Notes: a model not told the origin generated them from the letters alone. Shown: positions 1 through 64,000, counted from the stretch's first letter. The stretch: DNA of 64,000 nt from Thermoplasmatota archaeon (GCA_016928095.1 JAFGLL010000061.1:1181-65180); one strand, 5' to 3'. Translations and numbers: made by a program.

Positions 1-3000
1 ACTCACCCATCTACCGCTGTTATTTCCAATATCATTATAATCGATCCTCAGGTCTTCATCCGTATCATTCGCATTGGTCCTGAAAACGATGTAGGTCTGA
101 TTGAAATCCTTATGGTCCCATTCTGAAGGATCGACAAGGTCATAGAACATTGCATTATGACTAAAACTGTCATCTTTATTATCATCCGGGGTATATATCG
201 TTAAATTTCCATATGTCCAAGCCTTCGGACCATGACCAGGACCATTTCCTTCACCATCATTGGAATCCTGGTCCCAGACATTGATGTAGCCATCACCGTC
301 AGTGTCAGTAAACGGATCGGGTTCAACTGAATCCAACAATCCATCATTATCACAATCAGCAATTGTCGGATCTGATTCGAGATAATGTTTAACTTTGTAT
401 CCTTCCGTGAAATATGGATAATTTACCCATTCTGAACCGGTGGGTTTGGAATTGTCATTCCAGTTATCACCAGGTCCTGGAACATAGATCGCCCACGCAT
501 AATCCAATTCAAAGTTCTGATTTCTGTTTTCCTCACCGTCTGTGAATCCATCATTATCCGAATCTATTTCCCTTAGGTCGAATTTGTTATCACCGTCAGA
601 GTCGTAGAACGGATCTCCTTTGACATTCCAATAATAACAGTATTCGATACCGTCAATTATACCATCCTCATCCGTGTCTGCTCTCAGAGGATCGGAGAGT
701 TGGGTGTAATCAACACCAACTTTCTTGTATTCACCAAATTCAATCTGATTGGTATATTGTGGGTAGCTATTCCAACCATCTTCTGAATCGGCGATGTTGA
801 ACTCGCATTCTCCTGTTTCGATTATATCCACTGCGGAGGTATGTTCGGTATCCCACCCATCACACCACCCATCTGGTAGGCCGTCATTGTCGGTGTCCCG
901 GTCACAGGGATTCGTTTCGTCGTAGTCTCTCATCCCATAATTATGCCAGTTCTCCATTTTGTCAGGAAGACCGTCGTTATCGGTATCCACATCCAAGGGA
1001 TTTGTGAACTTGTACTCGTCTTTGTCAGAGAGACCATCGTCGTCAGAATCTGGATCGTTCGGATCGGATGAAAGATATTTACTCCCGATTAGATTCTGAG
1101 CAAAAAAAGTCTTGATCTTTCTGTTATTGTAATCATTTGATGTCAGATTGTATGCAGGAACAAAGTCCTCGACCTTCAAGGTCCAAATGAGTATTTCCTC
1201 GTAGTCAGTAAGTCCATCTCCATCCGAATCAGCACCCATCTGATTGGTCATCTGGAGCAGTATCCCGGTCTTGAACGCCTTGCTCTGGGCAATTCTCCGT
1301 TGATCCCCGGCTGAAAACGGCATTCCATCATCGTACTCATCATCCAGCCAGGAATCACTGCAATAATACAGTTCACCATAATGAGCTGGTAATCCGGTTC
1401 TGACCGAGGCATTGCTGTAAACATCGAACCCATCCCATAATGAGTCTCCATCGGTATCGGCCTTTGTTGGATCAGGTTCGTCTCGATCGTGTTTCCCGTT
1501 CATATTGGAATCCTCACCTTCCCATGGATCGAAATAACCATTTACCTCGTCAACAAAGGAGTATCCATTGTAATCTCCATCATTAACGAAAGTATTAGAA
1601 TAATCGACGAATTCTTTATCGATCGGGTCCCAGATCATACCGTCCATCCAACCATCCGGAAGACCGTCACCATCACTGTCGGGATCGATCATGTTCTCAT
1701 AACCGTCATCATCAGTATCGAAGTTCCAGCTGACCTCGTCACCGTCTAGCAAACCGTCGTTATCGGAATCGGGATCGATCATATTCTCTATACCATCATC
1801 GTCACCAGAGTTAAGGCTCCAGTTAATCTCCTGTCTATCGAGAACCTTATCGTTATCTGAATCCGTGTCTCTCAGATTAGCAACATAGTCAGAATCGCTG
1901 TCGCTGAACATCTGGACCTCTTGACCGTCAACTATGCCGTCGATATCGGAATCTATTTCGAACGGATTGCAGAAATATACCTCGCGGTTCCTGTCAATCG
2001 GTAAATGATTCATGTTCTGTTCGGTTCCAGATCGATTGTAGATCGCGACCTTTCCAGGTAGAATTTTGTATCCCGATTCAGAGTCTTGTGAATCAGGAAT
2101 GACATTCTTTTTGTCCCAAATATACAACTGCGAACTTGACTCGTCCATGAATACGCCGCTCTCGTCCTTCAATCGGAAAAGTAATGTTATATTATCCCAA
2201 CCACAGGGACTGTCGGCAGGTGGATTTGTAACCATCCTGGAGTATGTGAAGTTCATGGTGATAGCCGCTCCAAATCCGTCCCAGTCGTAGTTCAGCCATG
2301 CTGACGAATTATCATATCCTTCGAACCTGAGCGAACCTCCGTCAAAGCTGCTACGGTAAATGACTCCACCTTTGGTATGATATGCACTGGAACCACCCGC
2401 ATATATCTCTTCACCGTCATCTAGGTAGTCGTTGTAAACATCATCCTCAATTATCATCCGGTCAGTGTTATTCTTTTTAGGATGGGTCCCGATAATATAT
2501 TCGTCTCTGTTGCTCAGATCGTCTCCATATTGGTATGAATCAAATTTGTTGCTTAGTAAGATGAACGCGGGTTGAGTGCCAGCGGGAACGCTTTCCCAGG
2601 GGGCATATTCTCCGTTTTTCATCATGTAATCAAGTGGCGAGTTGTCATCATCATTGTTGATCAGGTTCAACATTTGCATCGACTCGTCTCCGCTTATCAC
2701 AATGAAATACTGCATCCCGGATTCCGGCATCACAAGCCCGTTGATATCAAAAATGAACCATCCTTCAAAATCTGCTGGCAGGTCGATATCCATAGATTGA
2801 AGGGAATTATGTGGTTGATCCTTACCCTCCATCAGATAGATATCTCCTGACCAAGAGTCATCTGTTTGCACGTAGAACCTGCCCTCGAAGAAATCAAAGC
2901 GCTCGTCCTCTGTGAAGTTCATCAGTCTGATCGCAAGCTCGTTCTGGTCGATCAACGGGAACTTATCATCTTCCCAGTTCTCTTTGTAATACGGCACATT

Positions 3001-6000
3001 CATCTTTATCGATTCCTTGTCAAGGTCCACGATACGATACCCGAACTTGGCACAGAATTTATTACTGGACGTGTTTTTTATCTGCCAGGCATCGAAAAAT
3101 TGAAAATTCGGATAGAAAGCCCAGAAATTATGGAACATCTCCCTTACCATTTCATCGGGTGCGGTTCCCAATTTGACACTTTCCCAGAGAGCGTCATAAC
3201 TTTCTTCGGGTATATTCTCGTCCTGGAACACCAGGTCAGTGAAAATAAGGACCTGGCCCGGGTCTTCCATTGTGTGTTTGGTATGCCATACCAGACCAGG
3301 ACCTTCATTCGGATGCATGAACTCGTTACGTAACACGATGAAATAAACGGGGTATACATCCGTGGTCATGCTAATACTTGGTAGGTAATCGAAATTACCA
3401 GCCAGAGGTATCTTGATCCACCCGTCATCCGAAACGGTCGGAGGCATCTTGAGCTGGAACACCGGTCGCTCAGGATAAACCGTTTTCGGATTGGTATTGA
3501 GCCAGTCCGGGTCGGTTCCTTCCCAGATCTCTACAATGGTCTCGCTGTAGAAATCGGCTTTGACCTCGATATAGTCCGCATCGAACAGGTCTCCTGCCTT
3601 AACATCAAGTCGTTGTGCGAAACCGTGAATACGGTTTAAAGAGGATCCTTCACACATACTTGACCAGAATTGCCAGTCATAGGTTCCCCGATCGTCGTAT
3701 TCGTTATCGTAATCGATTGTCTCCGGGTTTGTCTCACCTTCCATCAACCCGGCTTCCCATAACACATCCACACCGTCGATGTCCTTGTCATCATCGTCAA
3801 CTGTCGGGTCCAAACCTTCGACCGTTCCATCCCGATAAATAAAATACGGCCAGATATGCGAATACCAGACCTCATACCCGTCGTCAATGGAATCTCCGTC
3901 GGTGTCCAGGGAGGACGCATTGGTCTCGCCTACGCCAGCAACCTCGAAGGTGTACGGATCGAACGACCATACAGCATCAAATGGTTCGGTTTTACCGTCA
4001 AGGTTAAGGTCCTCGCCTTCATAGATCTGTTTCACGTTATCAGGGTCCATCTTCCGGTCCCATTTCCAGGGCTGGTATTCCCAGTAGTCAAGGTTAGCAT
4101 ACCTGTCCCAGAAAGAATCGTAAGATTTTCTATACAACCGTGGGAAAACCTCATCACCGTAATACCAGCCATCGATCCACCCATCAGGTAACCCATCATT
4201 ATCGGTGTCGGGGTCCATAGGATCGGTAAGGGTTGCGCCGTTGTCAGCGTCAAAGTTGTTGATCAGCGAGAAATTGAACGGTGACCGGTCGGACGAATGC
4301 GCGATACGTTCGAAAAAAGAACCGGTGCTGTTCACGTCTCCGTTGATGTATTCGATGAACTGCCCGGATAATCCGAGCTCGACACCGTCTCGAATACCGT
4401 CACCGTCGGAGTCGCGGTCGCCGAAGTCCGTCCCGAAATAGTCCTCCCATTTATCAGATATCCCGTCATGATCAGGGTCGGATGATAGTGCATACCTGGT
4501 CTCGTTGAACGCTTCGTCACCATCATCGATATCGTCCATGTCGGAATCCCTGTTCATCGGGTCAAGGCCCTGGTAATCAACCCGGATATAATCAAGGTAC
4601 TGCAAGGTTATCCTGTCCGGGTCGATGACACCTTCGGGAGTTTCACTGGTCTGGTCAGCAAGGTCAAGAGATAATTCCAGGTAATACATCATACCTCCCT
4701 GTAGCAAATACTCGCCCTGGGAAGTTATCTCGCCGATCACCGCCTTGATCGGTTCCTCATTCGGATCGTTTGATGTGTTGACCACCTTGATGATATTCAC
4801 GTTTTCGGTATAGGTGGACTCGGACGAATATTCGATGGGTGAGACCTCGTTATACGAGTAATAAACCCTCATCTGGAACGATTCCGATAAAATGTCCTGG
4901 AGATACTCGGCCTCTGAACTGTTGAGGTCGAGGTCGGTGACGTTAAGCGACCCCTGCGGAAGTAATTCCGTACGGGGTAGGTTCCCCGGGATCATGGTTC
5001 CCACAAGTTTATCCTGTCGGGATTCAGCCGGGTAGTTCAGGCTGAACCTGTATGTACCGGTTTTATCCGGGACGAACTGGAGTTTGATACTGGAATCTAA
5101 AATTGTGTCGTTGTAATTGGAACTTATCAGAGACACCGACCGCTGCTGGAAGAAACCGTAACCCGCAGTGGTCTTCAGAAGCTCGTTATCCTCGGACAGG
5201 AACTCGGTCATGTAGGTCGGGTTCCAGGGTTTGTATAGCTGAGCATCCTCGCATTCCAGGATGGACACGCCTCCGAACGTGACGATTTCTTCCCCATCGT
5301 TTACATTGTCATAGTCCGTGTCGGGGTCCAGCGGGTCCATGATGAACTCAAGGTTGATCTCGAGATGGTCAAGCGTGACATTGAGCGGGTTCTTGGTATG
5401 GATCTCCATCTCGTAGGTCTGGTCTGTCGTTTTCCCGTACAGGTATTCCAGAATGTCCGGTCCGAAATCGGATGATAGCTCGTCCAACGGGATTACTTTA
5501 CTGGATTCCAGTATCCCCGACCCGGAAGAAGATGCTTCGATCTCAATATACTGCGAGTATACTGATACAATATTTTGGTTGGATGTCGTATCGTTCAGCC
5601 AGCAGAAAGTGTTCTTATGTATCGCAGGAACACTTGGTGAACAGCTTTCCATCAGGATCTTGTTGAAGTTTACATTGATATCATATACACCAAGTGAACC
5701 CTCGGAGGTTGAGTAAACTATGTTCTCGTTGTAAACATCGAACCCGGCTACTGAGATGGGTACGAATTTTAGCTGGTTGTGTGAAAGATCGTAAATACCG
5801 ATCGCCGGTCTTGATTCGGTTCCTGAGCTTACCTGGAACCCGGCATATGCAGCAAACAGCAGGTTCGACCCGGAAATGCGCGGGTTCCAGCATTCCGTGT
5901 AGTCACCGGAGATCAGCGAGGTGGAGTTGACCTTTAGACATGCTTCGGTTGGCATTCCAGCATAAGGCTTGACCGAAGTGACACCTGCTATCCAGACCGA

Positions 6001-9000
6001 GGTTGCACCGGCATGGGTGTCGAGGAACACTATCCTATCATCTTCGATCCTCGGGTAGGTCTGGTCCCAGTCCTCGTCAATGAAGTTCGAACTGGTATTC
6101 AATTCTACATGGAAAATTCCGTTATAAGATATATCCTCGTCAATGTCACCATCGTCGTCATCGTCCAGATAATTGAATGGATCTTCATTGGTATAGCTAT
6201 CATCGTCATCGTCTGTCAGGTAACCGGGTTCGTAGAAATTAGGTATGCCATCATTGTCCAGGTCAATATCAAAAAGGTAAATATCGAAATCCGATCCGTT
6301 CCTGGCCTGGAACACGATCCTGTCTTCGTATATGTAAGGGTTCAGCTGTTCCTCAAGGGTAGAGTTCAGCTGCCTGAACTGCTGTCCGGTCAGGTTCAGT
6401 TCCACCAGATAGATGACCGATTCTGCTCCGTCCCAGCATTCAAACACTACATGGTTGCCGCAAATACTGGGATGGCGGAAATCCTTACCCTCGGAATTGT
6501 ATGTGTCGGTGGTATCCAATACCATGTCATAGACCTTGAGAACGTAATTCGAGCCGACAAGTTCGGTCCAGGCTATCTTATTCCCGTAAACGACCGACGG
6601 ATCACGATACTGATTATTGCTGGTGAACTCGTCAACCGGATCGATGTTCTCAAGGTCGGTCCGGAGCCGGAAGAATGCAGATGTGGCAAAAGATGTGCCT
6701 GGTAGGTATGATGTATGGATCGGGAATGTGTACCCGTATTCTTCGTCCTGCGAGAAATCCGTCTCCGTGATCTCCAGTATCGACGTATCCCCGGTATCAT
6801 CCCCGAACAAGGTCTGTTTTACCTGGGACATGTTGCAGACCATCGCCTTGTCCGCAAACAACCCGACACCCGCCTTCCTTGATGAGACAAGGTAATGAGT
6901 ACCTGATTCTTCGGGTTCGAAAGTGATGTAGTTCCACCTGAACTTATTATCCAGTGAGAAATTCTTCACTGCGATTGAACTCTGGCTACTGTCGAGAACC
7001 TCAAGCTTGAGGTTCTCTTCCTTGATCATCACATCATTCATCCAGACATGGGTCACCCCTTCACCCGGCGAGGTAAGGTTCTTGTTCCCGGCAGAGATAC
7101 CGAAAAAAATCCTGAAAGATGAATAGCTGCGAATATCAGCGGAACCGAGCTGAGAGTATGACCCGAGATAGTTCTTGCGATAGAACCCGATCTCTTTCCC
7201 GTCGGAGATCAGCATGATCTGGTTGCCGGCAAAGTCAAGATCATTATACTGAGCATTTGACCGGTTGGTCTCGGTGAATCCGATGGAGAAGGTCGCTCGC
7301 AACGAATCGTCATCACCGTCCACTACCCCAAATATCATCCTGCTTTCCCTGCCCAGTTTCGTCTCGGACCTCACGGTGTAGTTGAACAAACAGGTGAAAT
7401 TTGTCTGGAACTCACGAAGTGAGTAGTACACATCGTTGCTGATGTCCGTATCCATGCAGGCGACATTTACGCTGTAGTGTGCGTTCCCGGACCCGGAATC
7501 GTCGATAGTGATCGCGCCATCGGATTCACCAGACCCGACATGCTCCCAATTATCCATAAAATCATAGACATCATCGAATGTATCATAGACCTCCCACTCG
7601 GAGTCCTGATCTGCCCTACTACGGAAATAATACCGGTATTCGGTCCCATTGTCAAGCTGGACAGGGATGCTGATCAAGTTAGTTGATAAAGATTCGTTGT
7701 AGATCACATGACCACTGGACGCGTTGATGAACGGACTGATATCTCCGTCACCATAGTATTCGGCTTCGAACCATAATGTTCCCGACCGCTGCTCAACACC
7801 ATCGATGATGAGGTCCTTATCGGAATCCATCATAACGGGGTTGGTGATCAACCCGTCAAGCTCGTCATCGCTCCTGATTATTACGAACGAGTCCAGTAAC
7901 ACCGCATCGGTGGAATCTATCGAGATCTTCAGCATATCAGTGTCCGGGTCGATGGAGAATATCTCGGTTGTGTAATACCTGAATCTACTTGATAAAATAA
8001 ATGACTGGTTGATCGTCAGCGGGTCTGCGGTGTACCCGTCAACTTCCCACACAGATATTTTCACGGTCTGGTTGAACACCTGGTTCTGTGGACCCAGTCT
8101 GAACATGAATCTTATACTGTCATCCGATCCGGGCGGAACCGGTAAGTATTTATTGATGAGCGATCCGCTGGAAGTAGGTTTAAGAGCCTTCTCACCGCAG
8201 GCGTCCCAGGACGGTTCGATCTGGTCTGTTGTCAGGCCAAAGTCCTCGCCCTCATACCAGCAAACATTTTCGTTATTCTCCTGCGAGTCCAGGATATAAT
8301 CGTCATCGGAATCCAACGAATAGGAATTGATCCAGAGCGTCCGGCTCAGGCCGGGGGTGAACGATGCGTTGTTCAGTATACCGTGGTTGCACTGGTCGTC
8401 AAACTCGTTGGTCAACCTGAACTCCGGGTTGCCATAAGATGTTCCGTGGTATGAGTTCCCGCTAAGGTCGCGGATGGTATAGGTTCCTGAGGTCCAGTTG
8501 CTGTCCTCAAACGAGATGAATAAGTCAGGATCAGATGGTGGCTCGCCGATCATGAATAAATTGATCTCGTCAAATGTCAAAGCCCTTCCAAAGTATCCTA
8601 CGTCGTCGATCTTGCCCTTGAAATAATATTCGTTCCTGTTCCCATCGAACGTTGTGGCTTCCGACCCGTCGCCTATGAAACCGAATCTTGTAGCTGTGGT
8701 GCCAAGGCCCAGCCCATTATGTGGATTCTCGGCAATGGCTTCAAGGTCGCCGTCCAGGTATAGGTATTTGTCGGTGCCGTCGTAGACCGCGCACATGAAA
8801 TGCCAGTCCCCATCATTCACTGCGGTAGTCCCGATCAAGTCGTCAATTCCATTATCAGATTTCGTGGAAAAACCCATGTTCCCATTATCGCCCCGAACGT
8901 AAATGTTGAAATACTCACTCCGGTCAAAGTCGAGAAACGCCCAGTTCAGGTTCTGGCCCATACCGGATTCCGTTGTCTTGAACCAACAGAAAGCCGACAT

Positions 9001-12000
9001 CTGGGTGATGCAGTTTTTCTCGCTGAACGACATGTTAAGAGCGATGTAATCGTCACCGTCAAAGTCCATGCATGTTTCATACGACCGGATATTGAACGGA
9101 CCATGGAATATTATCCCGTTTGAGGTCCAGGTGTTCTCCTTGATTAGTATATCCGAAAGTACACCGTCCGAACCGGTGAATCCGTTGAACACCCGGACAC
9201 CGGTCCTGTTCACGATGTCAAAGTCCATGAACGGTGTGACATCGTGCTGGAATCCGGGGTCCATGAACGGGTGTATCTCCGGGTAGGTCTCAATCTGGAC
9301 ACGGCCATACACGTCCAAAAATGACCCGGGATCGGATATCGTGACCTTGTTATCATCGGTCAGGGTATCTATCATCCGACCCTGGCACCCGCCATCAAGA
9401 TCGAGTTGATTGGACATGTCCTCATCGAACGAGCATCCGCTCATCGAAATTTGTCCGTTTGAAGACCGGACGGCTGTGTCGTTGATGTTACTGAATGATA
9501 TGCCCCACTTGGTCAGTCTGGATGTCGAGAACGAGTTACCCTGGAACGATGCCTTGAACTTCAGTTCCGAATAACCGTTGTAAGGTGTCAGGTCAAACGG
9601 TAATGTGTCCACCTTGGTGATTGTATCATTGGACCCGTCCAACAAGTATAGATTCAACCGGTAAAGGTCGTCAGGGTCTTGGTAGGTCACGAACAGCTCG
9701 TCCCATTGGTTATTTGTCGGTCTGGTTATCACATCCGAGACGAGGAACCCGTCGGTGTAGTAAACAGGTACATAATTGGAATTGGTCACGGTGATACCTT
9801 CGACATACACTTCCGGGTCGAACCCTAACCCGATGGATTCTTCGGTAGGGTCTTCAAGCACGGTGATTCTGATAGTGAGGTTATCAATCTCTGTCCAGCC
9901 GGTATTGTTCTCCCTGAACACCTGACCAAATAATTCCAGTAGAGGATCATCAAGGCTCTTGTCGACATATGACGTATTGGTGACATGATACCAGGTCCAA
10001 TGATACCCGGTTTTGATAGATTTCTCCCAGGATTCACCGGTGTAATTCCAGTCATTTTCTTCTGGATGATCGCCCAATAACGTATAGTCAAACGAGCTGA
10101 ACACCATTTTCCGTGACTTGAAGTTCTGGTCGTCACGGCTTATATTGAACGAAATGGACGCTATCGAACCTTCAGTGAAGTTCTCCGGGTTGGCCATCAG
10201 CAGGAACCTGGTCTGTAGAACGTAGTCCATGGCCTGGTCGGACTCATCGAAGTCTATCGTGTATTCAAGGGTTTCATACGAAGCCTCGGACTCGGTCCCT
10301 TCACACGTTACCTTGAGATCCGACCCGGATCCGGACCAGGTATTGTTGGATTTGCTGACCGTCCCGGTCCCCGTCGCGTTCCATTTTTCCTGGTCGATGA
10401 CCGACCAGTTCTCGGAAAAGATCGTGTCTGACCCGGATTCCTTTAACTTGATCGCACTACCGTCCAGAATTAGGTTCTCGTTCAACTCATCGATAGACGC
10501 GACCGAATAGTCGATAGTATATTCCGTCCTAGACTGAGAGAATGAGACGTTGTACAACGAAACATTCCCGTTAAAATTGTTTATCACAGTATTGTCCATT
10601 GAATATACCTGGGACGAATACATCAATAAATTCCCGCCATGGACCTCCATTCCGATATTACAATTTTCGGTAAGGTCCGAGGTCTCATTGTTTATCCTGA
10701 CCCCGATCAGGATCAGAGTGCTGCTAGACGAATAAATAATGTAATCATTCAAGTAGAATGAATCACCGCGCATGGATTGCTGGCTACCATCGGCGAACAA
10801 ACCGATATAGTTACCATAGAAAATATTATCGCTGACACGGGCAGTGGATGGTCCGGGTGACCGGACAACGCCGGATCCACCTGAACATATCGCTGTGGGT
10901 TCACCTAACAGGAACTCGGTGAACCCGTCACCGTTGATGTCGCCCGCGCTTACTGCCTCACCGAACCCGACACCGCTCCCGCTCCCTGTGAACGTGTACA
11001 ATGCTGAACTAACCGAGATAGGATCGGTGTTAACTGCCGAACCTAGCATGATATACGCCTCGATCGAATCCGGGTCAGTAATGATCAGATCCTGGACAAA
11101 GTCGCCATTGATATCGAACCCGCCAACGCATTGATAGCCAAGTGTTGTTGTGCTTTCCGAGGTAAACTGTGTAAAATATTCCGAATAGGTCAGATTATTG
11201 GATTCGAAAAGGGCCTGCCCCGAATATACAGATAAAGTGGAATTCCCAGCAAACACCGCGATATCGTCGAACCTATCACCGTTGATGTCACCCACATTGA
11301 ACACGTTTGTTCCGAAATCACCCGACCCGAATATGATATCCTCGTAACAGTCCGACGATTTTGAACCGGATAACCGGGAACCCGAATACAGGTAAACGGA
11401 TGACGAATAATCGCACCCCACCGCGAGCTCGGTCATGCCGTCGCCAGTGTAATCACCCACCTGAGTCAAATTGGCTCCAAACCCGGTCTCGGCAGACGTT
11501 AAAACACAGTCGGCGGTCTCGTCCATGGACCCGCCTCCAAAATAGATGTAGACCTTGTTCTCGCCCGGAGACCCGACCGCAACATCCGAATACCCGTCGC
11601 CGTTAAAGTCGCCCCCGCTCGTGAAACTTGATCCGAATGTGGAATCGGCCTCGGATATCTGGATGGACCCCAGGGTGGCCTTGAACTGGTACCATAACCG
11701 GATACTGTCAAACGATGGGGTGAACGCGCCGTTGTAATAATCAGCCTCTGAGATATTTATCCGGATCCGGAAGAACTTGGTGTAATACGAATTGAACTGG
11801 ATAGGTGTGCCACTTGACATGGGTTCGTAATACCAGGTGTCACCGTCAACCGACCAGCCAAGGTCGAACGAGACAGATCTGCCGTTCTGCGAATATATGA
11901 TCTGCGGGACCACCTGATCTGCCCAGTCAGGGAGCTCTGCCACAGAGCTCAGGTATGACCCCTCATCGTGGTACCCGGACCCCGTGACGTTCACCGAGTA

Positions 12001-15000
12001 GATTGTCGGCGTGACATCGAACAGGTCGCTCTCCAGGAAGATCTTCACCTGGATATATTTCGTCACAATGTTGGTTGGGGTGAAATCAACCAGATCAACA
12101 AAATAAAACGACCCGGGACCGGTAGGACCGGTCCAGGACCCGTTCTCTATCTGGGAGGTTGTGTTACCGGTTCTTATCTGGTATTTCACATTGGTTTTTT
12201 CCGGGATGGTTACCGGGATATCGACCGATATCAGCCGGACCGGTGATTCGAACGATAATATCGACGAAGTCACATCTGATCGGTACCGGACCATGCTGAA
12301 CAAATTGATCCGGCTCATTATAAACTCGTCAACCGCACCTGCGAAGTAGTTACCGTCGTCGTTTCTACCGATATATAACTTGCCGGTGTTGTCAAAAGAT
12401 AGATAAGGTACTTCAACGAAACCGTAGACACGGCCGTTGACAAACGACCGAAGTACACCGTCTCCGAACGTGAACCCGACCTGGGTCCACCGACCCACAC
12501 AATCGTTCATATCAACGTCCTCGATAGGGGTGGATGTGGAATACCAGATGGACCCGGCACGGGCATACACGATCAAGCAATAATCGTTGTAATTTTTCTC
12601 TATACTGAGATTGAACGAGTTGTCCTTTTCAAGTATCACGTACCGGTCGTCTGTTAGCTCCTGAGGCATCTTCACGAACAGACTTAGGGTCATACCATAC
12701 TCATCGTAATCGAAATTGGTGTCATTGACAAAGAGATAATCGTCAACACCGTCAAGGGAAACAGCCGACCCGATATGACCGGTGACCCAATCGGATCCGT
12801 AGCCGGACCCGTCAAATAGGACGGCTTTCTGAGAACTGTCGTGATGGTTCTTGGAGTTGAGCCCAGTTCCCTCATCAAACCTGATCGATGTGATCTGATC
12901 TGTATCAAATGACCAGGTCGAATTGAAATGATCACGTTTGACGTAGCTTATCCGGGCGTCATCAATCTTCCCGAGGAAATATTCGCCTACCTTGATCACG
13001 GCCCCGTCTTCCAGGATCGGACCGGTACTGGACACGGATTTCTGGGCGTCCAACCTGCCATTGATGAACGTTTTGATTATTCCGTTGGTATTGTCATAGG
13101 TCAACCCCACATGGTACCATGTATTGAACTGGTCATCGAAATTTAAACAACTGTATGATGTATCTGTCCATTGCTCGGACCCGTCCTGTTTGACCATGCC
13201 ACGGAGATAAATGTCGCCATAACCGTCCTCAAACAGAGATAACCCGTATGACCCTGGACGGGTGATGATGTAGTTATGACCTGCATGGCCGGTTCCTGTC
13301 GGGTAGATCCATGCATCAAGGCTGATATCAGTATCGATGGTGTAATCGAACCCGGCAGTGGTAAATGACACATACGACGAATCCGAACCGTTGAATGACA
13401 GGCATCTACCGAACCTGCCATCTGACCAGGCTGCGTCGTAGATGTCACCGTTATTGGACAGGATATTGTCAACGGTCATCGTACCAGATCCTTCGTTCAT
13501 ATTACATAGAAAAATTGTATCTTCGTCTGACAATGATTCGGATTCGGATCGGAAATATATCAATGTCGGGAAATCCGACCGGGGGATGTTGGACAATCTG
13601 ACCTCATCGAATCGACCTTTAAATTTGTTCATGTAATCATACGACTCATATTCGGCGCCAATGATCAGTCTGCTTTCATAATCACCGGACCAGTCATCAG
13701 AGTCATCAGTATCGAACTGGAGCACCCCGTCAATATACATCTTAATACCGTCGCCCCAGGTAACTGCAACATGATACCACTTGTTCGAGTCCCAGGAAGT
13801 CCGATCGGACCAGACAGTATGAGGGCTGTCATGGTCTATGATGAATGTCAAATGACCATTATCCTCATCAAAAAATAATGACATGTAATCGTTTGAAGGT
13901 CCCTTAATATCCATCAGATAAACTGGATCCTCTGACAATGCAGAGAATGGTTCTTGAAGATTGAAATACATCTCGAAGGTTCCAGTGGTCAGATTGAACC
14001 TATTACCACAATCAATATAACTACCCATACCACACGACTCAAGGCATCCATCGAAGTACCCTTTTGTATCCCATTCAAATGAATCAGGAGTGAGTGTGAA
14101 ATCGTAGCAGTCGTAATAGAATTCATTATAGACATCCATGCCTGAGGTCTCATCCAGATGAAGAAGTAATTCAGTATATATATCAGCAGAATAGGAATGC
14201 AATCCTCCTTCCCTGGGATCTAAAGGGGTTGTTTCAATGGCCTCTGTGTAAAAATACAGTTCATCGATCCAACCATGAAAGTTCGAAAAGGTGGTATATG
14301 GTAGTGCATCATTATAAGAATCTTCGGGAGGATTGCATCCCTCAGGATCGGTCAACGGTCGCTGCCCAAGAACATAAAACTCAGAATCGGTATCAAGCTC
14401 AAATTTATTCTCGACGGTTTCGTTCATCTTCTCGATATCTCGGACCTCTCCATCAAGTTCAAGGAATGCATAATGGTCCTTAAAATATACTCGGACATGA
14501 TGTGTCTCATCCTTATCTATTATATCACCTGCAGATAGTAACCGCGAGGTTGTTAAGGAACCGTTGAACATGCATGTATAACCCTGGGGAAGGTCCTCAT
14601 AATGATAAACATCAGTGAACCGGATATCGTCGACATAGAACAATCCATCATAAGGCGGTAGGTCCTTGTCAGCGATCAGGATGATCCTATCGAAACCGAA
14701 ATCTGTAGTGCTAACGATAGAAGCCCAATCCGAATAGATGTTTTCCATGAACATATCGAATTGCATATTTTGCGTCATTGTCCCATCATCTACCCAGTTA
14801 CCTACAGCCATCTCTTCTTGTGCGAAAGGTGTGGTGCCTCCAAGATAATAAATCAGCTCATTCCGTGAAGGACCAGTCCCGTTTGCAATACCAATTGCGG
14901 CTATTTCACCGATATTATCGCATCTGATGAAAAAATTGAATTGGGCAGTAGTATCCAGGTAATATTGTCCGATCTCCCATTCCATCCATGAATCACCATC

Positions 15001-16839
15001 ACATTGAAACGAGCTTAAAGGTGACAAGAAAACATTACTCTGAGATCCTTCCATTTCATCGTTGTTATCCGCTCCAGGTACTATTCCTTCATAAAAATGA
15101 AGATCTTCATTCTGGTCAATGTATAGCTCTAGTCGATTATCTTGTACTTTGGTCGGGACCAAATTTGGGATGTAATCGTATTCCAGATCAACGGTATATG
15201 TTTCTACATGGACTTGATTATTCTGAAGAACGATCCCCATTTCAGGAACTGTAAGGTTGGTATCATACAATCCCATCAACATTTTCCGATGATTTGTCTC
15301 AAGGTCACTCCTTTCGTCTTCGCAATAACCAGGATTCCTGAACCAAAAGTCAATCGTTCCATCACCATTTAGATATGGGGATTCTAATGGTTCGGAAGTG
15401 ATCCCGAGTTTTAAGTAATCATCCACCCCGTCAAAATAAATCGCTTTATCTGAATGACCGGTCTTGTACGTTGGTGTAGTACTATCATTTCCGTCATAAT
15501 ATATTGATGACCATTCTCTTGATGTTTTTTCAAATCCCAAATATTCATTTTTACTTGAATCAAATGGAAAATAACTAGTGCAATAATCCGATGCTGGATC
15601 GAATGTAAGAATAGAATAATCTTTAGGGAAACTAATCGATACACCGTCCGTCCAGAAATCTAAATCGGTTGAGTCTACCCGATCAGATGACTTGTTCAAT
15701 TCCCACATTACCGATGAAGTGGTATCTATCAAGACCAGTTGACCAGATCCTTTTTCTCCTCCCTGTTGGGCTGCCATTCCAAATAAGTTCCCTGATTGGA
15801 AATCTGTAATTGTTTCATTTGATATTTTACCTCCAAACCCGGAAATGTTTGTGAAATAAACATATACGGAATTATTTCCCGGTGCTGAAATGACCAAGTC
15901 ATTTAGCCCGTCGCCGTTCATATCGCCGTTGAAATCGATCTTGCTTCCGAACATGTCCCCGGAGTCTTTCCCGTATAATTTTATATCCGCATCGAACGGG
16001 GTCAGCTCGGACAAACAAATATCCGGACTGCCATAGAAAAGGTAAACCGCACCAGCATCCGACGCAACAGTATCGTCATACGGAGCCGATATCACCACAT
16101 CCGTGAAGGTATCATTGTTGAAGTCCCACATGCAACTGACATAGGTTCCGAAACCATTGTCCCCTTCGTTATCGTAGATCATCGCCCCTTCGCTTGTGGA
16201 GTTGAAGAAATAGATACCGAACTGGTTGTTGTAGATCTCGTTATTTGTGATGATCGGGTTCGAACAGACGAAAATACCGAATATCTCGTTGTCATGGATC
16301 TTACTACTAGATATACTGACGTTGTCACCGAGTACAACGATACCTCCCTCGGAGGGGGAGCCGCCGACAAAGGAGATGTCGGAGTTCTGAATGGAGGCGT
16401 TGCCCTCGATCTTGAGATCATAAAAATATCCACCAGACCTGTTGATAACCGATACCGTGGTCCCGTCAAGGTATAACTCACCGCATATTCCGGTTGTTTC
16501 GTTCTTCTGGACATGCAGGATGAAGTTACCCTCGACCGGATGATGGAAAAGTAACTCACAGTTGATAAGAGAGAGATTCCCACCTGGTTGGATCACCACA
16601 TTACCGTAGATCTTCAGTACTTCATTCTCTCTGACGACCGTATCACCCGGTTCGATGTACCAGTCATTGTAGGTGTAGCCATCATAAGGTTCGCCCACCT
16701 CGGACCAGAGTTTGTCCACGATAGGGCTGAAATTCACGATGTACATCATAACAACTAAGGAAATGGCGATCACCTTCGTTGCTCTCGATATTTTTTTCTG
16801 GATGTTTTCAGAAATATGGATCTTCTCTTGCCATCTCAT
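1..16839 (-). CDS. Giant secreted/membrane-anchored surface protein (adhesin-like), 5' end at ATG 16839, 3' end beyond the left edge (>=5,613 codons in window)
   Basis: Hand translation of the minus frame: ATG at 16839-16837 is preceded by an in-frame TAA at 16863-16861 and a G-rich stretch (GGGGGGAAG) 7 nt upstream. N-terminus MRWQEKIHISENIQKKISRATKVIAISLVVMMYIVNF is a signal anchor. Downstream are right-handed beta-helix repeats (IHDNEIFGIFVCSNPIITNNEIYNNQFGIYFFNS) and FG-GAP-like repeats (DFNNDTFTDVVISAPYDD..GAVYLFYGS; DFNGDMNGDGLNDLVISAPGNNSVYVYF). Spot translations at ~12000, ~8000, 241-420 and 1-60 stay open in the same frame. Near the left edge the sequence is calcium-binding repeats (ADCDNDGLLDSVEPDPFTDTDGDGYINVWDQDSNDGEGNG). 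Every ORF the track lists in 1-16839 is short and in another frame. The track skipped this ORF because it has no stop inside the window. Confidence 0.8.
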   Translation of the reverse strand, partial: MRWQEKIHISENIQKKISRATKVIAISLVVMMYIVNFSPIVDKLWSEVGEPYDGYTYNDWYIEPGDTVVRENEVLKIYGNVVIQPGGNLSLINCELLFHHPVEGNFILHVQKNETTGICGELYLDGTTVSVINRSGGYFYDLKIEGNASIQNSDISFVGGSPSEGGIVVLGDNVSISSSKIHDNEIFGIFVCSNPIITNNEIYNNQFGIYFFNSTSEGAMIYDNEGDNGFGTYVSCMWDFNNDTFTDVVISAPYDDTVASDAGAVYLFYGSPDICLSELTPFDADIKLYGKDSGDMFGSKIDFNGDMNGDGLNDLVISAPGNNSVYVYFTNISGFGGKISNETITDFQSGNLFGMAAQQGGEKGSGQLVLIDTTSSVMWELNKSSDRVDSTDLDFWTDGVSISFPKDYSILTFDPASDYCTSYFPFDSSKNEYLGFEKTSREWSSIYYDGNDSTTPTYKTGHSDKAIYFDGVDDYLKLGITSEPLESPYLNGDGTIDFWFRNPGYCEDERSDLETNHRKMLMGLYDTNLTVPEMGIVLQNNQVHVETYTVDLEYDYIPNLVPTKVQDNRLELYIDQNEDLHFYEGIVPGADNNDEMEGSQSNVFLSPLSSFQCDGDSWMEWEIGQYYLDTTAQFNFFIRCDNIGEIAAIGIANGTGPSRNELIYYLGGTTPFAQEEMAVGNWVDDGTMTQNMQFDMFMENIYSDWASIVSTTDFGFDRIILIADKDLPPYDGLFYVDDIRFTDVYHYEDLPQGYTCMFNGSLTTSRLLSAGDIIDKDETHHVRVYFKDHYAFLELDGEVRDIEKMNETVENKFELDTDSEFYVLGQRPLTDPEGCNPPEDSYNDALPYTTFSNFHGWIDELYFYTEAIETTPLDPREGGLHSYSADIYTELLLHLDETSGMDVYNEFYYDCYDFTLTPDSFEWDTKGYFDGCLESCGMGSYIDCGNRFNLTTGTFEMYFNLQEPFSALSEDPVYLMDIKGPSNDYMSLFFDEDNGHLTFIIDHDSPHTVWSDRTSWDSNKWYHVAVTWGDGIKMYIDGVLQFDTDDSDDWSGDYESRLIIGAEYESYDYMNKFKGRFDEVRLSNIPRSDFPTLIYFRSESESLSDEDTIFLCNMNEGSGTMTVDNILSNNGDIYDAAWSDGRFGRCLSFNGSDSSYVSFTTAGFDYTIDTDISLDAWIYPTGTGHAGHNYIITRPGSYGLSLFEDGYGDIYLRGMVKQDGSEQWTDTSYSCLNFDDQFNTWYHVGLTYDNTNGIIKTFINGRLDAQKSVSSTGPILEDGAVIKVGEYFLGKIDDARISYVKRDHFNSTWSFDTDQITSIRFDEGTGLNSKNHHDSSQKAVLFDGSGYGSDWVTGHIGSAVSLDGVDDYLFVNDTNFDYDEYGMTLSLFVKMPQELTDDRYVILEKDNSFNLSIEKNYNDYCLIVYARAGSIWYSTSTPIEDVDMNDCVGRWTQVGFTFGDGVLRSFVNGRVYGFVEVPYLSFDNTGKLYIGRNDDGNYFAGAVDEFIMSRINLFSMVRYRSDVTSSILSFESPVRLISVDIPVTIPEKTNVKYQIRTGNTTSQIENGSWTGPTGPGSFYFVDLVDFTPTNIVTKYIQVKIFLESDLFDVTPTIYSVNVTGSGYHDEGSYLSSVAELPDWADQVVPQIIYSQNGRSVSFDLGWSVDGDTWYYEPMSSGTPIQFNSYYTKFFRIRINISEADYYNGAFTPSFDSIRLWYQFKATLGSIQISEADSTFGSSFTSGGDFNGDGYSDVAVGSPGENKVYIYFGGGSMDETADCVLTSAETGFGANLTQVGDYTGDGMTELAVGCDYSSSVYLYSGSRLSGSKSSDCYEDIIFGSGDFGTNVFNVGDINGDRFDDIAVFAGNSTLSVYSGQALFESNNLTYSEYFTQFTSESTTTLGYQCVGGFDINGDFVQDLIITDPDSIEAYIMLGSAVNTDPISVSSALYTFTGSGSGVGFGEAVSAGDINGDGFTEFLLGEPTAICSGGSGVVRSPGPSTARVSDNIFYGNYIGLFADGSQQSMRGDSFYLNDYIIYSSSSTLILIGVRINNETSDLTENCNIGMEVHGGNLLMYSSQVYSMDNTVINNFNGNVSLYNVSFSQSRTEYTIDYSVASIDELNENLILDGSAIKLKESGSDTIFSENWSVIDQEKWNATGTGTVSKSNNTWSGSGSDLKVTCEGTESEASYETLEYTIDFDESDQAMDYVLQTRFLLMANPENFTEGSIASISFNISRDDQNFKSRKMVFSSFDYTLLGDHPEENDWNYTGESWEKSIKTGYHWTWYHVTNTSYVDKSLDDPLLELFGQVFRENNTGWTEIDNLTIRITVLEDPTEESIGLGFDPEVYVEGITVTNSNYVPVYYTDGFLVSDVITRPTNNQWDELFVTYQDPDDLYRLNLYLLDGSNDTITKVDTLPFDLTPYNGYSELKFKASFQGNSFSTSRLTKWGISFSNINDTAVRSSNGQISMSGCSFDEDMSNQLDLDGGCQGRMIDTLTDDNKVTISDPGSFLDVYGRVQIETYPEIHPFMDPGFQHDVTPFMDFDIVNRTGVRVFNGFTGSDGVLSDILIKENTWTSNGIIFHGPFNIRSYETCMDFDGDDYIALNMSFSEKNCITQMSAFCWFKTTESGMGQNLNWAFLDFDRSEYFNIYVRGDNGNMGFSTKSDNGIDDLIGTTAVNDGDWHFMCAVYDGTDKYLYLDGDLEAIAENPHNGLGLGTTATRFGFIGDGSEATTFDGNRNEYYFKGKIDDVGYFGRALTFDEINLFMIGEPPSDPDLFISFEDSNWTSGTYTIRDLSGNSYHGTSYGNPEFRLTNEFDDQCNHGILNNASFTPGLSRTLWINSYSLDSDDDYILDSQENNENVCWYEGEDFGLTTDQIEPSWDACGEKALKPTSSGSLINKYLPVPPGSDDSIRFMFRLGPQNQVFNQTVKISVWEVDGYTADPLTINQSFILSSRFRYYTTEIFSIDPDTDMLKISIDSTDAVLLDSFVIIRSDDELDGLITNPVMMDSDKDLIIDGVEQRSGTLWFEAEYYGDGDISPFINASSGHVIYNESLSTNLISIPVQLDNGTEYRYYFRSRADQDSEWEVYDTFDDVYDFMDNWEHVGSGESDGAITIDDSGSGNAHYSVNVACMDTDISNDVYYSLREFQTNFTCLFNYTVRSETKLGRESRMIFGVVDGDDDSLRATFSIGFTETNRSNAQYNDLDFAGNQIMLISDGKEIGFYRKNYLGSYSQLGSADIRSYSSFRIFFGISAGNKNLTSPGEGVTHVWMNDVMIKEENLKLEVLDSSQSSIAVKNFSLDNKFRWNYITFEPEESGTHYLVSSRKAGVGLFADKAMVCNMSQVKQTLFGDDTGDTSILEITETDFSQDEEYGYTFPIHTSYLPGTSFATSAFFRLRTDLENIDPVDEFTSNNQYRDPSVVYGNKIAWTELVGSNYVLKVYDMVLDTTDTYNSEGKDFRHPSICGNHVVFECWDGAESVIYLVELNLTGQQFRQLNSTLEEQLNPYIYEDRIVFQARNGSDFDIYLFDIDLDNDGIPNFYEPGYLTDDDDDSYTNEDPFNYLDDDDDGDIDEDISYNGIFHVELNTSSNFIDEDWDQTYPRIEDDRIVFLDTHAGATSVWIAGVTSVKPYAGMPTEACLKVNSTSLISGDYTECWNPRISGSNLLFAAYAGFQVSSGTESRPAIGIYDLSHNQLKFVPISVAGFDVYNENIVYSTSEGSLGVYDINVNFNKILMESCSPSVPAIHKNTFCWLNDTTSNQNIVSVYSQYIEIEASSSGSGILESSKVIPLDELSSDFGPDILEYLYGKTTDQTYEMEIHTKNPLNVTLDHLEINLEFIMDPLDPDTDYDNVNDGEEIVTFGGVSILECEDAQLYKPWNPTYMTEFLSEDNELLKTTAGYGFFQQRSVSLISSNYNDTILDSSIKLQFVPDKTGTYRFSLNYPAESRQDKLVGTMIPGNLPRTELLPQGSLNVTDLDLNSSEAEYLQDILSESFQMRVYYSYNEVSPIEYSSESTYTENVNIIKVVNTSNDPNEEPIKAVIGEITSQGEYLLQGGMMYYLELSLDLADQTSETPEGVIDPDRITLQYLDYIRVDYQGLDPMNRDSDMDDIDDGDEAFNETRYALSSDPDHDGISDKWEDYFGTDFGDRDSDGDGIRDGVELGLSGQFIEYINGDVNSTGSFFERIAHSSDRSPFNFSLINNFDADNGATLTDPMDPDTDNDGLPDGWIDGWYYGDEVFPRLYRKSYDSFWDRYANLDYWEYQPWKWDRKMDPDNVKQIYEGEDLNLDGKTEPFDAVWSFDPYTFEVAGVGETNASSLDTDGDSIDDGYEVWYSHIWPYFIYRDGTVEGLDPTVDDDDKDIDGVDVLWEAGLMEGETNPETIDYDNEYDDRGTYDWQFWSSMCEGSSLNRIHGFAQRLDVKAGDLFDADYIEVKADFYSETIVEIWEGTDPDWLNTNPKTVYPERPVFQLKMPPTVSDDGWIKIPLAGNFDYLPSISMTTDVYPVYFIVLRNEFMHPNEGPGLVWHTKHTMEDPGQVLIFTDLVFQDENIPEESYDALWESVKLGTAPDEMVREMFHNFWAFYPNFQFFDAWQIKNTSSNKFCAKFGYRIVDLDKESIKMNVPYYKENWEDDKFPLIDQNELAIRLMNFTEDERFDFFEGRFYVQTDDSWSGDIYLMEGKDQPHNSLQSMDIDLPADFEGWFIFDINGLVMPESGMQYFIVISGDESMQMLNLINNDDDNSPLDYMMKNGEYAPWESVPAGTQPAFILLSNKFDSYQYGDDLSNRDEYIIGTHPKKNNTDRMIIEDDVYNDYLDDGEEIYAGGSSAYHTKGGVIYRSSFDGGSLRFEGYDNSSAWLNYDWDGFGAAITMNFTYSRMVTNPPADSPCGWDNITLLFRLKDESGVFMDESSSQLYIWDKKNVIPDSQDSESGYKILPGKVAIYNRSGTEQNMNHLPIDRNREVYFCNPFEIDSDIDGIVDGQEVQMFSDSDSDYVANLRDTDSDNDKVLDRQEINWSLNSGDDDGIENMIDPDSDNDGLLDGDEVSWNFDTDDDGYENMIDPDSDGDGLPDGWMDGMIWDPIDKEFVDYSNTFVNDGDYNGYSFVDEVNGYFDPWEGEDSNMNGKHDRDEPDPTKADTDGDSLWDGFDVYSNASVRTGLPAHYGELYYCSDSWLDDEYDDGMPFSAGDQRRIAQSKAFKTGILLQMTNQMGADSDGDGLTDYEEILIWTLKVEDFVPAYNLTSNDYNNRKIKTFFAQNLIGSKYLSSDPNDPDSDDDGLSDKDEYKFTNPLDVDTDNDGLPDKMENWHNYGMRDYDETNPCDRDTDNDGLPDGWCDGWDTEHTSAVDIIETGECEFNIADSEDGWNSYPQYTNQIEFGEYKKVGVDYTQLSDPLRADTDEDGIIDGIEYCYYWNVKGDPFYDSDGDNKFDLREIDSDNDGFTDGEENRNQNFELDYAWAIYVPGPGDNWNDNSKPTGSEWVNYPYFTEGYKVKHYLESDPTIADCDNDGLLDSVEPDPFTDTDGDGYINVWDQDSNDGEGNGPGHGPKAWTYGNLTIYTPDDNKDDSFSHNAMFYDLVDPSEWDHKDFNQTYIVFRTNANDTDEDLRIDYNDIGNNSGRWVS

Positions 16840-17224
16840 AACACTTCCCCCCAGATTTCTTTATCCATTCAAACCATTGAATGATGGGGTATTTAAATGA
16901 AAATAAAAATGGACCTCCCGCAAGGGGGGTCTATATAATACTTTCGCTTTCATTTTTATCACCGGAAAAAAAGACGTGTTCCAAGGGTATGACATATGGC
17001 CGAAAGGGGGGAGAAAGTGACCGGGAGGCCATGAGGATGACCATAATACAGGAGACTCCAACGAAATTTAGGTCCCATGATATATCGATAAACAGAAAGG
17101 GTATCCCCTTTGTAAGTCCATACCCCCATCAGAGCGAAAAGTGGACTTCAATGATCATGATCCTGACGAGATGGATGGAATCTTTTTATTACCAATATCA
17201 GTATGTCATATATTGGGTCCAATA

Positions 17225-18274
17225 ATGAAACTTGACATGTCAAAGATGATTCCTGTTGTACTGATAGTAATTCTATCGGTCCCTCTATTTTACTACATAT
17301 TATTCTATCCCGATAAAAGAAACAATGATACTGAAAACAGATTGGATATGGTCATAGGTTTCTATATCTCAGGTGAGGATTTTCTTCAACAACTCATCGA
17401 CGAGGATATATCAGACACATTAGGATTGTCATCCGATAGGATCGAATTCTATTACCTTGTCGACTATTCCGGGTTCGGAAATACTGAGTTCTTTCATGCC
17501 AGGAATTATACTAAGATCCCATTGAATATCTCACAAATTCTTCCATATGACTCTTCAGAACTGGATATGGGCTCGGATGAGGTATTTGCAGGTTTTGTCG
17601 ATTATATATCTGATATCGAGGCAAAAGATCATTGCTTGATCATATGGGGACATGGACGGGGGTATGAAGGAGTATGTTTTGATGGCAGTTCCATGCTCAC
17701 AGGAAAAGAGATCGGATCGAGTCTTACCGGAAAAGGAATAGACCTTCTCATCTTTGATGCCTGTGAAATGATCTGTGCTGAATTCCTCTACGAATTGAGA
17801 GATCCGGTTAGATACATACTCGGATCGGAAAAGGATATCCCGGATCGCGGATTGGATTATTCAGGGGGGTTCACAAGGTTTTTTGGATCCAATTCGAGAG
17901 ATATCAAGAACCTTGCCATCGACATCATGGATGAAACTTTTTCGTATTATTCCAGGAACCCGTCCAGGTTCTCCTTACAACTATCGTTGATCGATATGTC
18001 GGACTTCATGGCATTTTCTCGGGACTTCACATCATCCTTTCTGACCGAGAACTCCATCTATCCGGATCGTTTCGAATCCGGGAAGAGGTTCGACCTTGGG
18101 CTTCTTCTCGAAATGAACAATGAAACATGCCTCCTGAGGACGTTGGAGGATTCGATAGAATACCTGATGATCCTTCCATCCACTTCAGGGGTACCGGTCA
18201 AAGGCCTGTACGGTATATCCGTCCTGTCGCCTGAGTTCACAGAAGATGGGATCGACAATCCGTTCCTTCTCTGA
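17225..18274 (+). CDS. Membrane-anchored clan CD cysteine peptidase (C11 clostripain-like)
   Basis: Track ORF 17141..18274 begins at a GTG. The more likely start is ATG 17225 (MKLDMSKM), followed by a TM helix (IPVVLIVILSVPLFYYILF). Catalytic His-Gly and Cys motifs typical of C11/clan CD: LIIWGHGRGYEG and LLIFDACEM. A TATA-like CATATATT sits ~20 nt upstream. Transcribed divergently from the giant surface protein. Confidence 0.55.
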   Translation: MKLDMSKMIPVVLIVILSVPLFYYILFYPDKRNNDTENRLDMVIGFYISGEDFLQQLIDEDISDTLGLSSDRIEFYYLVDYSGFGNTEFFHARNYTKIPLNISQILPYDSSELDMGSDEVFAGFVDYISDIEAKDHCLIIWGHGRGYEGVCFDGSSMLTGKEIGSSLTGKGIDLLIFDACEMICAEFLYELRDPVRYILGSEKDIPDRGLDYSGGFTRFFGSNSRDIKNLAIDIMDETFSYYSRNPSRFSLQLSLIDMSDFMAFSRDFTSSFLTENSIYPDRFESGKRFDLGLLLEMNNETCLLRTLEDSIEYLMILPSTSGVPVKGLYGISVLSPEFTEDGIDNPFLL

Positions 18275-18285
18275 ACGGGATCGTT

Positions 18286-18650
18286 TTTTCAAGAACAAGT
18301 TCGGATCCGCCTGTGGGGATATTCTATCCAATCTGTAGTAAAGTTAGTATGGATAGAATATATGGTAGCTCCGCTACCGCTTCCCCGAAGCGGTAGGATA
18401 TAGAGATGAGCCCCCACCCCTGAGATCTTGGTAAAGGTTGTGACATCATATATTCTCCATCTGAAAAAAAAATTGAATGGAGAATATATGGTAGCCCCGG
18501 GCGGATTCGTCCAGCCAAATCCCTTTGGGATTTCGCGGACTTGCAAATCCTCGGATAGTGAAGCCTCGGATTTTCAAGAACAAGTTCGGATCCGCCTATC
18601 GGGGATATCCTATCCATCTTATGAAGTTGTAATAATGGATAGGATATGAG
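18286..18650. repeat. Tandem/nested direct repeats between the C11 gene and tRNA-Gln, including partial copies of the tRNA-Gln 3' end
   Basis: A 27-bp exact direct repeat ttttcaagaacaagttcggatccgcct lies at 18286-18312 and 18561-18587 (275 bp apart). Each is followed by a similar ~60-bp segment (ggggatatYctatcca...atggatagRatat...). A copy of the tRNA-Gln 3' end tggtagccccgggcggattcg at 18489-18509 matches rc of tRNA 18651-18668 and encodes CCA on the minus strand. A perfect 10-bp palindrome ctaccgcttc-ccc-gaagcggtag lies at 18374-18396, and there is an A9 run at ~18464-18472. Confidence 0.6.
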
Positions 18651-18723
18651 TAGCCCCGGGCGGATTCGAACCGCCGTCTCCGGCTCCAAAGGCCGGAATG
18701 ATTGACCACTACACTACGGGGCT
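18651..18723 (-). tRNA. tRNA-Gln (anticodon TTG)
   Basis: Minus-strand sequence AGCCCCGTAGTGTAGTGGTCAATCATTCCGGCCTTTGGAGCCGGAGACGGCGGTTCGAATCCGCCCGGGGCTA. Acceptor AGCCCCG/CGGGGCT, anticodon stem CCGGC/GCCGG with loop CTTTGGA (anticodon UUG), T arm GGCGG-TTCGAAT-CCGCC. No encoded CCA. Confidence 0.85.
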
Positions 18724-18756
18724 GTGATATCGGTCGAAGGAAAAGGAAGCTTGTAG

Positions 18757-20334
18757 TTAATCCTTTTCCATTTTTCCAAGTGCCAAGCGAAGCTTTCTTA
18801 GGACCTCGTCCTTATCCATCGTCGACAGGAAGAAACCCAGACGTGGGCCTTTGTCCCGTCCGAGCAATATCCTATAGAAAGCAGTGAACGTCACCTTGGG
18901 ATCGATCCCCCTGGACCTCGACCCCTCGTAAATGGTGTTGTGTATCGACCCGGGTTCCCAGGGGATCCTCCGGAAATCCGTGTACATCGCTTCAAGGGCG
19001 GAAAGCTGGCCGTCATTCAGCTTTTCAACCTCCTCCTTCGGAGGGTCATCGTAAAGCCTGAACTTGACCTCATCAGGGGCGAATCTCTTGAGCCAGAAAT
19101 CCACACAAGCCTTCCTGTGGGAAAGTCTTTCGAGGGAAGCCTCGTCGAGCTCCTCTATCCCCTCGGTCCTCTTTATCATGGAAACCAGGTCGTCCATCTC
19201 CAATACGAGCTGGGTCAAGGTGACAAGGTGCCTGTAGGGGATGTTCACGAAGCGGCCCATGCTATCGTGGTCCTCCGGTTTGCCGACCATGGAGAGCATG
19301 TAGGTCCTCTTCATATCGTCAGGGTCATCGTTACCCTCGTCCTTGTAGAAGTTCTCCTCGTACCTGTCGTATTCGTCCACAAGGTTTAGTATTCCCAAAC
19401 CCGGGTCCATATCGATATGCTTGGCGGGCTGGTTCCTTGATATAAGGAACCGCAGCACCTCGGGCGGGGTCATCCGGAGCATGTCGACACCGCTCACGAC
19501 CACACCGCTGGATGAGGACATGGCTCCTTTACCCTTGAGCTGGATCCATTCGTAGACCACGGGTATCGGTGGCGGGTAGTCTAGCACGGACCTCGCGATC
19601 TCGGACGAGGTATCGTATGATCCGCCGGAGGCAGCATGGTCCTTACCGAAAGGTTCGCATGTCACCCCCAGCCAATACCATCTTGCCGGCCAGTCCAATC
19701 TCCAGGGGAGCTTGCCGTCATCCGTTCGAGTGTCGGCCTCTCCCTCATGACCGCAGGAGCACCTGAAGAGTACGTAAGGGGGGGCCCATTCATACGGTCT
19801 GGTCGAATCGATCCTGCCGCACGATGGACATTTCGGATTGTAAGGGAACCAGTCAGGGGGTAGCTCTCTTCCCGATACCCTGTTCAGTATCTCCCTAACC
19901 TTCTCCCTAGAATCCATCAGGATCGCCGTAGCCTTGGCGTACCTGCCTTCTCTGTAGGATATGCTTGACGGAAGTACCACGGGTCTTATACCGAGGACCT
20001 CCACGGACCGAAGGAACGGTTCGAGGAAATGCTGAGCATAGGTTTTCCCTCCACCTTCCGGCGAGGGTATCTCCGATAGGGGTTTGCCAACATGCTCCGA
20101 ATATTCTTCCGGGAGGAAAGGATATACCTTTCGGAGGGGATCGAAATCATCGGCAAGATAATACAGGGTAGAATCGACACCTATGTCCATGGCCGCTCTA
20201 TGGACCAGGTCCCCGGTAAGGATCTCCCTCATGTTCCCGACGTGTATATGACCGGAGGGAGTTATCCCCGTCGCTATGCGATGGGACCCACCGGTTTCCT
20301 TCAGCTTCCTGGCTATCACATCTGCCCAATGCAT
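18757..20334 (-). CDS. lysK: Lysyl-tRNA synthetase, class I (archaeal type)
   Basis: 525 aa. HIGH-type motif HIHVGN near the N-terminus and KMSKS variant (AMSSSSG). The overall sequence looks like archaeal class I LysRS. Confidence 0.9.
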   Translation of the reverse strand: MHWADVIARKLKETGGSHRIATGITPSGHIHVGNMREILTGDLVHRAAMDIGVDSTLYYLADDFDPLRKVYPFLPEEYSEHVGKPLSEIPSPEGGGKTYAQHFLEPFLRSVEVLGIRPVVLPSSISYREGRYAKATAILMDSREKVREILNRVSGRELPPDWFPYNPKCPSCGRIDSTRPYEWAPPYVLFRCSCGHEGEADTRTDDGKLPWRLDWPARWYWLGVTCEPFGKDHAASGGSYDTSSEIARSVLDYPPPIPVVYEWIQLKGKGAMSSSSGVVVSGVDMLRMTPPEVLRFLISRNQPAKHIDMDPGLGILNLVDEYDRYEENFYKDEGNDDPDDMKRTYMLSMVGKPEDHDSMGRFVNIPYRHLVTLTQLVLEMDDLVSMIKRTEGIEELDEASLERLSHRKACVDFWLKRFAPDEVKFRLYDDPPKEEVEKLNDGQLSALEAMYTDFRRIPWEPGSIHNTIYEGSRSRGIDPKVTFTAFYRILLGRDKGPRLGFFLSTMDKDEVLRKLRLALGKMEKD

Positions 20335-20355
20335 CTCATCACCGAGTGTTCAGCT

Positions 20356-20955
20356 TCAAACCACATGCGTCCTGATAAGGGCCCTTACCGGGACCCCCTC
20401 TATCTGGTCGAAGTTCTGTTTGTTCACAATTGAGAGACACAGGGTCGGTTCACCCTGGTTCGCCTTCAGGAACTCTATGGCGTTCTTCATCGTGTTACCT
20501 GTTGAGAGGACGTCATCGACGATCGCGATCCTCTTGTCGCGTACGCCTGCGTAATTGGAAAGGATGGACCCCATACCCTCACTCGTGTCATCACCTCTTC
20601 TGGGTCTATAGACGATGAGCTCCAGGTCCATCTCGTTGGCTATAGTGGTGGCAAGAGGTATACCATTGATCGCGATACCCATTATTGCATCCACCTCGGT
20701 CTCGTTCCTGGCGCATTCTTCCAGGATTATATCGGAGAATATCCGTGCCATGTGGGTAAGCCTCGATGAGTAAACCCCCACGGACCTCCATCCGATGTAG
20801 ATGTCGGCCGGGGGCTTTTCTGACCCCTTGCCCCTTGAGAGCAACCAGCCCACGGTCTCCTCGGACAGGTGAAGCTCTTTGGCTATGTCTTCCCTGGACA
20901 GTCCCTTCTCCCGGAGTTCAAGTACCTGTTTGATCATTTTCTCCGTGGTTGGCAT
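20356..20955 (-). CDS. gfcR: GfcR-type regulator (HTH plus orotate phosphoribosyltransferase-like PRT domain)
   Basis: 199 aa. N-terminal HTH (KGLSREDIAKELHLSEETVGWLL) followed by a type I PRT fold with the PRPP-binding loop (IAIVDDVLSTGNTM). A TATA-like AAATATATAA lies ~45 nt upstream on the minus strand. Confidence 0.7.
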   Translation of the reverse strand: MPTTEKMIKQVLELREKGLSREDIAKELHLSEETVGWLLSRGKGSEKPPADIYIGWRSVGVYSSRLTHMARIFSDIILEECARNETEVDAIMGIAINGIPLATTIANEMDLELIVYRPRRGDDTSEGMGSILSNYAGVRDKRIAIVDDVLSTGNTMKNAIEFLKANQGEPTLCLSIVNKQNFDQIEGVPVRALIRTHVV

Positions 20956-21100
20956 TTGTTCACCTCATTGATGCGACCGATGATGAAGCACCTTGATTAT
21001 ATATTTTTCACAAGATGATCGGACCTTGACTGCCCGGTGCATATGGAATTAAGAGGTTGCGGAAACGGTTCTTTCCGCACCCATTTTCAGAAGGTCTCCT

Positions 21101-21589
21101 TCACTCGCTATTTTGGTATTCACTCTCTGCTTTTGCCAGTTTGATCCCGTCCATGACCTCGATTATCTCGGATGGGTTCAACCTCAGCCTTCTCTCGGAG
21201 ATGCCTGTCCTGATAAGCACCTTCCAGACCTTGAAGGTCTTCAACTTCTCGAAGGGGATCTCCAGATCGTATACTTTACCGACCTTCTCCCCCTCGTGAT
21301 CGAGAACGGTCAGCTTTCTGAGCTTTTCGAAGGGATATCTTTCTCTTTGGGGACGTTCGGGTCTGTCTTCCGATCTGAAATCGTCCTTGAGTATCATGAT
21401 CTTATCTCCCTCGTCCAACTTCACGACGTCCTCGATGCCGACCAGGAGATCCTTCTTCAATGCTCCCGGGGACACCTCGAACCCGGTGATGGTCCATGTG
21501 CTCAGATCCATGTAGATATCCGATATCCTTCCAACATGCGTCCCCACCGAGTTGACGACCTTGTATTCCTTGATAACGTTTGCAAGCAT
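21101..21589 (-). CDS. PRC-barrel domain protein (two PRC-like halves)
   Basis: 162 aa. PRC-barrel-like pattern VVNSVGTHVGRISDIYMDLSTWTITGFEV and a second half LTVLDHEGEKVGKVYDLEIPFEKLKTFKVWKV. Last gene of a five-gene minus-strand cluster with 4-13 nt spacers. A hairpin gcggaaacggttctttccgc (21058-21077) follows its stop. Confidence 0.55.
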   Translation of the reverse strand: MLANVIKEYKVVNSVGTHVGRISDIYMDLSTWTITGFEVSPGALKKDLLVGIEDVVKLDEGDKIMILKDDFRSEDRPERPQRERYPFEKLRKLTVLDHEGEKVGKVYDLEIPFEKLKTFKVWKVLIRTGISERRLRLNPSEIIEVMDGIKLAKAESEYQNSE

Positions 21590-21593
21590 GCGT

Positions 21594-21944
21594 TCACCCC
21601 GATTTCTTCTTGGACACGGTCTTTACCTGAGCGATCTCCTTTTCCATTGCCGATATCCTGGCATCGGCCTCCAACATGTACTCCCTGACCGTGGAGATCC
21701 TTGAGGTGAGGCTGGAATATCTGAGCTCGTAGGCTTCGATGTCCAGACCCGTTAGGATGCCGTATTCCTGGATGTATGCGTTCATGTTCTGGTCAAGATA
21801 CTTCTCGATCCTTCCATCAAGGAGCTTTCGCTTGTAATGGGGAGCGTTTTGAACCTCCTCCTCTTCCTCATTGCCTCCGAAAAGGGACCTGAACCATTCG
21901 AAAAAGCCTTTTTTCTCCTGTTGTTCCTCGGTGTTCTCATCCAT
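21594..21944 (-). CDS. Small acidic coiled-coil protein (paralog 1 of 3)
   Basis: 116 aa. Glu-rich N-terminus and a C-terminal heptad-like coiled coil (LRYSSLTSRISTVREYMLEADARISAMEKEIAQVK). 4 nt upstream of the PRC-barrel gene. Confidence 0.5.
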   Translation of the reverse strand: MDENTEEQQEKKGFFEWFRSLFGGNEEEEEVQNAPHYKRKLLDGRIEKYLDQNMNAYIQEYGILTGLDIEAYELRYSSLTSRISTVREYMLEADARISAMEKEIAQVKTVSKKKSG

Positions 21945-21957
21945 TCATGTCACCTCC

Positions 21958-22290
21958 TCAGATACCCTCCAGTTCTCCCAACTGTGTCTCCAACGTGGAC
22001 ATCCTCTTGTCCAGCGTGGTCCTTCTCTTTTCAAGGTTCTCTATATCGGAACCGACCTTACCAAGCTTCTTTCCCATCTCGTTCTTGAACTCCTTGATGC
22101 GATCCCGTGAGGTCAGGTCCCATTCACCGATCATCCCTCGGAAGTGTTCGTCGAAATAGAGTTCTATATGGGAGGGTTCCATTTTCCTCTTCTTCCTGAG
22201 CTGTAGGTACCAGATCATCACGAGCACCAGAGCGACCAGAAGCAGGCCGATAACGAGAACATACCAGAATGTCGTCCAATCCCAACCCAT
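21958..22290 (-). CDS. Small coiled-coil protein with N-terminal transmembrane helix (paralog 2 of 3)
   Basis: 110 aa. N-terminal TM (WYVLVIGLLLVALVLVMIWYL), then coiled coil (KVGSDIENLEKRRTTLDKRMSTLETQLGELE). Confidence 0.5.
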   Translation of the reverse strand: MGWDWTTFWYVLVIGLLLVALVLVMIWYLQLRKKRKMEPSHIELYFDEHFRGMIGEWDLTSRDRIKEFKNEMGKKLGKVGSDIENLEKRRTTLDKRMSTLETQLGELEGI

Positions 22291-22300
22291 TCACATCACC

Positions 22301-22573
22301 TCACTTTACCCCGTACTTCATCTTGAGCCGATCGAGCCTTGCTCTACCGGTCACGAGCCTCTCGTCGAAGGCCTTTTTCCATCTGTCAAGCTCGTCCATC
22401 CTTCCTTCCAGACCCTCAAAGTCTTTGTCAAGATCGACCACGTCGTTGCGGTCAGCTATCTTGTATTCGTCCATCAGCAGGGGCAGCCTCTCGCTGAGAT
22501 ACTGATCGATCTTCCTGTTGATGGATAGAGGGTGGGTAACGGATATGGCCTGTATGCTTTGTCCTATTCCCAT
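22301..22573 (-). CDS. Small coiled-coil protein (paralog 3 of 3)
   Basis: 90 aa. Coiled-coil segment DLDKDFEGLEGRMDELDRWKKAFDERLVTGRARLDRLK with the same periodic L/R pattern as its two neighbours. Confidence 0.5.
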   Translation of the reverse strand: MGIGQSIQAISVTHPLSINRKIDQYLSERLPLLMDEYKIADRNDVVDLDKDFEGLEGRMDELDRWKKAFDERLVTGRARLDRLKMKYGVK

Positions 22574-22585
22574 TCAATCACCTTT

Positions 22586-23077
22586 CTAATCATTTTCTGC
22601 GCTTGTCCGTTCGAACCTGGAAACGAATTTCTGCCAGGTCTCCCTCAATTCTCCCGTCATCTCGTGGTAGGGTTCGACCTCGACAACATCTCCCTCGTCG
22701 ATGCCAAGGTGTTTCATGTCCCCCGAACGCAGGATGATCACATCCGTGGGGGCTATCTCATCACCGACCAATTTCACGACGCAGTGCTTCTTGCCGTGTC
22801 TTATCACAGCCGTTCTCATCTCCTCGTCCCTGAACATATCCAGATGAGAATGATGAAGCCTGGCGATACCACCTTCTACAGAGGATATCCTGCTTCGTCG
22901 GACGGGAAGACTTATGTTCACGTCCTCTTTCTCTTCAGGTTCCATTGTTTCACCCGGTAACGATATATATCCAAATCTGTGGCAACGGTTATTAAAGTTT
23001 TCCCTTTGATCGACCTTCTCCGGGATAGGTCCCGTTCCTTTCCGGGTTCCTCGATATACATCAGAGAGGTCGACCAT
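22586..23077 (-). CDS. Hypothetical protein with a Cdc48/VAT N-domain-like (double-psi beta-barrel-like) C-terminal half
   Basis: 163 aa. GIARLHHSHLDMFRDEEMRTAVIRHGKKHCVVKLVGDEIAPTDVIILRSGDMKHLGIDEGDVVEV resembles the substrate-recognition N domain of Cdc48/VAT. First gene of the five-gene cluster. Confidence 0.35.
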   Translation of the reverse strand: MVDLSDVYRGTRKGTGPIPEKVDQRENFNNRCHRFGYISLPGETMEPEEKEDVNISLPVRRSRISSVEGGIARLHHSHLDMFRDEEMRTAVIRHGKKHCVVKLVGDEIAPTDVIILRSGDMKHLGIDEGDVVEVEPYHEMTGELRETWQKFVSRFERTSAEND

Positions 23078-23120
23078 CCTACCCTGTGCTACTCAAAATG
23101 TTTATAATGGAAAGGTCATT

Positions 23121-25709
23121 TTGAGGGATGTATCCAGTTGTTTTCGGGTCGAGGTGTCCTTCATGGTCAGACCAACGCTTGACAGGTCCTTCTACGGTAT
23201 AATGTTAGCCTTGCTTTTCGTCCTTTCCAGTATCATGATAATATCCCGGGATGAAACTACGGTCGTTGCTCTGGAGCCTTCCAGAGGGGCCGGCCCCCAG
23301 GTGAACAGGTCATCGGTGGTGATAACCCTTTACGAGGGGTTCGACGAATTCTCCGGTCAATATTTCTACGGGACCGGAAAGGGTTCCCTTGATCTCTTTT
23401 TCGATCCGAACTACAACTGGAAGGAAGGCGAGATCCCGTACCCCCACAAAGCATTCGAGGTAGAGTATCCCGTCGGGTATGATAGAACGAACACTCCGAT
23501 AGGGATAACGTTCGTGACATCTCACTACGACACAAGTTTCGCAATGGCAACCGTAAAATGCAATAATTTCGATTTTAATTCATATATCTACGGTCAGGAC
23601 CATTTCAAGATAACGGTGAAAGCATGGAACTCGACCGGTAGCTCGACAGCAGAGCTCTGGTTCCAGGTCCTGAACGTGAACGATCCCCCCACGGTGATAT
23701 CGGAGAAGGATTTCTTCTCCATAGCCATGAACGAGGATTCCCATTATGAGGGAATCAATGGCGACCATGACCAGCTCGATGATATTTTCGGGGACAACAG
23801 GGACCAAGACGATACGCTCACGTTCACATACGAACCCATGAACGCTCTGGCGGGTCCGGAGAATATCGTGGTGGACCTGGAACCGGACGGTTCCTCCGTG
23901 GTCTTCACTCCCCAACCCGATTGGGCGTGCCCGTATGTCCCTACCACCGACAGGCTCAAGGGGAGGAATTACAGACCCGGTGGGGAGCTGACATGGTCGG
24001 ATTTCTTTGCACACTTCAGGTTCAACTGCTCGGACCTGGAGGGGGCTTATGTGACAGGTGATCTCTATGTATATGTCGGACCGGTGAACGATGTCCCGGT
24101 CATGGAGTTCATGGAACACTTCTACGTGAACGAAGATATCAAGGCTGTCCTTCAATTCACTGCCACGGATGTCGACCCCGAGCAGGAGCAGGTCCTGAGG
24201 TACGGGACCAATATCACAACGATAATATACGAGTATTCGGGCGTCCAGCTGGAGTTCACCGAGGGGTATCTATTCGATACGAAGACCGGCAAGCTGGAGT
24301 TCAAGACCGAGAACAAGATGGTGGGGGATTATCCGGTCAGTGCCTGGGTGAACGACAGACCCTCCGAGGAACTCGGCAGCAAGGGTGATTATCCTGTCAC
24401 ACCCTACAAGGTCTATTCCAATTTCACACTGCATATAGTGAACTTGAACGATCCCCCGACGGCTGTGATGGACTCTCCGATCGAGACCTTCGTTTATAAT
24501 ACGATGGAACCGGTCGAAATGAATGCTACAAGGACCACCGATCCGGACATGATCCACGGTCAGGTTTTGACCTATAAATGGTCAGTGAACGGAGAACCCG
24601 TGGGTGAAGGGATGGTGATGGAGCATCTGTTCGATCAGAAGGGCGAATATACCGTCACACTCAACGTGACCGATGGTGAGTTCCACTCCACCATCTCCAG
24701 GAAGATAGAGGTGGAGAAGACAAGGGTCCTTGGAGAGATATTCGAGGGGAAGGATATCGACCGCAGCTATACCGACAACATCTCGGAAGCACTCGTTCTG
24801 CACAGGAACCAGGATGAGATGTTCATGGAGTTCGATTCATTGGAATCCGTCGATATCAGGACAGTTGACGGCTACCGCGACCCTTCCAATCCGAACATCT
24901 ACAAGCTCAAGGTAGTATTTGGCAAGAGGATGGATTTTCTATTCACTGAGGATTTCCTGCAGGAACCGGTCCTCAATATCTATTTCCTGAAACCGGATTT
25001 CGTGGAGGATAAGGTGGCCCCGAAGGATTCGGATATCCCGACCTACAATTTCCCGGTCCCCACATCGAACTATCGCTACAACAAGATATCCTTCGATCTG
25101 AGGCAGATATCGGTGATATACTATCCGATCACTGACAAGGTCCCGTCCATACGCAAGCTGGATACCGAGATGGGTGTGGAAATAACACTGACCGTCGCCG
25201 AGCTGGACGAGATGAACATCGATCCCGATTTCGTCATTTACGTGACCGCGGATATGAAGACCACGGTGACCGAGGGTTCCGGCAGGATAACCATAATAAA
25301 ATCCTGGGATGCCGCAGGGTTCGGTGCAAAGGTGCCTCAGGTGGATGTGGGCACCTCCGATGGTGAGGTGGATGGAAATGATGATCTCAACCCTCTGGTA
25401 ATTATCATCCCGGTGATCCTGCTGGTATTGATCGTGGTGGCTGTGGTGGTCCTGGTAATATTGATGTTCGTGAAGAAGGAGAAGAAGGAAGAGCTCCCTC
25501 CCGTTTACATACCTCCTCCGGACCAGTCGCTGGATGATATGATATTCGGCAATACACAAAAGCCCATGACAGCGGAACAGATGTATGGTAAACCCCAAGC
25601 CCAGGATCAACCGCTTCCACCAGGTCCGCCCCCGGAAGGTCTACCTCCTTTGAAACCCGAAGCTGCTGGCGGTTTGGTATCGGAAGGCGCGTTACCCCCG
25701 GCCTCTTAG
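23121..25709 (+). CDS. Large type-I membrane-anchored surface protein (cadherin-like/PKD-like repeats, C-terminal TM plus Pro-rich tail)
   Basis: 862 aa. Possible start at the second Met (~23163), which gives a signal-peptide-like MVRPTLDRSFYGIMLALLFVLSSIMII. Repeated LNVNDPPT/VNLNDPPT/VNDVPV motifs between beta-rich domains. C-terminal TM PLVIIIPVILLVLIVVAVVVLVILMFV, then KKEKKEE and a proline-rich tail. Confidence 0.8.
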   Translation: MRDVSSCFRVEVSFMVRPTLDRSFYGIMLALLFVLSSIMIISRDETTVVALEPSRGAGPQVNRSSVVITLYEGFDEFSGQYFYGTGKGSLDLFFDPNYNWKEGEIPYPHKAFEVEYPVGYDRTNTPIGITFVTSHYDTSFAMATVKCNNFDFNSYIYGQDHFKITVKAWNSTGSSTAELWFQVLNVNDPPTVISEKDFFSIAMNEDSHYEGINGDHDQLDDIFGDNRDQDDTLTFTYEPMNALAGPENIVVDLEPDGSSVVFTPQPDWACPYVPTTDRLKGRNYRPGGELTWSDFFAHFRFNCSDLEGAYVTGDLYVYVGPVNDVPVMEFMEHFYVNEDIKAVLQFTATDVDPEQEQVLRYGTNITTIIYEYSGVQLEFTEGYLFDTKTGKLEFKTENKMVGDYPVSAWVNDRPSEELGSKGDYPVTPYKVYSNFTLHIVNLNDPPTAVMDSPIETFVYNTMEPVEMNATRTTDPDMIHGQVLTYKWSVNGEPVGEGMVMEHLFDQKGEYTVTLNVTDGEFHSTISRKIEVEKTRVLGEIFEGKDIDRSYTDNISEALVLHRNQDEMFMEFDSLESVDIRTVDGYRDPSNPNIYKLKVVFGKRMDFLFTEDFLQEPVLNIYFLKPDFVEDKVAPKDSDIPTYNFPVPTSNYRYNKISFDLRQISVIYYPITDKVPSIRKLDTEMGVEITLTVAELDEMNIDPDFVIYVTADMKTTVTEGSGRITIIKSWDAAGFGAKVPQVDVGTSDGEVDGNDDLNPLVIIIPVILLVLIVVAVVVLVILMFVKKEKKEELPPVYIPPPDQSLDDMIFGNTQKPMTAEQMYGKPQAQDQPLPPGPPPEGLPPLKPEAAGGLVSEGALPPAS

Positions 25710-25784
25710 GGTGTCTTCCATCTCCACCGGCGGATGTCCCGCTGTACAAACCTGTGAGATATTGTTCGACGGAAGGACCCGACC

Positions 25785-26255
25785 TTACTGCTGGTAGATC
25801 GTGACCTTCTTCATCTGGACCGGTGTGGTGGGTCTGTCATTTGCGCCCCTGGGAACCGATTGGATCCGATCGGCGACGTCTTGCCCCTGTATGAGGTGGC
25901 CGAAAACACTGTGATGGTTGTCCAGCCATGGGGTGCCTCCGTTCTTTGTCACGATGAAGAACTGTGATCCTCCGGTGTTCGGACCGGCGTTGGCCATGGA
26001 TAAAGCCCCCTTGGCATGCCTGAGCTGGGGATGGAACTCGTCCTTGATATTGTACCCTGGTCCCCCGGTACCCGTACCCTTCGGACATCCTGCCTGCAGC
26101 ATGAAATCAGGGATGACCCGGTGGAATATCAATCCATTGTAAAATCCGGAATTGGCAAGCTTTATGAAGTTCTGGGTAGTGATCGGAGCCCTCTCGGTCT
26201 CGAGCATTGCAACCATATCGCCGTAGTTCGTCTCTATCTTCGCATATGTGGTCAT
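25785..26255 (-). CDS. ppiB: Peptidyl-prolyl cis-trans isomerase, cyclophilin type
   Basis: 156 aa. Cyclophilin motifs FHRVIPDFMLQAGCP, GGSQFFI, HSVFG. Confidence 0.9.
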   Translation of the reverse strand: MTTYAKIETNYGDMVAMLETERAPITTQNFIKLANSGFYNGLIFHRVIPDFMLQAGCPKGTGTGGPGYNIKDEFHPQLRHAKGALSMANAGPNTGGSQFFIVTKNGGTPWLDNHHSVFGHLIQGQDVADRIQSVPRGANDRPTTPVQMKKVTIYQQ

Positions 26256-26305
26256 ATCATCACCATGGTCGGTATGGAAGAGATGGTATTAAAAACGAAC
26301 CACGA

Positions 26306-27499
26306 TCACATAAGGCCCCCGAGCACCTTCAGGACCTCCGGATATCTCGAACCCACTGCCCTGAGGATCTCCTCGGTGGTTATATCCTTCATATCATATC
26401 CCGAGATGGCCGATATCACCTTGTCCAGGGTCTCGTCCGAGACCTCCAAGAGCTTCTCCTTGGCAATGTAATTTCGGGCCATCTCCATCTCCAGCCCGTC
26501 CCTCCACCTCCGTTCATAGGGTTCAAGAGCAGCCTTTGATGTGTCGTTCTTCTCCAGGGCCTCGCAGATGGTCTTCCCTGCCTGCAAGGCCGCATAGCAA
26601 GCGTTGTAAACCCCCCCTCCGGTAAGTGGGTCTATCATCCTTGCTGCATCCCCAACGATGACCAGATGGTCGGCCACGGTCTCCTCCAGCGGAAGGGACA
26701 CCGAGACGCCTCCTCCGTTTATTTCCGTTATCTTCCCCTTGGAGAACCTCGGGTTACTCGCGATGAAATCGTCCAGGTATCTTTTCGTATCTCCGGCCTC
26801 GTTAACGAATAGGCCGTTCACACCGAGGCCCACATTGGCTATTCCGTGTTCCTTGGGAAAGCACCATACATATCCGCCAGGAACATATCTTCTCCCGACG
26901 AAGAACTCTGTGTACCTGTCATCCGTTTCAATCCCTACCATCTCGTACTGCAGACACGTATCGATATCCTTTATGTCCAACTTCGTTTCGATACCTGCCC
27001 ATCTCGCGATAAGGGATTCGAACCCGTCGGCGGCCACGACGACCCTGGCCTTGACGGATATGGCCCCCGAGATGAGCTTGATCCCCACAACGACCCCATC
27101 CCCGGCATCCTCATAGGAGACGGCCTCGGCCCTCACCCATATCTCGGCTCCGGCCCTTGCAGCCATTTTGGCGAGCCTCTGATCGAAGACCTCCCTCTCG
27201 ATGATGAACCCGACCTCCGGTCCAGCGATCTCCGGTCCAAGGGTCAATACATGTCCGCCGGGTGAGATGATCTTTGCACCGTCCATCTCGGCGGAAATGA
27301 ATGAGGGGTCCTTTTCAAGACCTATCATGTCAAGGAGCTGTTTTGATATACCCTCCCCGCACCTTACCGGGACCCCGATCTCCGGTCGCTTTTCCACCAT
27401 GAGGACCGACCAACCGCCTTTCGCGACCTCCCTGGCAGTAACACTTCCCGCTGGCCCCGCCCCTATGACAAGGCAATCCACCACCTTCTCTTCATTCAT
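26306..27499 (-). CDS. Geranylgeranyl reductase (digeranylgeranylglycerophospholipid reductase)
   Basis: FAD-binding Rossmann motif VVDCLVIGAGPAGSVTAREVAKGG and a GGR-family body. The track ORF (to 27643) reads into the upstream ferredoxin gene. The real start is Met49 (MNEEKVV) at ~27499, overlapping the ferredoxin stop by 8 nt. Confidence 0.85.
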   Translation of the reverse strand: MNEEKVVDCLVIGAGPAGSVTAREVAKGGWSVLMVEKRPEIGVPVRCGEGISKQLLDMIGLEKDPSFISAEMDGAKIISPGGHVLTLGPEIAGPEVGFIIEREVFDQRLAKMAARAGAEIWVRAEAVSYEDAGDGVVVGIKLISGAISVKARVVVAADGFESLIARWAGIETKLDIKDIDTCLQYEMVGIETDDRYTEFFVGRRYVPGGYVWCFPKEHGIANVGLGVNGLFVNEAGDTKRYLDDFIASNPRFSKGKITEINGGGVSVSLPLEETVADHLVIVGDAARMIDPLTGGGVYNACYAALQAGKTICEALEKNDTSKAALEPYERRWRDGLEMEMARNYIAKEKLLEVSDETLDKVISAISGYDMKDITTEEILRAVGSRYPEVLKVLGGLM

Positions 27500-27680
27500 T
27501 GATCTCGCCTCCGTCGTACAAAGCGCCCACGGGACAGAGGCGGATGCATAGACCGCATCCCAGGCATTGCTCGCCCAGGACCAATATCCTGTTGTTCGAG
27601 AAACGGATAGCGCCGACAGGGCATGACCCAACGCATGCCACACATCGGATACATGTCAATTCGTTGGAGATCAGGTGCAT
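27492..27680 (-). CDS. 4Fe-4S ferredoxin (2x CxxCxxCxxxCP), translationally coupled to GGR
   Basis: 62 aa. CIRCVACVGSCP and CLGCGLCIRLCP cluster motifs. Its stop overlaps the GGR start. Confidence 0.8.
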   Translation of the reverse strand: MHLISNELTCIRCVACVGSCPVGAIRFSNNRILVLGEQCLGCGLCIRLCPVGALYDGGEINE

Positions 27681-27753
27681 GGATATCGAAGAGGTATTGG
27701 AACCAACTCATAAATTGTTTTCAGTTGGAGATCTCGTGGATGATGATATATCA

Positions 27754-27954
27754 TCAGCTATCCTCGTACACCAGGTCTCTCAGCTTGATCATGTTGTCGA
27801 TGCTTTTTACGATATACTCGAACTCCATGGGGCATTTGATACATTGACCTGATAGCTCGGCCATCTGTTTCATATGGTCCTCTTGGTATTTGTATACCTT
27901 CAGCGAGCCCTCCGCTCCGCACAGGGGGCATTTCATGTTCAATTTAAGCTGCAT
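27754..27954 (-). CDS. Small zinc-finger protein (CxxC...CxxC)
   Basis: 66 aa. CPLCG...CIKCP. Upstream of and co-oriented with the ferredoxin-GGR pair. Confidence 0.45.
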   Translation of the reverse strand: MQLKLNMKCPLCGAEGSLKVYKYQEDHMKQMAELSGQCIKCPMEFEYIVKSIDNMIKLRDLVYEDS

Positions 27955-28086
27955 GATATCCCTTCATCTACATGGGGGGTAGAGCATTTACGGTTATTAC
28001 ACCTTTTTCGATTTTCCGATCGTTCGGCATTTACCAGATGTGGGGAAAATGATGCTTGAACAAACAATAAATACACAACATCCATA

Positions 28087-28443
28087 ATGTGGCACATCAA
28101 GGTGGGTGATACGTTGGACATGCCTGACAGAACAGTGGAGCTGACCGATGCCACGTTCGAGGAATTTACCAGGAGATACAAGGTTGCTGTTGTTGATTTC
28201 TGGGGGCCGTCCTGCGCCCCTTGCAAGATGATCGCTCCACTTATCGAACAGCTTGCGGAGGAGATGAAGGGCCGTGTCGCTTTCGGGAAGATCGATGTGA
28301 CCAAGAACATGAAGACATCGATGTCCATGGGGATCAAGTCCATCCCTACCATAGCCTTTTACAAGGATGGGAAGCTTGTCAGATCCAGGACAGGTTTCAT
28401 TCCAAAAAGTCGGATGGTCCTGGAGATCAGGGAGATACTGTAA
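28087..28443 (+). CDS. trxA: Thioredoxin
   Basis: 118 aa. Active site WGPSCAPC with a thioredoxin fold. TATA-like AATAAATA ~20 nt upstream, so probably a leaderless transcript. Confidence 0.85.
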   Translation: MWHIKVGDTLDMPDRTVELTDATFEEFTRRYKVAVVDFWGPSCAPCKMIAPLIEQLAEEMKGRVAFGKIDVTKNMKTSMSMGIKSIPTIAFYKDGKLVRSRTGFIPKSRMVLEIREIL

Positions 28444-28464
28444 GAGGGCTCATGTGGTGTCCAG

Positions 28465-29274
28465 ATGGATGAAGCGTTCGATACCCGATGGACCACTCCC
28501 CTTGCTGTATGCATTGTTCAACCGAGGATATCGATCGGTGATGTCGATCACAATCTTGATCGAGCCATCGGATGGATCAGAAAGGCGGCCGATGACGGAC
28601 CACTGGATGTGGTCGTGCTTCCGGAGGTTTTCACTACGGGGTTCCCCTACGATCGCCTGCCGGAACTCTCGGGTAGTTCGAAAAGAGTGATGGCGGACAT
28701 AGGTCGACTAGCCGCTGAGCTCTCCACCCATATAATGTTCACACTTGTGATCGAGGACCAGGGTAGATATTTCAACAGGTTCATGTCGATCGGTCCTGAT
28801 GGCAGGGTCGAGACCACATATGACAAGACCCACCTTTTCTCAAGGGCGGGGGAGGACAGGTTCTTCACGAGAGGGGAAAAGCTCGTACAATTCGAGATCG
28901 GCGGTGCCATCATCGCACCGCTGATATGCTATGAGCTCAGGTATCCGGAACTATCAAGGAAACAGGTCCTTGAAGGGGCTGATATCCTTGTTTATCCCGC
29001 ACAGTGGCCCGCGTACAGGGTCTTCCAGTGGGAAACCCTTCTGAGAGCCAGGGCGATAGAGAACCAATGTTACGTTATCGGTGTAGGTGGTTCGGGATCA
29101 CATGGGACCACGGAGATGGGTGGTCACTCGATGGTCGTCGCTCCCTTCGGAGATATTTTATGCAGCATCGACCAGGAGGAAGGGTTTGCCAGGACGGTCA
29201 TAGGTCCAGAGAGGCTAAGGAACATCAGAAAAAGGATCCCGGCGCTTGCTGATAGGAGGCCTGACCTCTATTAG
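28465..29274 (+). CDS. Carbon-nitrogen hydrolase (nitrilase-superfamily amidohydrolase)
   Basis: 269 aa. CN-hydrolase layout: LAVCIVQP start, catalytic-Glu region VLPEVF, catalytic Cys in APLICYE. Confidence 0.75.
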   Translation: MDEAFDTRWTTPLAVCIVQPRISIGDVDHNLDRAIGWIRKAADDGPLDVVVLPEVFTTGFPYDRLPELSGSSKRVMADIGRLAAELSTHIMFTLVIEDQGRYFNRFMSIGPDGRVETTYDKTHLFSRAGEDRFFTRGEKLVQFEIGGAIIAPLICYELRYPELSRKQVLEGADILVYPAQWPAYRVFQWETLLRARAIENQCYVIGVGGSGSHGTTEMGGHSMVVAPFGDILCSIDQEEGFARTVIGPERLRNIRKRIPALADRRPDLY

Positions 29275-29286
29275 GGGGAACTTTGG

Positions 29287-29640
29287 TCAAGCCTCCCTTA
29301 TGCATCTGAACTTCATGGGGACCTCTCTGCCGCAACTGAGACATCTACCGACCGCTAGGGTCTTGTACCTCAGGTCGCCCGACATGGTCTTTTCATCATA
29401 TTGTTGGCAGATCAGGTTGTTGAACATGGTCATCTGCCTGGACCCGCATATCGGACATGTCCACTGTTCATAGGGTACGTAGTTACCTTCCATCTGAAGG
29501 ATGTCCTGATACGGGTACCTCTCGGGGACCGGTCTGTATCCGATGTCCTGTGGGTCTCCCATATGAAAAAAGCAGGTTTGTATGGAATATAAGGTTAACC
29601 TCGATTTTTTATAAATATTGGAAAAATAGAATTTTCTCAC
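29287..29640 (-). CDS. Zinc-ribbon protein (CPICG...CLSCG)
   Basis: 117 aa ORF. The real start may be an internal Met (MGDPQD or MEGNYVPYEQW). Last gene of the KaiC-like string. Confidence 0.35.
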   Translation of the reverse strand: MRKFYFSNIYKKSRLTLYSIQTCFFHMGDPQDIGYRPVPERYPYQDILQMEGNYVPYEQWTCPICGSRQMTMFNNLICQQYDEKTMSGDLRYKTLAVGRCLSCGREVPMKFRCIREA

Positions 29641-30602
29641 TCGACCTCCATGGCTGTGGGTATGTCCGTCGTCATGGTGATAGGGAACTCTTCCGGAGGT
29701 TCGATGGACCCTTTGATATTGAGAAATGTAAACGACCTTGACCAGTTATTCCCCCTCTTCTCCGCTCTCACCTCGATGACAGCATCGAAAAGTGTGGTCT
29801 CCTGCCCGGAGAGGCCATGGTCGTCCAGGGGACACCCGATCAGGGCCAACCCTCCTTTTTCCCTCAAGGCCTTCTTGAGCATTCTCATCCTGTCGATCAC
29901 TTCTTCACTTGATGTCTCCTCGACGAGGTCGACCAGGGAGTCCAGGACCAACCTGAAGGGAAGGACCTGTTTGGTTATTATCTCCGTGAGCTTCGAGAGT
30001 ATTTCCAGATGAGGTCCCATGGAGATGGTCCTGTCGCTTGAGTTGGATGATATCTCGAGGAGGTCAGTGACCATGATCCCCTCGGAGATGAACCTGTCCC
30101 TTTTTTGGAGTGCTGACAGTCTCCTGTCGATCAAGGGAAGTATGGAGACCAGTTCAGGCATGCTCTCGATCCCCAGGTCAGCCATTTCCTCCATCATCTC
30201 ACCCCCTGTCTGGTGGGTGGAGATCATTACCGAATAGTTATCCTCCTCCGGTGTGTCGAAGAACTGTTTCAGGAGCGTGTCCCCTCCACTTCCCTTGCCG
30301 AACTTGAAGAGGACCAGTTTGGAGGTCCCAAGCTTGTTCTGTATCCGTCTGGATATGCTCTGACTCCCCACAAGCAGCTTCATTTCTTGCCACCCCCTGG
30401 AGATATCAGGAAGGTATGGTCGATGGTGCTGGAGAGCTCCATCGATACTCTGGACCCTTCCGGGGCCTCCTGGTCGAACATCACTACCAGGAGCTGCTCC
30501 TCCAGCATTCGGTTGAGAAGGAAATGGAAGAACTCGCTCAATTGCCCCTGGGTATAGTACCTTTTCAGGCTTGTGAACGAGTCCAGCACCAGAAAGGAAC
30601 AC
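29637..30602 (-). CDS. KaiC/RecA-like protein with degenerate P-loop (pseudo-ATPase)
   Basis: The track ORF overlaps the upstream gene. The likely true start is the internal Met (MKLLVGSQ) at ~30383, directly abutting the upstream stop. Residual P-loop LVLFKFGKGSGGDT. KaiC-like C-terminal pattern (LVLDSLVDL ... NIKGSIEPPEEF). Confidence 0.45.
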   Translation of the reverse strand: MFLSGAGLVHKPEKVLYPGAIERVLPFPSQPNAGGAAPGSDVRPGGPGRVQSIDGALQHHRPYLPDISRGWQEMKLLVGSQSISRRIQNKLGTSKLVLFKFGKGSGGDTLLKQFFDTPEEDNYSVMISTHQTGGEMMEEMADLGIESMPELVSILPLIDRRLSALQKRDRFISEGIMVTDLLEISSNSSDRTISMGPHLEILSKLTEIITKQVLPFRLVLDSLVDLVEETSSEEVIDRMRMLKKALREKGGLALIGCPLDDHGLSGQETTLFDAVIEVRAEKRGNNWSRSFTFLNIKGSIEPPEEFPITMTTDIPTAMEVE

Positions 30603-30961
30603 TCATTGTTCTGTGATCTGAGTATCCTTTCGATCTCTATGAGGATGGACTCCAGAGATACCGGTGTCGATAGGAAAACGAAATCATCCCCCGAACTGAT
30701 GCGGGAACCCAGCGAGAGCGATATCGTATCGATCACCTTCAGGCCCATCCTCGGCATTTTTGAAAGAGATATCCTTCTCGTAAGAGCATTCGCGGACCAC
30801 TGGGTGGAGATCAGGATACCTCTCCGTCCCTGCCTCTTCGCAAGGTGCTCTATGATCTCCGCGAATTCTTTTATGTAGGCTTCTCCGGAAGCATACGCGA
30901 GGACCTGAGCACCTGGTCTGAGAGCGGGCTTGGGGATGGACATTACCTCCTCGATCAGCAT
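30380..30961 (-). CDS. KaiC/RecA-like protein lacking Walker A (pseudo-ATPase)
   Basis: 193 aa. Similar to the RecA-superfamily core (FLVLDSFTSL; LLVVMFD) but with no GxxxxGK[ST]. Its start abuts the stop of the upstream ATPase. Confidence 0.45.
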   Translation of the reverse strand: MLIEEVMSIPKPALRPGAQVLAYASGEAYIKEFAEIIEHLAKRQGRRGILISTQWSANALTRRISLSKMPRMGLKVIDTISLSLGSRISSGDDFVFLSTPVSLESILIEIERILRSQNNECSFLVLDSFTSLKRYYTQGQLSEFFHFLLNRMLEEQLLVVMFDQEAPEGSRVSMELSSTIDHTFLISPGGGKK

Positions 30962-31696
30962 CTACTTCACCTCCAGGGGTTTTATGCGGGGAACAAGGAA
31001 CACACCTTCCTTGGATATGTCTATCACGTAAGTGTTCCTGGCGTGAGGTGACCCCTTCCATCTCTCAATGGTCAGCGTGTTCATTATCACGGGGGGTTCC
31101 CTCTCCTTCCTGAAACCGACAATGATGTCGAAGATCTGATGTTGCATGGTCGGAACCTTCATCTCCTCAAGTGATGAACCGGTATCCAGTGCGATGAACG
31201 TTGACACTCCCATCTCCATCAGTTTGCCCTTGAGCTTCTGCATGAAGAACAGCTTGTTCCATTTTTCCAGGAGGTCGAGGATCGGATTGACTGGGTCGAT
31301 GACCAGTCTTTTAGCATCCAGGTGCTTTATGATCTGGACCAACAGTGAGAAGAACAGGTCCACATCGTCCGGTCCGGAGCTTTCAAGGTCAAGTCCTATC
31401 AAACCCATCAGGTCCTGGATGTTGAAGATCGATATGTATCCGTCCTTCAGCCAATTGGGCTGATGGGTTTTGAACGAGGATATATGACTTGACAGTCTTC
31501 CCGGTGGTTCGTTGGATATCAGGCAGACATCATTTGTCAGACTGGCACCTTGAAACAGGAAATGATACAACATGGAACTCTTGCCACATCCGGCCGGGCC
31601 GTAGAACAGCCCCATGGTTCCAGGTAACAGTCGGCCCAGCGTGATATTATCCAGTTGCTCGACCCCGAAACAGCTATCTCTATTCACTTCATCCAT
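30962..31696 (-). CDS. KaiC-like RecA-superfamily ATPase (intact Walker A/B)
   Basis: 244 aa. FGVEQLDNITLGRLLPGTMGLFYGPAGCGKSSMLYHF (Walker A), KRLVIDPV (Walker B), C-terminal ...RWKGSPHARNTYVIDISKEGVFLVP typical of KaiC/RadB-like proteins. TATA-like TTAAATAA ~25 nt upstream. Confidence 0.75.
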   Translation of the reverse strand: MDEVNRDSCFGVEQLDNITLGRLLPGTMGLFYGPAGCGKSSMLYHFLFQGASLTNDVCLISNEPPGRLSSHISSFKTHQPNWLKDGYISIFNIQDLMGLIGLDLESSGPDDVDLFFSLLVQIIKHLDAKRLVIDPVNPILDLLEKWNKLFFMQKLKGKLMEMGVSTFIALDTGSSLEEMKVPTMQHQIFDIIVGFRKEREPPVIMNTLTIERWKGSPHARNTYVIDISKEGVFLVPRIKPLEVK

Positions 31697-31824
31697 GAAT
31701 ACAGATATTCATATGGTTATTTAACATCTATCGAATGTGTCCACATGGATGGGGTCCCTGAAAAAAGAAGGTCCCATCAAGGATATCTGACGGAGACCGG
31801 TTATGGTCTTAAAAACACCCCATC

Positions 31825-34335
31825 TCAAACTGTCGGGTTCTCCCCCCCCCTCTCAAGCTGAGCTTCGACGGAGGTCTTCCTGTCAAGAGCATCATGGTTA
31901 TCGGGATTGAATCGCAGGACCCTCTTGTAACATTCGAGTGCCTTCATCGGTTCGTTCTGCTGCCTGAAAACATTGGCCTTGAGCATCCAGACCCTCTCAT
32001 TCCTGGGATCGATCTGGAGCGCCGAGGTCAAGGTGACGTGAGCTTGATCGAGAGACCCCATGGCGATGCAGGTCTCCGTGAGGTCGAGATATGTATTGAT
32101 ATTTGCCGGATCCACGGAGATAGCTTTTCTATAATGTTCGATGGCCGAACCCAGCTCTCCCTTGAGCCTGATGGCCTTGGCCATGGAGGACAGGACCTCT
32201 CCGTTCTCGGGTTCTATCTTCAGAGCCTTCTGGTAGCATTTCATTCCGTCATCGATGAGGTTGTATTCCTCGGTAAGGATCCTTCCCTTCTCCTGCCATG
32301 CCAGATAGTTCGAATCATCGAGACGGGTCGCCTGGTCCAGACATTTCAATCCTTCCTGATGTTTTTCGAAACCCCGAGATAGGACCATTCCTTTGTTAAA
32401 CCATCCATCCGAGCGGTCCGAATCCATCTTTGTAACCATGTCAAAGCAGTTGAGCGCTTCCTCCGGGTCATACAATGATTCGAAGTACAGTATCCCGAGT
32501 TCCTTCCAGAGTTCGGGTTCCTGGTTGTTCCTTTTTATCGTGTTCTTCAATAGTGTGACCGCCTCGGATGTCCTATCGAGATGTTCTGCAAGTATGTTCG
32601 CTTTGGAGATTATCATGCTTATGTTCTTCGGATCGGACCTGATGGACTCGTTCATGAACTCCAGTGCTTTATTGGGATCGTTCTTCAGATGCAGGGCGCC
32701 GAGCCCGGAAACGTAGAGAGCCAGGGGGTCGTGAGGCCTCAACAGGAGAAGCTCATCGGCGACCTGGATAGTATCCTTGAGTTCCCTTTTACATCTCAGG
32801 TGCATGTCGATGATACGATGGAGGATCTCATGGGCTTCAGGATTGGCCTCACGCGCATTCTCGAGGAATTGCAGGGAAGCTTCAATATCTCCTTCAACCT
32901 TTTCGGCTATCTCGCTTTTGAACATCCAGGCATGGATATGTGTGGGATCTGCCTCGACCACCTTGTCGAAATATTTCTTTGCCTTTTTCACATCCTTCAG
33001 CTTCTTGTAGGAGATCAACCCCATCCTGAAGGATCCCACAACGTGGTTGGGGTTGATCCTGAGGAGTGACCTGTAAGCAAGGATCGATTCCTCCATCCTG
33101 CTCAGCCTCTGCTCCAGTATCTGTGCCTTGTTGAACCATGCCTCTTCATTGTACGGGTCCTGTGTCAATGCGTATTCAAGGCATTTCAGGCCATCCTCCT
33201 CACGTCCCTTCGTTTTACCCATTATGATGCCTTTTTTGATCCAAACGGGATAATATTGAGGATCGATGTCCGTAGCCTGGTCATACGAGTACAATGCTTC
33301 CTCGATATCGCTAAGCTCATGATGGCACATACCGGAGTAGGCCCATGCATCTCGGTTCTCTTCGTTCTTGTCCAGGACCCTGTTGAAACACGAAATTGCT
33401 TTTTCGTATTGACCCGAACCGTACAGGACCTTTCCCTTTTCCAGAAGTAGATCGGGGTTATCACTGTCAAGGACAAGACCTTCCTCGATATAGAAAAGAG
33501 CGGTTTCTGTCGTGTCCCCCTCCAGTGCTTCCCTTGCTCTAACCAGAAGCTCCCTGGTGATCTTCTTTGTTTCCTCGAGGTGGGGTTCCGGCCTGTCCTT
33601 ACCAAGAGGCTCTATGGCAGATCCCAGATGGACCAGGTCCCAGGCATGGGTCCCGGATGGTCCGCTCTCCGGTCTATGATGGGATACTCTCGACTGTGAC
33701 CTCTCTTTGATAAGGACCATGTAATCAAGGATCTCCTCTGAGCTTACCTTTGTCGATCTCTCCCAGAGTGCGTTCATGTCCTCCAGAAGATTGTCCACCA
33801 TGTCCTTTCCGATGATCAGATGTCCATAGCCTATATCGTTCAGAAGCTGGTCCGAAGAGAGGTCGCCTGTGGCAATGATGGCTTTTTTTCCATCCATTAC
33901 GATCGCGCAGAGGGACAGGTTCGGGAGGAAACGGATCTCCATATTGGAATTTGGTTCGCCAAGGAGAAGGGCGAGTATCCTAAGGACCTCGGGGTCGATC
34001 CCCTTGGTGATGAAATCCGCCTCGGAGAATCGTAGCAACAGTCGAACGGCCATTTTCTTTTTTGACCTGGCGATAAGTATCGATTGTATCTTCCTCAGAA
34101 GATCCGTATCCATGGTCGGAGTGGCTATGAGCGCTTCTCTTTCCACCTCCATGAAGTGCCAGAGGAAAATGTTCTTCCAGGGGGTCTGAAAGAAATAATG
34201 ACCGCTCTCCTCGACCACGCTCATCCTTTTACCGCCTCGCCCATTGATCGGGCTCGTCACGATAGATGGGGGAACATCTACTTTATATTGTCTCCCTGTA
34301 TCTTCACATCGGAAAATCTCGATGGGATACATCAT
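31825..34335 (-). CDS. TPR-repeat protein with ~230-aa N-terminal domain (possibly a degenerate PLD-like fold)
   Basis: 836 aa. More than 12 TPR repeats (W/LG/Y/A/F/A/P pattern, e.g. AWAYSGMCHHELSDIEEALYSYDQATDIDPQY). N-terminal segment ...RFLPNLSLCAIVMDGKKAIIATGDLSS resembles the PLDc_2 strand-loop (xxDxxxxxxGSxN-like) but lacks the H-K pair. A G9 homopolymer lies 8 codons before the stop. Confidence 0.7.
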   Translation of the reverse strand: MMYPIEIFRCEDTGRQYKVDVPPSIVTSPINGRGGKRMSVVEESGHYFFQTPWKNIFLWHFMEVEREALIATPTMDTDLLRKIQSILIARSKKKMAVRLLLRFSEADFITKGIDPEVLRILALLLGEPNSNMEIRFLPNLSLCAIVMDGKKAIIATGDLSSDQLLNDIGYGHLIIGKDMVDNLLEDMNALWERSTKVSSEEILDYMVLIKERSQSRVSHHRPESGPSGTHAWDLVHLGSAIEPLGKDRPEPHLEETKKITRELLVRAREALEGDTTETALFYIEEGLVLDSDNPDLLLEKGKVLYGSGQYEKAISCFNRVLDKNEENRDAWAYSGMCHHELSDIEEALYSYDQATDIDPQYYPVWIKKGIIMGKTKGREEDGLKCLEYALTQDPYNEEAWFNKAQILEQRLSRMEESILAYRSLLRINPNHVVGSFRMGLISYKKLKDVKKAKKYFDKVVEADPTHIHAWMFKSEIAEKVEGDIEASLQFLENAREANPEAHEILHRIIDMHLRCKRELKDTIQVADELLLLRPHDPLALYVSGLGALHLKNDPNKALEFMNESIRSDPKNISMIISKANILAEHLDRTSEAVTLLKNTIKRNNQEPELWKELGILYFESLYDPEEALNCFDMVTKMDSDRSDGWFNKGMVLSRGFEKHQEGLKCLDQATRLDDSNYLAWQEKGRILTEEYNLIDDGMKCYQKALKIEPENGEVLSSMAKAIRLKGELGSAIEHYRKAISVDPANINTYLDLTETCIAMGSLDQAHVTLTSALQIDPRNERVWMLKANVFRQQNEPMKALECYKRVLRFNPDNHDALDRKTSVEAQLERGGENPTV

Positions 34336-34967
34336 ACCGTCAGGTGAGATATTATCCCGCTCATCCTCTCGTATTCCAGTACCGCCAGGACACGAGAGTG
34401 ACCATTGCAGACCGAGCGTATCCCCGATGCCATGTTCTCTTCTCTTTTCTCCTCAAGTCTCCTGAACCCTCTGAACCGGTTTATTGATCGGTCCCACTCG
34501 ATGGCGAGGCCTTCGGGAGTGTCCGATCGGAACTTCCGCCGGTTGATCCTCTTCAAACGAAGGGATTGCCTGACCAATGTGGTCCCGCCTATCAATTCGG
34601 TATATTGTTTGGAAAAGGATCCATCATCCATATCAAGAGGGACAAGGGGTATCTTATCCTTCAACGATATCCTGCATGCCTCCACCAGGGAAGGCGGTGG
34701 GACCTGGACCTCTCCGAATCTGGACATTTCCCTTGCATATATCTTCTCGGTGGTGGAGAGGAAAGTATTCTTGATCTTACCGTTGACCACGGCTTTTAGG
34801 CCCCTGATCTCTTCCCTGCTTATGTGCAAGCAGAGCATCTCTGGCCTGAACCCTTCATAAGTCTCGCGGACCAAGAGCCCTTCCGAAACAAGTCCTTTGA
34901 TGGTTCCCAGCAGTATGACCTGGCAATTACCAATATCAAATGTTCTTTGGCGATCCGTGGCGGTCAA
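34332..34967 (-). CDS. TraB/GumN-family-like protein (weak)
   Basis: 211 aa. N-terminal QVILLGTIKGLVSEG is loosely like the TraB GTAHVS motif. Overlaps the TPR gene start by 4 nt. Confidence 0.3.
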   Translation of the reverse strand: MTATDRQRTFDIGNCQVILLGTIKGLVSEGLLVRETYEGFRPEMLCLHISREEIRGLKAVVNGKIKNTFLSTTEKIYAREMSRFGEVQVPPPSLVEACRISLKDKIPLVPLDMDDGSFSKQYTELIGGTTLVRQSLRLKRINRRKFRSDTPEGLAIEWDRSINRFRGFRRLEEKREENMASGIRSVCNGHSRVLAVLEYERMSGIISHLTV

Positions 34968-34971
34968 TGTT

Positions 34972-37410
34972 TCATCTTCTCCTTGCAGAAGGTCCTTTTT
35001 GGTCGTTATTTAGTTCGTTGGATGCCTTCCTGGACCTGGTTCTGGAGGATCTGATCCTATCGCTCTCACCTGAAGGTCGACCTCTTGTCTTTATGATGAA
35101 GAGGTATACGGCGATGATAAGGACCATTAGCAGAAGGGTGGCCATAATGATCACCATTATGGGATCATCAGAGGCATCATCATCCCTTGACCTGTTGGGG
35201 TCCAGTGGAAAATGATCGTCCATATCGTTCACTTCGTCCCCGTCCGTATCCGGGTCATTCGGGTCCGTTTCGGTGTCATCCACACGACCGTTGGCATTCT
35301 GGTCCTCGAAACCATCCTTCAGGAAATCACCGTCGGTGTCAGGGTTCAGCGGATCGGTAGCGTTTCCGTCGCTCATGTCTATCTCTATTCCATCAATAAG
35401 ACCGTCCCCGTCGGTATCAGGATCGTTGGGATCGGTCTCGCCAGTATCAACGATGCCATTCCCGTTCTTATCCTCATCGATGTCCGGTATGCCGTCCTCA
35501 TCAGTATCGTTCGATCTTGGGTCCAGCACCATGATCGTCCTCCTCTCCGGGGTGGAAATATGGGTTCCGTCGAAAGCGTGTACCCATATTGTGTGAAGTC
35601 CTCCTGAGATATTGCCTGTGGAAACTTCGATCCTGAAATGCCCTCCGAGCAGGGAGTCGAAGATAGAATACGTACGGTAGGCCCCTTCATCGAACCTGAA
35701 TTTGACCCCGTAGATCCCCAGATCATCCTCGATATCCCCTTCGATGAGGACCGAACCCGAGACCTTGGTTCCGTTCACCGGCCCTGTGAGAGTGATATGG
35801 GGACCTTCGTTGGGAGGGTAAAGCGTCAGGGTGATCGAATCGGTGGGATCCGATATGTCACCCGATGTCACCTCGTATCCGTCCTTCATTGCAATGACCG
35901 TGATCGGCAAGTGGGAATAAACACCGGAGATGTCCCTTTGGAAGACCATGATCGATACATCTGCGGAGGTACCGTCAAGACCGGTGTGAGAGGATCCCAT
36001 CCATGTTCCGTCGACATTCTTCAGATCGATCTGGGCTCCGGCCACGGGGTCCAATGTCGGGTACTCGTTCACTGATACGTCCATTGTGATGACGTACCTG
36101 ATGGACGATCCATCATCGATGAACGATATCTCGGAGGGTGGAAGGGTATCCACCATATCTATCCTGGAGCCTTCGTCCAGTGTCATCTTGTAATTGATTA
36201 TCGAACCCAGTGTCGAGTTACCAACGACGAAGTGTGACGAGATAGCACTGATATGTGCATATCCTGAACCGGTGAATGTGCATTCCTCGAACCGACCGGA
36301 AGATCCTTCGGAATAGACGGTGGAGAATACCAGGTCTTCCGTTCCACCTCCATTGTTATTGAAGGATGTATCGGAAACATCCAGGGTTGTCTGGACCAGG
36401 TGAAGGGCACTCTCTCCGGAATAGATGATATCCGAATTCACAATATCAAGGTGAGCACCCAATGCCTGTATCCCGTCGGAATAACTCTCCTCGATCAAGA
36501 CCCCGTCAAGTTCCAGCGTGGTCTTGGTAAGGGATGAGATACCCACGTTCGCTCCGCTTATCAGCCCATTCGTTATTGATATCGAAGAATTAAGGGATAA
36601 TAGCTGGTGCGAGGTTCCGGTCGTTCCTGAGACCAGTTCCAATCCATATCCCTCTATGGTCGAGTCCACGGAATTGATGCCTATCTGTCTGGAATCCGAT
36701 ATACGCGATCCACCCAGATACACCTCCGACATGTAGGACCTGATCCCTGTACCACATTCCGCGATCGTGAGTTCTTCAAGGTGCGAGGCCTCGACCTTCA
36801 GCAAATGGATCCCGTAGTATGTGGAATTCTCGATATGGGTCCTCTCGACAACAAGGGACCTTCCACTCCCCATCGGACCCTTGATATCCAGTCCGTTCCT
36901 CGTTGAATTCAGGATAGCAGTATCGAACATTCTCAGGTCCGAGGAGTGGGAACGGACCGCGATCTCCGCTCCTTCGAAGGTCGTGTTCATTATCAATGGA
37001 GAGGCTGAGGGGTCAGCTTCCATAAGATTGATCCCGCCCCATATACTGCCTGATCGGACCGGTCCGAGATAGACCGGTTCGAGGACCGTCCCTTGAAATA
37101 GAGGGGCGCAGGTCATGTTCAAAAAGACATGTTCTTCGAAAAGCACCCTTGTGCCTGGACCGAGGAATAACGGCTTTGAGGCAGGTATGTCTAGGTTTCG
37201 GATCACATGGTATTCGTTCCCCTCTTTGATTATGATCGAAGGATAGGACCCCATGATATCCTCCATGGAATAGAAACCCTCGGGTGTGTCGGTGCCTGAG
37301 CAGGGAGCCATGATTAGTCCAAGACCCATGATCAACATCAGGATGGACAGGGTCGCCGGGATCGTTGTACCCTGTCTTGGAAAGGGAGTGGTTACCCTCT
37401 CTTTTTGCAT
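34972..37410 (-). CDS. Large surface protein: signal anchor, parallel beta-helix repeats, thrombospondin-type-3-like Ca-binding repeats, C-terminal TM plus basic tail
   Basis: 812 aa. N-terminal TM TIPATLSILMLIMGLGLIMA. Beta-helix repeat patterns. C-terminal DTDEDGIPDIDEDKNGNGIVDTGETDPNDPDTDGDGLIDG..DPLNPDTDGDFLKDG..DPNDPDTDGDEVND, then TM PIMVIIMATLLLMVLIIAVYLFII and an Arg/Ser-rich tail. Paralogous in design to the giant protein at 1-16839. Confidence 0.8.
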   Translation of the reverse strand: MQKERVTTPFPRQGTTIPATLSILMLIMGLGLIMAPCSGTDTPEGFYSMEDIMGSYPSIIIKEGNEYHVIRNLDIPASKPLFLGPGTRVLFEEHVFLNMTCAPLFQGTVLEPVYLGPVRSGSIWGGINLMEADPSASPLIMNTTFEGAEIAVRSHSSDLRMFDTAILNSTRNGLDIKGPMGSGRSLVVERTHIENSTYYGIHLLKVEASHLEELTIAECGTGIRSYMSEVYLGGSRISDSRQIGINSVDSTIEGYGLELVSGTTGTSHQLLSLNSSISITNGLISGANVGISSLTKTTLELDGVLIEESYSDGIQALGAHLDIVNSDIIYSGESALHLVQTTLDVSDTSFNNNGGGTEDLVFSTVYSEGSSGRFEECTFTGSGYAHISAISSHFVVGNSTLGSIINYKMTLDEGSRIDMVDTLPPSEISFIDDGSSIRYVITMDVSVNEYPTLDPVAGAQIDLKNVDGTWMGSSHTGLDGTSADVSIMVFQRDISGVYSHLPITVIAMKDGYEVTSGDISDPTDSITLTLYPPNEGPHITLTGPVNGTKVSGSVLIEGDIEDDLGIYGVKFRFDEGAYRTYSIFDSLLGGHFRIEVSTGNISGGLHTIWVHAFDGTHISTPERRTIMVLDPRSNDTDEDGIPDIDEDKNGNGIVDTGETDPNDPDTDGDGLIDGIEIDMSDGNATDPLNPDTDGDFLKDGFEDQNANGRVDDTETDPNDPDTDGDEVNDMDDHFPLDPNRSRDDDASDDPIMVIIMATLLLMVLIIAVYLFIIKTRGRPSGESDRIRSSRTRSRKASNELNNDQKGPSARRR

Positions 37411-37552
37411 AGGGGTAATTTTACCTCTCTATTAAATTAATTTACCCGACGTTCGTGAAACGGATCCATCGATATGAAGGATTTATGTACCTTATTCCCG
37501 TTAGGTCCGTTCAAGCATGGTCGATGGGACCAGAAAGTTCAATGGTGGTAAC

Positions 37553-39214
37553 ATGGAAAGGATGGTGGAATGTGTTCCCAATTTCAGCGAAGGCAGGGAC
37601 CTGACCGTTCTGGAGGCCATATCCGGAGCCGTCAAGAGCGTGAAGGGAGTGACACTGTTGAACATGGACCCCGGATATGATTTCAACCGAACGGTCTTCA
37701 CTTTCGTGGGAGAACCCGAAAATGTACTAGAGGCGGCCTTTCAGGCAGCAAGGGTGGGATATGCGCTTATAGATATGCGGAAACACAAGGGCGAACATGC
37801 CCGAATGGGTGCACTGGACGTGTGTCCTTTCATACCGATAAAGGGGATCGGGATGGATGAATGCTCGGAACTTGCACGAAGGTTCGGGGCGCGTGTCTGG
37901 GAAGAGCTTGGTATCCCCGTCTTCCTTTATGCGAACTCGGCTCAGCGTCCCGACAGGGTGAGCCTTCCGAACATACGTAAAGGCGAATATGAGGCTCTGG
38001 AGAAGAAGCTCAAGGACCCGATTTTCAGACCCGATATCGGCGACCCGGTATTCATTCCGAAAAGTGGTGTAACTGCCGCGGGAGCTCGTCAGATACTCAT
38101 AGCGTACAATGTGAACCTGAACACATCCGACAAGTCGATCGCCTCCGAGATATCCGGAAAGATAAGGGAGAGCGGGGTGTTGAAGAAGGACCAGAATGGG
38201 GAGAAGGTGATCGGTCCTGACGGTAGACCGGAAAGGGTCCCCGGAAGGTTCAGGGGGGTTCAAGCGGGCGGAATGATGTACAATGAAGATACAGCCCAGG
38301 TCTCGATGAACCTTCTTGATCATGATGATGTCGATCTCCATGATGTCTTCGAAGCCTGCCGCGAAGAAGCCCGAGAACTTGGCGCTGATGTTACAGGCTC
38401 GGAGATAGTCGGTCTCGTTCCGAGGGATTCACTCATTAAGGCTGGTAAGTTCTATGCTTCCAAACTGGGGGAGAGCATATCCGGAGATGATGGGTATGTC
38501 GAGCTGGCCATCGCCTCGCTCGGATTGAACCAGTTGTACCAGTTCAAGGCCGATGAGAAGGTCATCGAGGATATGGTAACGGAGAGTGGCCCCCTGGCAA
38601 AGATGACACTGAAAGGGTTCATGGATGTGCTGGCCTCAGATTCCCCCGCACCTGGTGGAGGCAGCGTGGCAGCACTCTCCGGAGCTCTGGGTGCAGCTTT
38701 GATGGAGATGGTATGCAACCTGACATACGGTAAAAAGAGATACGAGGAGGTCTGGGACGAGATGAGGGCCAGTGGCAAAAAGGTCTCCGTGCTCAGGAAA
38801 CGTCTTTTAGACCTTGTGGATGAGGATACAGATGCCTTCAACGATGTGATGCAGGCGTTCAAACTACCAAAAGATAGCGAGGAAGAAAAGGCAGCCAGGT
38901 CAAGGGCCATACAGGAAGGGTACAAGAAAGCCATAGCAACCCCCCTTGAGACTGCGAAGGTGTGTTTGAAGGTCCTTGAGGCTAGCGTGGAGATCGCCGA
39001 AAAGGGGAACAAGAATTCCATATCGGATGTTGGTGTGGGGGCAGACATGGCAGGAGCCGGGTTGGACGGAGCCGTTATGAACATCAGGACCAACCTAGCT
39101 TCGATCAAGGATGAGGGTCACGTGGCAAGAATGGAGGCAGAGGTGGTGACGATGATGGCCAGGAAAGAGGAACTTTTGATCTCAGTAAGGACTATGGTCA
39201 ATCAGAAAATGTGA
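37553..39214 (+). CDS. Bifunctional glutamate formimidoyltransferase / formimidoyl-THF cyclodeaminase (FTCD-like)
   Basis: N-terminal signature MVECVPNFSEGR (formiminotransferase) and C-terminal cyclodeaminase motif SPAPGGGSVAALSGALGAALMEMV. The track ORF starts 36 nt upstream. Start chosen at MERMVECVPNFSEGR, which is preceded by GGTGGT. Confidence 0.75.
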   Translation: MERMVECVPNFSEGRDLTVLEAISGAVKSVKGVTLLNMDPGYDFNRTVFTFVGEPENVLEAAFQAARVGYALIDMRKHKGEHARMGALDVCPFIPIKGIGMDECSELARRFGARVWEELGIPVFLYANSAQRPDRVSLPNIRKGEYEALEKKLKDPIFRPDIGDPVFIPKSGVTAAGARQILIAYNVNLNTSDKSIASEISGKIRESGVLKKDQNGEKVIGPDGRPERVPGRFRGVQAGGMMYNEDTAQVSMNLLDHDDVDLHDVFEACREEARELGADVTGSEIVGLVPRDSLIKAGKFYASKLGESISGDDGYVELAIASLGLNQLYQFKADEKVIEDMVTESGPLAKMTLKGFMDVLASDSPAPGGGSVAALSGALGAALMEMVCNLTYGKKRYEEVWDEMRASGKKVSVLRKRLLDLVDEDTDAFNDVMQAFKLPKDSEEEKAARSRAIQEGYKKAIATPLETAKVCLKVLEASVEIAEKGNKNSISDVGVGADMAGAGLDGAVMNIRTNLASIKDEGHVARMEAEVVTMMARKEELLISVRTMVNQKM

Positions 39215-39225
39215 GGTGTGTTCAG

Positions 39226-39489
39226 ATGGGTAAGATAGAGAAGCTCACCAAGGATATCGATAAATTGAAGCTGGATATCGTGAAATGTGAGGAAAAGCTC
39301 CAGGAGGCAAGGGAATACCACAAGAAAGGCAAGATCGACAAGGATGGCTGGTCCAAGGCGAGACTCAGGTATCAGGAGAAGATACGAACGACCCAGATCG
39401 CGATACGAAGGAAGGAGAAGGCCCGTCTGCATTTCGAAAAGGAAGAGAAGGAGAAGAGGGAAGAGAAGTCCAAGAAGGAAAAGAAATGA
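39226..39489 (+). CDS. Small Lys/Glu-rich coiled-coil protein
   Basis: ~87 aa starting at MGKIEKLTKDIDKLKLDIVKCEEKLQEAREYHKK...EKSKKEKK. A GAGGTG RBS-like sequence lies 8 nt upstream. The first ATG overlaps the FTCD stop. Confidence 0.45.
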   Translation: MGKIEKLTKDIDKLKLDIVKCEEKLQEAREYHKKGKIDKDGWSKARLRYQEKIRTTQIAIRRKEKARLHFEKEEKEKREEKSKKEKK

Positions 39490-40148
39490 GGGTTCATCCC
39501 GAGAGCACCATGCTCGACCTTCAAGAGGTGCTGAGCACCTCGAGCAGGAACTACCTCATGATAGCACACAGAGCTCGATCCGATGATCGGATCCCCCTTA
39601 ATGATCTGTGCGGAGCTTCCGGAAGATGGGATGGTGTGTCCAGGGCCATCACCTCGGCCCTGTTCCTATCTCATTCAATGCGAAGGGACACGACCATCCA
39701 TATTTTGCTATTGGGTCCTGAGGATCCTCCCAAGCTCCTGTCAGTGAACGGTGAAAGGGTCAAGTATCTCAATCCTGATGAGAGGGCTGGAACGGCACTC
39801 ATGAAGAAATGCCTCTCCTGCTCACTTTCGCAGGAGAGAGGGGCCGTTGTCTTCCCATCACCCGGAATAACATTGGCAAGGGCAGGATTGGAAGATATAA
39901 TCGAGAGCTTCCAGGGAGGGCTGATGGAAATGGACGAAAAAGGTATCGAGCTGACACCGGACCTCGCCGGGTCCCTCCGTGGGAGGCCGATGATGTTCAT
40001 CCTGTCGGATGACCAGAACCTTACAAACGAGGAAGCATCGATCATGGAGCGGAGGCCCGGACAACGTTTTCGTGTGGGGGACAAGGTCCTGCATACACAC
40101 ATGGCAATCACAATAGTCCATTATCTGTTGGACCGGGCTGGTATATGA
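39486..40148 (+). CDS. trmY: tRNA (pseudouridine54-N1)-methyltransferase TrmY (SPOUT)
   Basis: 220 aa. LNDLCGASGRWDGVSRAITSALFLSH follows the recalled (from memory) consensus of the TrmY/Mja1640 family, ...L.DLPG..GR.D.......DAFFLSH. The likely true start is the internal Met (MLDLQ, ~39510). Confidence 0.7.
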   Translation: MRVHPESTMLDLQEVLSTSSRNYLMIAHRARSDDRIPLNDLCGASGRWDGVSRAITSALFLSHSMRRDTTIHILLLGPEDPPKLLSVNGERVKYLNPDERAGTALMKKCLSCSLSQERGAVVFPSPGITLARAGLEDIIESFQGGLMEMDEKGIELTPDLAGSLRGRPMMFILSDDQNLTNEEASIMERRPGQRFRVGDKVLHTHMAITIVHYLLDRAGI

Positions 40149-40205
40149 ACGATTGGGGGCTCATATATCCGATATCTTTTTGAACTCAGACCTTTTTTCA
40201 ATCAC

Positions 40206-43200
40206 ATGGCCTTTCGTGTCATGAAGACCTGGACGCTTCTGGTCATCACCCTATTATTAAGCGCACCTCTCCTGAGTGCGACTGCATCTGATGCCGGGTC
40301 ATCAGATGACGATGTCACACCCCCTTCAAGGAGCCTTGTGACGATCTCGAAGGAGCATCTTCGGATAGTATCGGGTGGGATCTCCCAGTGGGGCCCTCTC
40401 TGTTTCGGTATGGTCAACAGGACGACCGTGATAGAGGTGAGATTGAGGAATACCGCGGATGCACCATTCACGGGCATCGAGGTGAACCTGACGTTGTACT
40501 GGTATGACGCACATAAGGGTTTCTCTTTCGATAAGGGGCGGGTAATGTTCAGGGACCAGACACTTGCGTCACTTGGTCCAGGCGACGGTACCCTGTCGAG
40601 CGTATTGGAATTCAATTGGGTTCCCAGGTATGCCGGAGCTTACGTCATGAACATCACAATCCACCTTCCCGGTGACCCGAGACCATACACCGAAAGGACA
40701 CTTGTGGCCGGTATTCAATACAGTCTCGACCAGAAAACGATCACGGATGGCCTGTGGGTAGGAACGGACGCCTGGGACTGCTCCTCCATGGACGGTTGGA
40801 CATCGGAAGAGGACCTGGGTGAGACCGGTATGCGATGGCATGTCAGCAACCACACTCTTGCTCAGGGCCATGAGACACTCCATTCACCGGATACGGCATT
40901 CTGGGTAGGCAACGACACGACAGGTCTCTCACCCCTGACGGGAGTGTATTCTCTCATATCACCTGCATTGAACCTTTCCAGGTTCAATCCAGACCCATGG
41001 GACAGTTTTCTCGGCCTGAGCAGACCCCAGATCTACCTGCTCTACAAATACAGAGGTAACATGACCAGATCGTGTCCATCCGGTAACGGTGGTATATACC
41101 ACTGGATCAGATACGGGACAGATAGTGGGTGGGGAGACTGGGAACCTCTGCTGGACCCAAAAGGATATTGGGTGAACCTGACAGGCAACACCACCAATGT
41201 TATATGGGATGTATCAAAGAGACCCTTCCTCCAGGGGGACCTTGAACTGGTCGGTCTGGACCTCGGTGAATACCAGGGCAGGACCATCCAGCTGAAGTTC
41301 GAATATCATCCTTCCGGAATAGAGGAGACCGGGTATGTTATCGACGATGTTGTTATTATCGGCAAGGAAACGGTCAATATCGAACCTTTCGCTATAGGTT
41401 CGTACACGGACACGGTCCAGAGGTCGGACCCGGGAGACAGTGTACAGTTCGATATAACGTTGCTCTCCAAGGTCAAGGAGGGCGACGAACCCATTCCCGT
41501 CAGGATCGAGGCCATCGACGGATCAGGCTTTCTGGATATGGCACGCGATGTTCGGGTCGAACCTGGGATACTGCTTTTGAACGGAGATGGAGAGGACACT
41601 TTACCGGTAAAGCTCATCCTCTCCATACCCTCATCCTCCCCTTCCGGGGAAGGCTGGATAACGGTCCGTCTTTTTGGTGGGGGCCTGGTCCTGGACAAGA
41701 CCTTCAAGTTCAACGTCAACTCCAGACGGGACCTTGACCTGACGGTCGAGGGGATGGTCTCAGGGAGATTGGAACCCGGAGAACGATCACCTCTGGACGT
41801 CTCTGTCCATAACAAGGGAAATGTGGAGGAAGAGACCGATCTATATTTCCTTACGGGATCGGACCTGATCACGGAGGGAGAACTCACACATATCAAGCTT
41901 GGGCCTGCTCAACAATGGGAAGTATCCCTGCAGATATCCGTACCCACGCTATCTCGTGCAGGCGAGAAAAGGGGTTTTCTGGTCCTCTCGAGCTCCCCAC
42001 CAACCGCGGATGCCCTGGAAATGCTTCTCTCCGGGCAGTTCACTGATGATCGGACCGTTGTCGAGCTAGATTATTTCGTTGATCAGTTCTATCAGATCGA
42101 GCTAATAGAACCATCGCCCGCATCAACATACAGGGAGATAGAGGAACCCGCTCTCAATGGAACGGAAGATATCGAATACCATCTGATACTGGCCAATCAT
42201 GGCAATGGTGTGGACGTTGTGAGCTTCTCGAGCCTGGACTGGACGGAAAGAGGAGATATTATCCTGGTACTTCCCGAGAATTTTTCGATAGACCCGGGTT
42301 TTACCGATTTTGTCAAGATAGTGGTCAGGGTGATCTATCCGGTTCCAAGCGGGATATTCCAATTCAAGGTTATGGCCTCATCTGATGGTCCCGGTGGATC
42401 GACCAGCGATATCGTTACCCTGACATTGTCCATAGGCAGAGCACCGGTGTCAAGAGGGATATTCCTGGTCAATGGTTCCCTGGAACTGCAGCCGAGCATC
42501 ATCGTCGCTGGCCGGGAGGTCGTGATATCTTTCACGGTCCGGTCCTTCGGATTTCTGGAGAGCGATACCTTCAATGCGAACCTGTGGATCGACGACAAGG
42601 TCGTGCTGGATAGACAGTTCATAATATCGAAATATCAAGACAAGTTCTGTCAGCTATCCTGGAAGTTCGAGGAACCCGGAGATCATCTTCTCAAGATCAC
42701 CCTGTCGGAAGGAAAAGAACCGGGACCTGGTGCGCCGGACCTGGTCCTGACCTTGACAACGGGTCTTGTGGTCGGGTTCATTGATCTTAAGGTCATTGAT
42801 ATGGACCTGGTATCGGAAGGGGTGGGAACGGTTGGAACCAAGGTCCAACCGGGAAATTATGATTGTTCGGTCACCATATTGAACGGTGGGAACACCACCG
42901 CTGACCTTGCCGTCATGACCCTGGTGGTGCTTGACAGGACATCGGGAGTAAAACGGAACCTTACCATGAACGTTACGGAGATATCCCCCGGTGAGGTGAT
43001 GAACGTCTCTTTCAAGAACATCGTACTCGAGAAGGAAAGAGATTATCAGATGACCGTCACCGTTGAAAATAATGACAGATGGAAGGATGCGGATCCTGAG
43101 GACGACCTGAAACAGATCGAAGTGGAAGTAGGGTCCGTACCCCCGGAGGTCCCTTTCTGGAGGGACCCATATTGGAGTCTTGCGGCGTTCATTCTGATCA

Positions 43201-43250
43201 TGATCCTTACGATGGGTCTCCTCTATTACCTTCTCAGGCGAAAACTCTGA
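40206..43250 (+). CDS. Large surface protein with multiple CARDB-like domains, signal peptide and C-terminal TM anchor
   Basis: 1014 aa. Signal peptide [30 protein letters not shown]. Several CARDB-like segments ([39 protein letters not shown]; [22 protein letters not shown]). C-terminal [32 protein letters not shown]-like TCATATATCC ~35 nt upstream. Confidence 0.8.
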
Positions 43251-43354
43251 CCGATGGGTCTCAACGTACATCATCGGCATCGTTCCACTCCCATTCCCTC
43301 TGGTAAAAATTCATATACTGGGTGGCTCTTTGGTGTCTCTCCGATACCTGCCAA

Positions 43355-43370
43355 ACATATTTATACTACA
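43355..43370 (+). promoter_or_regulatory. Putative archaeal TATA box/BRE of the str (rps12) operon
   Basis: ccaaacATATTTATACTacatt lies ~45 nt upstream of the S12 ATG at 43411. GGAG sits 11 nt before that ATG. Confidence 0.4.
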
Positions 43371-43410
43371 TTCAAGTAACCCCGCAGGTATCCAACAGGA
43401 GTGTTCCCAT

Positions 43411-43839
43411 ATGGCAAAGGGACTGTTCACCGCCAGAAAGCTGAGAAAGGACGCCCAGAAGAAGAGGTGGAGCGACCGTTATTACAAACGACGTGTCCTC
43501 AAGCTCAAGGAGAGGTCGGACCCTCTTCAGGGTAGTTCACAAGCAAGAGGTATCGTCCTCGAGAAAGTGGGTGTGGAGGCAAAGCAGCCAAACTCAGCGA
43601 TCAGGAAATGCGTCAAGATCCAGCTCATAAAGAATGGAAGGCAGATAACTGCCTTTGCTCCGGGAAACGGCGCGATAAACTTCATTGACGAACATGACGA
43701 GGTCATGGTCGAGGGGATAGGAGGACGTCTGGGCCGTTCGTATGGTGACATCCCCGGGGTCAGATACAAGGTGATCAAGGTGAACAGCGTTTCCCTCGAC
43801 GAGATGGTAAGGGGCAGGAAGGAGAAACCTGTCCGATGA
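43411..43839 (+). CDS. rps12: 30S ribosomal protein S12 (uS12)
   Basis: Starts [41 protein letters not shown]... (uS12). The track ORF begins 81 nt upstream with non-homologous sequence. Confidence 0.9.
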
Positions 43840-43853
43840 TCGGAGGATTTGAA

Positions 43854-44828
43854 ATGGCCCCAAAGAAGAAGGAAGAGGTTGTCGAAAAAGCCCCCAAGGC
43901 CCAAGAGGAGAAGAGGGAAGAGGCCCAGAAAGAGGTCCCGGTGGATGATAAGGTAAAGGAAACCCCGAAAAAGAAGACCTCAAAAAAGACCAAGAAGGAA
44001 GAGGAGGCTTTGGAGAAACCCGCTAGGAAGAGAGCATCACCAAAGGCCAAGAAGGAAGAGGTCACAAAAGAACCTCCCGTCGAGGTGAGGGCCGAAGATG
44101 TACCTGATCTGCCGTCAGATGCCCCTGAGGGAACTACCGATAAAGCTCCGATGGAGGAAGAAGGGATAGCGAAGGAGGTTTCCGAGGAAACTTCCGAAGA
44201 AGAGACCCCCAAGGAGACCACAAAGAAGAGATCCGTCAAGAAACCCAAGGACGAGGGGCCTTTCCCCGAAGATCTGGTATTTGGTAGATACAATTCCAAG
44301 GAAGTGGTTGTGGAGGACCCCAGTCTGAAAGCGTTCATCAACCTTGAACCATCCTATGTGCCTCACTCAAGTGCCAGGCACGCCAACAAACCATTTCACA
44401 AGCACAAGATATCCATCGTTGAAAGGCTGATAAACAACATGATGAGGACCGAAAGGTTTACCGGCAAGAAGACGAAGAGCTACAAGACCGTCCTGGATGC
44501 CTTCCAGCTGATCGAGAAGAGAATGAAGGAGAACCCGGTCCAGGTCCTTGTAAGGGCCATCGAGAACTCCGCGCCGAGGGAAGAGGTCACCAGGCTCAAG
44601 TTCGGCGGAATATCCGTCCCGAAAGCCGTTGATACAGCTCCCGCCAGGAGGCTTGATATGGCCCTTCGTAACATCTCCATCGGCACTATCAAGGCATCCC
44701 ACAAGAACAGAAAGTCGATCTCCGAGTGTCTTGCAAGCGAGCTGATCGCAGCTTCAAAGGGTGACATCCAGAGCTTTGCCGTATCAAAGAGGGACGAGGC
44801 CGAAAGGGTCGCCAAATCGGCCCACTGA
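43854..44828 (+). CDS. rps7: 30S ribosomal protein S7 (uS7) with ~150-aa Lys/Glu/Pro-rich N-terminal extension
   Basis: The S7 core ([26 protein letters not shown]...[12 protein letters not shown]) occupies the last ~180 residues. It is preceded in-frame by a low-complexity KE-rich segment ([28 protein letters not shown]...[18 protein letters not shown]). GGAGG lies 7 nt before ATG 43854. An alternative ATG at 43836 overlaps the S12 stop. Confidence 0.8.
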
Positions 44829-44878
44829 GCCCAACCAAGGTGATCTGGAACCCGAATCAAACCAGCGAGTTGGTGAAC

Positions 44879-47080
44879 ATGGGAAGAAGAGAAGACAATA
44901 TCCGAGAAGCCCAGAAGATAATGGACAAGCCCAGTTACATCAGGAACATAGGCATAGCCGCGCATATCGACCACGGAAAGACCACTCTCTCCGATAACCT
45001 CATCGCGGGTGCCGGAATGATGTCGGAGGAACTTGCAGGGAAGCAGCTACTCCTGGATTTCGACGAGCAGGAGCAGGCAAGGGGCATCACAATAAACTCT
45101 GCCAATGCGTCCATGGTCCATACCTACAAGGGAGAGAACCATCTCATCAATCTTATCGACACACCGGGTCATGTGGACTTCGGTGGGGATGTGACAAGGG
45201 CGATGAGGGCAGTTGATGGATGTGTTATCGTCTGCTGTGCTGTGGAGGGAGTTATGCCCCAGACGGAGACCGTGATCAGGCAGGCCCTGAAAGAGAAGGT
45301 CAAACCGGTGCTCTTCATCAACAAGGTGGACAGGTTGATCAACGAGCTGAAGGTAACACCCGAGGAGATGCAGAAGAGGTTCGTTAAGATAATCAAACAG
45401 GTCAACGACCTGGTCACGAAAGTGGTCCCCCAGGAATTCAGGGGAAAATGGTTCATGTCCCCGGAGAGTGGGACGGTCGCTTTTGGTTCAGCATATCATA
45501 ATTGGGCAATTTCCGTTCCCTACATGCAGAAGCAGGGAGTCACTTTCAAGGACATATATGACTATCTCAACCAGGGAAGGCAGAAAGAGTTGCTAAAGAA
45601 GGCGCCTCTTCACCAGGTCCTGCTGGATATGATCATCATGCATCTTCCGAACCCCGTCGAGGCTCAGAAGTACAGGATCCCTCATATCTGGCATGGCGAC
45701 GAGGGATCGGAGATCGGAAAGGCAATGGTACACTGTGATCCCCGTTCCATACCTGTCATGATGGTCACCAAGATCATCATCGACCCCCACGCGGGAGAGA
45801 TCGCCTCTGGCAGGTTGTTCTCGGGTACCGTGGAAAGGGGCCAGGAGCTCTTTGTCATAGGTATGCCCGGTAATGCAAGGGCACAGGCCGTATCCGTGGC
45901 GGTGGGTCCGGACAGGATACCCGTGGAGAAGGCGATAGCCGGCAATATCGTGATGGTATCGGGTCTGAGATCTGCCATAGCCGGGTCCACGGTCTCGGGC
46001 GACCCCGATATCGACGCCTTTGAAAAGATCGTACACGTTTCGGAACCTGTGGTCACCGTTGCGGTCGAGGCCAAGCACATGAAGGACCTACCAAAACTGG
46101 TCGAGGTCCTGCGTATGCTCGCAAAGGCCGATCCTTCGTTAAGGGTCGAGATCAACCAGGAGACCGGAGAACATCTGCTGTCCGGGATGGGTGAGCTACA
46201 TCTGGAGATAACAGAATACAGGATACAGAAGGAGCAGGGGATAGAGGTCAAGACCTCCCCACCCATCGTGGTCTATCGGGAGACGATAATGAAACGATCC
46301 CAGAGAGAGTTCGAGGGTAAATCACCCAACAAGCACAACAGGTTCTATTTCCTGGTCGAACCTCTTCCGGAAGCGGTCGTGAACGCTATCAGGTCCGGAG
46401 AGATACCCTCTGACGAGAGGATCAAGGACGCAAAGGCCATGGCCAAACAGCTGGAAGGTCTGGGTATGGAAAAGGAGGATGTGAAACATGTCTACTGGAT
46501 ATCGGGTTCCAATATCTTCCTCAACTGCACCAAAGGTATCCAGTACCTCCATGAGACCAGAGAGCTTCTCATCGACAGCTTCAAAGAGGCAATGACCAAG
46601 GGTCCAAGGGCCTGGGAGCCCTGCATGGGCGTATGCGTGAAGCTGATGGACGCAAAGCTCCACGAGGATGCCATCCACAGGGGTCCGGGACAGGTCATAC
46701 CTGCTGGCAGGTCCGGGATATACGGGGCCATGGTCGAAGCCGGAACGACACTTCTGGAACCCAAACAGAAGATCTTCGTGACGGTCCCCAATGAACTGAT
46801 GGGAGGTGTGAACCGGGAACTGAATTCCAGGAGATGCACCATTGAGGACATGCCGATGGAGGGTGACCAGGTCACCATCATCGCTGCTGCTCCCGTATCC
46901 GAGCTCTTCGGTTTCGCCGGGGCAATACGGGGAGCAACTCAGGGGAGGGCACTATGGACCACCGAATTCCTTGGTTTCACCCCCATACCCAGGGAGCTCC
47001 TTGATAATGCGACCCGTGAGATAAGGACAAGGAAGGGTTTGAAACCTGAACCCCCCACTGCAGATTACTATTCAGCCTAG
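44879..47080 (+). CDS. fusA: Elongation factor 2 (aEF-2)
   Basis: Starts [36 protein letters not shown]. The diphthamide-region HRGPGQ is present. The track ORF begins 39 nt upstream. Confidence 0.9.
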
Positions 47081-47105
47081 AGATACGGTACGATGAACAT
47101 CAAAC

Positions 47106-47148
47106 GTTAAATATGAGTAGCAAATAAGGGAACAATCCGAGTAGGAGG
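47106..47148 (+). promoter_or_regulatory. Putative TATA element and Shine-Dalgarno site upstream of tuf
   Basis: GTTAAATATG at 47106-47115 and AGGAGG at 47143-47148, 7 nt before ATG 47156. Confidence 0.4.
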
Positions 47149-47155
47149 AAATGTA

Positions 47156-48433
47156 ATGGCATCTGAAAAACCCCATATGAACCTCGTATTCATCGGTCAC
47201 GTCGACCATGGGAAATCAACCTCAGTTGGGAGGATCCTCCTGGATACGGGGCATGTAGATAAGCATCTGATAGACAAATACAGGAAGGAAGCCGAAAGCA
47301 AGGGCAAGGGTTCCTTCGAATTCGCTTGGGTGATGGATAACCTCAAGGAGGAGAGGGAGCGAGGCGTTACGATAGATGTAGCCCACAAGAAGTTCACCTC
47401 GGACAAATACTATTTCACCATCATCGACGCGCCCGGTCATAGGGACTTCGTCAAGAACATGATCACCGGGACATCCCAGGCCGACGCGGCCGTTCTTGTG
47501 GTAGCAGCTCCTGAAGGTATCATGGCCCAGACCAAGGAGCACGTGTTCCTTGCCAAGACCCTGGGTGTGAACCAGATCATCATCAATATCAACAAGATGG
47601 ACGCCACGAAACCCGGATATGACCAGGCAAGGTTCAACCAGGTGAAAGAGGATGTGAGCAAGCTTCTGAGGATGGTCGGATACAAGGAGGACATGATCCA
47701 GTACGTTCCAACCTCGGCCTTCCTGGGCGATAATGTCGTCACCAGGTCCGACAAGATGGCATGGTGGACCGGACCAACTCTTCTACAGTGCCTGGACAAC
47801 CTGCAGGTCCCGCAGAAGCCAACAGAGCTCCCGCTCAGGCTTCCGGTCCAGGACGTTTACACCATAACCGGCATAGGGACTGTCCCTGTTGGAAGGATCG
47901 AGACCGGTGTGCTGAAGGTCGGTGACAATGTAGTGTTCTCCCCCTCCGGGGCAACAGGAGAGGTGAAGACCATCGAGATGCACCACGAGACCATGCCCAA
48001 GGCAGAGCCTGGCGACAACGTCGGGTTCAACGTCAGAGGTGTCGGTAAGAACGATATAAGGAGGGGTGACGTCTGCGGTACGGCCTCATCGAAGCCTACC
48101 GTGGCAAAGACCTTCACCGCCCAGATAGCCGTTCTCCAGCATCCCTCTGTCATTGCGGTCGGTTATACTCCGGTATTCCACCTGCACACAGCCCAGGTTG
48201 CATGCACCTTCGAAGAGATATTGAAGAAATTGGACCCCAAGACCGGTCTGGTGAAGGAGGAGAACCCCGACTTCATCAGGACTGGTGACATCGCGATCGT
48301 CAAGATCAGGCCCACAAGGCCTCTGGTCATCGAGAAGGTCAAGGAGATACCGCAGCTCGGCAGGTTCGCCATAAGGGATATGGGGACCACCGTGGCAGCC
48401 GGTATGTGTCTTGATATCGAGAAGAAGGAGTAG
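47156..48433 (+). CDS. tuf: Elongation factor 1-alpha (aEF-1alpha)
   Basis: 425 aa. [18 protein letters not shown] GTPase motifs. Reads like my recollection of Thermoplasma EF-1alpha over its full length (from memory, not an alignment). Confidence 0.95.
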
Positions 48434-48445
48434 ATATTCCACGGT

Positions 48446-48775
48446 ATGAACGGAGGAATGGGATTGGTTGCAAAGGCCAGAATATCATTGACGGGCACTG
48501 ATGCGAAGTCTCTCGACGGCGTCTGCAGCCAGATAAAGCAGATATCGGAGAGGACCGGGGTCAATCTCTCCGGACCGATCCCACTCCCCACGAAAAGGCT
48601 TGTGGTACCCTGCAGGAAATCCCCGGACGGTGAAGGGTCCGAGACCTGGGACCGATGGGAGATGAGGGTGCACAAGAGGCTGATATATCTCGACGCTGAC
48701 GACCGGGCTCTGAGGTCTCTCATGAGGATCAAGGTCCCCGATGATGTCAATATCGAGATCGTGCTGAGAAGCTGA
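48446..48775 (+). CDS. rps10: 30S ribosomal protein S10 (uS10)
   Basis: ...[74 protein letters not shown]. The real start may be the second Met (48458). Confidence 0.85.
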
Positions 48776-49015
48776 GGACCTCCTACTCAAGTCCCCTGGC
48801 TTCTCCATTTTTCCTTTTTTTGTATATCGATAGCCTTAAGCATCCACTCCCGACCGTGTGGAAGGTCTCGTTGTCGGGAAGAATGAAGATCCCCGGTGGG
48901 CCGTTTCCTTCACGGGCAGCAGGAAAGCTCCATTATAATGATAGTTGCATTGCCAGGTTCTCCCAGGGCCTTTGACATCAACAACGATGACTTTCATGTC
49001 ACACGTTCCTGTGAA

Positions 49016-49720
49016 CTACATGACCTCGCCGCAGAATGTGCAGAACTGGTGCTCGCTGACGTTCATGCGGCCACAATGTGGACACTTTACTCTGTTATGA
49101 TCCTTTTTCAATGTCATGTGGTCGTAGGGTCCGACCTCTTCGACCTCCTCTAACTCTTCCAGTTCCACATATTCCGCTTCGTCCTCCCAGGTGTGTTCCT
49201 TGAGCGCCCATTTCTTCACTTCCTTCAGACCTGAGACACCGGCCGGGGGCAGGGCCATCAATATCTTCATCCCCCGTCTGGTAAGACACTTGTGGATATA
49301 GACACCTTCATCCCTGTCCACTATCCCCCGCAGTTCTCCCCGGGCTATCATGTTCTCCAGGGTCTTGGTGATCTCATCGACTCCGCAAACACCCACGCGG
49401 GCAAGGTATTCCAGGGGTATCCTCTCATTGTTGCTGACCTTCGAGTGATAGAGGAAGAAGACCATCTTGTACCGCAGGTCCTTCCATTTCATGTCCATCA
49501 TCCAGAAGGCGACCCAAAGGACAGAAAAGATCAGAGCTATCAGACCGGTGATCATTATCAGTATCCAGCCGATCGTTTCATCCACGAAGAAGACCGAGAC
49601 ATCCCTCAGAGCCTCTGCACCGAAGAATCCCAGCATGAAGATGGTCAGGAATGTGAGGAACAGAACGAGGAATATCCCGGTGATGAGATGGATCGTGACC
49701 CTTGCTCCTCGTCCTATCAA
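49016..49720 (-). CDS. Membrane protein: 3 N-terminal TM helices, cytoplasmic winged-helix-like domain, C-terminal zinc ribbon
   Basis: 234 aa. Hydrophobic N-terminal third, wHTH-like IPLEYLARVGVCGVDEITKTLENMIARGELRGIVDRDEGVYIHK, C-terminal CPHCG...CTFCG. A 9-bp inverted repeat (49757-49791) lies in its upstream region. Confidence 0.5.
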   Translation of the reverse strand: MIGRGARVTIHLITGIFLVLFLTFLTIFMLGFFGAEALRDVSVFFVDETIGWILIMITGLIALIFSVLWVAFWMMDMKWKDLRYKMVFFLYHSKVSNNERIPLEYLARVGVCGVDEITKTLENMIARGELRGIVDRDEGVYIHKCLTRRGMKILMALPPAGVSGLKEVKKWALKEHTWEDEAEYVELEELEEVEEVGPYDHMTLKKDHNRVKCPHCGRMNVSEHQFCTFCGEVM

Positions 49721-49841
49721 GATGATCCATCAAGTATCTAGCTTTTTGTTATTTATCCCTGTTGACGGAATATCATCAAACGGGTCAACAGGATGACCTT
49801 TTAAGAGAGAGATAGAAAAAGCAGCATTGATCGATGAAAAG

Positions 49842-49867
49842 AAAATGGCGCAGAGGAGGGGATTCGA
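49842..49867. repeat. 26-bp exact direct repeat of the tRNA-Ser 3' end (aaaatggcgcagaggaggggattcga), second copy at 50000-50025 inside/abutting the tRNA
   Basis: Identical 26-mers at 49842-49867 and 50000-50025, with sequences diverging immediately after. Consistent with an att-core-like duplication of a tRNA 3' end. Confidence 0.6.
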
Positions 49868-50003
49868 TCTTAGGAAAATTCCTTTGGAATTTCCCTGACC
49901 TGTAACTTTCGCGATAAGGAAACACGAAAGTTCCAGGACCAAGGTTCAAATCCCATCCGCGGTTTCTATCTACAATTGATGATCATTTGGGATCGATAGA
50001 AAA

Positions 50004-50092
50004 TGGCGCAGAGGAGGGGATTCGAACCCCCGAGGGCTGTTGCCCACCGGATTTCAAGTCCGGCGCCGTGGGCCGAGCTTAGCTACCTCTGC
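50004..50092 (-). tRNA. tRNA-Ser (anticodon TGA), class II with long variable arm, CCA encoded
   Basis: Minus strand: GCAGAGG-TA-GCTAAGCTCGGCCCACGGC-G-CCGGA-CTTGAAA-TCCGG-TGGGCAACAGCCCTC-GGGGG-TTCGAAT-CCCCT-CCTCTGC-G-CCA. A TATA-like TTATAT lies ~33-38 nt upstream on the minus strand. Confidence 0.85.
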
Positions 50093-50252
50093 AAAGAAGT
50101 AATTCAGCGAATGCAGAGGTGGCATATAAGGCCCACGGCCCACCGGGAGATGTTTCCCGGTATGTTGGCCACTGATCGTTGCTTTGCAGCCACCCTTATT
50201 CATCTCCCCCATACATGTCAAGGAGATCGCGGTCCTTTCCATGTGAAGGGGT

Positions 50253-50684
50253 TCATGATAGGACAAGAGCGTGGTGGAAGATCTCCACCATCCTGTTGGT
50301 ATTATGGAAATAACGGTAAGCGTTCTGCACATCGGCCAGTTCGCCTCTGTCCAGCCACAGGCCTTCGCAGGTGAGGCACAGATCGACCTTGACGTCGTAT
50401 AGGAGTCTTGTCTCCATGACCCCCCCGCATCTGGGACATGCAATGTCCTGCTCATCATCGGTGTAGGTATTGAAGGGCAATCCCTCTCTTCGTGCAATGT
50501 CGTCAAGCAGGGAGTCAAGCTCATATCTGTCGAACCAGTATCCCCCGCATTCCTGGCAGTGGTCGACCATCACGGAATAATTGGCCTTGCAGATGATCAC
50601 CTGAAGCATCTCCTTTCCGCATCTCGGGCAATCGATCTTCTTCTCGATGTCCATTCCAGATGATATTTTGGAGTCTGAATTCAA
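50253..50684 (-). CDS. Tandem zf-TFIIB-type zinc-ribbon protein
   Basis: 143 aa. Two repeats of CPRCG...C.ECGG.W.D..EL, the zf-TFIIB-like CxxC..CxxCxGxWxDxxEL pattern. Confidence 0.5.
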   Translation of the reverse strand: MNSDSKISSGMDIEKKIDCPRCGKEMLQVIICKANYSVMVDHCQECGGYWFDRYELDSLLDDIARREGLPFNTYTDDEQDIACPRCGGVMETRLLYDVKVDLCLTCEGLWLDRGELADVQNAYRYFHNTNRMVEIFHHALVLS

Positions 50685-50847
50685 ACGATCACCTCTCAGA
50701 CGATCGATCTACATATGGGAATCAGTATATTTTAACACTCCCCTCTAATTTCATGGGGTGAAGGGTCTCCTAATTTATCTAGGAATGTACAACAATTGAA
50801 CAGTTTTTTATCTGATAAAGGGCTACTTCCCATGTTTTCGATGAGGT

Positions 50848-51756
50848 TTGCATATGGCCATGAACTTGAAGGACAGGACCAGGGATGCCACCAAGGTGAC
50901 CTGGTTCGGTCTCATCATGAACCTGGTCCTGTCCGGATTCAAGATGCTGGCGGGGATCATCGGTCACAGCACTGCCATGATCGCCGACTCGGTACATTCC
51001 CTGTCGGACCTTGTGACAGACATCGTTGTTCTGGTAGGTATCAGGGCAGCATGCAAGCCCCAGGACGAGGGACATGATTACGGCCATGGCAAGATAGAGA
51101 CCCTTGCCACGCTCTTCATCGCTCTGGCGCTCTTGATGGTCGGGGCAGGGATCCTCCTAAGCGCCGGTTCTGCTATATACGATATGATCGAGGGAGATGA
51201 TATCGAGGTACCGGGTGTCATCGCACTGATCGCTGCAATGCTTTCTATCATCGTCAAGGAGGGATTGTTCTGGTATACGAGGTCCGTATCCAGGAGGACA
51301 GGGTCGAAGGCACTGATGGCGAACGCATGGCACCACAGGACGGATTCCCTTTCATCGATCGCGACATTTTTGGGTATAGGGTTTGCCATACTGCTGGGTG
51401 GAAAATGGGCCATCCTTGACCCGATAGCTGCGATCCTTGTCACACTGCTGATATTCTGGATAGCCATCAAGCTGGTCAGAGAAAGCCTTGACGAGCTCCT
51501 CGAGGCATCTCTTGACAGTGAGACGGAGGACAGGATCATTGCCATAGCTGCTTCGATCGATGGTATCGAGGACCCACACGATCTGAAGACACGTAGCCTC
51601 GGGAACCGGATCGCCATAGATATGCATATACGGATCGGAGCACAACTTCCGGTCAGGAGAGCACATGACCTATGTGTAGTGCTCGAGAATGCCCTGAAAA
51701 GAGAGTTCGGCCAGGACACTCTTGTCTACGTCCATATGGACCCTTATGAGCAGTAG
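50848..51756 (+). CDS. Cation diffusion facilitator (CDF) family divalent-metal efflux transporter
   Basis: 302 aa. Six TM helices and CDF signature segments (HSLSDLVTDIVVLVGI; WHHRTDSLSSIATFLGIGFAIL). C-terminal cytoplasmic domain. Confidence 0.8.
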   Translation: MHMAMNLKDRTRDATKVTWFGLIMNLVLSGFKMLAGIIGHSTAMIADSVHSLSDLVTDIVVLVGIRAACKPQDEGHDYGHGKIETLATLFIALALLMVGAGILLSAGSAIYDMIEGDDIEVPGVIALIAAMLSIIVKEGLFWYTRSVSRRTGSKALMANAWHHRTDSLSSIATFLGIGFAILLGGKWAILDPIAAILVTLLIFWIAIKLVRESLDELLEASLDSETEDRIIAIAASIDGIEDPHDLKTRSLGNRIAIDMHIRIGAQLPVRRAHDLCVVLENALKREFGQDTLVYVHMDPYEQ

Positions 51757-51799
51757 GTGTTCCAAAATACTTATCTGGCAGGTCCCTTCTGGGGGTGGG

Positions 51800-53023
51800 A
51801 TGAAGAGGTCCGATGTGGGTTTTGTGACCCTTATTGCGATCGTGATGGTGCTCGCCAGCACCCTGGTATACTTGCTTCTGGAAGACAAGCAGATGAGGGA
51901 ATACCCCTTTATCCCCGCAGATTCTTCGAACAGGTTCATCTTCCCTCAGGATATGGAGAAGAACGACACGCTGCTGGGATATCTATCGGATTCCGGAGAA
52001 TATCTGCTACACCATGTGGGCTCATCGGGAAAATGGGACTATGAATACGAGCCGTCGGAGGACCGGAACCTTCCCAGATACAACATCCTGAGGCATGCGG
52101 GAACCACCTATTCACTGGCGTTGATATTCAAGTACACCAGGGACCCCGATCATTACAACGGTACCGTGAGGACGCTGAACTATCTTCTTTCACATCACCT
52201 CCATTTCGATGACTGGAGCGGTACAGAGGTTGCATATATCGAGGAAAAGGGATTGGTCAAGCTCGGTGGTGCGGCCCTTGCGGTACTTGCCGTGGTCGAG
52301 GTCGAGGAGGTGGACCCCCTTGCCAGATACGAGCGGGAGCTTGATGCGCTTGGCGAGTTCCTCCTCGCGATGCAGCATGAGGATGGAAGCTTCCAGTGCT
52401 TTTACAAAGATATGGAGGACGAGCACTCCGACTACTATCCCGGAGAGGCCCTCCTTGCTCTGGCCAGGTTATATGACCATACAGGGAACGATAGATACCT
52501 GAGATCGCTATTAAAAGGGCTCGATAACTACAATCCTTATTTCGGTATACATTACACCGCTTACACGCCATGGGCAACGGAAGCGATGGTATATGCCTAT
52601 TCATGGACCAACGATACCTCGTACCTGGATCAATGCTACCAGATGGCCGAGAGCTGCAGGACAGGTCAAAACCTCCCGGGTCCCAACGTTCCGGAGACCC
52701 ATGTCGGAGGGTGGGGGTCCGACCCCGCCGCAAATTCCGCAAGCAGGGTGGAAGGGGTCGTGGATTCATACTTGCTTGCCAGAAGGACGAACGATACCGA
52801 GAGGATGGAGAGATACGATGGGACGATGGAGTATAGTGCAAGGTTCCTCATCAACCTCCAGTACGATGATGTTGAGGCGATGAGTTTCCCGAGACCGGAT
52901 AAGGTCAAGGGGGGGACACCTCTGAGCTACAATGAGGACAATATCAGGATAGACTATGTTCAGCACGCGGTCGTGGTCATGGCGAAGATCATGGTCTATC
53001 GGGAGGTCGACCTGAACATTTAG
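51800..53023 (+). CDS. Membrane-anchored (alpha/alpha)-toroid-like protein (six-hairpin glycosidase / epimerase-like fold; function unknown)
   Basis: The track ORF starts at 51722, overlapping the CDF gene. The likely start is MKRSDVGFVTLIAIVMVLASTLVYLL (TM anchor). The rest has a repetitive Y/W-rich helical-hairpin character (GEALLALARLYDHTGNDRYL; GVVDSYLLARRTND). Confidence 0.35.
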   Translation: MKRSDVGFVTLIAIVMVLASTLVYLLLEDKQMREYPFIPADSSNRFIFPQDMEKNDTLLGYLSDSGEYLLHHVGSSGKWDYEYEPSEDRNLPRYNILRHAGTTYSLALIFKYTRDPDHYNGTVRTLNYLLSHHLHFDDWSGTEVAYIEEKGLVKLGGAALAVLAVVEVEEVDPLARYERELDALGEFLLAMQHEDGSFQCFYKDMEDEHSDYYPGEALLALARLYDHTGNDRYLRSLLKGLDNYNPYFGIHYTAYTPWATEAMVYAYSWTNDTSYLDQCYQMAESCRTGQNLPGPNVPETHVGGWGSDPAANSASRVEGVVDSYLLARRTNDTERMERYDGTMEYSARFLINLQYDDVEAMSFPRPDKVKGGTPLSYNEDNIRIDYVQHAVVVMAKIMVYREVDLNI

Positions 53024-53095
53024 AATATTGTTTTTCTACCAAAATCCTAAAATACACCCCATCCATTACAAATATATGTTCCAGGAGAGATACTA

Positions 53096-53389
53096 ATGTA
53101 TGTCGGTGTAATATTTTACCAGTTTAAAAAAGAGAAGATCAAGGATGCGGTAAAGAACTGGGAATACCTTGTGTTGAACGAGGCAAAACGTCAGCAGGGT
53201 TTCATCAAGGCGGAGATATACGTGAACGAGGAAACGGGCGAGGGCCTCGACATCGGTTTCTGGGAAACGAAGGAAGACGCACAGAGGTTCCAGGATACAG
53301 GTCTTTTCGACCTGCTCGCGCGGGATCTGAAGGACCATCTGAGACATCCTCCGAGAAGGGAGCAGTTCAAGGTCGTAACCTCTCTATGA
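53096..53389 (+). CDS. ABM-domain (antibiotic biosynthesis monooxygenase-like / Dabb) protein
   Basis: 97 aa. Ferredoxin-like beta-alpha-beta pattern typical of ABM proteins (VGVIFYQFKKEKIKDAVKNWEYLV...GFWETKEDAQRF). Confidence 0.5.
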   Translation: MYVGVIFYQFKKEKIKDAVKNWEYLVLNEAKRQQGFIKAEIYVNEETGEGLDIGFWETKEDAQRFQDTGLFDLLARDLKDHLRHPPRREQFKVVTSL

Positions 53390-53420
53390 CCCCCTCCGGA
53401 ACAGATATGGGATTTTATTT

Positions 53421-54008
53421 TCAGGTGGCAAAGTTCTCCGGATGCTTCCCACGGATCGTCGAGTAGAAACCCATTATCTTCTTCATGTCCGACTCGTAAT
53501 CTCCGGAGGGGTTCAGGTGGCCGCCTATCCCGCCTTCCTTCTTTCCGTAGTCAAGGAATGTAAAAGCAATGGGCACTCCTGCCCCCACCGCGATATGATA
53601 GAACCCGCTCTTCCAGTTATCCACGCGTTTCCTTGTGCCCTCGGGTGCGTTTGCCAGGATGATCCTATCGTTATCCCTGAAATATCCTATGCACTGCTGC
53701 ACGGTGTCACCTTTTTTTGACCTGTCGATCGGAAGGCCGCCCAACCACTTGAAAAGAGGTCCGAAGGGTTTTCGGAACAGGGTATGTTTGCCCATCCAAT
53801 ATGCATTGAGGTCCAAAACGAATGCGATAGAGAGGAACATGGGGAAATCCCAGTTGGAGGTGTGAGGGGCTGCGATGGCGAAGAACTTGTCCGGCCTCTC
53901 GAACCGGTCCACGACCTTCCATCCCATGAACTTCAGGAATAAGCGGGATAGCAATTTGAATAGCGGTTTCAGGACCGGCGTATCGAAGACCGTATATTGC
54001 ATTGCCAC
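53421..54008 (-). CDS. 1-acyl-sn-glycerol-3-phosphate acyltransferase-like (PlsC/LPLAT family)
   Basis: 195 aa. HxxxxD catalytic motif (APHTSNWD), the PEGTR motif (ANAPEGTRK) and an N-terminal membrane-association segment. Confidence 0.65.
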   Translation of the reverse strand: MAMQYTVFDTPVLKPLFKLLSRLFLKFMGWKVVDRFERPDKFFAIAAPHTSNWDFPMFLSIAFVLDLNAYWMGKHTLFRKPFGPLFKWLGGLPIDRSKKGDTVQQCIGYFRDNDRIILANAPEGTRKRVDNWKSGFYHIAVGAGVPIAFTFLDYGKKEGGIGGHLNPSGDYESDMKKIMGFYSTIRGKHPENFAT

Positions 54009-54096
54009 AGCTCTTTTCTAAAAGCATCTAGCCATTACCTGGTCCTCTATACAAGGTTGCCGGAGGTTCAAGGGGTATTGCCATTTCTTTTGGAAC

Positions 54097-54945
54097 TCAG
54101 AACTTCCTCACAACATAGTCAAGGACCGATCGGAAGATGGCCCTGCCGTCCCCCTCCTCCGATCCGATCCTTCTTCTGTACCAATCCGGGTGTGTGTTCC
54201 TGAAGAAGACCCTCTCCGGATGGGGCATCATCCCGAACACCGTCCCGAGATCATTTGTGATCCCCGCTATGTTGAAACGGCTACCGTTTGGGTTGAATGG
54301 ATACTGTGCCGAGGTGTCTCCGGAGGGGTCGGAGAACTGGAAGACCACCCTGTCCTCATCGAAGAGACGGTGGTAGAGCGCGTCCTCTTTTTCCTGGCTT
54401 TCGTGCGGGAGCATGAACTTACCCTCCGCATGGGCACACGGAATGTAGCGTAGCTCACCCTTTTTCGATCCGGAGGTCCATACGCATTTACCCTCGTTAA
54501 CATGCTTCAGGACCGTCGGTCTGCATTCGAACCTTCCTGAATCGTTCGCATGGAGAACGGCCTGAGGTTGCGCGGCCATGGTGCAGTCGAAAGCTGGCAG
54601 GATGCCCAGTTCCACCATCAACTGGAAACCGTTGCAGAACCCCCCAATGGCCTTCCCTTCATCTATGAAACGGACAAGGTCCCCTGCGACGGAGGCCTTC
54701 AACCTGGCTGCAAAAATAGCTCCCGCCCTGATATAGTCCCCTGCGGAGAACCCTCCCGGGAACATCAGGATATGGAAATCCTGAAGCGATCGCCGCTCCC
54801 CGTCCAGGGTGTCCCTTCCCTCGAGCTGTTTCAGATGAACGAACTCCGGTGAGGCCCCCAGCCTTTTAAAAGCATCGTAGGTCTCCTGTTCGCAGTTGGT
54901 TCCTTCCATCCTGAGTATGCAGACCTTGATCTCATCGACCTTCAT
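54097..54945 (-). CDS. purQ: Phosphoribosylformylglycinamidine synthase subunit PurQ (glutaminase)
   Basis: Starts MKVDEIKVCILRMEGTNCEQETYDAFKRLG... with class I GATase motifs (GGFSAGDY; GFCNGFQ). Start chosen at the internal Met so it overlaps the purL stop by only 4 nt. Confidence 0.85.
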   Translation of the reverse strand: MKVDEIKVCILRMEGTNCEQETYDAFKRLGASPEFVHLKQLEGRDTLDGERRSLQDFHILMFPGGFSAGDYIRAGAIFAARLKASVAGDLVRFIDEGKAIGGFCNGFQLMVELGILPAFDCTMAAQPQAVLHANDSGRFECRPTVLKHVNEGKCVWTSGSKKGELRYIPCAHAEGKFMLPHESQEKEDALYHRLFDEDRVVFQFSDPSGDTSAQYPFNPNGSRFNIAGITNDLGTVFGMMPHPERVFFRNTHPDWYRRRIGSEEGDGRAIFRSVLDYVVRKF

Positions 54946-57332
54946 TCGGACCCCTCCAGGAGTTCGGTCAATCCCATCCTCCAAGCATGGTCCAGGATGT
55001 CCACAGGTATGTCCATCAGGACCTTCTCACGTTCGGTGATCCTGAGGTTCGCTCCTCCGGAGGTCCCGAGTTTGATATAAGGTACCTCTGAGCGGGAAAG
55101 CCCATCCTCCACCCGGGCAGCGTCCTGCGGTTGGACCTCGACCAGGTATCTGGAATTGCTCTCGGAGAAGAGTTTCACATCGGATCTCAAGGCCTTAGAT
55201 CCGTGAGAGATCAAATGGGTCCCTATCTCATGGATGTTGAGCTCTGCGCCCACATGCCCTCCGATGCACATCTCGGAGATGGCAACTCCCAGTCCACCTT
55301 CGGAAAGGTCATGGACGGAGTGGAGGAGGAATTCTCCATCCAGATTAAGAACGGCGTCCATGGTCCGTTTGGACATTTCAAGGTCCACATCGGGAACGCA
55401 GCTGCAGTTCACACCCATTTCCTGATAATAGGCGGACCCGCCCATCTCGTGGTAGGTCCGACCAATAAGGTATATGATATTGCCCGGGGTCTTGAGGTCC
55501 GAGGTGGTCGCATGGTTGATATCGTCCATCAGACCGATCATCATGATAGTGGGCGTGGGCGGCACTTTACTGATCCCTGACTCGTTGTAGAGTGAAACGT
55601 TACCGGATACCACGGGGATGGAAAAGGAGCTGGCGAATTTCCCGATGGCCTCGCACGACTGTTCGAAATCACCGAGCCTGTCCGGTCTTTCAGGGTTTCC
55701 GAAGTTCAGGCAGTCTGCCAGAGAATGGGGTCTGGCCCCCACAGAGACCAGGTTCCTTACGGATTCCTCCATGGCCGAGAGCGTTCCCCGGTACGGGTCG
55801 ATCTCGCAGAAATATGGGTTTACATCGGCCGTGATCGCCAGACCCCGGTCTGACCCCTCCAGGGGTTTGAGCACTGCTGCGTCCGAGGGTCCAGGGGTGA
55901 ACGGTTTACCGACAGCAGGTTTGATCACCGTCCTTCCTCTGACCTCATGGTCGTAGGTCCTGAAGACCCTCTCCCTTGAGCAGATGTTCGGAGATCCCAG
56001 GAGCCGAAGGATCGCAGCCTCGGTCCCGGACCTGTCCGGTTGCGGGAACGGAGCATCATCCACCCTCCTCTCGACGATCTTGGACCTGTATGTCCTGCAG
56101 TATTCCGGACCCGCCGTGAAGAAATCCAGGTCAAGGTCGAGAATTACGTCCTCCCCCCACAGTACCTTTACCCTCTTCCCCTCAACGACCTCACCGATGA
56201 CATTTGCCTCAACGTCCCACTTTTTGAAGATATGGAGGACCTCCTCTACGTTCTCCGGCCTGACAGAGACCATCATCCTCTCCTGCGATTCGCTTACCCA
56301 TATCTCCCAGGGGGAAAGTCCAGGCTCCTTCAGGGGTATCCTGTCGAGACGGATAACAGCCCCGAACCCCCCTGCAAGTGCCATCTCCCCCGATACGCAT
56401 GAGAGTCCTCCGCCTCCCAGGTCCTTCATGCCGCCTAGCAACCCTTTTTCGTTGATCTCCAGGCATGAATGGATCAGGGGCTCCTTTGTGATGGGGTCCC
56501 CCATCTGGACAGAACCTCTGTCCTTTTCCTCCGAGTCGGCGGTCAGGTCCGCCGAGGCGAATGTGACACCGTGTATGCCATCCCTCCCTGTCCTGCCCCC
56601 GGCAAGTATATAGATCTCTCCCGAGCCACCCACTCTGGAATGGATCATGTTCTCCTTCCGTCCGATACCGACACAACCCACGTTCACCAGCGGATTACCG
56701 GTATACCCCTGGTGGAAGTTCACCATTCCTGCGACCGTGGGGATACCTATCCTGTTCCCGTAGTCCCTTATTCCAGCCACCACCCCGTTGAATATGAACT
56801 TTGGATGGTTGACGCCCTCCTGTAGATCTTGGTAGCCAAGGTCAAGAGGTCCGAAGAATAGGGGGTCGATCACCGCGATCGGCTGTGCTCCCATGCAGAG
56901 GACATCTCTTATGATACCCCCGACACCTGTTGCGGCTCCTCCGTACGGACCGATCGCGGAGGGGTGGTTATGGGATTCCAGTCCGACAACGTATGCATGT
57001 TCGTCATCGAACTCCACGACCCCGGCATCCTCTCCCTTGATAAGAAAATAGTCCTGATGGATGCCCAGGAACGCTCTCTTCATGAAATATTTCGAGGATT
57101 TGTAGCAGCAATGTTCGGACCAGGCCTGTCCGAGAGCTTCGAGTTCGATATCGAAGGGTTCTCTTCCCTCCATCTTGAAGTGGTCCCGGACCCTCCTCAT
57201 CTCCTCCACGGATAGTCCTATGGATAACCGGTCAGAAATGGATCTCAGGACCTCGTCACTGGCGTTGATGACCAACACCCTCTTCACAGGAACGGGCAAA
57301 CCAAGGTCCTCAAATAGATGAGAGATATCCAT
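54942..57332 (-). CDS. purL: Phosphoribosylformylglycinamidine synthase subunit PurL
   Basis: 796 aa. FGAM synthetase II (AIR-synthase-related duplicated domains; HCCYKSS region near the N-terminus). Confidence 0.9.
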   Translation of the reverse strand: MDISHLFEDLGLPVPVKRVLVINASDEVLRSISDRLSIGLSVEEMRRVRDHFKMEGREPFDIELEALGQAWSEHCCYKSSKYFMKRAFLGIHQDYFLIKGEDAGVVEFDDEHAYVVGLESHNHPSAIGPYGGAATGVGGIIRDVLCMGAQPIAVIDPLFFGPLDLGYQDLQEGVNHPKFIFNGVVAGIRDYGNRIGIPTVAGMVNFHQGYTGNPLVNVGCVGIGRKENMIHSRVGGSGEIYILAGGRTGRDGIHGVTFASADLTADSEEKDRGSVQMGDPITKEPLIHSCLEINEKGLLGGMKDLGGGGLSCVSGEMALAGGFGAVIRLDRIPLKEPGLSPWEIWVSESQERMMVSVRPENVEEVLHIFKKWDVEANVIGEVVEGKRVKVLWGEDVILDLDLDFFTAGPEYCRTYRSKIVERRVDDAPFPQPDRSGTEAAILRLLGSPNICSRERVFRTYDHEVRGRTVIKPAVGKPFTPGPSDAAVLKPLEGSDRGLAITADVNPYFCEIDPYRGTLSAMEESVRNLVSVGARPHSLADCLNFGNPERPDRLGDFEQSCEAIGKFASSFSIPVVSGNVSLYNESGISKVPPTPTIMMIGLMDDINHATTSDLKTPGNIIYLIGRTYHEMGGSAYYQEMGVNCSCVPDVDLEMSKRTMDAVLNLDGEFLLHSVHDLSEGGLGVAISEMCIGGHVGAELNIHEIGTHLISHGSKALRSDVKLFSESNSRYLVEVQPQDAARVEDGLSRSEVPYIKLGTSGGANLRITEREKVLMDIPVDILDHAWRMGLTELLEGSE

Positions 57333-57341
57333 TCGTATCCC

Positions 57342-57584
57342 TCACAGGAACACTATCTCGTGGGTGTGGACCACCGGATTTATCAGCAACTTCCTGCACA
57401 TATCCTCGACCCTTTCCCTGGCCACGGCCTCGTTCGGAGCGGAGATCTCCATCCTGTAGACCTTCAGGTATTTCACGGAGGCTACCTCTTTAAAACCCAG
57501 AAGCTCAAGGGATTTATGGGTATTGGCCCCTTCAGGATCGCTGACACCTTTCTTCAGTCCCACCTTGACCTCGACGATGAACAT
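57342..57584 (-). CDS. purS: Phosphoribosylformylglycinamidine synthase subunit PurS
   Basis: 80 aa. MFIVEVKVGLKKGVSDPEGANTHKSLELLGFKEV... resembles PurS and sits 9 nt upstream of purL. Confidence 0.85.
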   Translation of the reverse strand: MFIVEVKVGLKKGVSDPEGANTHKSLELLGFKEVASVKYLKVYRMEISAPNEAVARERVEDMCRKLLINPVVHTHEIVFL

Positions 57585-57746
57585 GTCCTTTCACATCCTT
57601 GGAATGGGAAATGGTCATTCCCTTTAGGTGTATGGGTAGGGTACTTAAAACGTTATCCGGGGGTGACCAAAACAATCGCCTCTTCTCGTTGACCAAACAT
57701 TAAATATGCAAATCACCTTTCAAAATCTGGCCTACTCGGAGGCCAG

Positions 57747-59930
57747 TTGGCAAGTCTTCTCGGTGGTGTTATGTCCAGGGTAAGGAGGTCGACCTACAGG
57801 CAGCCCTTGACACCTAAGGGTATCGAGAGATTGGAGCAGGGAAAGCTCCAGTGGTTCGACCCGGAGATGTTCATGAACTTCAACACCGGGGCCCTCGAGC
57901 AATACCTTGACGAGAAGAACAGGATAGAGAGCTTTAAGATCCCCGCATGGGACTGGAAGAAGGTCATCATTGCGGTCCTTATAGGGGCACTTTTTGCAAT
58001 GGTGAACCAGTATGTCGGCCTGAAGGTGGGGATGGTCGTCGCCGGGTCATGGTATATGGTCTATCTGCTCGGGATGGCTGCAAGGTGGAACCCGCCCACC
58101 CTCAATATCGCAGCAACGGCAAGCAACGGTGCGGCCATGATCTGCACCGGTTTCGTTTTTACATTCCCCGCGATCTACATACTTGCCCTGGATCCCGCAG
58201 AGAAGGTGGACGGCAAGTTCCTCATCGAATACGGTTCGCTCAGCTCACTGATGCCCATCGCGATTATATCCGTCATGATAGCCGGTATCCTGGGGGTCAT
58301 GTACTTCATTATCTTTCGAAGGATATGGCTTGTGGAGGACCCTCTTCCGACCCCGGGTTTTGAGGCTATGGTAAAGCTTCTGGACCTGTCAAGGGCTTCC
58401 TCGGCGGAGGCGACAGCCCAGGCCAGGTCCTCCGTGAGGCAGGCCTTCGCTTGGATCGGGGGAACAGCGGCCTTCACGTTCTTTCGGGATTTTCCGCTCT
58501 TCGACTGGGCAGGGAAGTTCAAGCTCTTCAATTCCGATATGTCCATCATGGATTGGGTGGCAATGAAGATCGGACTTGGCAACATCTACTACGCAGGCAA
58601 CATCATGTTCACTCCCAGACCCCGTGCTTTCCTCATCGAGCTTACCTTGATACCCATACAGTTCGGGCTCGGGTGGTTCATGAAGGCCAAGACCGCTGGC
58701 CTGATATTCCTCGGGACCGCTTTCGCCTGGTTCGTTGTCGTACCCATTGCTGTCTGGACACATGCACCCTATTTCTGGGCCAACTCCGGAGAATTCATCG
58801 ATGTGGCCCTTATGGATATGTTCTTCGGGGTCAATTTGATGAACACGGTCTATGAGGGTATCCCGACATCTCCGGCCTTTGCGGCCTTTTCCATGGCCAG
58901 GGTGATGGCGATTGGATGCATCCTTGGAGGTGGGATGACAGCACTTATCAAGATGCTACCTGTCTTCAAAACGGTATTCACGGACCTGTTCGCCATGAGG
59001 AAAGAGAGCGGGGAAAATAAAGCGGTCTATATTAAGGGACAGGGCTGGTACGAATGGCCCTCTTCCCATATACTGCTGGTCGCCTTCGTGACATTCCTCT
59101 CCGTCTGGATCATATTCGTGTTCGGAGGATTCAATTTCGTTGCATCGGGGATATTCTCCCTTCTGCTTGTATTCTTGACCTTCCTACTTGGTGCGATCGC
59201 CGTGAAGGTGATGGGGGAAACAGGGACCGAACCCGTGTCTGCCACATCTTTCCTTGTCCTGCTTATACTCATGCTGGTCTTCTCCTTCGTCCTGCCCATA
59301 TTCGGCATCGACATGAGCCAGTCCCAGATCATCATCATGTCCCTTGCGGGGACAACCGTGTTCGGGGCCGCCATATCCATGTCAGGTGATGTGGTGATGA
59401 ACTTCAAGATAGGGCTCTATACGGGGAACCGACCCCAAGATCTGGTCAAGGCCTTGACCATCGGGATAATTCCCGGAGCGATCATCTCCGGGGTCTTTGC
59501 GGTCATATTCTCCATCGGCCTGGGGAACGGGACATTGAACCTTGCAGCCCCTCAAGCCCATGCTTTCACGATCTTTGTCAAGGGCATCATAGCCAATGCC
59601 ATACAGTGGAAGCTCTTCTTCGCCGGGGTCTTCGTGGGAGTGTTCCTGGAACTCCTGATAGGTATGGGAACGGCCTTTGGCCTTGGAATGTACCTGCCTC
59701 TCGGGATACAGATACCCATGCTTGGAGGGGGTATAGCAAGGGATGTCTGGGAGAAGAGATACCTGGAACCGGCCGCGAAGAGGAACAACTGGGGAGAGGA
59801 TATGAAGACCTTCAAGATAATGGGGACCTACATGATGGCCACCGGCCTCATGGTGGGGGAAGCGGTCCTGGGGACCATCGTCGCCCTCTGGATCGTGGTC
59901 CCCAACCTTGGTGAGGTTTTCGGGGGATGA
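57747..59930 (+). CDS. OPT-family oligopeptide transporter
   Basis: 727 aa polytopic membrane protein with many predicted TM helices, assigned to the OPT family by length and overall topology. Confidence 0.65.
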   Translation: MASLLGGVMSRVRRSTYRQPLTPKGIERLEQGKLQWFDPEMFMNFNTGALEQYLDEKNRIESFKIPAWDWKKVIIAVLIGALFAMVNQYVGLKVGMVVAGSWYMVYLLGMAARWNPPTLNIAATASNGAAMICTGFVFTFPAIYILALDPAEKVDGKFLIEYGSLSSLMPIAIISVMIAGILGVMYFIIFRRIWLVEDPLPTPGFEAMVKLLDLSRASSAEATAQARSSVRQAFAWIGGTAAFTFFRDFPLFDWAGKFKLFNSDMSIMDWVAMKIGLGNIYYAGNIMFTPRPRAFLIELTLIPIQFGLGWFMKAKTAGLIFLGTAFAWFVVVPIAVWTHAPYFWANSGEFIDVALMDMFFGVNLMNTVYEGIPTSPAFAAFSMARVMAIGCILGGGMTALIKMLPVFKTVFTDLFAMRKESGENKAVYIKGQGWYEWPSSHILLVAFVTFLSVWIIFVFGGFNFVASGIFSLLLVFLTFLLGAIAVKVMGETGTEPVSATSFLVLLILMLVFSFVLPIFGIDMSQSQIIIMSLAGTTVFGAAISMSGDVVMNFKIGLYTGNRPQDLVKALTIGIIPGAIISGVFAVIFSIGLGNGTLNLAAPQAHAFTIFVKGIIANAIQWKLFFAGVFVGVFLELLIGMGTAFGLGMYLPLGIQIPMLGGGIARDVWEKRYLEPAAKRNNWGEDMKTFKIMGTYMMATGLMVGEAVLGTIVALWIVVPNLGEVFGG

Positions 59931-59945
59931 TGAAGAAGGAGCAAC

Positions 59946-60251
59946 TCATTTCTTGTGCCTTTCTTTCCACCAGAGATCGGTCTCCATTCTCGCCGCCCAC
60001 CTCTTGACAATATCCTCCGGGACATCGAAGATATCCATCTCAAGGTCGTAAGCGAGCTTTCCGTCCATGACCATATCTTCAACGGCTTGCCGGACCATCT
60101 TTGCAAAGAGAGGGCCCTTGAACATCTCAGCGAGCATCATGGCCCGATCCCTTGTCCGCTCATCAGCTCCAGGGGGTATCCTGACCTCGATCCTTTCCTT
60201 GTGGTCATCCTGTCCTTCTGTCATGTTATTCGACATCCCTGCAAATATCAT
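59946..60251 (-). CDS. Small protein, possibly ribbon-helix-helix (CopG/Arc-like)
   Basis: 101 aa. ERIEVRIPPGADERTRDRAMMLAEMF matches the beta-strand-helix-helix RHH pattern. Confidence 0.3.
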   Translation of the reverse strand: MIFAGMSNNMTEGQDDHKERIEVRIPPGADERTRDRAMMLAEMFKGPLFAKMVRQAVEDMVMDGKLAYDLEMDIFDVPEDIVKRWAARMETDLWWKERHKK

Positions 60252-60289
60252 CGACAGATATATTATGTTAGGTCCTATTATTTCCGGAT

Positions 60290-61660
60290 ATGGTGTCGGA
60301 GCCTGTCGAGCATATCCCTCAGGAGATCGTCAGTTTCTTCAAGGAGAACGTGGGGGAGATCATGCTGATAAAAGGGCCGCCCGGGTCCGGGAAGACCCTT
60401 TTCGCCCTTGAATGCATGAAAGCGCTGACCAGGAACCGCAAGGGCATCACCATCTTTCCGAGAATGGACCGAGACCAGTTGAATTCCGAGTTCCCATGGC
60501 TCCAGAAGGAGGATCCGGGCCAGAACCTGAAAGCATACCACGGGAACACCAAGATGGCGGACCCCAACTGGTTCAAGAGGGAGTTCGACCTCCTCAACAC
60601 GGAACAGCAGGGGAACGTCGGTTTCATGCTCTTCGACCCGATCGACGCCATAACCGAGCAGTATGAGAATCCCGAGAGGAAGATGAAGGAGATACTCTCC
60701 CTGGTCCAGTCGACCAATGTATCCGCCATCATGGTCCAGGAAAAGGAAGGCACCTCGTATCTTGACCATCTTGCAGGAGCGGTGATCAGGATCGAGTTTG
60801 GACGTATGGATGGAAGGAGGTACCGGACGCTCTCCATCGAGAAGATGAGGAGCGTTGAGGTGCAGCATTTCAGTTACGTCTTCACACTCCAGAAGGGTGT
60901 TTTCAAGGCTTTCAAGCCATGGAGGCTCGATTGCATTCCAAGGGGCGAATGGATAGTAACGGATGATACTGATGAGCATTTCTCGACCGGGCTCGACGGT
61001 CTCGACAAGATCCTTGGTGGAGGTTTTAAAAGGGGAAGCTACAACATCCTGGATGTGGATGATAATATCACATCTTCGGAATACTTCCTGCTCATCAGAC
61101 CGCTGCTCCTGAACTTCCTGAACCATGGACGCGGTATCCTCATGGTCCCTCCGGCCGGTGAGCATCCGGAATCCATCAGGGCCGATCTCATGGATTTCAT
61201 GGAGGTCAGGACCCTCAACGAGATGCTCTACTTCCTGGACTACTTCTCGACCTCCTCGCAAAAACCCTATATCGTTCCCATGGGGTCGACGAGAAAAGAA
61301 GGGCTACAGCAGAAGGGGCTCGAGATAATCCAGAAGCTTCGCGGGATAGAGGACCGGCCGTACCTTGACTTCGTGGGACTGGATACCATGGAATACCTGA
61401 TCGGGGAATCGCTCACACTGAGGCATCTTCTCACGGGTGTGTCAAAGACCAAGGTCACAAAGACCCTTGGAATAGGTATAGCTAAACCCGGTCTGAAGAT
61501 AGGCCAGGGGATCCGGAACATGTCGGATGTTTACCTGAAGATGGTCAAGATAAGCTCCATTCCCTGTTTTTACGGTGTCAAACCGGAGACAGGTCTCTTT
61601 GCGTTGATGCCCGATCCTGAAGCGGGGTATCCCAACCTTACGATTACACCACTGACCTGA
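60290..61660 (+). CDS. Two-domain KaiC-like RecA-superfamily ATPase
   Basis: 456 aa. Domain 1 has Walker A IMLIKGPPGSGKTLFALE and Walker B FMLFDPIDA. Domain 2 (GLDGLDKILGGGFKRGSYNILDVD) has a degenerate P-loop. Confidence 0.7.
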   Translation: MVSEPVEHIPQEIVSFFKENVGEIMLIKGPPGSGKTLFALECMKALTRNRKGITIFPRMDRDQLNSEFPWLQKEDPGQNLKAYHGNTKMADPNWFKREFDLLNTEQQGNVGFMLFDPIDAITEQYENPERKMKEILSLVQSTNVSAIMVQEKEGTSYLDHLAGAVIRIEFGRMDGRRYRTLSIEKMRSVEVQHFSYVFTLQKGVFKAFKPWRLDCIPRGEWIVTDDTDEHFSTGLDGLDKILGGGFKRGSYNILDVDDNITSSEYFLLIRPLLLNFLNHGRGILMVPPAGEHPESIRADLMDFMEVRTLNEMLYFLDYFSTSSQKPYIVPMGSTRKEGLQQKGLEIIQKLRGIEDRPYLDFVGLDTMEYLIGESLTLRHLLTGVSKTKVTKTLGIGIAKPGLKIGQGIRNMSDVYLKMVKISSIPCFYGVKPETGLFALMPDPEAGYPNLTITPLT

Positions 61661-61685
61661 ACCGTTGTTGTACATACTCAAATTT

Positions 61686-62186
61686 TCAGGCCCTCTGATG
61701 TCTCTTTCGGTACAACCTGACGTTCGAGCCGCATATGGGACATTCGTCATTCTTCTGCTCTCTCTTGAAATACCGTCCGCAACCCCTGCAGCGGAAGGTC
61801 CATTCCCAGGTGTTGCTTATCCGTTTTCCGGCCTCTCCGGCCGGTTCGAAGGCGATCGAAACGCTTGAAAGCACGTTCTGGACCCTGAAATCGTCCGTGA
61901 CGACGGTTGCATCCTCAAGTTCCATGGCCAGGGCGATCACCGAGATATCCGCGAACGACAATCCCTTGATGTCTCCGGTCGCGGTAGCGGCTTCCTCCGC
62001 CTTATCCGAAGAGTGTGGGTCCCTCACCGCTAGTCCGGAGGACAAAAGGTTCTCCAGGAGCCTTGCAGGAGCACCCCTTGTGACCTCCGATCTTACCAGT
62101 GAAGTTATGTATACACAGGTGAAACCGGTGGGGAGCGTGTTCATCCTTCCCGAAAGGAGGGCCGAGGTATCCAATACAAGGTCCAT
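61686..62186 (-). CDS. nob1: Nob1-like endonuclease (PIN domain plus C-terminal zinc ribbon)
   Basis: 166 aa. N-terminal PIN (MDLVLDTSALL...) and C-terminal CRGCG...CPICG ribbon, the archaeal Nob1 architecture. Confidence 0.7.
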   Translation of the reverse strand: MDLVLDTSALLSGRMNTLPTGFTCVYITSLVRSEVTRGAPARLLENLLSSGLAVRDPHSSDKAEEAATATGDIKGLSFADISVIALAMELEDATVVTDDFRVQNVLSSVSIAFEPAGEAGKRISNTWEWTFRCRGCGRYFKREQKNDECPICGSNVRLYRKRHQRA

Positions 62187-62232
62187 CGGGTTTGAAGGAT
62201 GACCCGCTTATAAGAAATTACCCATGTCTGTC

Positions 62233-64000
62233 CTACCTTTCGTAGTAGTGTGACCTCTTGCTGTCCTTCTCTTCCCTGACGACCCCGGCGTTGCGGAGGA
62301 ACTTCACATGATAGAAGATGACCTTCCTGCTGACCCCCATGTTCTTTGCGATCTGGGACTGGGTGATCCCAGGATCCTCGTGGATCTCCTTCAGTATGTT
62401 CTCCTGGACCCTGGAAAGGCGGACCTTGTCCGTGTCATGCTTAACACCCGCGGCCCAGAAGCACCTGTTGCTCCCATCCTGCTCCGATACTATGAGCTGC
62501 TCCTTTTCCAGAACGTTCAGATGGTGTGAGAGAACCCCAACCTCGAGGTCCACAGCTCTCTGGAGGCCTCTGAAATGCTCCCCCGGGTTGTCGGTTATGT
62601 GTTCGTAGATCTTCTTTCTGTTCTCCTGGTTGAGGAGGTCCTCCCTCCGGATCCTGGTGTAGCCGAAGATGACCAGACCCACGATGACCAAGACCACGAT
62701 GAACGAAAGCATAACGAGGAGGACCATGATCATGCTGATTCCGTCATCATCATCCGTTAATGCAGGAATAATACCTCCATTTCCTTCATAATCATCTTCC
62801 GAGATCGGATCATTATCGTCATCATCTATGGTAGAAGGAACTAGATCGGAAACGCCTGGATATCCCCCCGTTGTCCTGTTATACAGCGATCCTTCATCGT
62901 CCGTCCCTTCGTAATCAGCTACAGGAGGATCGTTCGGGTCCGTGACGACCAGGATGAAGGAGGTGTATGTGGTTACAAAGGAATAGTCCATCGCCAGGTC
63001 TATGACCTTCTGCTGCAGATATTCCGTTTCACCTTCCACCAGCATCTGCTCCATGTAGTGAAGTATCATCCTGTGCGCCCACAGACGGGGGATGAATTCC
63101 AAATCCTGGTCCTGATCGGTCTTCCATGACTCCTCGAAGACCTGCGGTCCTTCAGAGGAGGAGGCGGTGATGGTGGAGGTGATGCTCTCCCTGGTCCTGT
63201 CGAACCTCCCGACGATGACCGCTTCCGAACCAGCGAACAGGCTCGGCATGGTCTGCGGGATGACGTCCGTTGCTCCGGCGGTGTAGTTGAAATACAGGTC
63301 ATGGAGCAGAGGGACTGAGATCGTCTCGTAGAACCCCTGCATCACCATGGATGCGTCCTCCGATTCGGGTATCCTGACAGCGAAGCCCCTGTTCTCCAGG
63401 CTCAGAGCGGAGAGGAAATCGAGATCGACATCATTCCCGAAACCAAGGGAATATATCGATACGCGGTTCGTGTTCCCGTAAAGTATGTTCTCCCTTATCG
63501 TCGGGATGTCTGTGACGCCAGTGGTCGGAAGACCATCCGTAAGAAAGACTATGATCGGGACCGCCTCCACGTCCCCCTGGTACATACCCAGGGCATCCAG
63601 GAGTGCCTGGTTGATGTTGGTGGAACCCGCGGGGTCCATGTAGTTCAGGTACTGAACGGAAGAATCCTTGTTCTCCTTGTTCGCCTGCACCATCTCGGCA
63701 TTCCAGCGGTCTGTCTCCGAGCTGAACGAGATGATGTTGAACCTGTCCTCGTCATGGACCTGATGGACTATCTCGGAGAACGCATCCTTGAGCTGTTCGA
63801 TCTTCCTGCCTCCCATGGAACCGGACCTGTCCAGGACGAATATGACATCCTTGGGCAGATAGGTCCCCAGGTCCGAGAGCCGGGGGGAGAACACGTGAAT
63901 GAAGTATCCCCCGGTATCGTCCATATATGTATCGAGCGTTCCATCGACCGGAGGCGACATTTCCCGGTAAACGATGCCGATCGATGATGTTTTGTCTATC
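62233..64000 (-). CDS. Membrane-spanning vWA-domain protein with cytoplasmic tandem winged-HTH domains (partial, N-terminus beyond right edge)
   Basis: The track starts it at Met 63960, but the frame stays open to 64000 with no stop. vWA MIDAS motif VLDRSGSMGG and TDGLPTTG. TM segment GISMIMVLLVMLSFIVVLVIVGLVIFGY. C-terminal two wHTH (ArsR/TrmB-like: GLQRAVDLEVGVLSHHLNVLEKEQLI; GITQSQIAKNMGVSRKVIFYHVKFLRNAGVV). Confidence 0.7.
   Translation of the reverse strand, partial: IDKTSSIGIVYREMSPPVDGTLDTYMDDTGGYFIHVFSPRLSDLGTYLPKDVIFVLDRSGSMGGRKIEQLKDAFSEIVHQVHDEDRFNIISFSSETDRWNAEMVQANKENKDSSVQYLNYMDPAGSTNINQALLDALGMYQGDVEAVPIIVFLTDGLPTTGVTDIPTIRENILYGNTNRVSIYSLGFGNDVDLDFLSALSLENRGFAVRIPESEDASMVMQGFYETISVPLLHDLYFNYTAGATDVIPQTMPSLFAGSEAVIVGRFDRTRESITSTITASSSEGPQVFEESWKTDQDQDLEFIPRLWAHRMILHYMEQMLVEGETEYLQQKVIDLAMDYSFVTTYTSFILVVTDPNDPPVADYEGTDDEGSLYNRTTGGYPGVSDLVPSTIDDDDNDPISEDDYEGNGGIIPALTDDDDGISMIMVLLVMLSFIVVLVIVGLVIFGYTRIRREDLLNQENRKKIYEHITDNPGEHFRGLQRAVDLEVGVLSHHLNVLEKEQLIVSEQDGSNRCFWAAGVKHDTDKVRLSRVQENILKEIHEDPGITQSQIAKNMGVSRKVIFYHVKFLRNAGVVREEKDSKRSHYYER

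Follow-up and report, generated by a model that had tools for sequence, protein, structure and literature searches.

KaiC-like ATPases have been proposed as the main archaeon-specific signalling hubs; to our knowledge, almost none of them has been studied biochemically. In archaea, inactivated KaiC ("iKaiC") domains are described together with KaiC-like ATPases as parts of such hubs, as far as the summary of the work of Makarova, Galperin and Koonin (2017) in PMC5847659 goes. KaiC-family ATPases are also associated with archaeal type IV pilus loci (PMC4858521; Makarova, Koonin and Albers 2016), and the hexameric KaiC-like proteins ArlH and CirA regulate archaella and pilin-dependent motility (PMC8978795, PMC10983859). 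Here we describe a locus of an uncultured Thermoplasmatota archaeon that encodes one KaiC-family ATPase and two stand-alone, apparently inactivated KaiC-like proteins, and we compare it with these systems.

The window, i.e. the whole stretch of DNA that was analysed, comprises 64,000 nucleotides (GCA_016928095.1, JAFGLL010000061.1:1181-65180). The gene map of the window confirmed six genes between 29287 and 34967, all on the minus strand and co-directional, as the first-pass annotation had described them. These genes, their domains and the gene upstream of them are:

34972 to 37410, minus strand: surface-anchored protein of 812 aa, given for context only and ending 4 nt before the TraB-like gene
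34332 to 34967, minus strand: TraB/Tiki-fold protein of 211 aa with a TTG start, which adjoins the module and is probably not part of it
31825 to 34224, minus strand: protein of 799 aa with a pseudo-PLD domain and TPR repeats, cytoplasmic, conserved start; the longest ORF extends up to 34335
33745 to 34224, minus strand: N-terminal domain of the former with a PLD fold and lost HKD motif (S-L-[TC]-x4-D111 ... G120-D-L-S)
31885 to 33528, minus strand: TPR solenoid region of the same protein (matches to TPR_1, TPR_2, TPR_11, TPR_16 and TPR_19)
30962 to 31696, minus strand: KaiC1, single-domain KaiC-family ATPase of 244 aa (Pfam PF06745)
30380 to 30961, minus strand: iKaiC2, KaiC-like pseudo-ATPase of 193 aa; its ATG abuts the KaiC1 stop
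29637 to 30383, minus strand: iKaiC3, KaiC-like pseudo-ATPase of 248 aa; its ATG overlaps the iKaiC2 stop (ATGA)
29287 to 29562, minus strand: zinc-ribbon protein of 91 aa (CxxC...CxxC with an SGDL motif between) with a conserved ATG start at 29562

All six genes had been taken for one tightly overlapping string. This was true for the three KaiC-like genes: the KaiC1 stop abuts the ATG of iKaiC2, iKaiC2 and iKaiC3 share an ATGA overlap, and both junctions are conserved among orthologues. Tight coupling is confined to these two junctions, whereas the other three of the five are spacers of 74-128 nt with conserved TATA-like boxes and T-runs. The claimed 4 nt overlap of the TraB-like and the TPR gene needs an N-terminal extension of 37 codons that is absent from every orthologue; counted from the start conserved in 14 orthologues, M38 (34224), the real gap is 107 nt. 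An exact look-up in a public collection showed that gene callers had independently picked the equivalent start in 6 of 10 TPR orthologues. Similarly, the supposed 4 nt overlap of the iKaiC3 and zinc-ribbon genes requires a non-conserved GTG, and the conserved ATG leaves a spacer of 74 nt. The TPR and KaiC1 genes are separated by 128 nt. For iKaiC3, a GTG start at 30602, which would create an ORF of 321 aa with an extensive overlap with iKaiC2, was rejected because that ORF is not conserved; the conserved start is the ATG at 30383. The possibility that starts had been called wrongly was thus borne out for the TPR and zinc-ribbon genes, but their correction yielded spacers and not extensive overlaps. 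The "overlapping string" of six genes arose for the most part from longest-ORF start calls combined with collinearity across the lineage, and it serves as a methodological caution that the two together can mimic one overlapping module.

The following elements were found in the three spacers:

34279 to 34288, minus strand: A/T-rich box ATATAAAGTA, conserved and located 54 nt before the TPR start
34231 to 34236, minus strand: Shine-Dalgarno-like GGCGGT before the TPR start
31717 to 31724, minus strand: TATA-like box TTAAATAA that precedes the KaiC1 ATG by 20 nt, with T-runs after the TPR stop
29587 to 29593, minus strand: TATA-like box CTTATAT that precedes the zinc-ribbon ATG by 24 nt, with a T-run after the iKaiC3 stop

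An A/T-rich box upstream of KaiC1 (TTAAATAA, TTTAATTA, ATTAATTA or TTAAAATA) is present at a similar distance in 15 of 15 loci compared, and a TTATA-type box (CTTATAT, TTTATAT, CTTATAA or TTTATAA) precedes the zinc-ribbon gene in 13 of 13. In the spacer between the TraB-like and TPR genes, a (G)ACAAGGTAAAGTA-like box is found in most of the 14 loci compared and is degenerate in some. Judged by their position, the boxes upstream of KaiC1, the TPR gene and the zinc-ribbon gene are putative promoters.

By sequence, KaiC1 is a genuine member of the KaiC ATPase family, with its motifs intact. It matches Pfam PF06745 with E=8e-23 and 81.4 bits (cut-off 26.6), and both motifs ascribed to it earlier were found, namely Walker A (GPAGCGKS) and Walker B (LVIDP, with Asp134), together with Glu63. 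No variation was seen at G33, G38, K39, E63 and D134 among 19 orthologues, in which the loop reads GPxGxGK[ST]. The orthologue profile aligned along the whole KaiC domain of solved KaiC structures (E about 1e-27 to 7.5e-27) and matched PH0186 with E=1.3e-20, while its match to RecA covered only the P-loop (E=4.5e-8).

The second and third genes had been described as KaiC-like genes without a P-loop, and both parts of this description agreed with our results. In iKaiC3, the glycine-rich loop G-x-G-S-G-G-[DE] takes the form G-x-G-[ST]-[GA]-G-[DE] in 18 of 18 orthologues, so that the Walker A lysine is replaced by an acidic residue, and PFRLVLDS is retained. The homology of iKaiC3 to KaiC1 extends along the entire protein (hhalign probability 86%, E=5e-6, 213 columns); 13 of 18 orthologues match Pfam KaiC PF06745 (best 1.8e-8) and 12 of 18 match DUF7504, and the best, albeit weak, profile match in the PDB was FlaH (4wia, E=0.013). 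iKaiC2 is more diverged. Its P-loop is shortened to A-S-G-E, without a lysine, in 28 sequences, the aligned lengths are all 190-193 aa, and a Walker B-like LVLDS is retained. Searched as a single sequence against Pfam, it stayed just below the threshold for DUF7090 (1.3e-5; 25.4 versus a cut-off of 27) and below the cut-offs for DUF7504 (8e-4; 20.3) and KaiC (4e-3; 16.9); homologues carry precomputed PF23365 and PF24336 assignments. The best PDB match of its profile was again FlaH (4yds, E=1.9e-4, weak), and hhalign gave no significant alignment of iKaiC2 with either KaiC1 or iKaiC3. An exhaustive profile search retrieved 718 relatives, which match DUF7504, DUF7090, KaiC and sometimes DUF835; some lie above the KaiC and DUF7504 cut-offs, and one (P0064) passes the Pfam KaiC cut-off. 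The homology of iKaiC2 to KaiC follows from these Pfam matches, the PDB profile match and the transitive matches. Among 149 relatives checked, 148 lack GxxxxGK[ST] anywhere, and in the single exception (P0070) the motif lies in a separate N-terminal KaiC domain.

With homology to the KaiC/RecA core and loss of the Walker A lysine found for both, iKaiC2 and iKaiC3 each appear to be an inactivated KaiC-like domain. We propose that they are ancient paralogues that kept the Walker B aspartate and lack the P-loop lysine. The claim that only the first protein keeps its motifs was therefore right for Walker A and too strong for Walker B; the two proteins are not wholly stripped of motifs. Matches to NCBIfam ArlH and FlaH reached 13-18 bits versus cut-offs of 194-215, so these proteins are not ArlH or FlaH. 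Natural fusions exist, among them an active KaiC joined to an iKaiC2-like domain (P0070), tandem iKaiC domains (P0056, P0082, P0191) and, in Altiarchaeota, TPR/SNAP repeats joined to iKaiC (P0060, P0072, P0084).

The synteny of the six-gene region is kept in 18 GTDB genomes and two further loci (L022, L023), which disposes of the concern that the cluster might be syntenic in no other genome. All orthologues are intact and of constant length, and dN/dS values of 0.04-0.25 across the genes (0.05-0.21 for KaiC1, iKaiC2 and iKaiC3) indicate purifying selection; pseudogene status of iKaiC2 and iKaiC3 was rejected on these grounds. All six products are predicted to be cytoplasmic. The genomic position is stable, collinear and not island-like, with an even GC content. 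The flanking housekeeping genes, encoding a formimidoyltransferase-cyclodeaminase, a nitrilase-family hydrolase, a thioredoxin and a geranylgeranyl reductase, are as syntenic in the lineage as the six genes. The thioredoxin was considered as a KaiB and rejected, as it retains the redox CAPC (CxxC) motif and matches PF00085.

The neighbours of the trio were characterized as well. The TPR repeats span approximately residues 270-817 in the numbering of the long ORF (Pfam families, E about 1e-41), and transmembrane segments were sought in the TPR protein with none found. Its N-terminal domain retrieved nothing in a profile search of PDB sequences; used alone as a protein query it yielded only 2 fragments, and single-domain queries apparently miss long proteins. 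Fold comparison assigned it to the PLD fold, with the non-catalytic FAM83 domain as the top structural match. In 15 orthologues the relevant segment reads N-L-S-L-[TC]-x-x-x-x-D ... T-G-D-L-S, with the register set by motif and secondary structure, and the His, Lys and Asn of the catalytic HxK(x)4D(x)6GSxN (HKD) motif are missing. The domain has the PLD superfamily fold and is not a catalytic member, as the earlier suggestion of an inactivated PLD-like fold had it. The closest non-catalytic PLD folds are the kinase-anchoring pseudo-PLD domain DUF1669 of FAM83, the sugar-binding domain of TrmB and MITD1, but the identity is only 9-18%, and here a TPR solenoid of about 550 residues follows the domain in the same protein.

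For the TraB-like protein, neither a profile search of PDB sequences nor Pfam PF01963 gave a match above threshold (for the latter, best E=0.13, in 1 of 14); its identification was upheld by fold comparison, which revealed a TraB/Tiki alpha/beta fold. Conserved residues in 39 sequences are K24, E29, E53, E74, E86 and R201, with no invariant His; by motif inspection, the two catalytic His positions may have been replaced (GT[IV]K; E-x-E-R instead of GxGH). The TraB/PrgY/GumN-Tiki-ChaN-erythromycin esterase superfamily has a 2His/2Glu catalytic motif (PMC6254334). In other archaea, homologues are found behind a PDDEXK_19+HTH_3 gene, away from any KaiC or TPR gene, for which reason membership in the module was rejected; the TraB-like gene is a neighbour that most likely has no relation to the trio. 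The zinc-ribbon protein was identified correctly: its two CxxC knuckles are formed by C36, C39, C74 and C77, invariant in 13 orthologues, and its matches are generic or weak (Rpo12/RpoP, RPB9-type and rubredoxin-type ribbons). The 812-aa surface protein has hydrophobic N- and C-terminal segments, a beta-helix, Ig-like parts, acidic repeats and a C-terminal transmembrane segment (Pfam Beta_helix and Big_7, NCBIfam CglD-like repeats), and is syntenic in relatives.

The trio also recurs outside the lineage. Two distant loci (L026, L028) keep its gene order and its pattern of active and inactive members at 20-27% identity in unrelated contexts, and in these the best HMM of each gene is that of its positional counterpart (1e-34, 1e-19, 7e-24). 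A metagenome scan yielded 80 loci. A KaiC1-like gene lies directly upstream in 60 of the 62 with room upstream, and a KaiC3-like gene directly downstream in 38 of the 64 with room downstream; in the remaining 26 of 64 no such gene was detected directly downstream, which suggests that the third subunit is not obligatory everywhere. Distant KaiC1 sequences read GS[VC]GTGKTS, and distant KaiC3 sequences read GxPGxG[TLVI]E and keep PFRxVxDSL as in the window. Besides Thermoplasmatota MAGs, hundreds of metagenome contigs from soil and sediment carry the trio. One distant trio is adjoined by a HepT/MNT toxin-antitoxin pair.

Distant trios are often located directly upstream of archaeal type IV pilin genes, and a Pilin_N-type gene was found within 2.5 kb in 27 of the 43 loci with enough downstream sequence. 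The pilin N-terminus HMM matched nothing in the 64-kb window, nor in any of the 21 loci (L002-L022) that served as relatives or for comparison, and no pilin, ArlI/PilB-like, TadC-like or arl gene is situated beside the trio in the window or the related loci. Homologues of the TPR N-domain, the TraB-like protein and the zinc-ribbon protein were present in 0 of the 80 distant trio loci.

We regard it as moderately probable that the functional unit is the KaiC1-iKaiC2-iKaiC3 operon, encoding a heteromeric regulatory complex of KaiC and pseudo-KaiC subunits. Binding and hydrolysis of ATP would be left to KaiC1 alone, which, being a relative of KaiC, might autophosphorylate as well. Translational coupling would ensure that the three proteins are made in a fixed proportion, and they may assemble into a mixed RecA-like oligomer, in which the pseudo-subunits could be structural or regulatory partners and offer docking surfaces. 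The nucleotide state of KaiC1 might then be read out via protein-protein contacts, by analogy with KaiC-type signalling hubs. The TPR, TraB-like and zinc-ribbon neighbours are not fixed parts of the trio complex. In this lineage, the pseudo-PLD/TPR scaffold and the zinc-ribbon protein, which flank the trio with promoter-like elements of their own, may be lineage-specific partners, but their link to the trio may be a matter of adjacency in one collinear lineage only. Its presence in many other archaea, often beside pilin genes, makes the trio a probable case of a regulatory complex that is conserved but has gone unstudied. Because it lies directly upstream of pilin genes in many archaea, its ancestral output was probably control of the genes for pili or surface structures, or of their assembly. 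A further-reaching version is possible, if doubtful: the trio would be an ancient, obligate hetero-oligomeric KaiC ring, with one catalytic and two pseudo-catalytic types of subunit, and a widespread, so far undescribed archaeal regulator of the biogenesis of type IV pili or surface structures, rewired to the pseudo-PLD/TPR protein and the zinc ribbon in an apparently pilin-less lineage.

The same pilin linkage could mean that the trio is an ArlH/FlaH-like accessory of pili or archaella that modulates an assembly ATPase encoded elsewhere, with the local neighbours being irrelevant. In sequence searches of the PDB, iKaiC2 and iKaiC3 matched FlaH structures best, a tie of KaiC-family ATPases to type IV pili has been reported (PMC4858521), and a mechanism has been described for ArlH (PMC8978795). 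However, the FlaH matches are weak (E 2e-4 and 1e-2), ArlH retains the Walker A motif that iKaiC2 and iKaiC3 have lost, and neither in the window nor in related loci were pilin, ArlI/PilB-like or TadC-like genes observed beside the trio, so that we consider this explanation unlikely. We are still more sceptical of the original proposal that all six genes form one signalling module, with the TPR protein as a scaffold and pseudo-enzymes arranged around a KaiC ring. The genes are co-directional and adjacent in every lineage genome found, their cytoplasmic products are under purifying selection, and the Altiarchaeota fusions join TPR/SNAP repeats to iKaiC. Moreover, comparison with one further locus (L021) shows the TPR, trio and zinc-ribbon genes, together with the nitrilase-family gene, as a block that separates the TraB-like gene from the thioredoxin gene and looks as though it had come or gone in one piece. 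Against this stand the promoter-like spacers at three of five junctions, the equal synteny of the flanks, the different company of TraB-like homologues elsewhere, and the distant trios, none of which has any of the three neighbours.

It is established that RecA paralogues form heteromeric complexes that include inactive members (Rad55-Rad57, Rad51 paralogues), and these provide a precedent for a recombination mediator similar to RadA/RadB/Rad55-57, acting with a PLD nuclease-like protein and a zinc-ribbon DNA binder. The source annotation "KaiC/GvpD/RAD55 family RecA-like ATPase" and a PLD fold closest to Nuc/NucT nucleases and restriction enzymes point in the same direction. Nevertheless, such a role is very improbable: the KaiC1 profile matches KaiC at about 1e-27 and RecA only over the P-loop, the PLD domain has lost the HKD residues and has non-catalytic FAM83 as top match, DNA-repair neighbours are absent, and distant trios are found beside pilin genes. 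Hardly credible is a defence system against phages or mobile elements, or a group of decaying pseudogenes. In favour of defence, the region brings together a PLD-like domain, TPR repeats and ATPases, and a HepT/MNT pair lies beside one distant trio, yet a PADLOC scan found no system protein beyond generic TPR and weak DrmC (PLD) matches, and the stable, collinear position with even GC content does not resemble an island; the intact orthologues and their dN/dS values contradict decay.

The preferred heteromeric KaiC/pseudo-KaiC complex can be compared with four described systems. With Rad55-Rad57 and Rad51 paralogue complexes it would share the combination of an active RecA-fold ATPase with catalytically weak or dead paralogues; the sequence affinity of the trio is, however, to KaiC and not to RadA/Rad51, and a DNA-repair context is missing. 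KaiC1 aligns with an entire KaiC domain, including Walker A, the catalytic Glu and Walker B, and the tandem CI-CII hexamer of cyanobacterial KaiC is likewise a multi-domain assembly of diverged RecA-like units, which the fusion of an active KaiC with iKaiC (P0070) resembles. In contrast, the trio is encoded by separate genes, and two of its three products are predicted to lack canonical ATP binding. Nor is it a KaiABC clock: KaiC1 consists of one domain only (244 aa), and the locus contains no KaiA or KaiB and no sign of an oscillator. With Rad51 paralogues and KaiC CI/CII as parallels to draw on, the operon is a concrete, testable case that could reveal how pseudo-ATPase subunits shape a RecA-like ring.

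ArlH, a hexameric nucleotide-dependent regulator and not a motor, and CirA are similar to the trio in that distant trios precede Pilin_N-type genes and FlaH is the best solved-structure match of iKaiC2 and iKaiC3. They differ in keeping Walker A, and in this window and its lineage the trio has neither a pilin nor a pilus-ATPase gene in its vicinity; the frequent pilin linkage nevertheless suggests a route into archaeal pilus regulation. A composition of three paralogues is not mentioned in PMC4858521, PMC10983859 or PMC8978795. The module had been thought undescribed, which is correct only in part. The hubs of iKaiC and KaiC, as summarised in PMC5847659, and the link of KaiC to pili (PMC4858521) are published, while no description of a fixed trio of one active and two inactive members was found in the literature searched, in which Makarova et al. 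(2017) was represented by that summary. As outlined there, iKaiC hubs (DUF835, MEDS) consist of archaeal single-domain KaiC ATPases and KaiC-derived domains without ATPase motifs, fused to or beside sensor or scaffold domains including TPR. The trio differs from the hubs so outlined in being a coupled operon of one active and two distinct inactive stand-alone paralogues, with an order conserved across distant lineages. It is best read as a variant, previously undescribed as far as we found, of the archaeal KaiC/"iKaiC" signalling theme.

The window belongs to an uncultured Thermoplasmatota archaeon. Seven minus-strand genes lie between positions 29287 and 37410 of the window:

34972-37410, minus strand, 812-aa surface protein with a right-handed beta-helix and a Big_7 Ig-like domain
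34332-34967, minus strand, "TraB-like" ORF with a TTG start
31825-34335, minus strand, TPR ORF (coordinates of the longest ORF)
30962-31696, minus strand, KaiC1, 244 aa
30380-30961, minus strand, KaiC2, 193 aa
29637-30383, minus strand, KaiC3, 248 aa
29287-29640, minus strand, small Cys-rich (zinc-ribbon) ORF (coordinates of the longest ORF)

The KaiC2 sequence is identical to the NCBI MAG protein JXA22_05700, and the GC content is even over this region. Acidic CglD/thrombospondin-type-3-like repeats are also present in the surface protein, which has a C-terminal TM helix as well as a basic tail. A distance of 4 nt separates its stop codon from the TTG of the TraB-like gene, and the two genes are neighbours throughout the lineage. 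Two further small minus-strand ORFs were noted nearby. A 62-aa ORF (27492-27680) with two CxxCxxCxxxCP motifs of the 2x[4Fe-4S] ferredoxin type is directly upstream of a geranylgeranyl-reductase-like gene (26306-27499, minus strand), whose GTG-extended longest ORF (445 aa; 397 aa according to gene callers) overlaps it. A 66-aa ORF (27754-27954; CPLCG ... CIKCP), which is annotated on the source contig as well, encodes a further small zinc-ribbon-like protein.

The first-pass annotation had described the six genes below the surface protein as one string with tight overlaps. Gene starts were mapped on 18 related GTDB loci, all from Thermoplasmatota MAGs, and on further contigs. Within the trio the tight junctions were confirmed: the KaiC1 stop codon is followed by the KaiC2 ATG without a gap, and KaiC2 and KaiC3 share a 4-nt ATGA overlap, both arrangements being kept in most loci. 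The conserved KaiC3 start is ATG 30383; a 321-aa GTG ORF overlapping KaiC2 was rejected, as it is not conserved among the related loci. In contrast, the overlaps at the two outer junctions did not hold. All orthologues of the TPR gene use the start that corresponds to Met38 (34224), with a GGNGG-type ribosome-binding site ahead of it. When orthologue sequences were built from this start, six of ten had an exact counterpart in the public protein collection, and thus gene callers had independently picked it. The ATGA overlap with the TraB-like gene arises from the longest TPR ORF only, and the conserved start leaves a spacer of 107 nt. Similarly, the zinc-ribbon GTG start overlapping KaiC3 is unused by orthologues, which use the ATG corresponding to 29562, yielding 91 aa and a 74-nt spacer after KaiC3. 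Extensive ORF overlap hidden by wrong starts, which the annotation had considered, was therefore not found.

The TPR-KaiC1 spacer is 128 nt long. All three spacers have an A/T-rich box, which is found again in relatives at a comparable distance to the start codon: TTAAATAA lies 20 nt ahead of the KaiC1 start, CTTATAT precedes the zinc-ribbon ATG by 24 nt, and ATATAAAGTA is 54 nt upstream of the TPR start. T-runs follow the upstream stop codons. From position and conservation we infer that these are archaeal TATA boxes and terminators, so that the string is probably divided into three or four transcription units, if not more. The KaiC trio probably represents its only translationally coupled genes.

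The domain assignments of the first pass, an active KaiC1 followed by two relatives without a canonical P-loop, were supported by Pfam, profiles and alignments. KaiC1 scored 81 bits against Pfam KaiC (cut-off 26.6), and its orthologue profile matched KaiC crystal structures (E=7.5e-27) and PH0186, an archaeal single-domain KaiC-like protein (E=1.3e-20). Walker A (GPxGxGK[ST]), Glu63 and the Walker B Asp134 are kept across 19 orthologues. KaiC3 aligned with KaiC1 in hhalign over 213 columns (probability 86%, E=5e-6), and 13 of 18 orthologues matched Pfam KaiC (best 1.8e-8). The glycine-rich loop of KaiC3 is G-x-G-[ST]-[GA]-G-[DE], with an acidic residue in place of the Walker A lysine in all orthologues; Walker B (PFRxVxD-[ST]) is still present. 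KaiC2, 190-193 aa in 28 homologues, has a shortened loop (A-S-G-E) and retains hhhhDS. Its hhalign comparisons with KaiC1 and with KaiC3 were each non-significant on their own; therefore, its apparent KaiC-like identity rests on sequence-profile and transitive evidence. Single-sequence matches to DUF7090 (1.3e-5), DUF7504 (8e-4) and KaiC (4e-3) were each just below the cut-off, and the profile matched FlaH (4yds) with 1.9e-4. An exhaustive profile search yielded 718 representative relatives (E<=1e-3); those scanned contain DUF7504, DUF7090 or KaiC domains, one (P0064) above the KaiC cut-off. Canonical Walker A was absent in 148 of 149 relatives checked, and in the exception, P0070, it belongs to a separate N-terminal KaiC domain. 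The possibility that the degenerate genes are pseudogenes was ruled out by intact orthologues for all trio members and pairwise dN/dS values of 0.05-0.21.

Within the lineage, the six-gene order does not vary even where protein identity falls to 27-48%. The flanking genes (formimidoyltransferase-cyclodeaminase, nitrilase-family hydrolase, thioredoxin, geranylgeranyl reductase, peptidyl-prolyl isomerase) are equally invariant, and thus this synteny tells little about function. The contexts of distant KaiC2 relatives (loci L026, L027 and L028) were then inspected, and the trio order was found there as well. On L028, a 259-aa KaiC1 counterpart with an intact GSCGTGKT loop shares one base of its stop codon with a 193-aa iKaiC2-like gene, followed 8 nt further by a 247-aa KaiC-like gene with the loop GSPGAGVE (window: 244, 193 and 248 aa); L026 and L027 repeat this arrangement. 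The distant genes have 20-27% identity to their positional counterparts, whose HMMs they match best (1.3e-34, 1.3e-19 and 7.4e-24). Their surroundings (radical SAM gene, HepT/MNT, metallophosphoesterase, pilin) bear no relation to the genes around the trio in the window. On L028, a HepT/MNT (nucleotidyltransferase) toxin-antitoxin pair (3152-3770) lies between the trio and the pilin gene.

A metagenome scan seeded on the distant iKaiC2 subgroup gave at least 600 pattern matches; 587 of the 600 listed, and hence at least 587, are confirmed relatives. Neighbourhoods were counted at 80 loci kept among the matches listed. A KaiC1-like gene was directly upstream at 60 of 62 loci with upstream room, a KaiC3-like gene directly downstream at 38 of 64 with downstream room, and the full trio was present at 28 of 51 with room on both sides. 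At these loci, KaiC1 carries GS[VC]GTGKTS, and KaiC3 has GxPGxG[TLVI]E and, as in the window, PFRxVxDSL. Of the 43 loci among the matches listed where the sequence extended far enough, 27 had a type IV pilin gene within 2.5 kb downstream, 17 times after KaiC3 and 10 times directly after iKaiC2; the archaeal type IV pilin N-terminus reads ...AVSPVIATILMVAITVVLAAVLYVMV... in these loci. An HMM for pilin N-termini had no match in the 64-kb window or related loci.

At none of the 80 distant loci among the matches listed was there a homologue of the zinc ribbon, of the TraB-like protein or of the N-domain of the TPR protein. A KaiC-based regulatory module, as proposed in the first pass, does exist, with three genes instead of six; the operon KaiC1-iKaiC2-iKaiC3 forms its conserved core. 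The TraB-like homologues that diverge most (34-40% identity, other archaeal MAGs) overlap by 4 nt the stop of a gene for a 313-aa PDDEXK_19+HTH_3 protein (pairs at L020 3869-5421 and L021 217-1769), which suggests a different, possibly older functional partnership. As no TPR, KaiC or zinc-ribbon genes are near these homologues, the TraB-like gene is regarded as a probably unrelated neighbour of the trio. The pseudo-PLD/TPR and zinc-ribbon proteins are candidate partners by adjacency only. The proposed inactivated PLD-like fold of the TPR N-domain was borne out: at the HKD motif position the family has S-L-[TC]-x4-D ... T-G-D-L-S, lacking His, Lys and Asn and thus representing a pseudo-PLD domain. 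In a fold comparison it matched FAM83B DUF1669 (15.5), NucT (15.2), Nuc (14.9), Zucchini (13.6), the TrmB sugar-binding domain (12.7) and MITD1 (8.2). In the small protein four cysteines, arranged as two CxxC knuckles, are invariant, and its zinc-ribbon similarities are generic only. None of the six proteins has transmembrane segments, and a PADLOC scan returned no defence-system membership.

Natural fusions indicate that, in other proteins, such domains act together on a single chain. An active KaiC domain is linked with an iKaiC2-like one in P0070, iKaiC occurs in tandem in P0056, P0082 and P0191, and Altiarchaeota proteins of 923-1776 aa combine SNAP/TPR repeats, Ig-like domains and a C-terminal iKaiC domain. 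Further relatives have N-terminal hydrophobic or coiled-coil segments, or DUF835. The giant proteins are P0060, P0072, P0073 and P0084 (Candidatus Altiarchaeota MAG proteins where named). A Pfam scan of P0060, P0072 and P0084 found N-terminal SNAP/TPR repeats and a C-terminal P-loop-less KaiC-like domain, with CARDB/Ig-like domains additionally in P0060 and P0072; P0073 also has the C-terminal domain. A second subgroup of stand-alone, P0064-like iKaiC occurs on a 740-kb metagenome contig (L025, 6001-7877); no active KaiC adjoins it, and it stands at the head of a series of four small ORFs (about 100 aa, no Pfam match), of which the first three overlap.

Translational coupling, a gene order and an active/inactive pattern that are both deeply conserved, purifying selection, the fusions, and the known nucleotide-dependent hexameric regulators of the KaiC family, ArlH (PMC8978795) and CirA (PMC10983859), make a mixed KaiC-type oligomer the most economical explanation, towards which we lean with moderate confidence. 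KaiC1 would be the catalytic subunit, and iKaiC2 and iKaiC3 would be the non-catalytic ones. Assembly of the trio into a complex, its kinase activity and its interaction with any partner are each presumptive.

The module had been thought undescribed, and in the literature consulted on iKaiC, DUF7504 and DUF7090 no description of the trio was found, although its neighbourhood may already be tabulated in arCOG-based supplements. Inactivated KaiC domains ("iKaiC"; DUF835, MEDS) and the idea of a KaiC "signalling hub" are already published (PMC5847659, citing Makarova et al. 2017). The trio is thus not categorically new, but a variant within the known KaiC signalling theme. KaiC-family ATPases have been associated with type IV pilus loci (PMC4858521); the pilin linkage of the trio in other archaea fits this association and hints at the trio's ancestral output.
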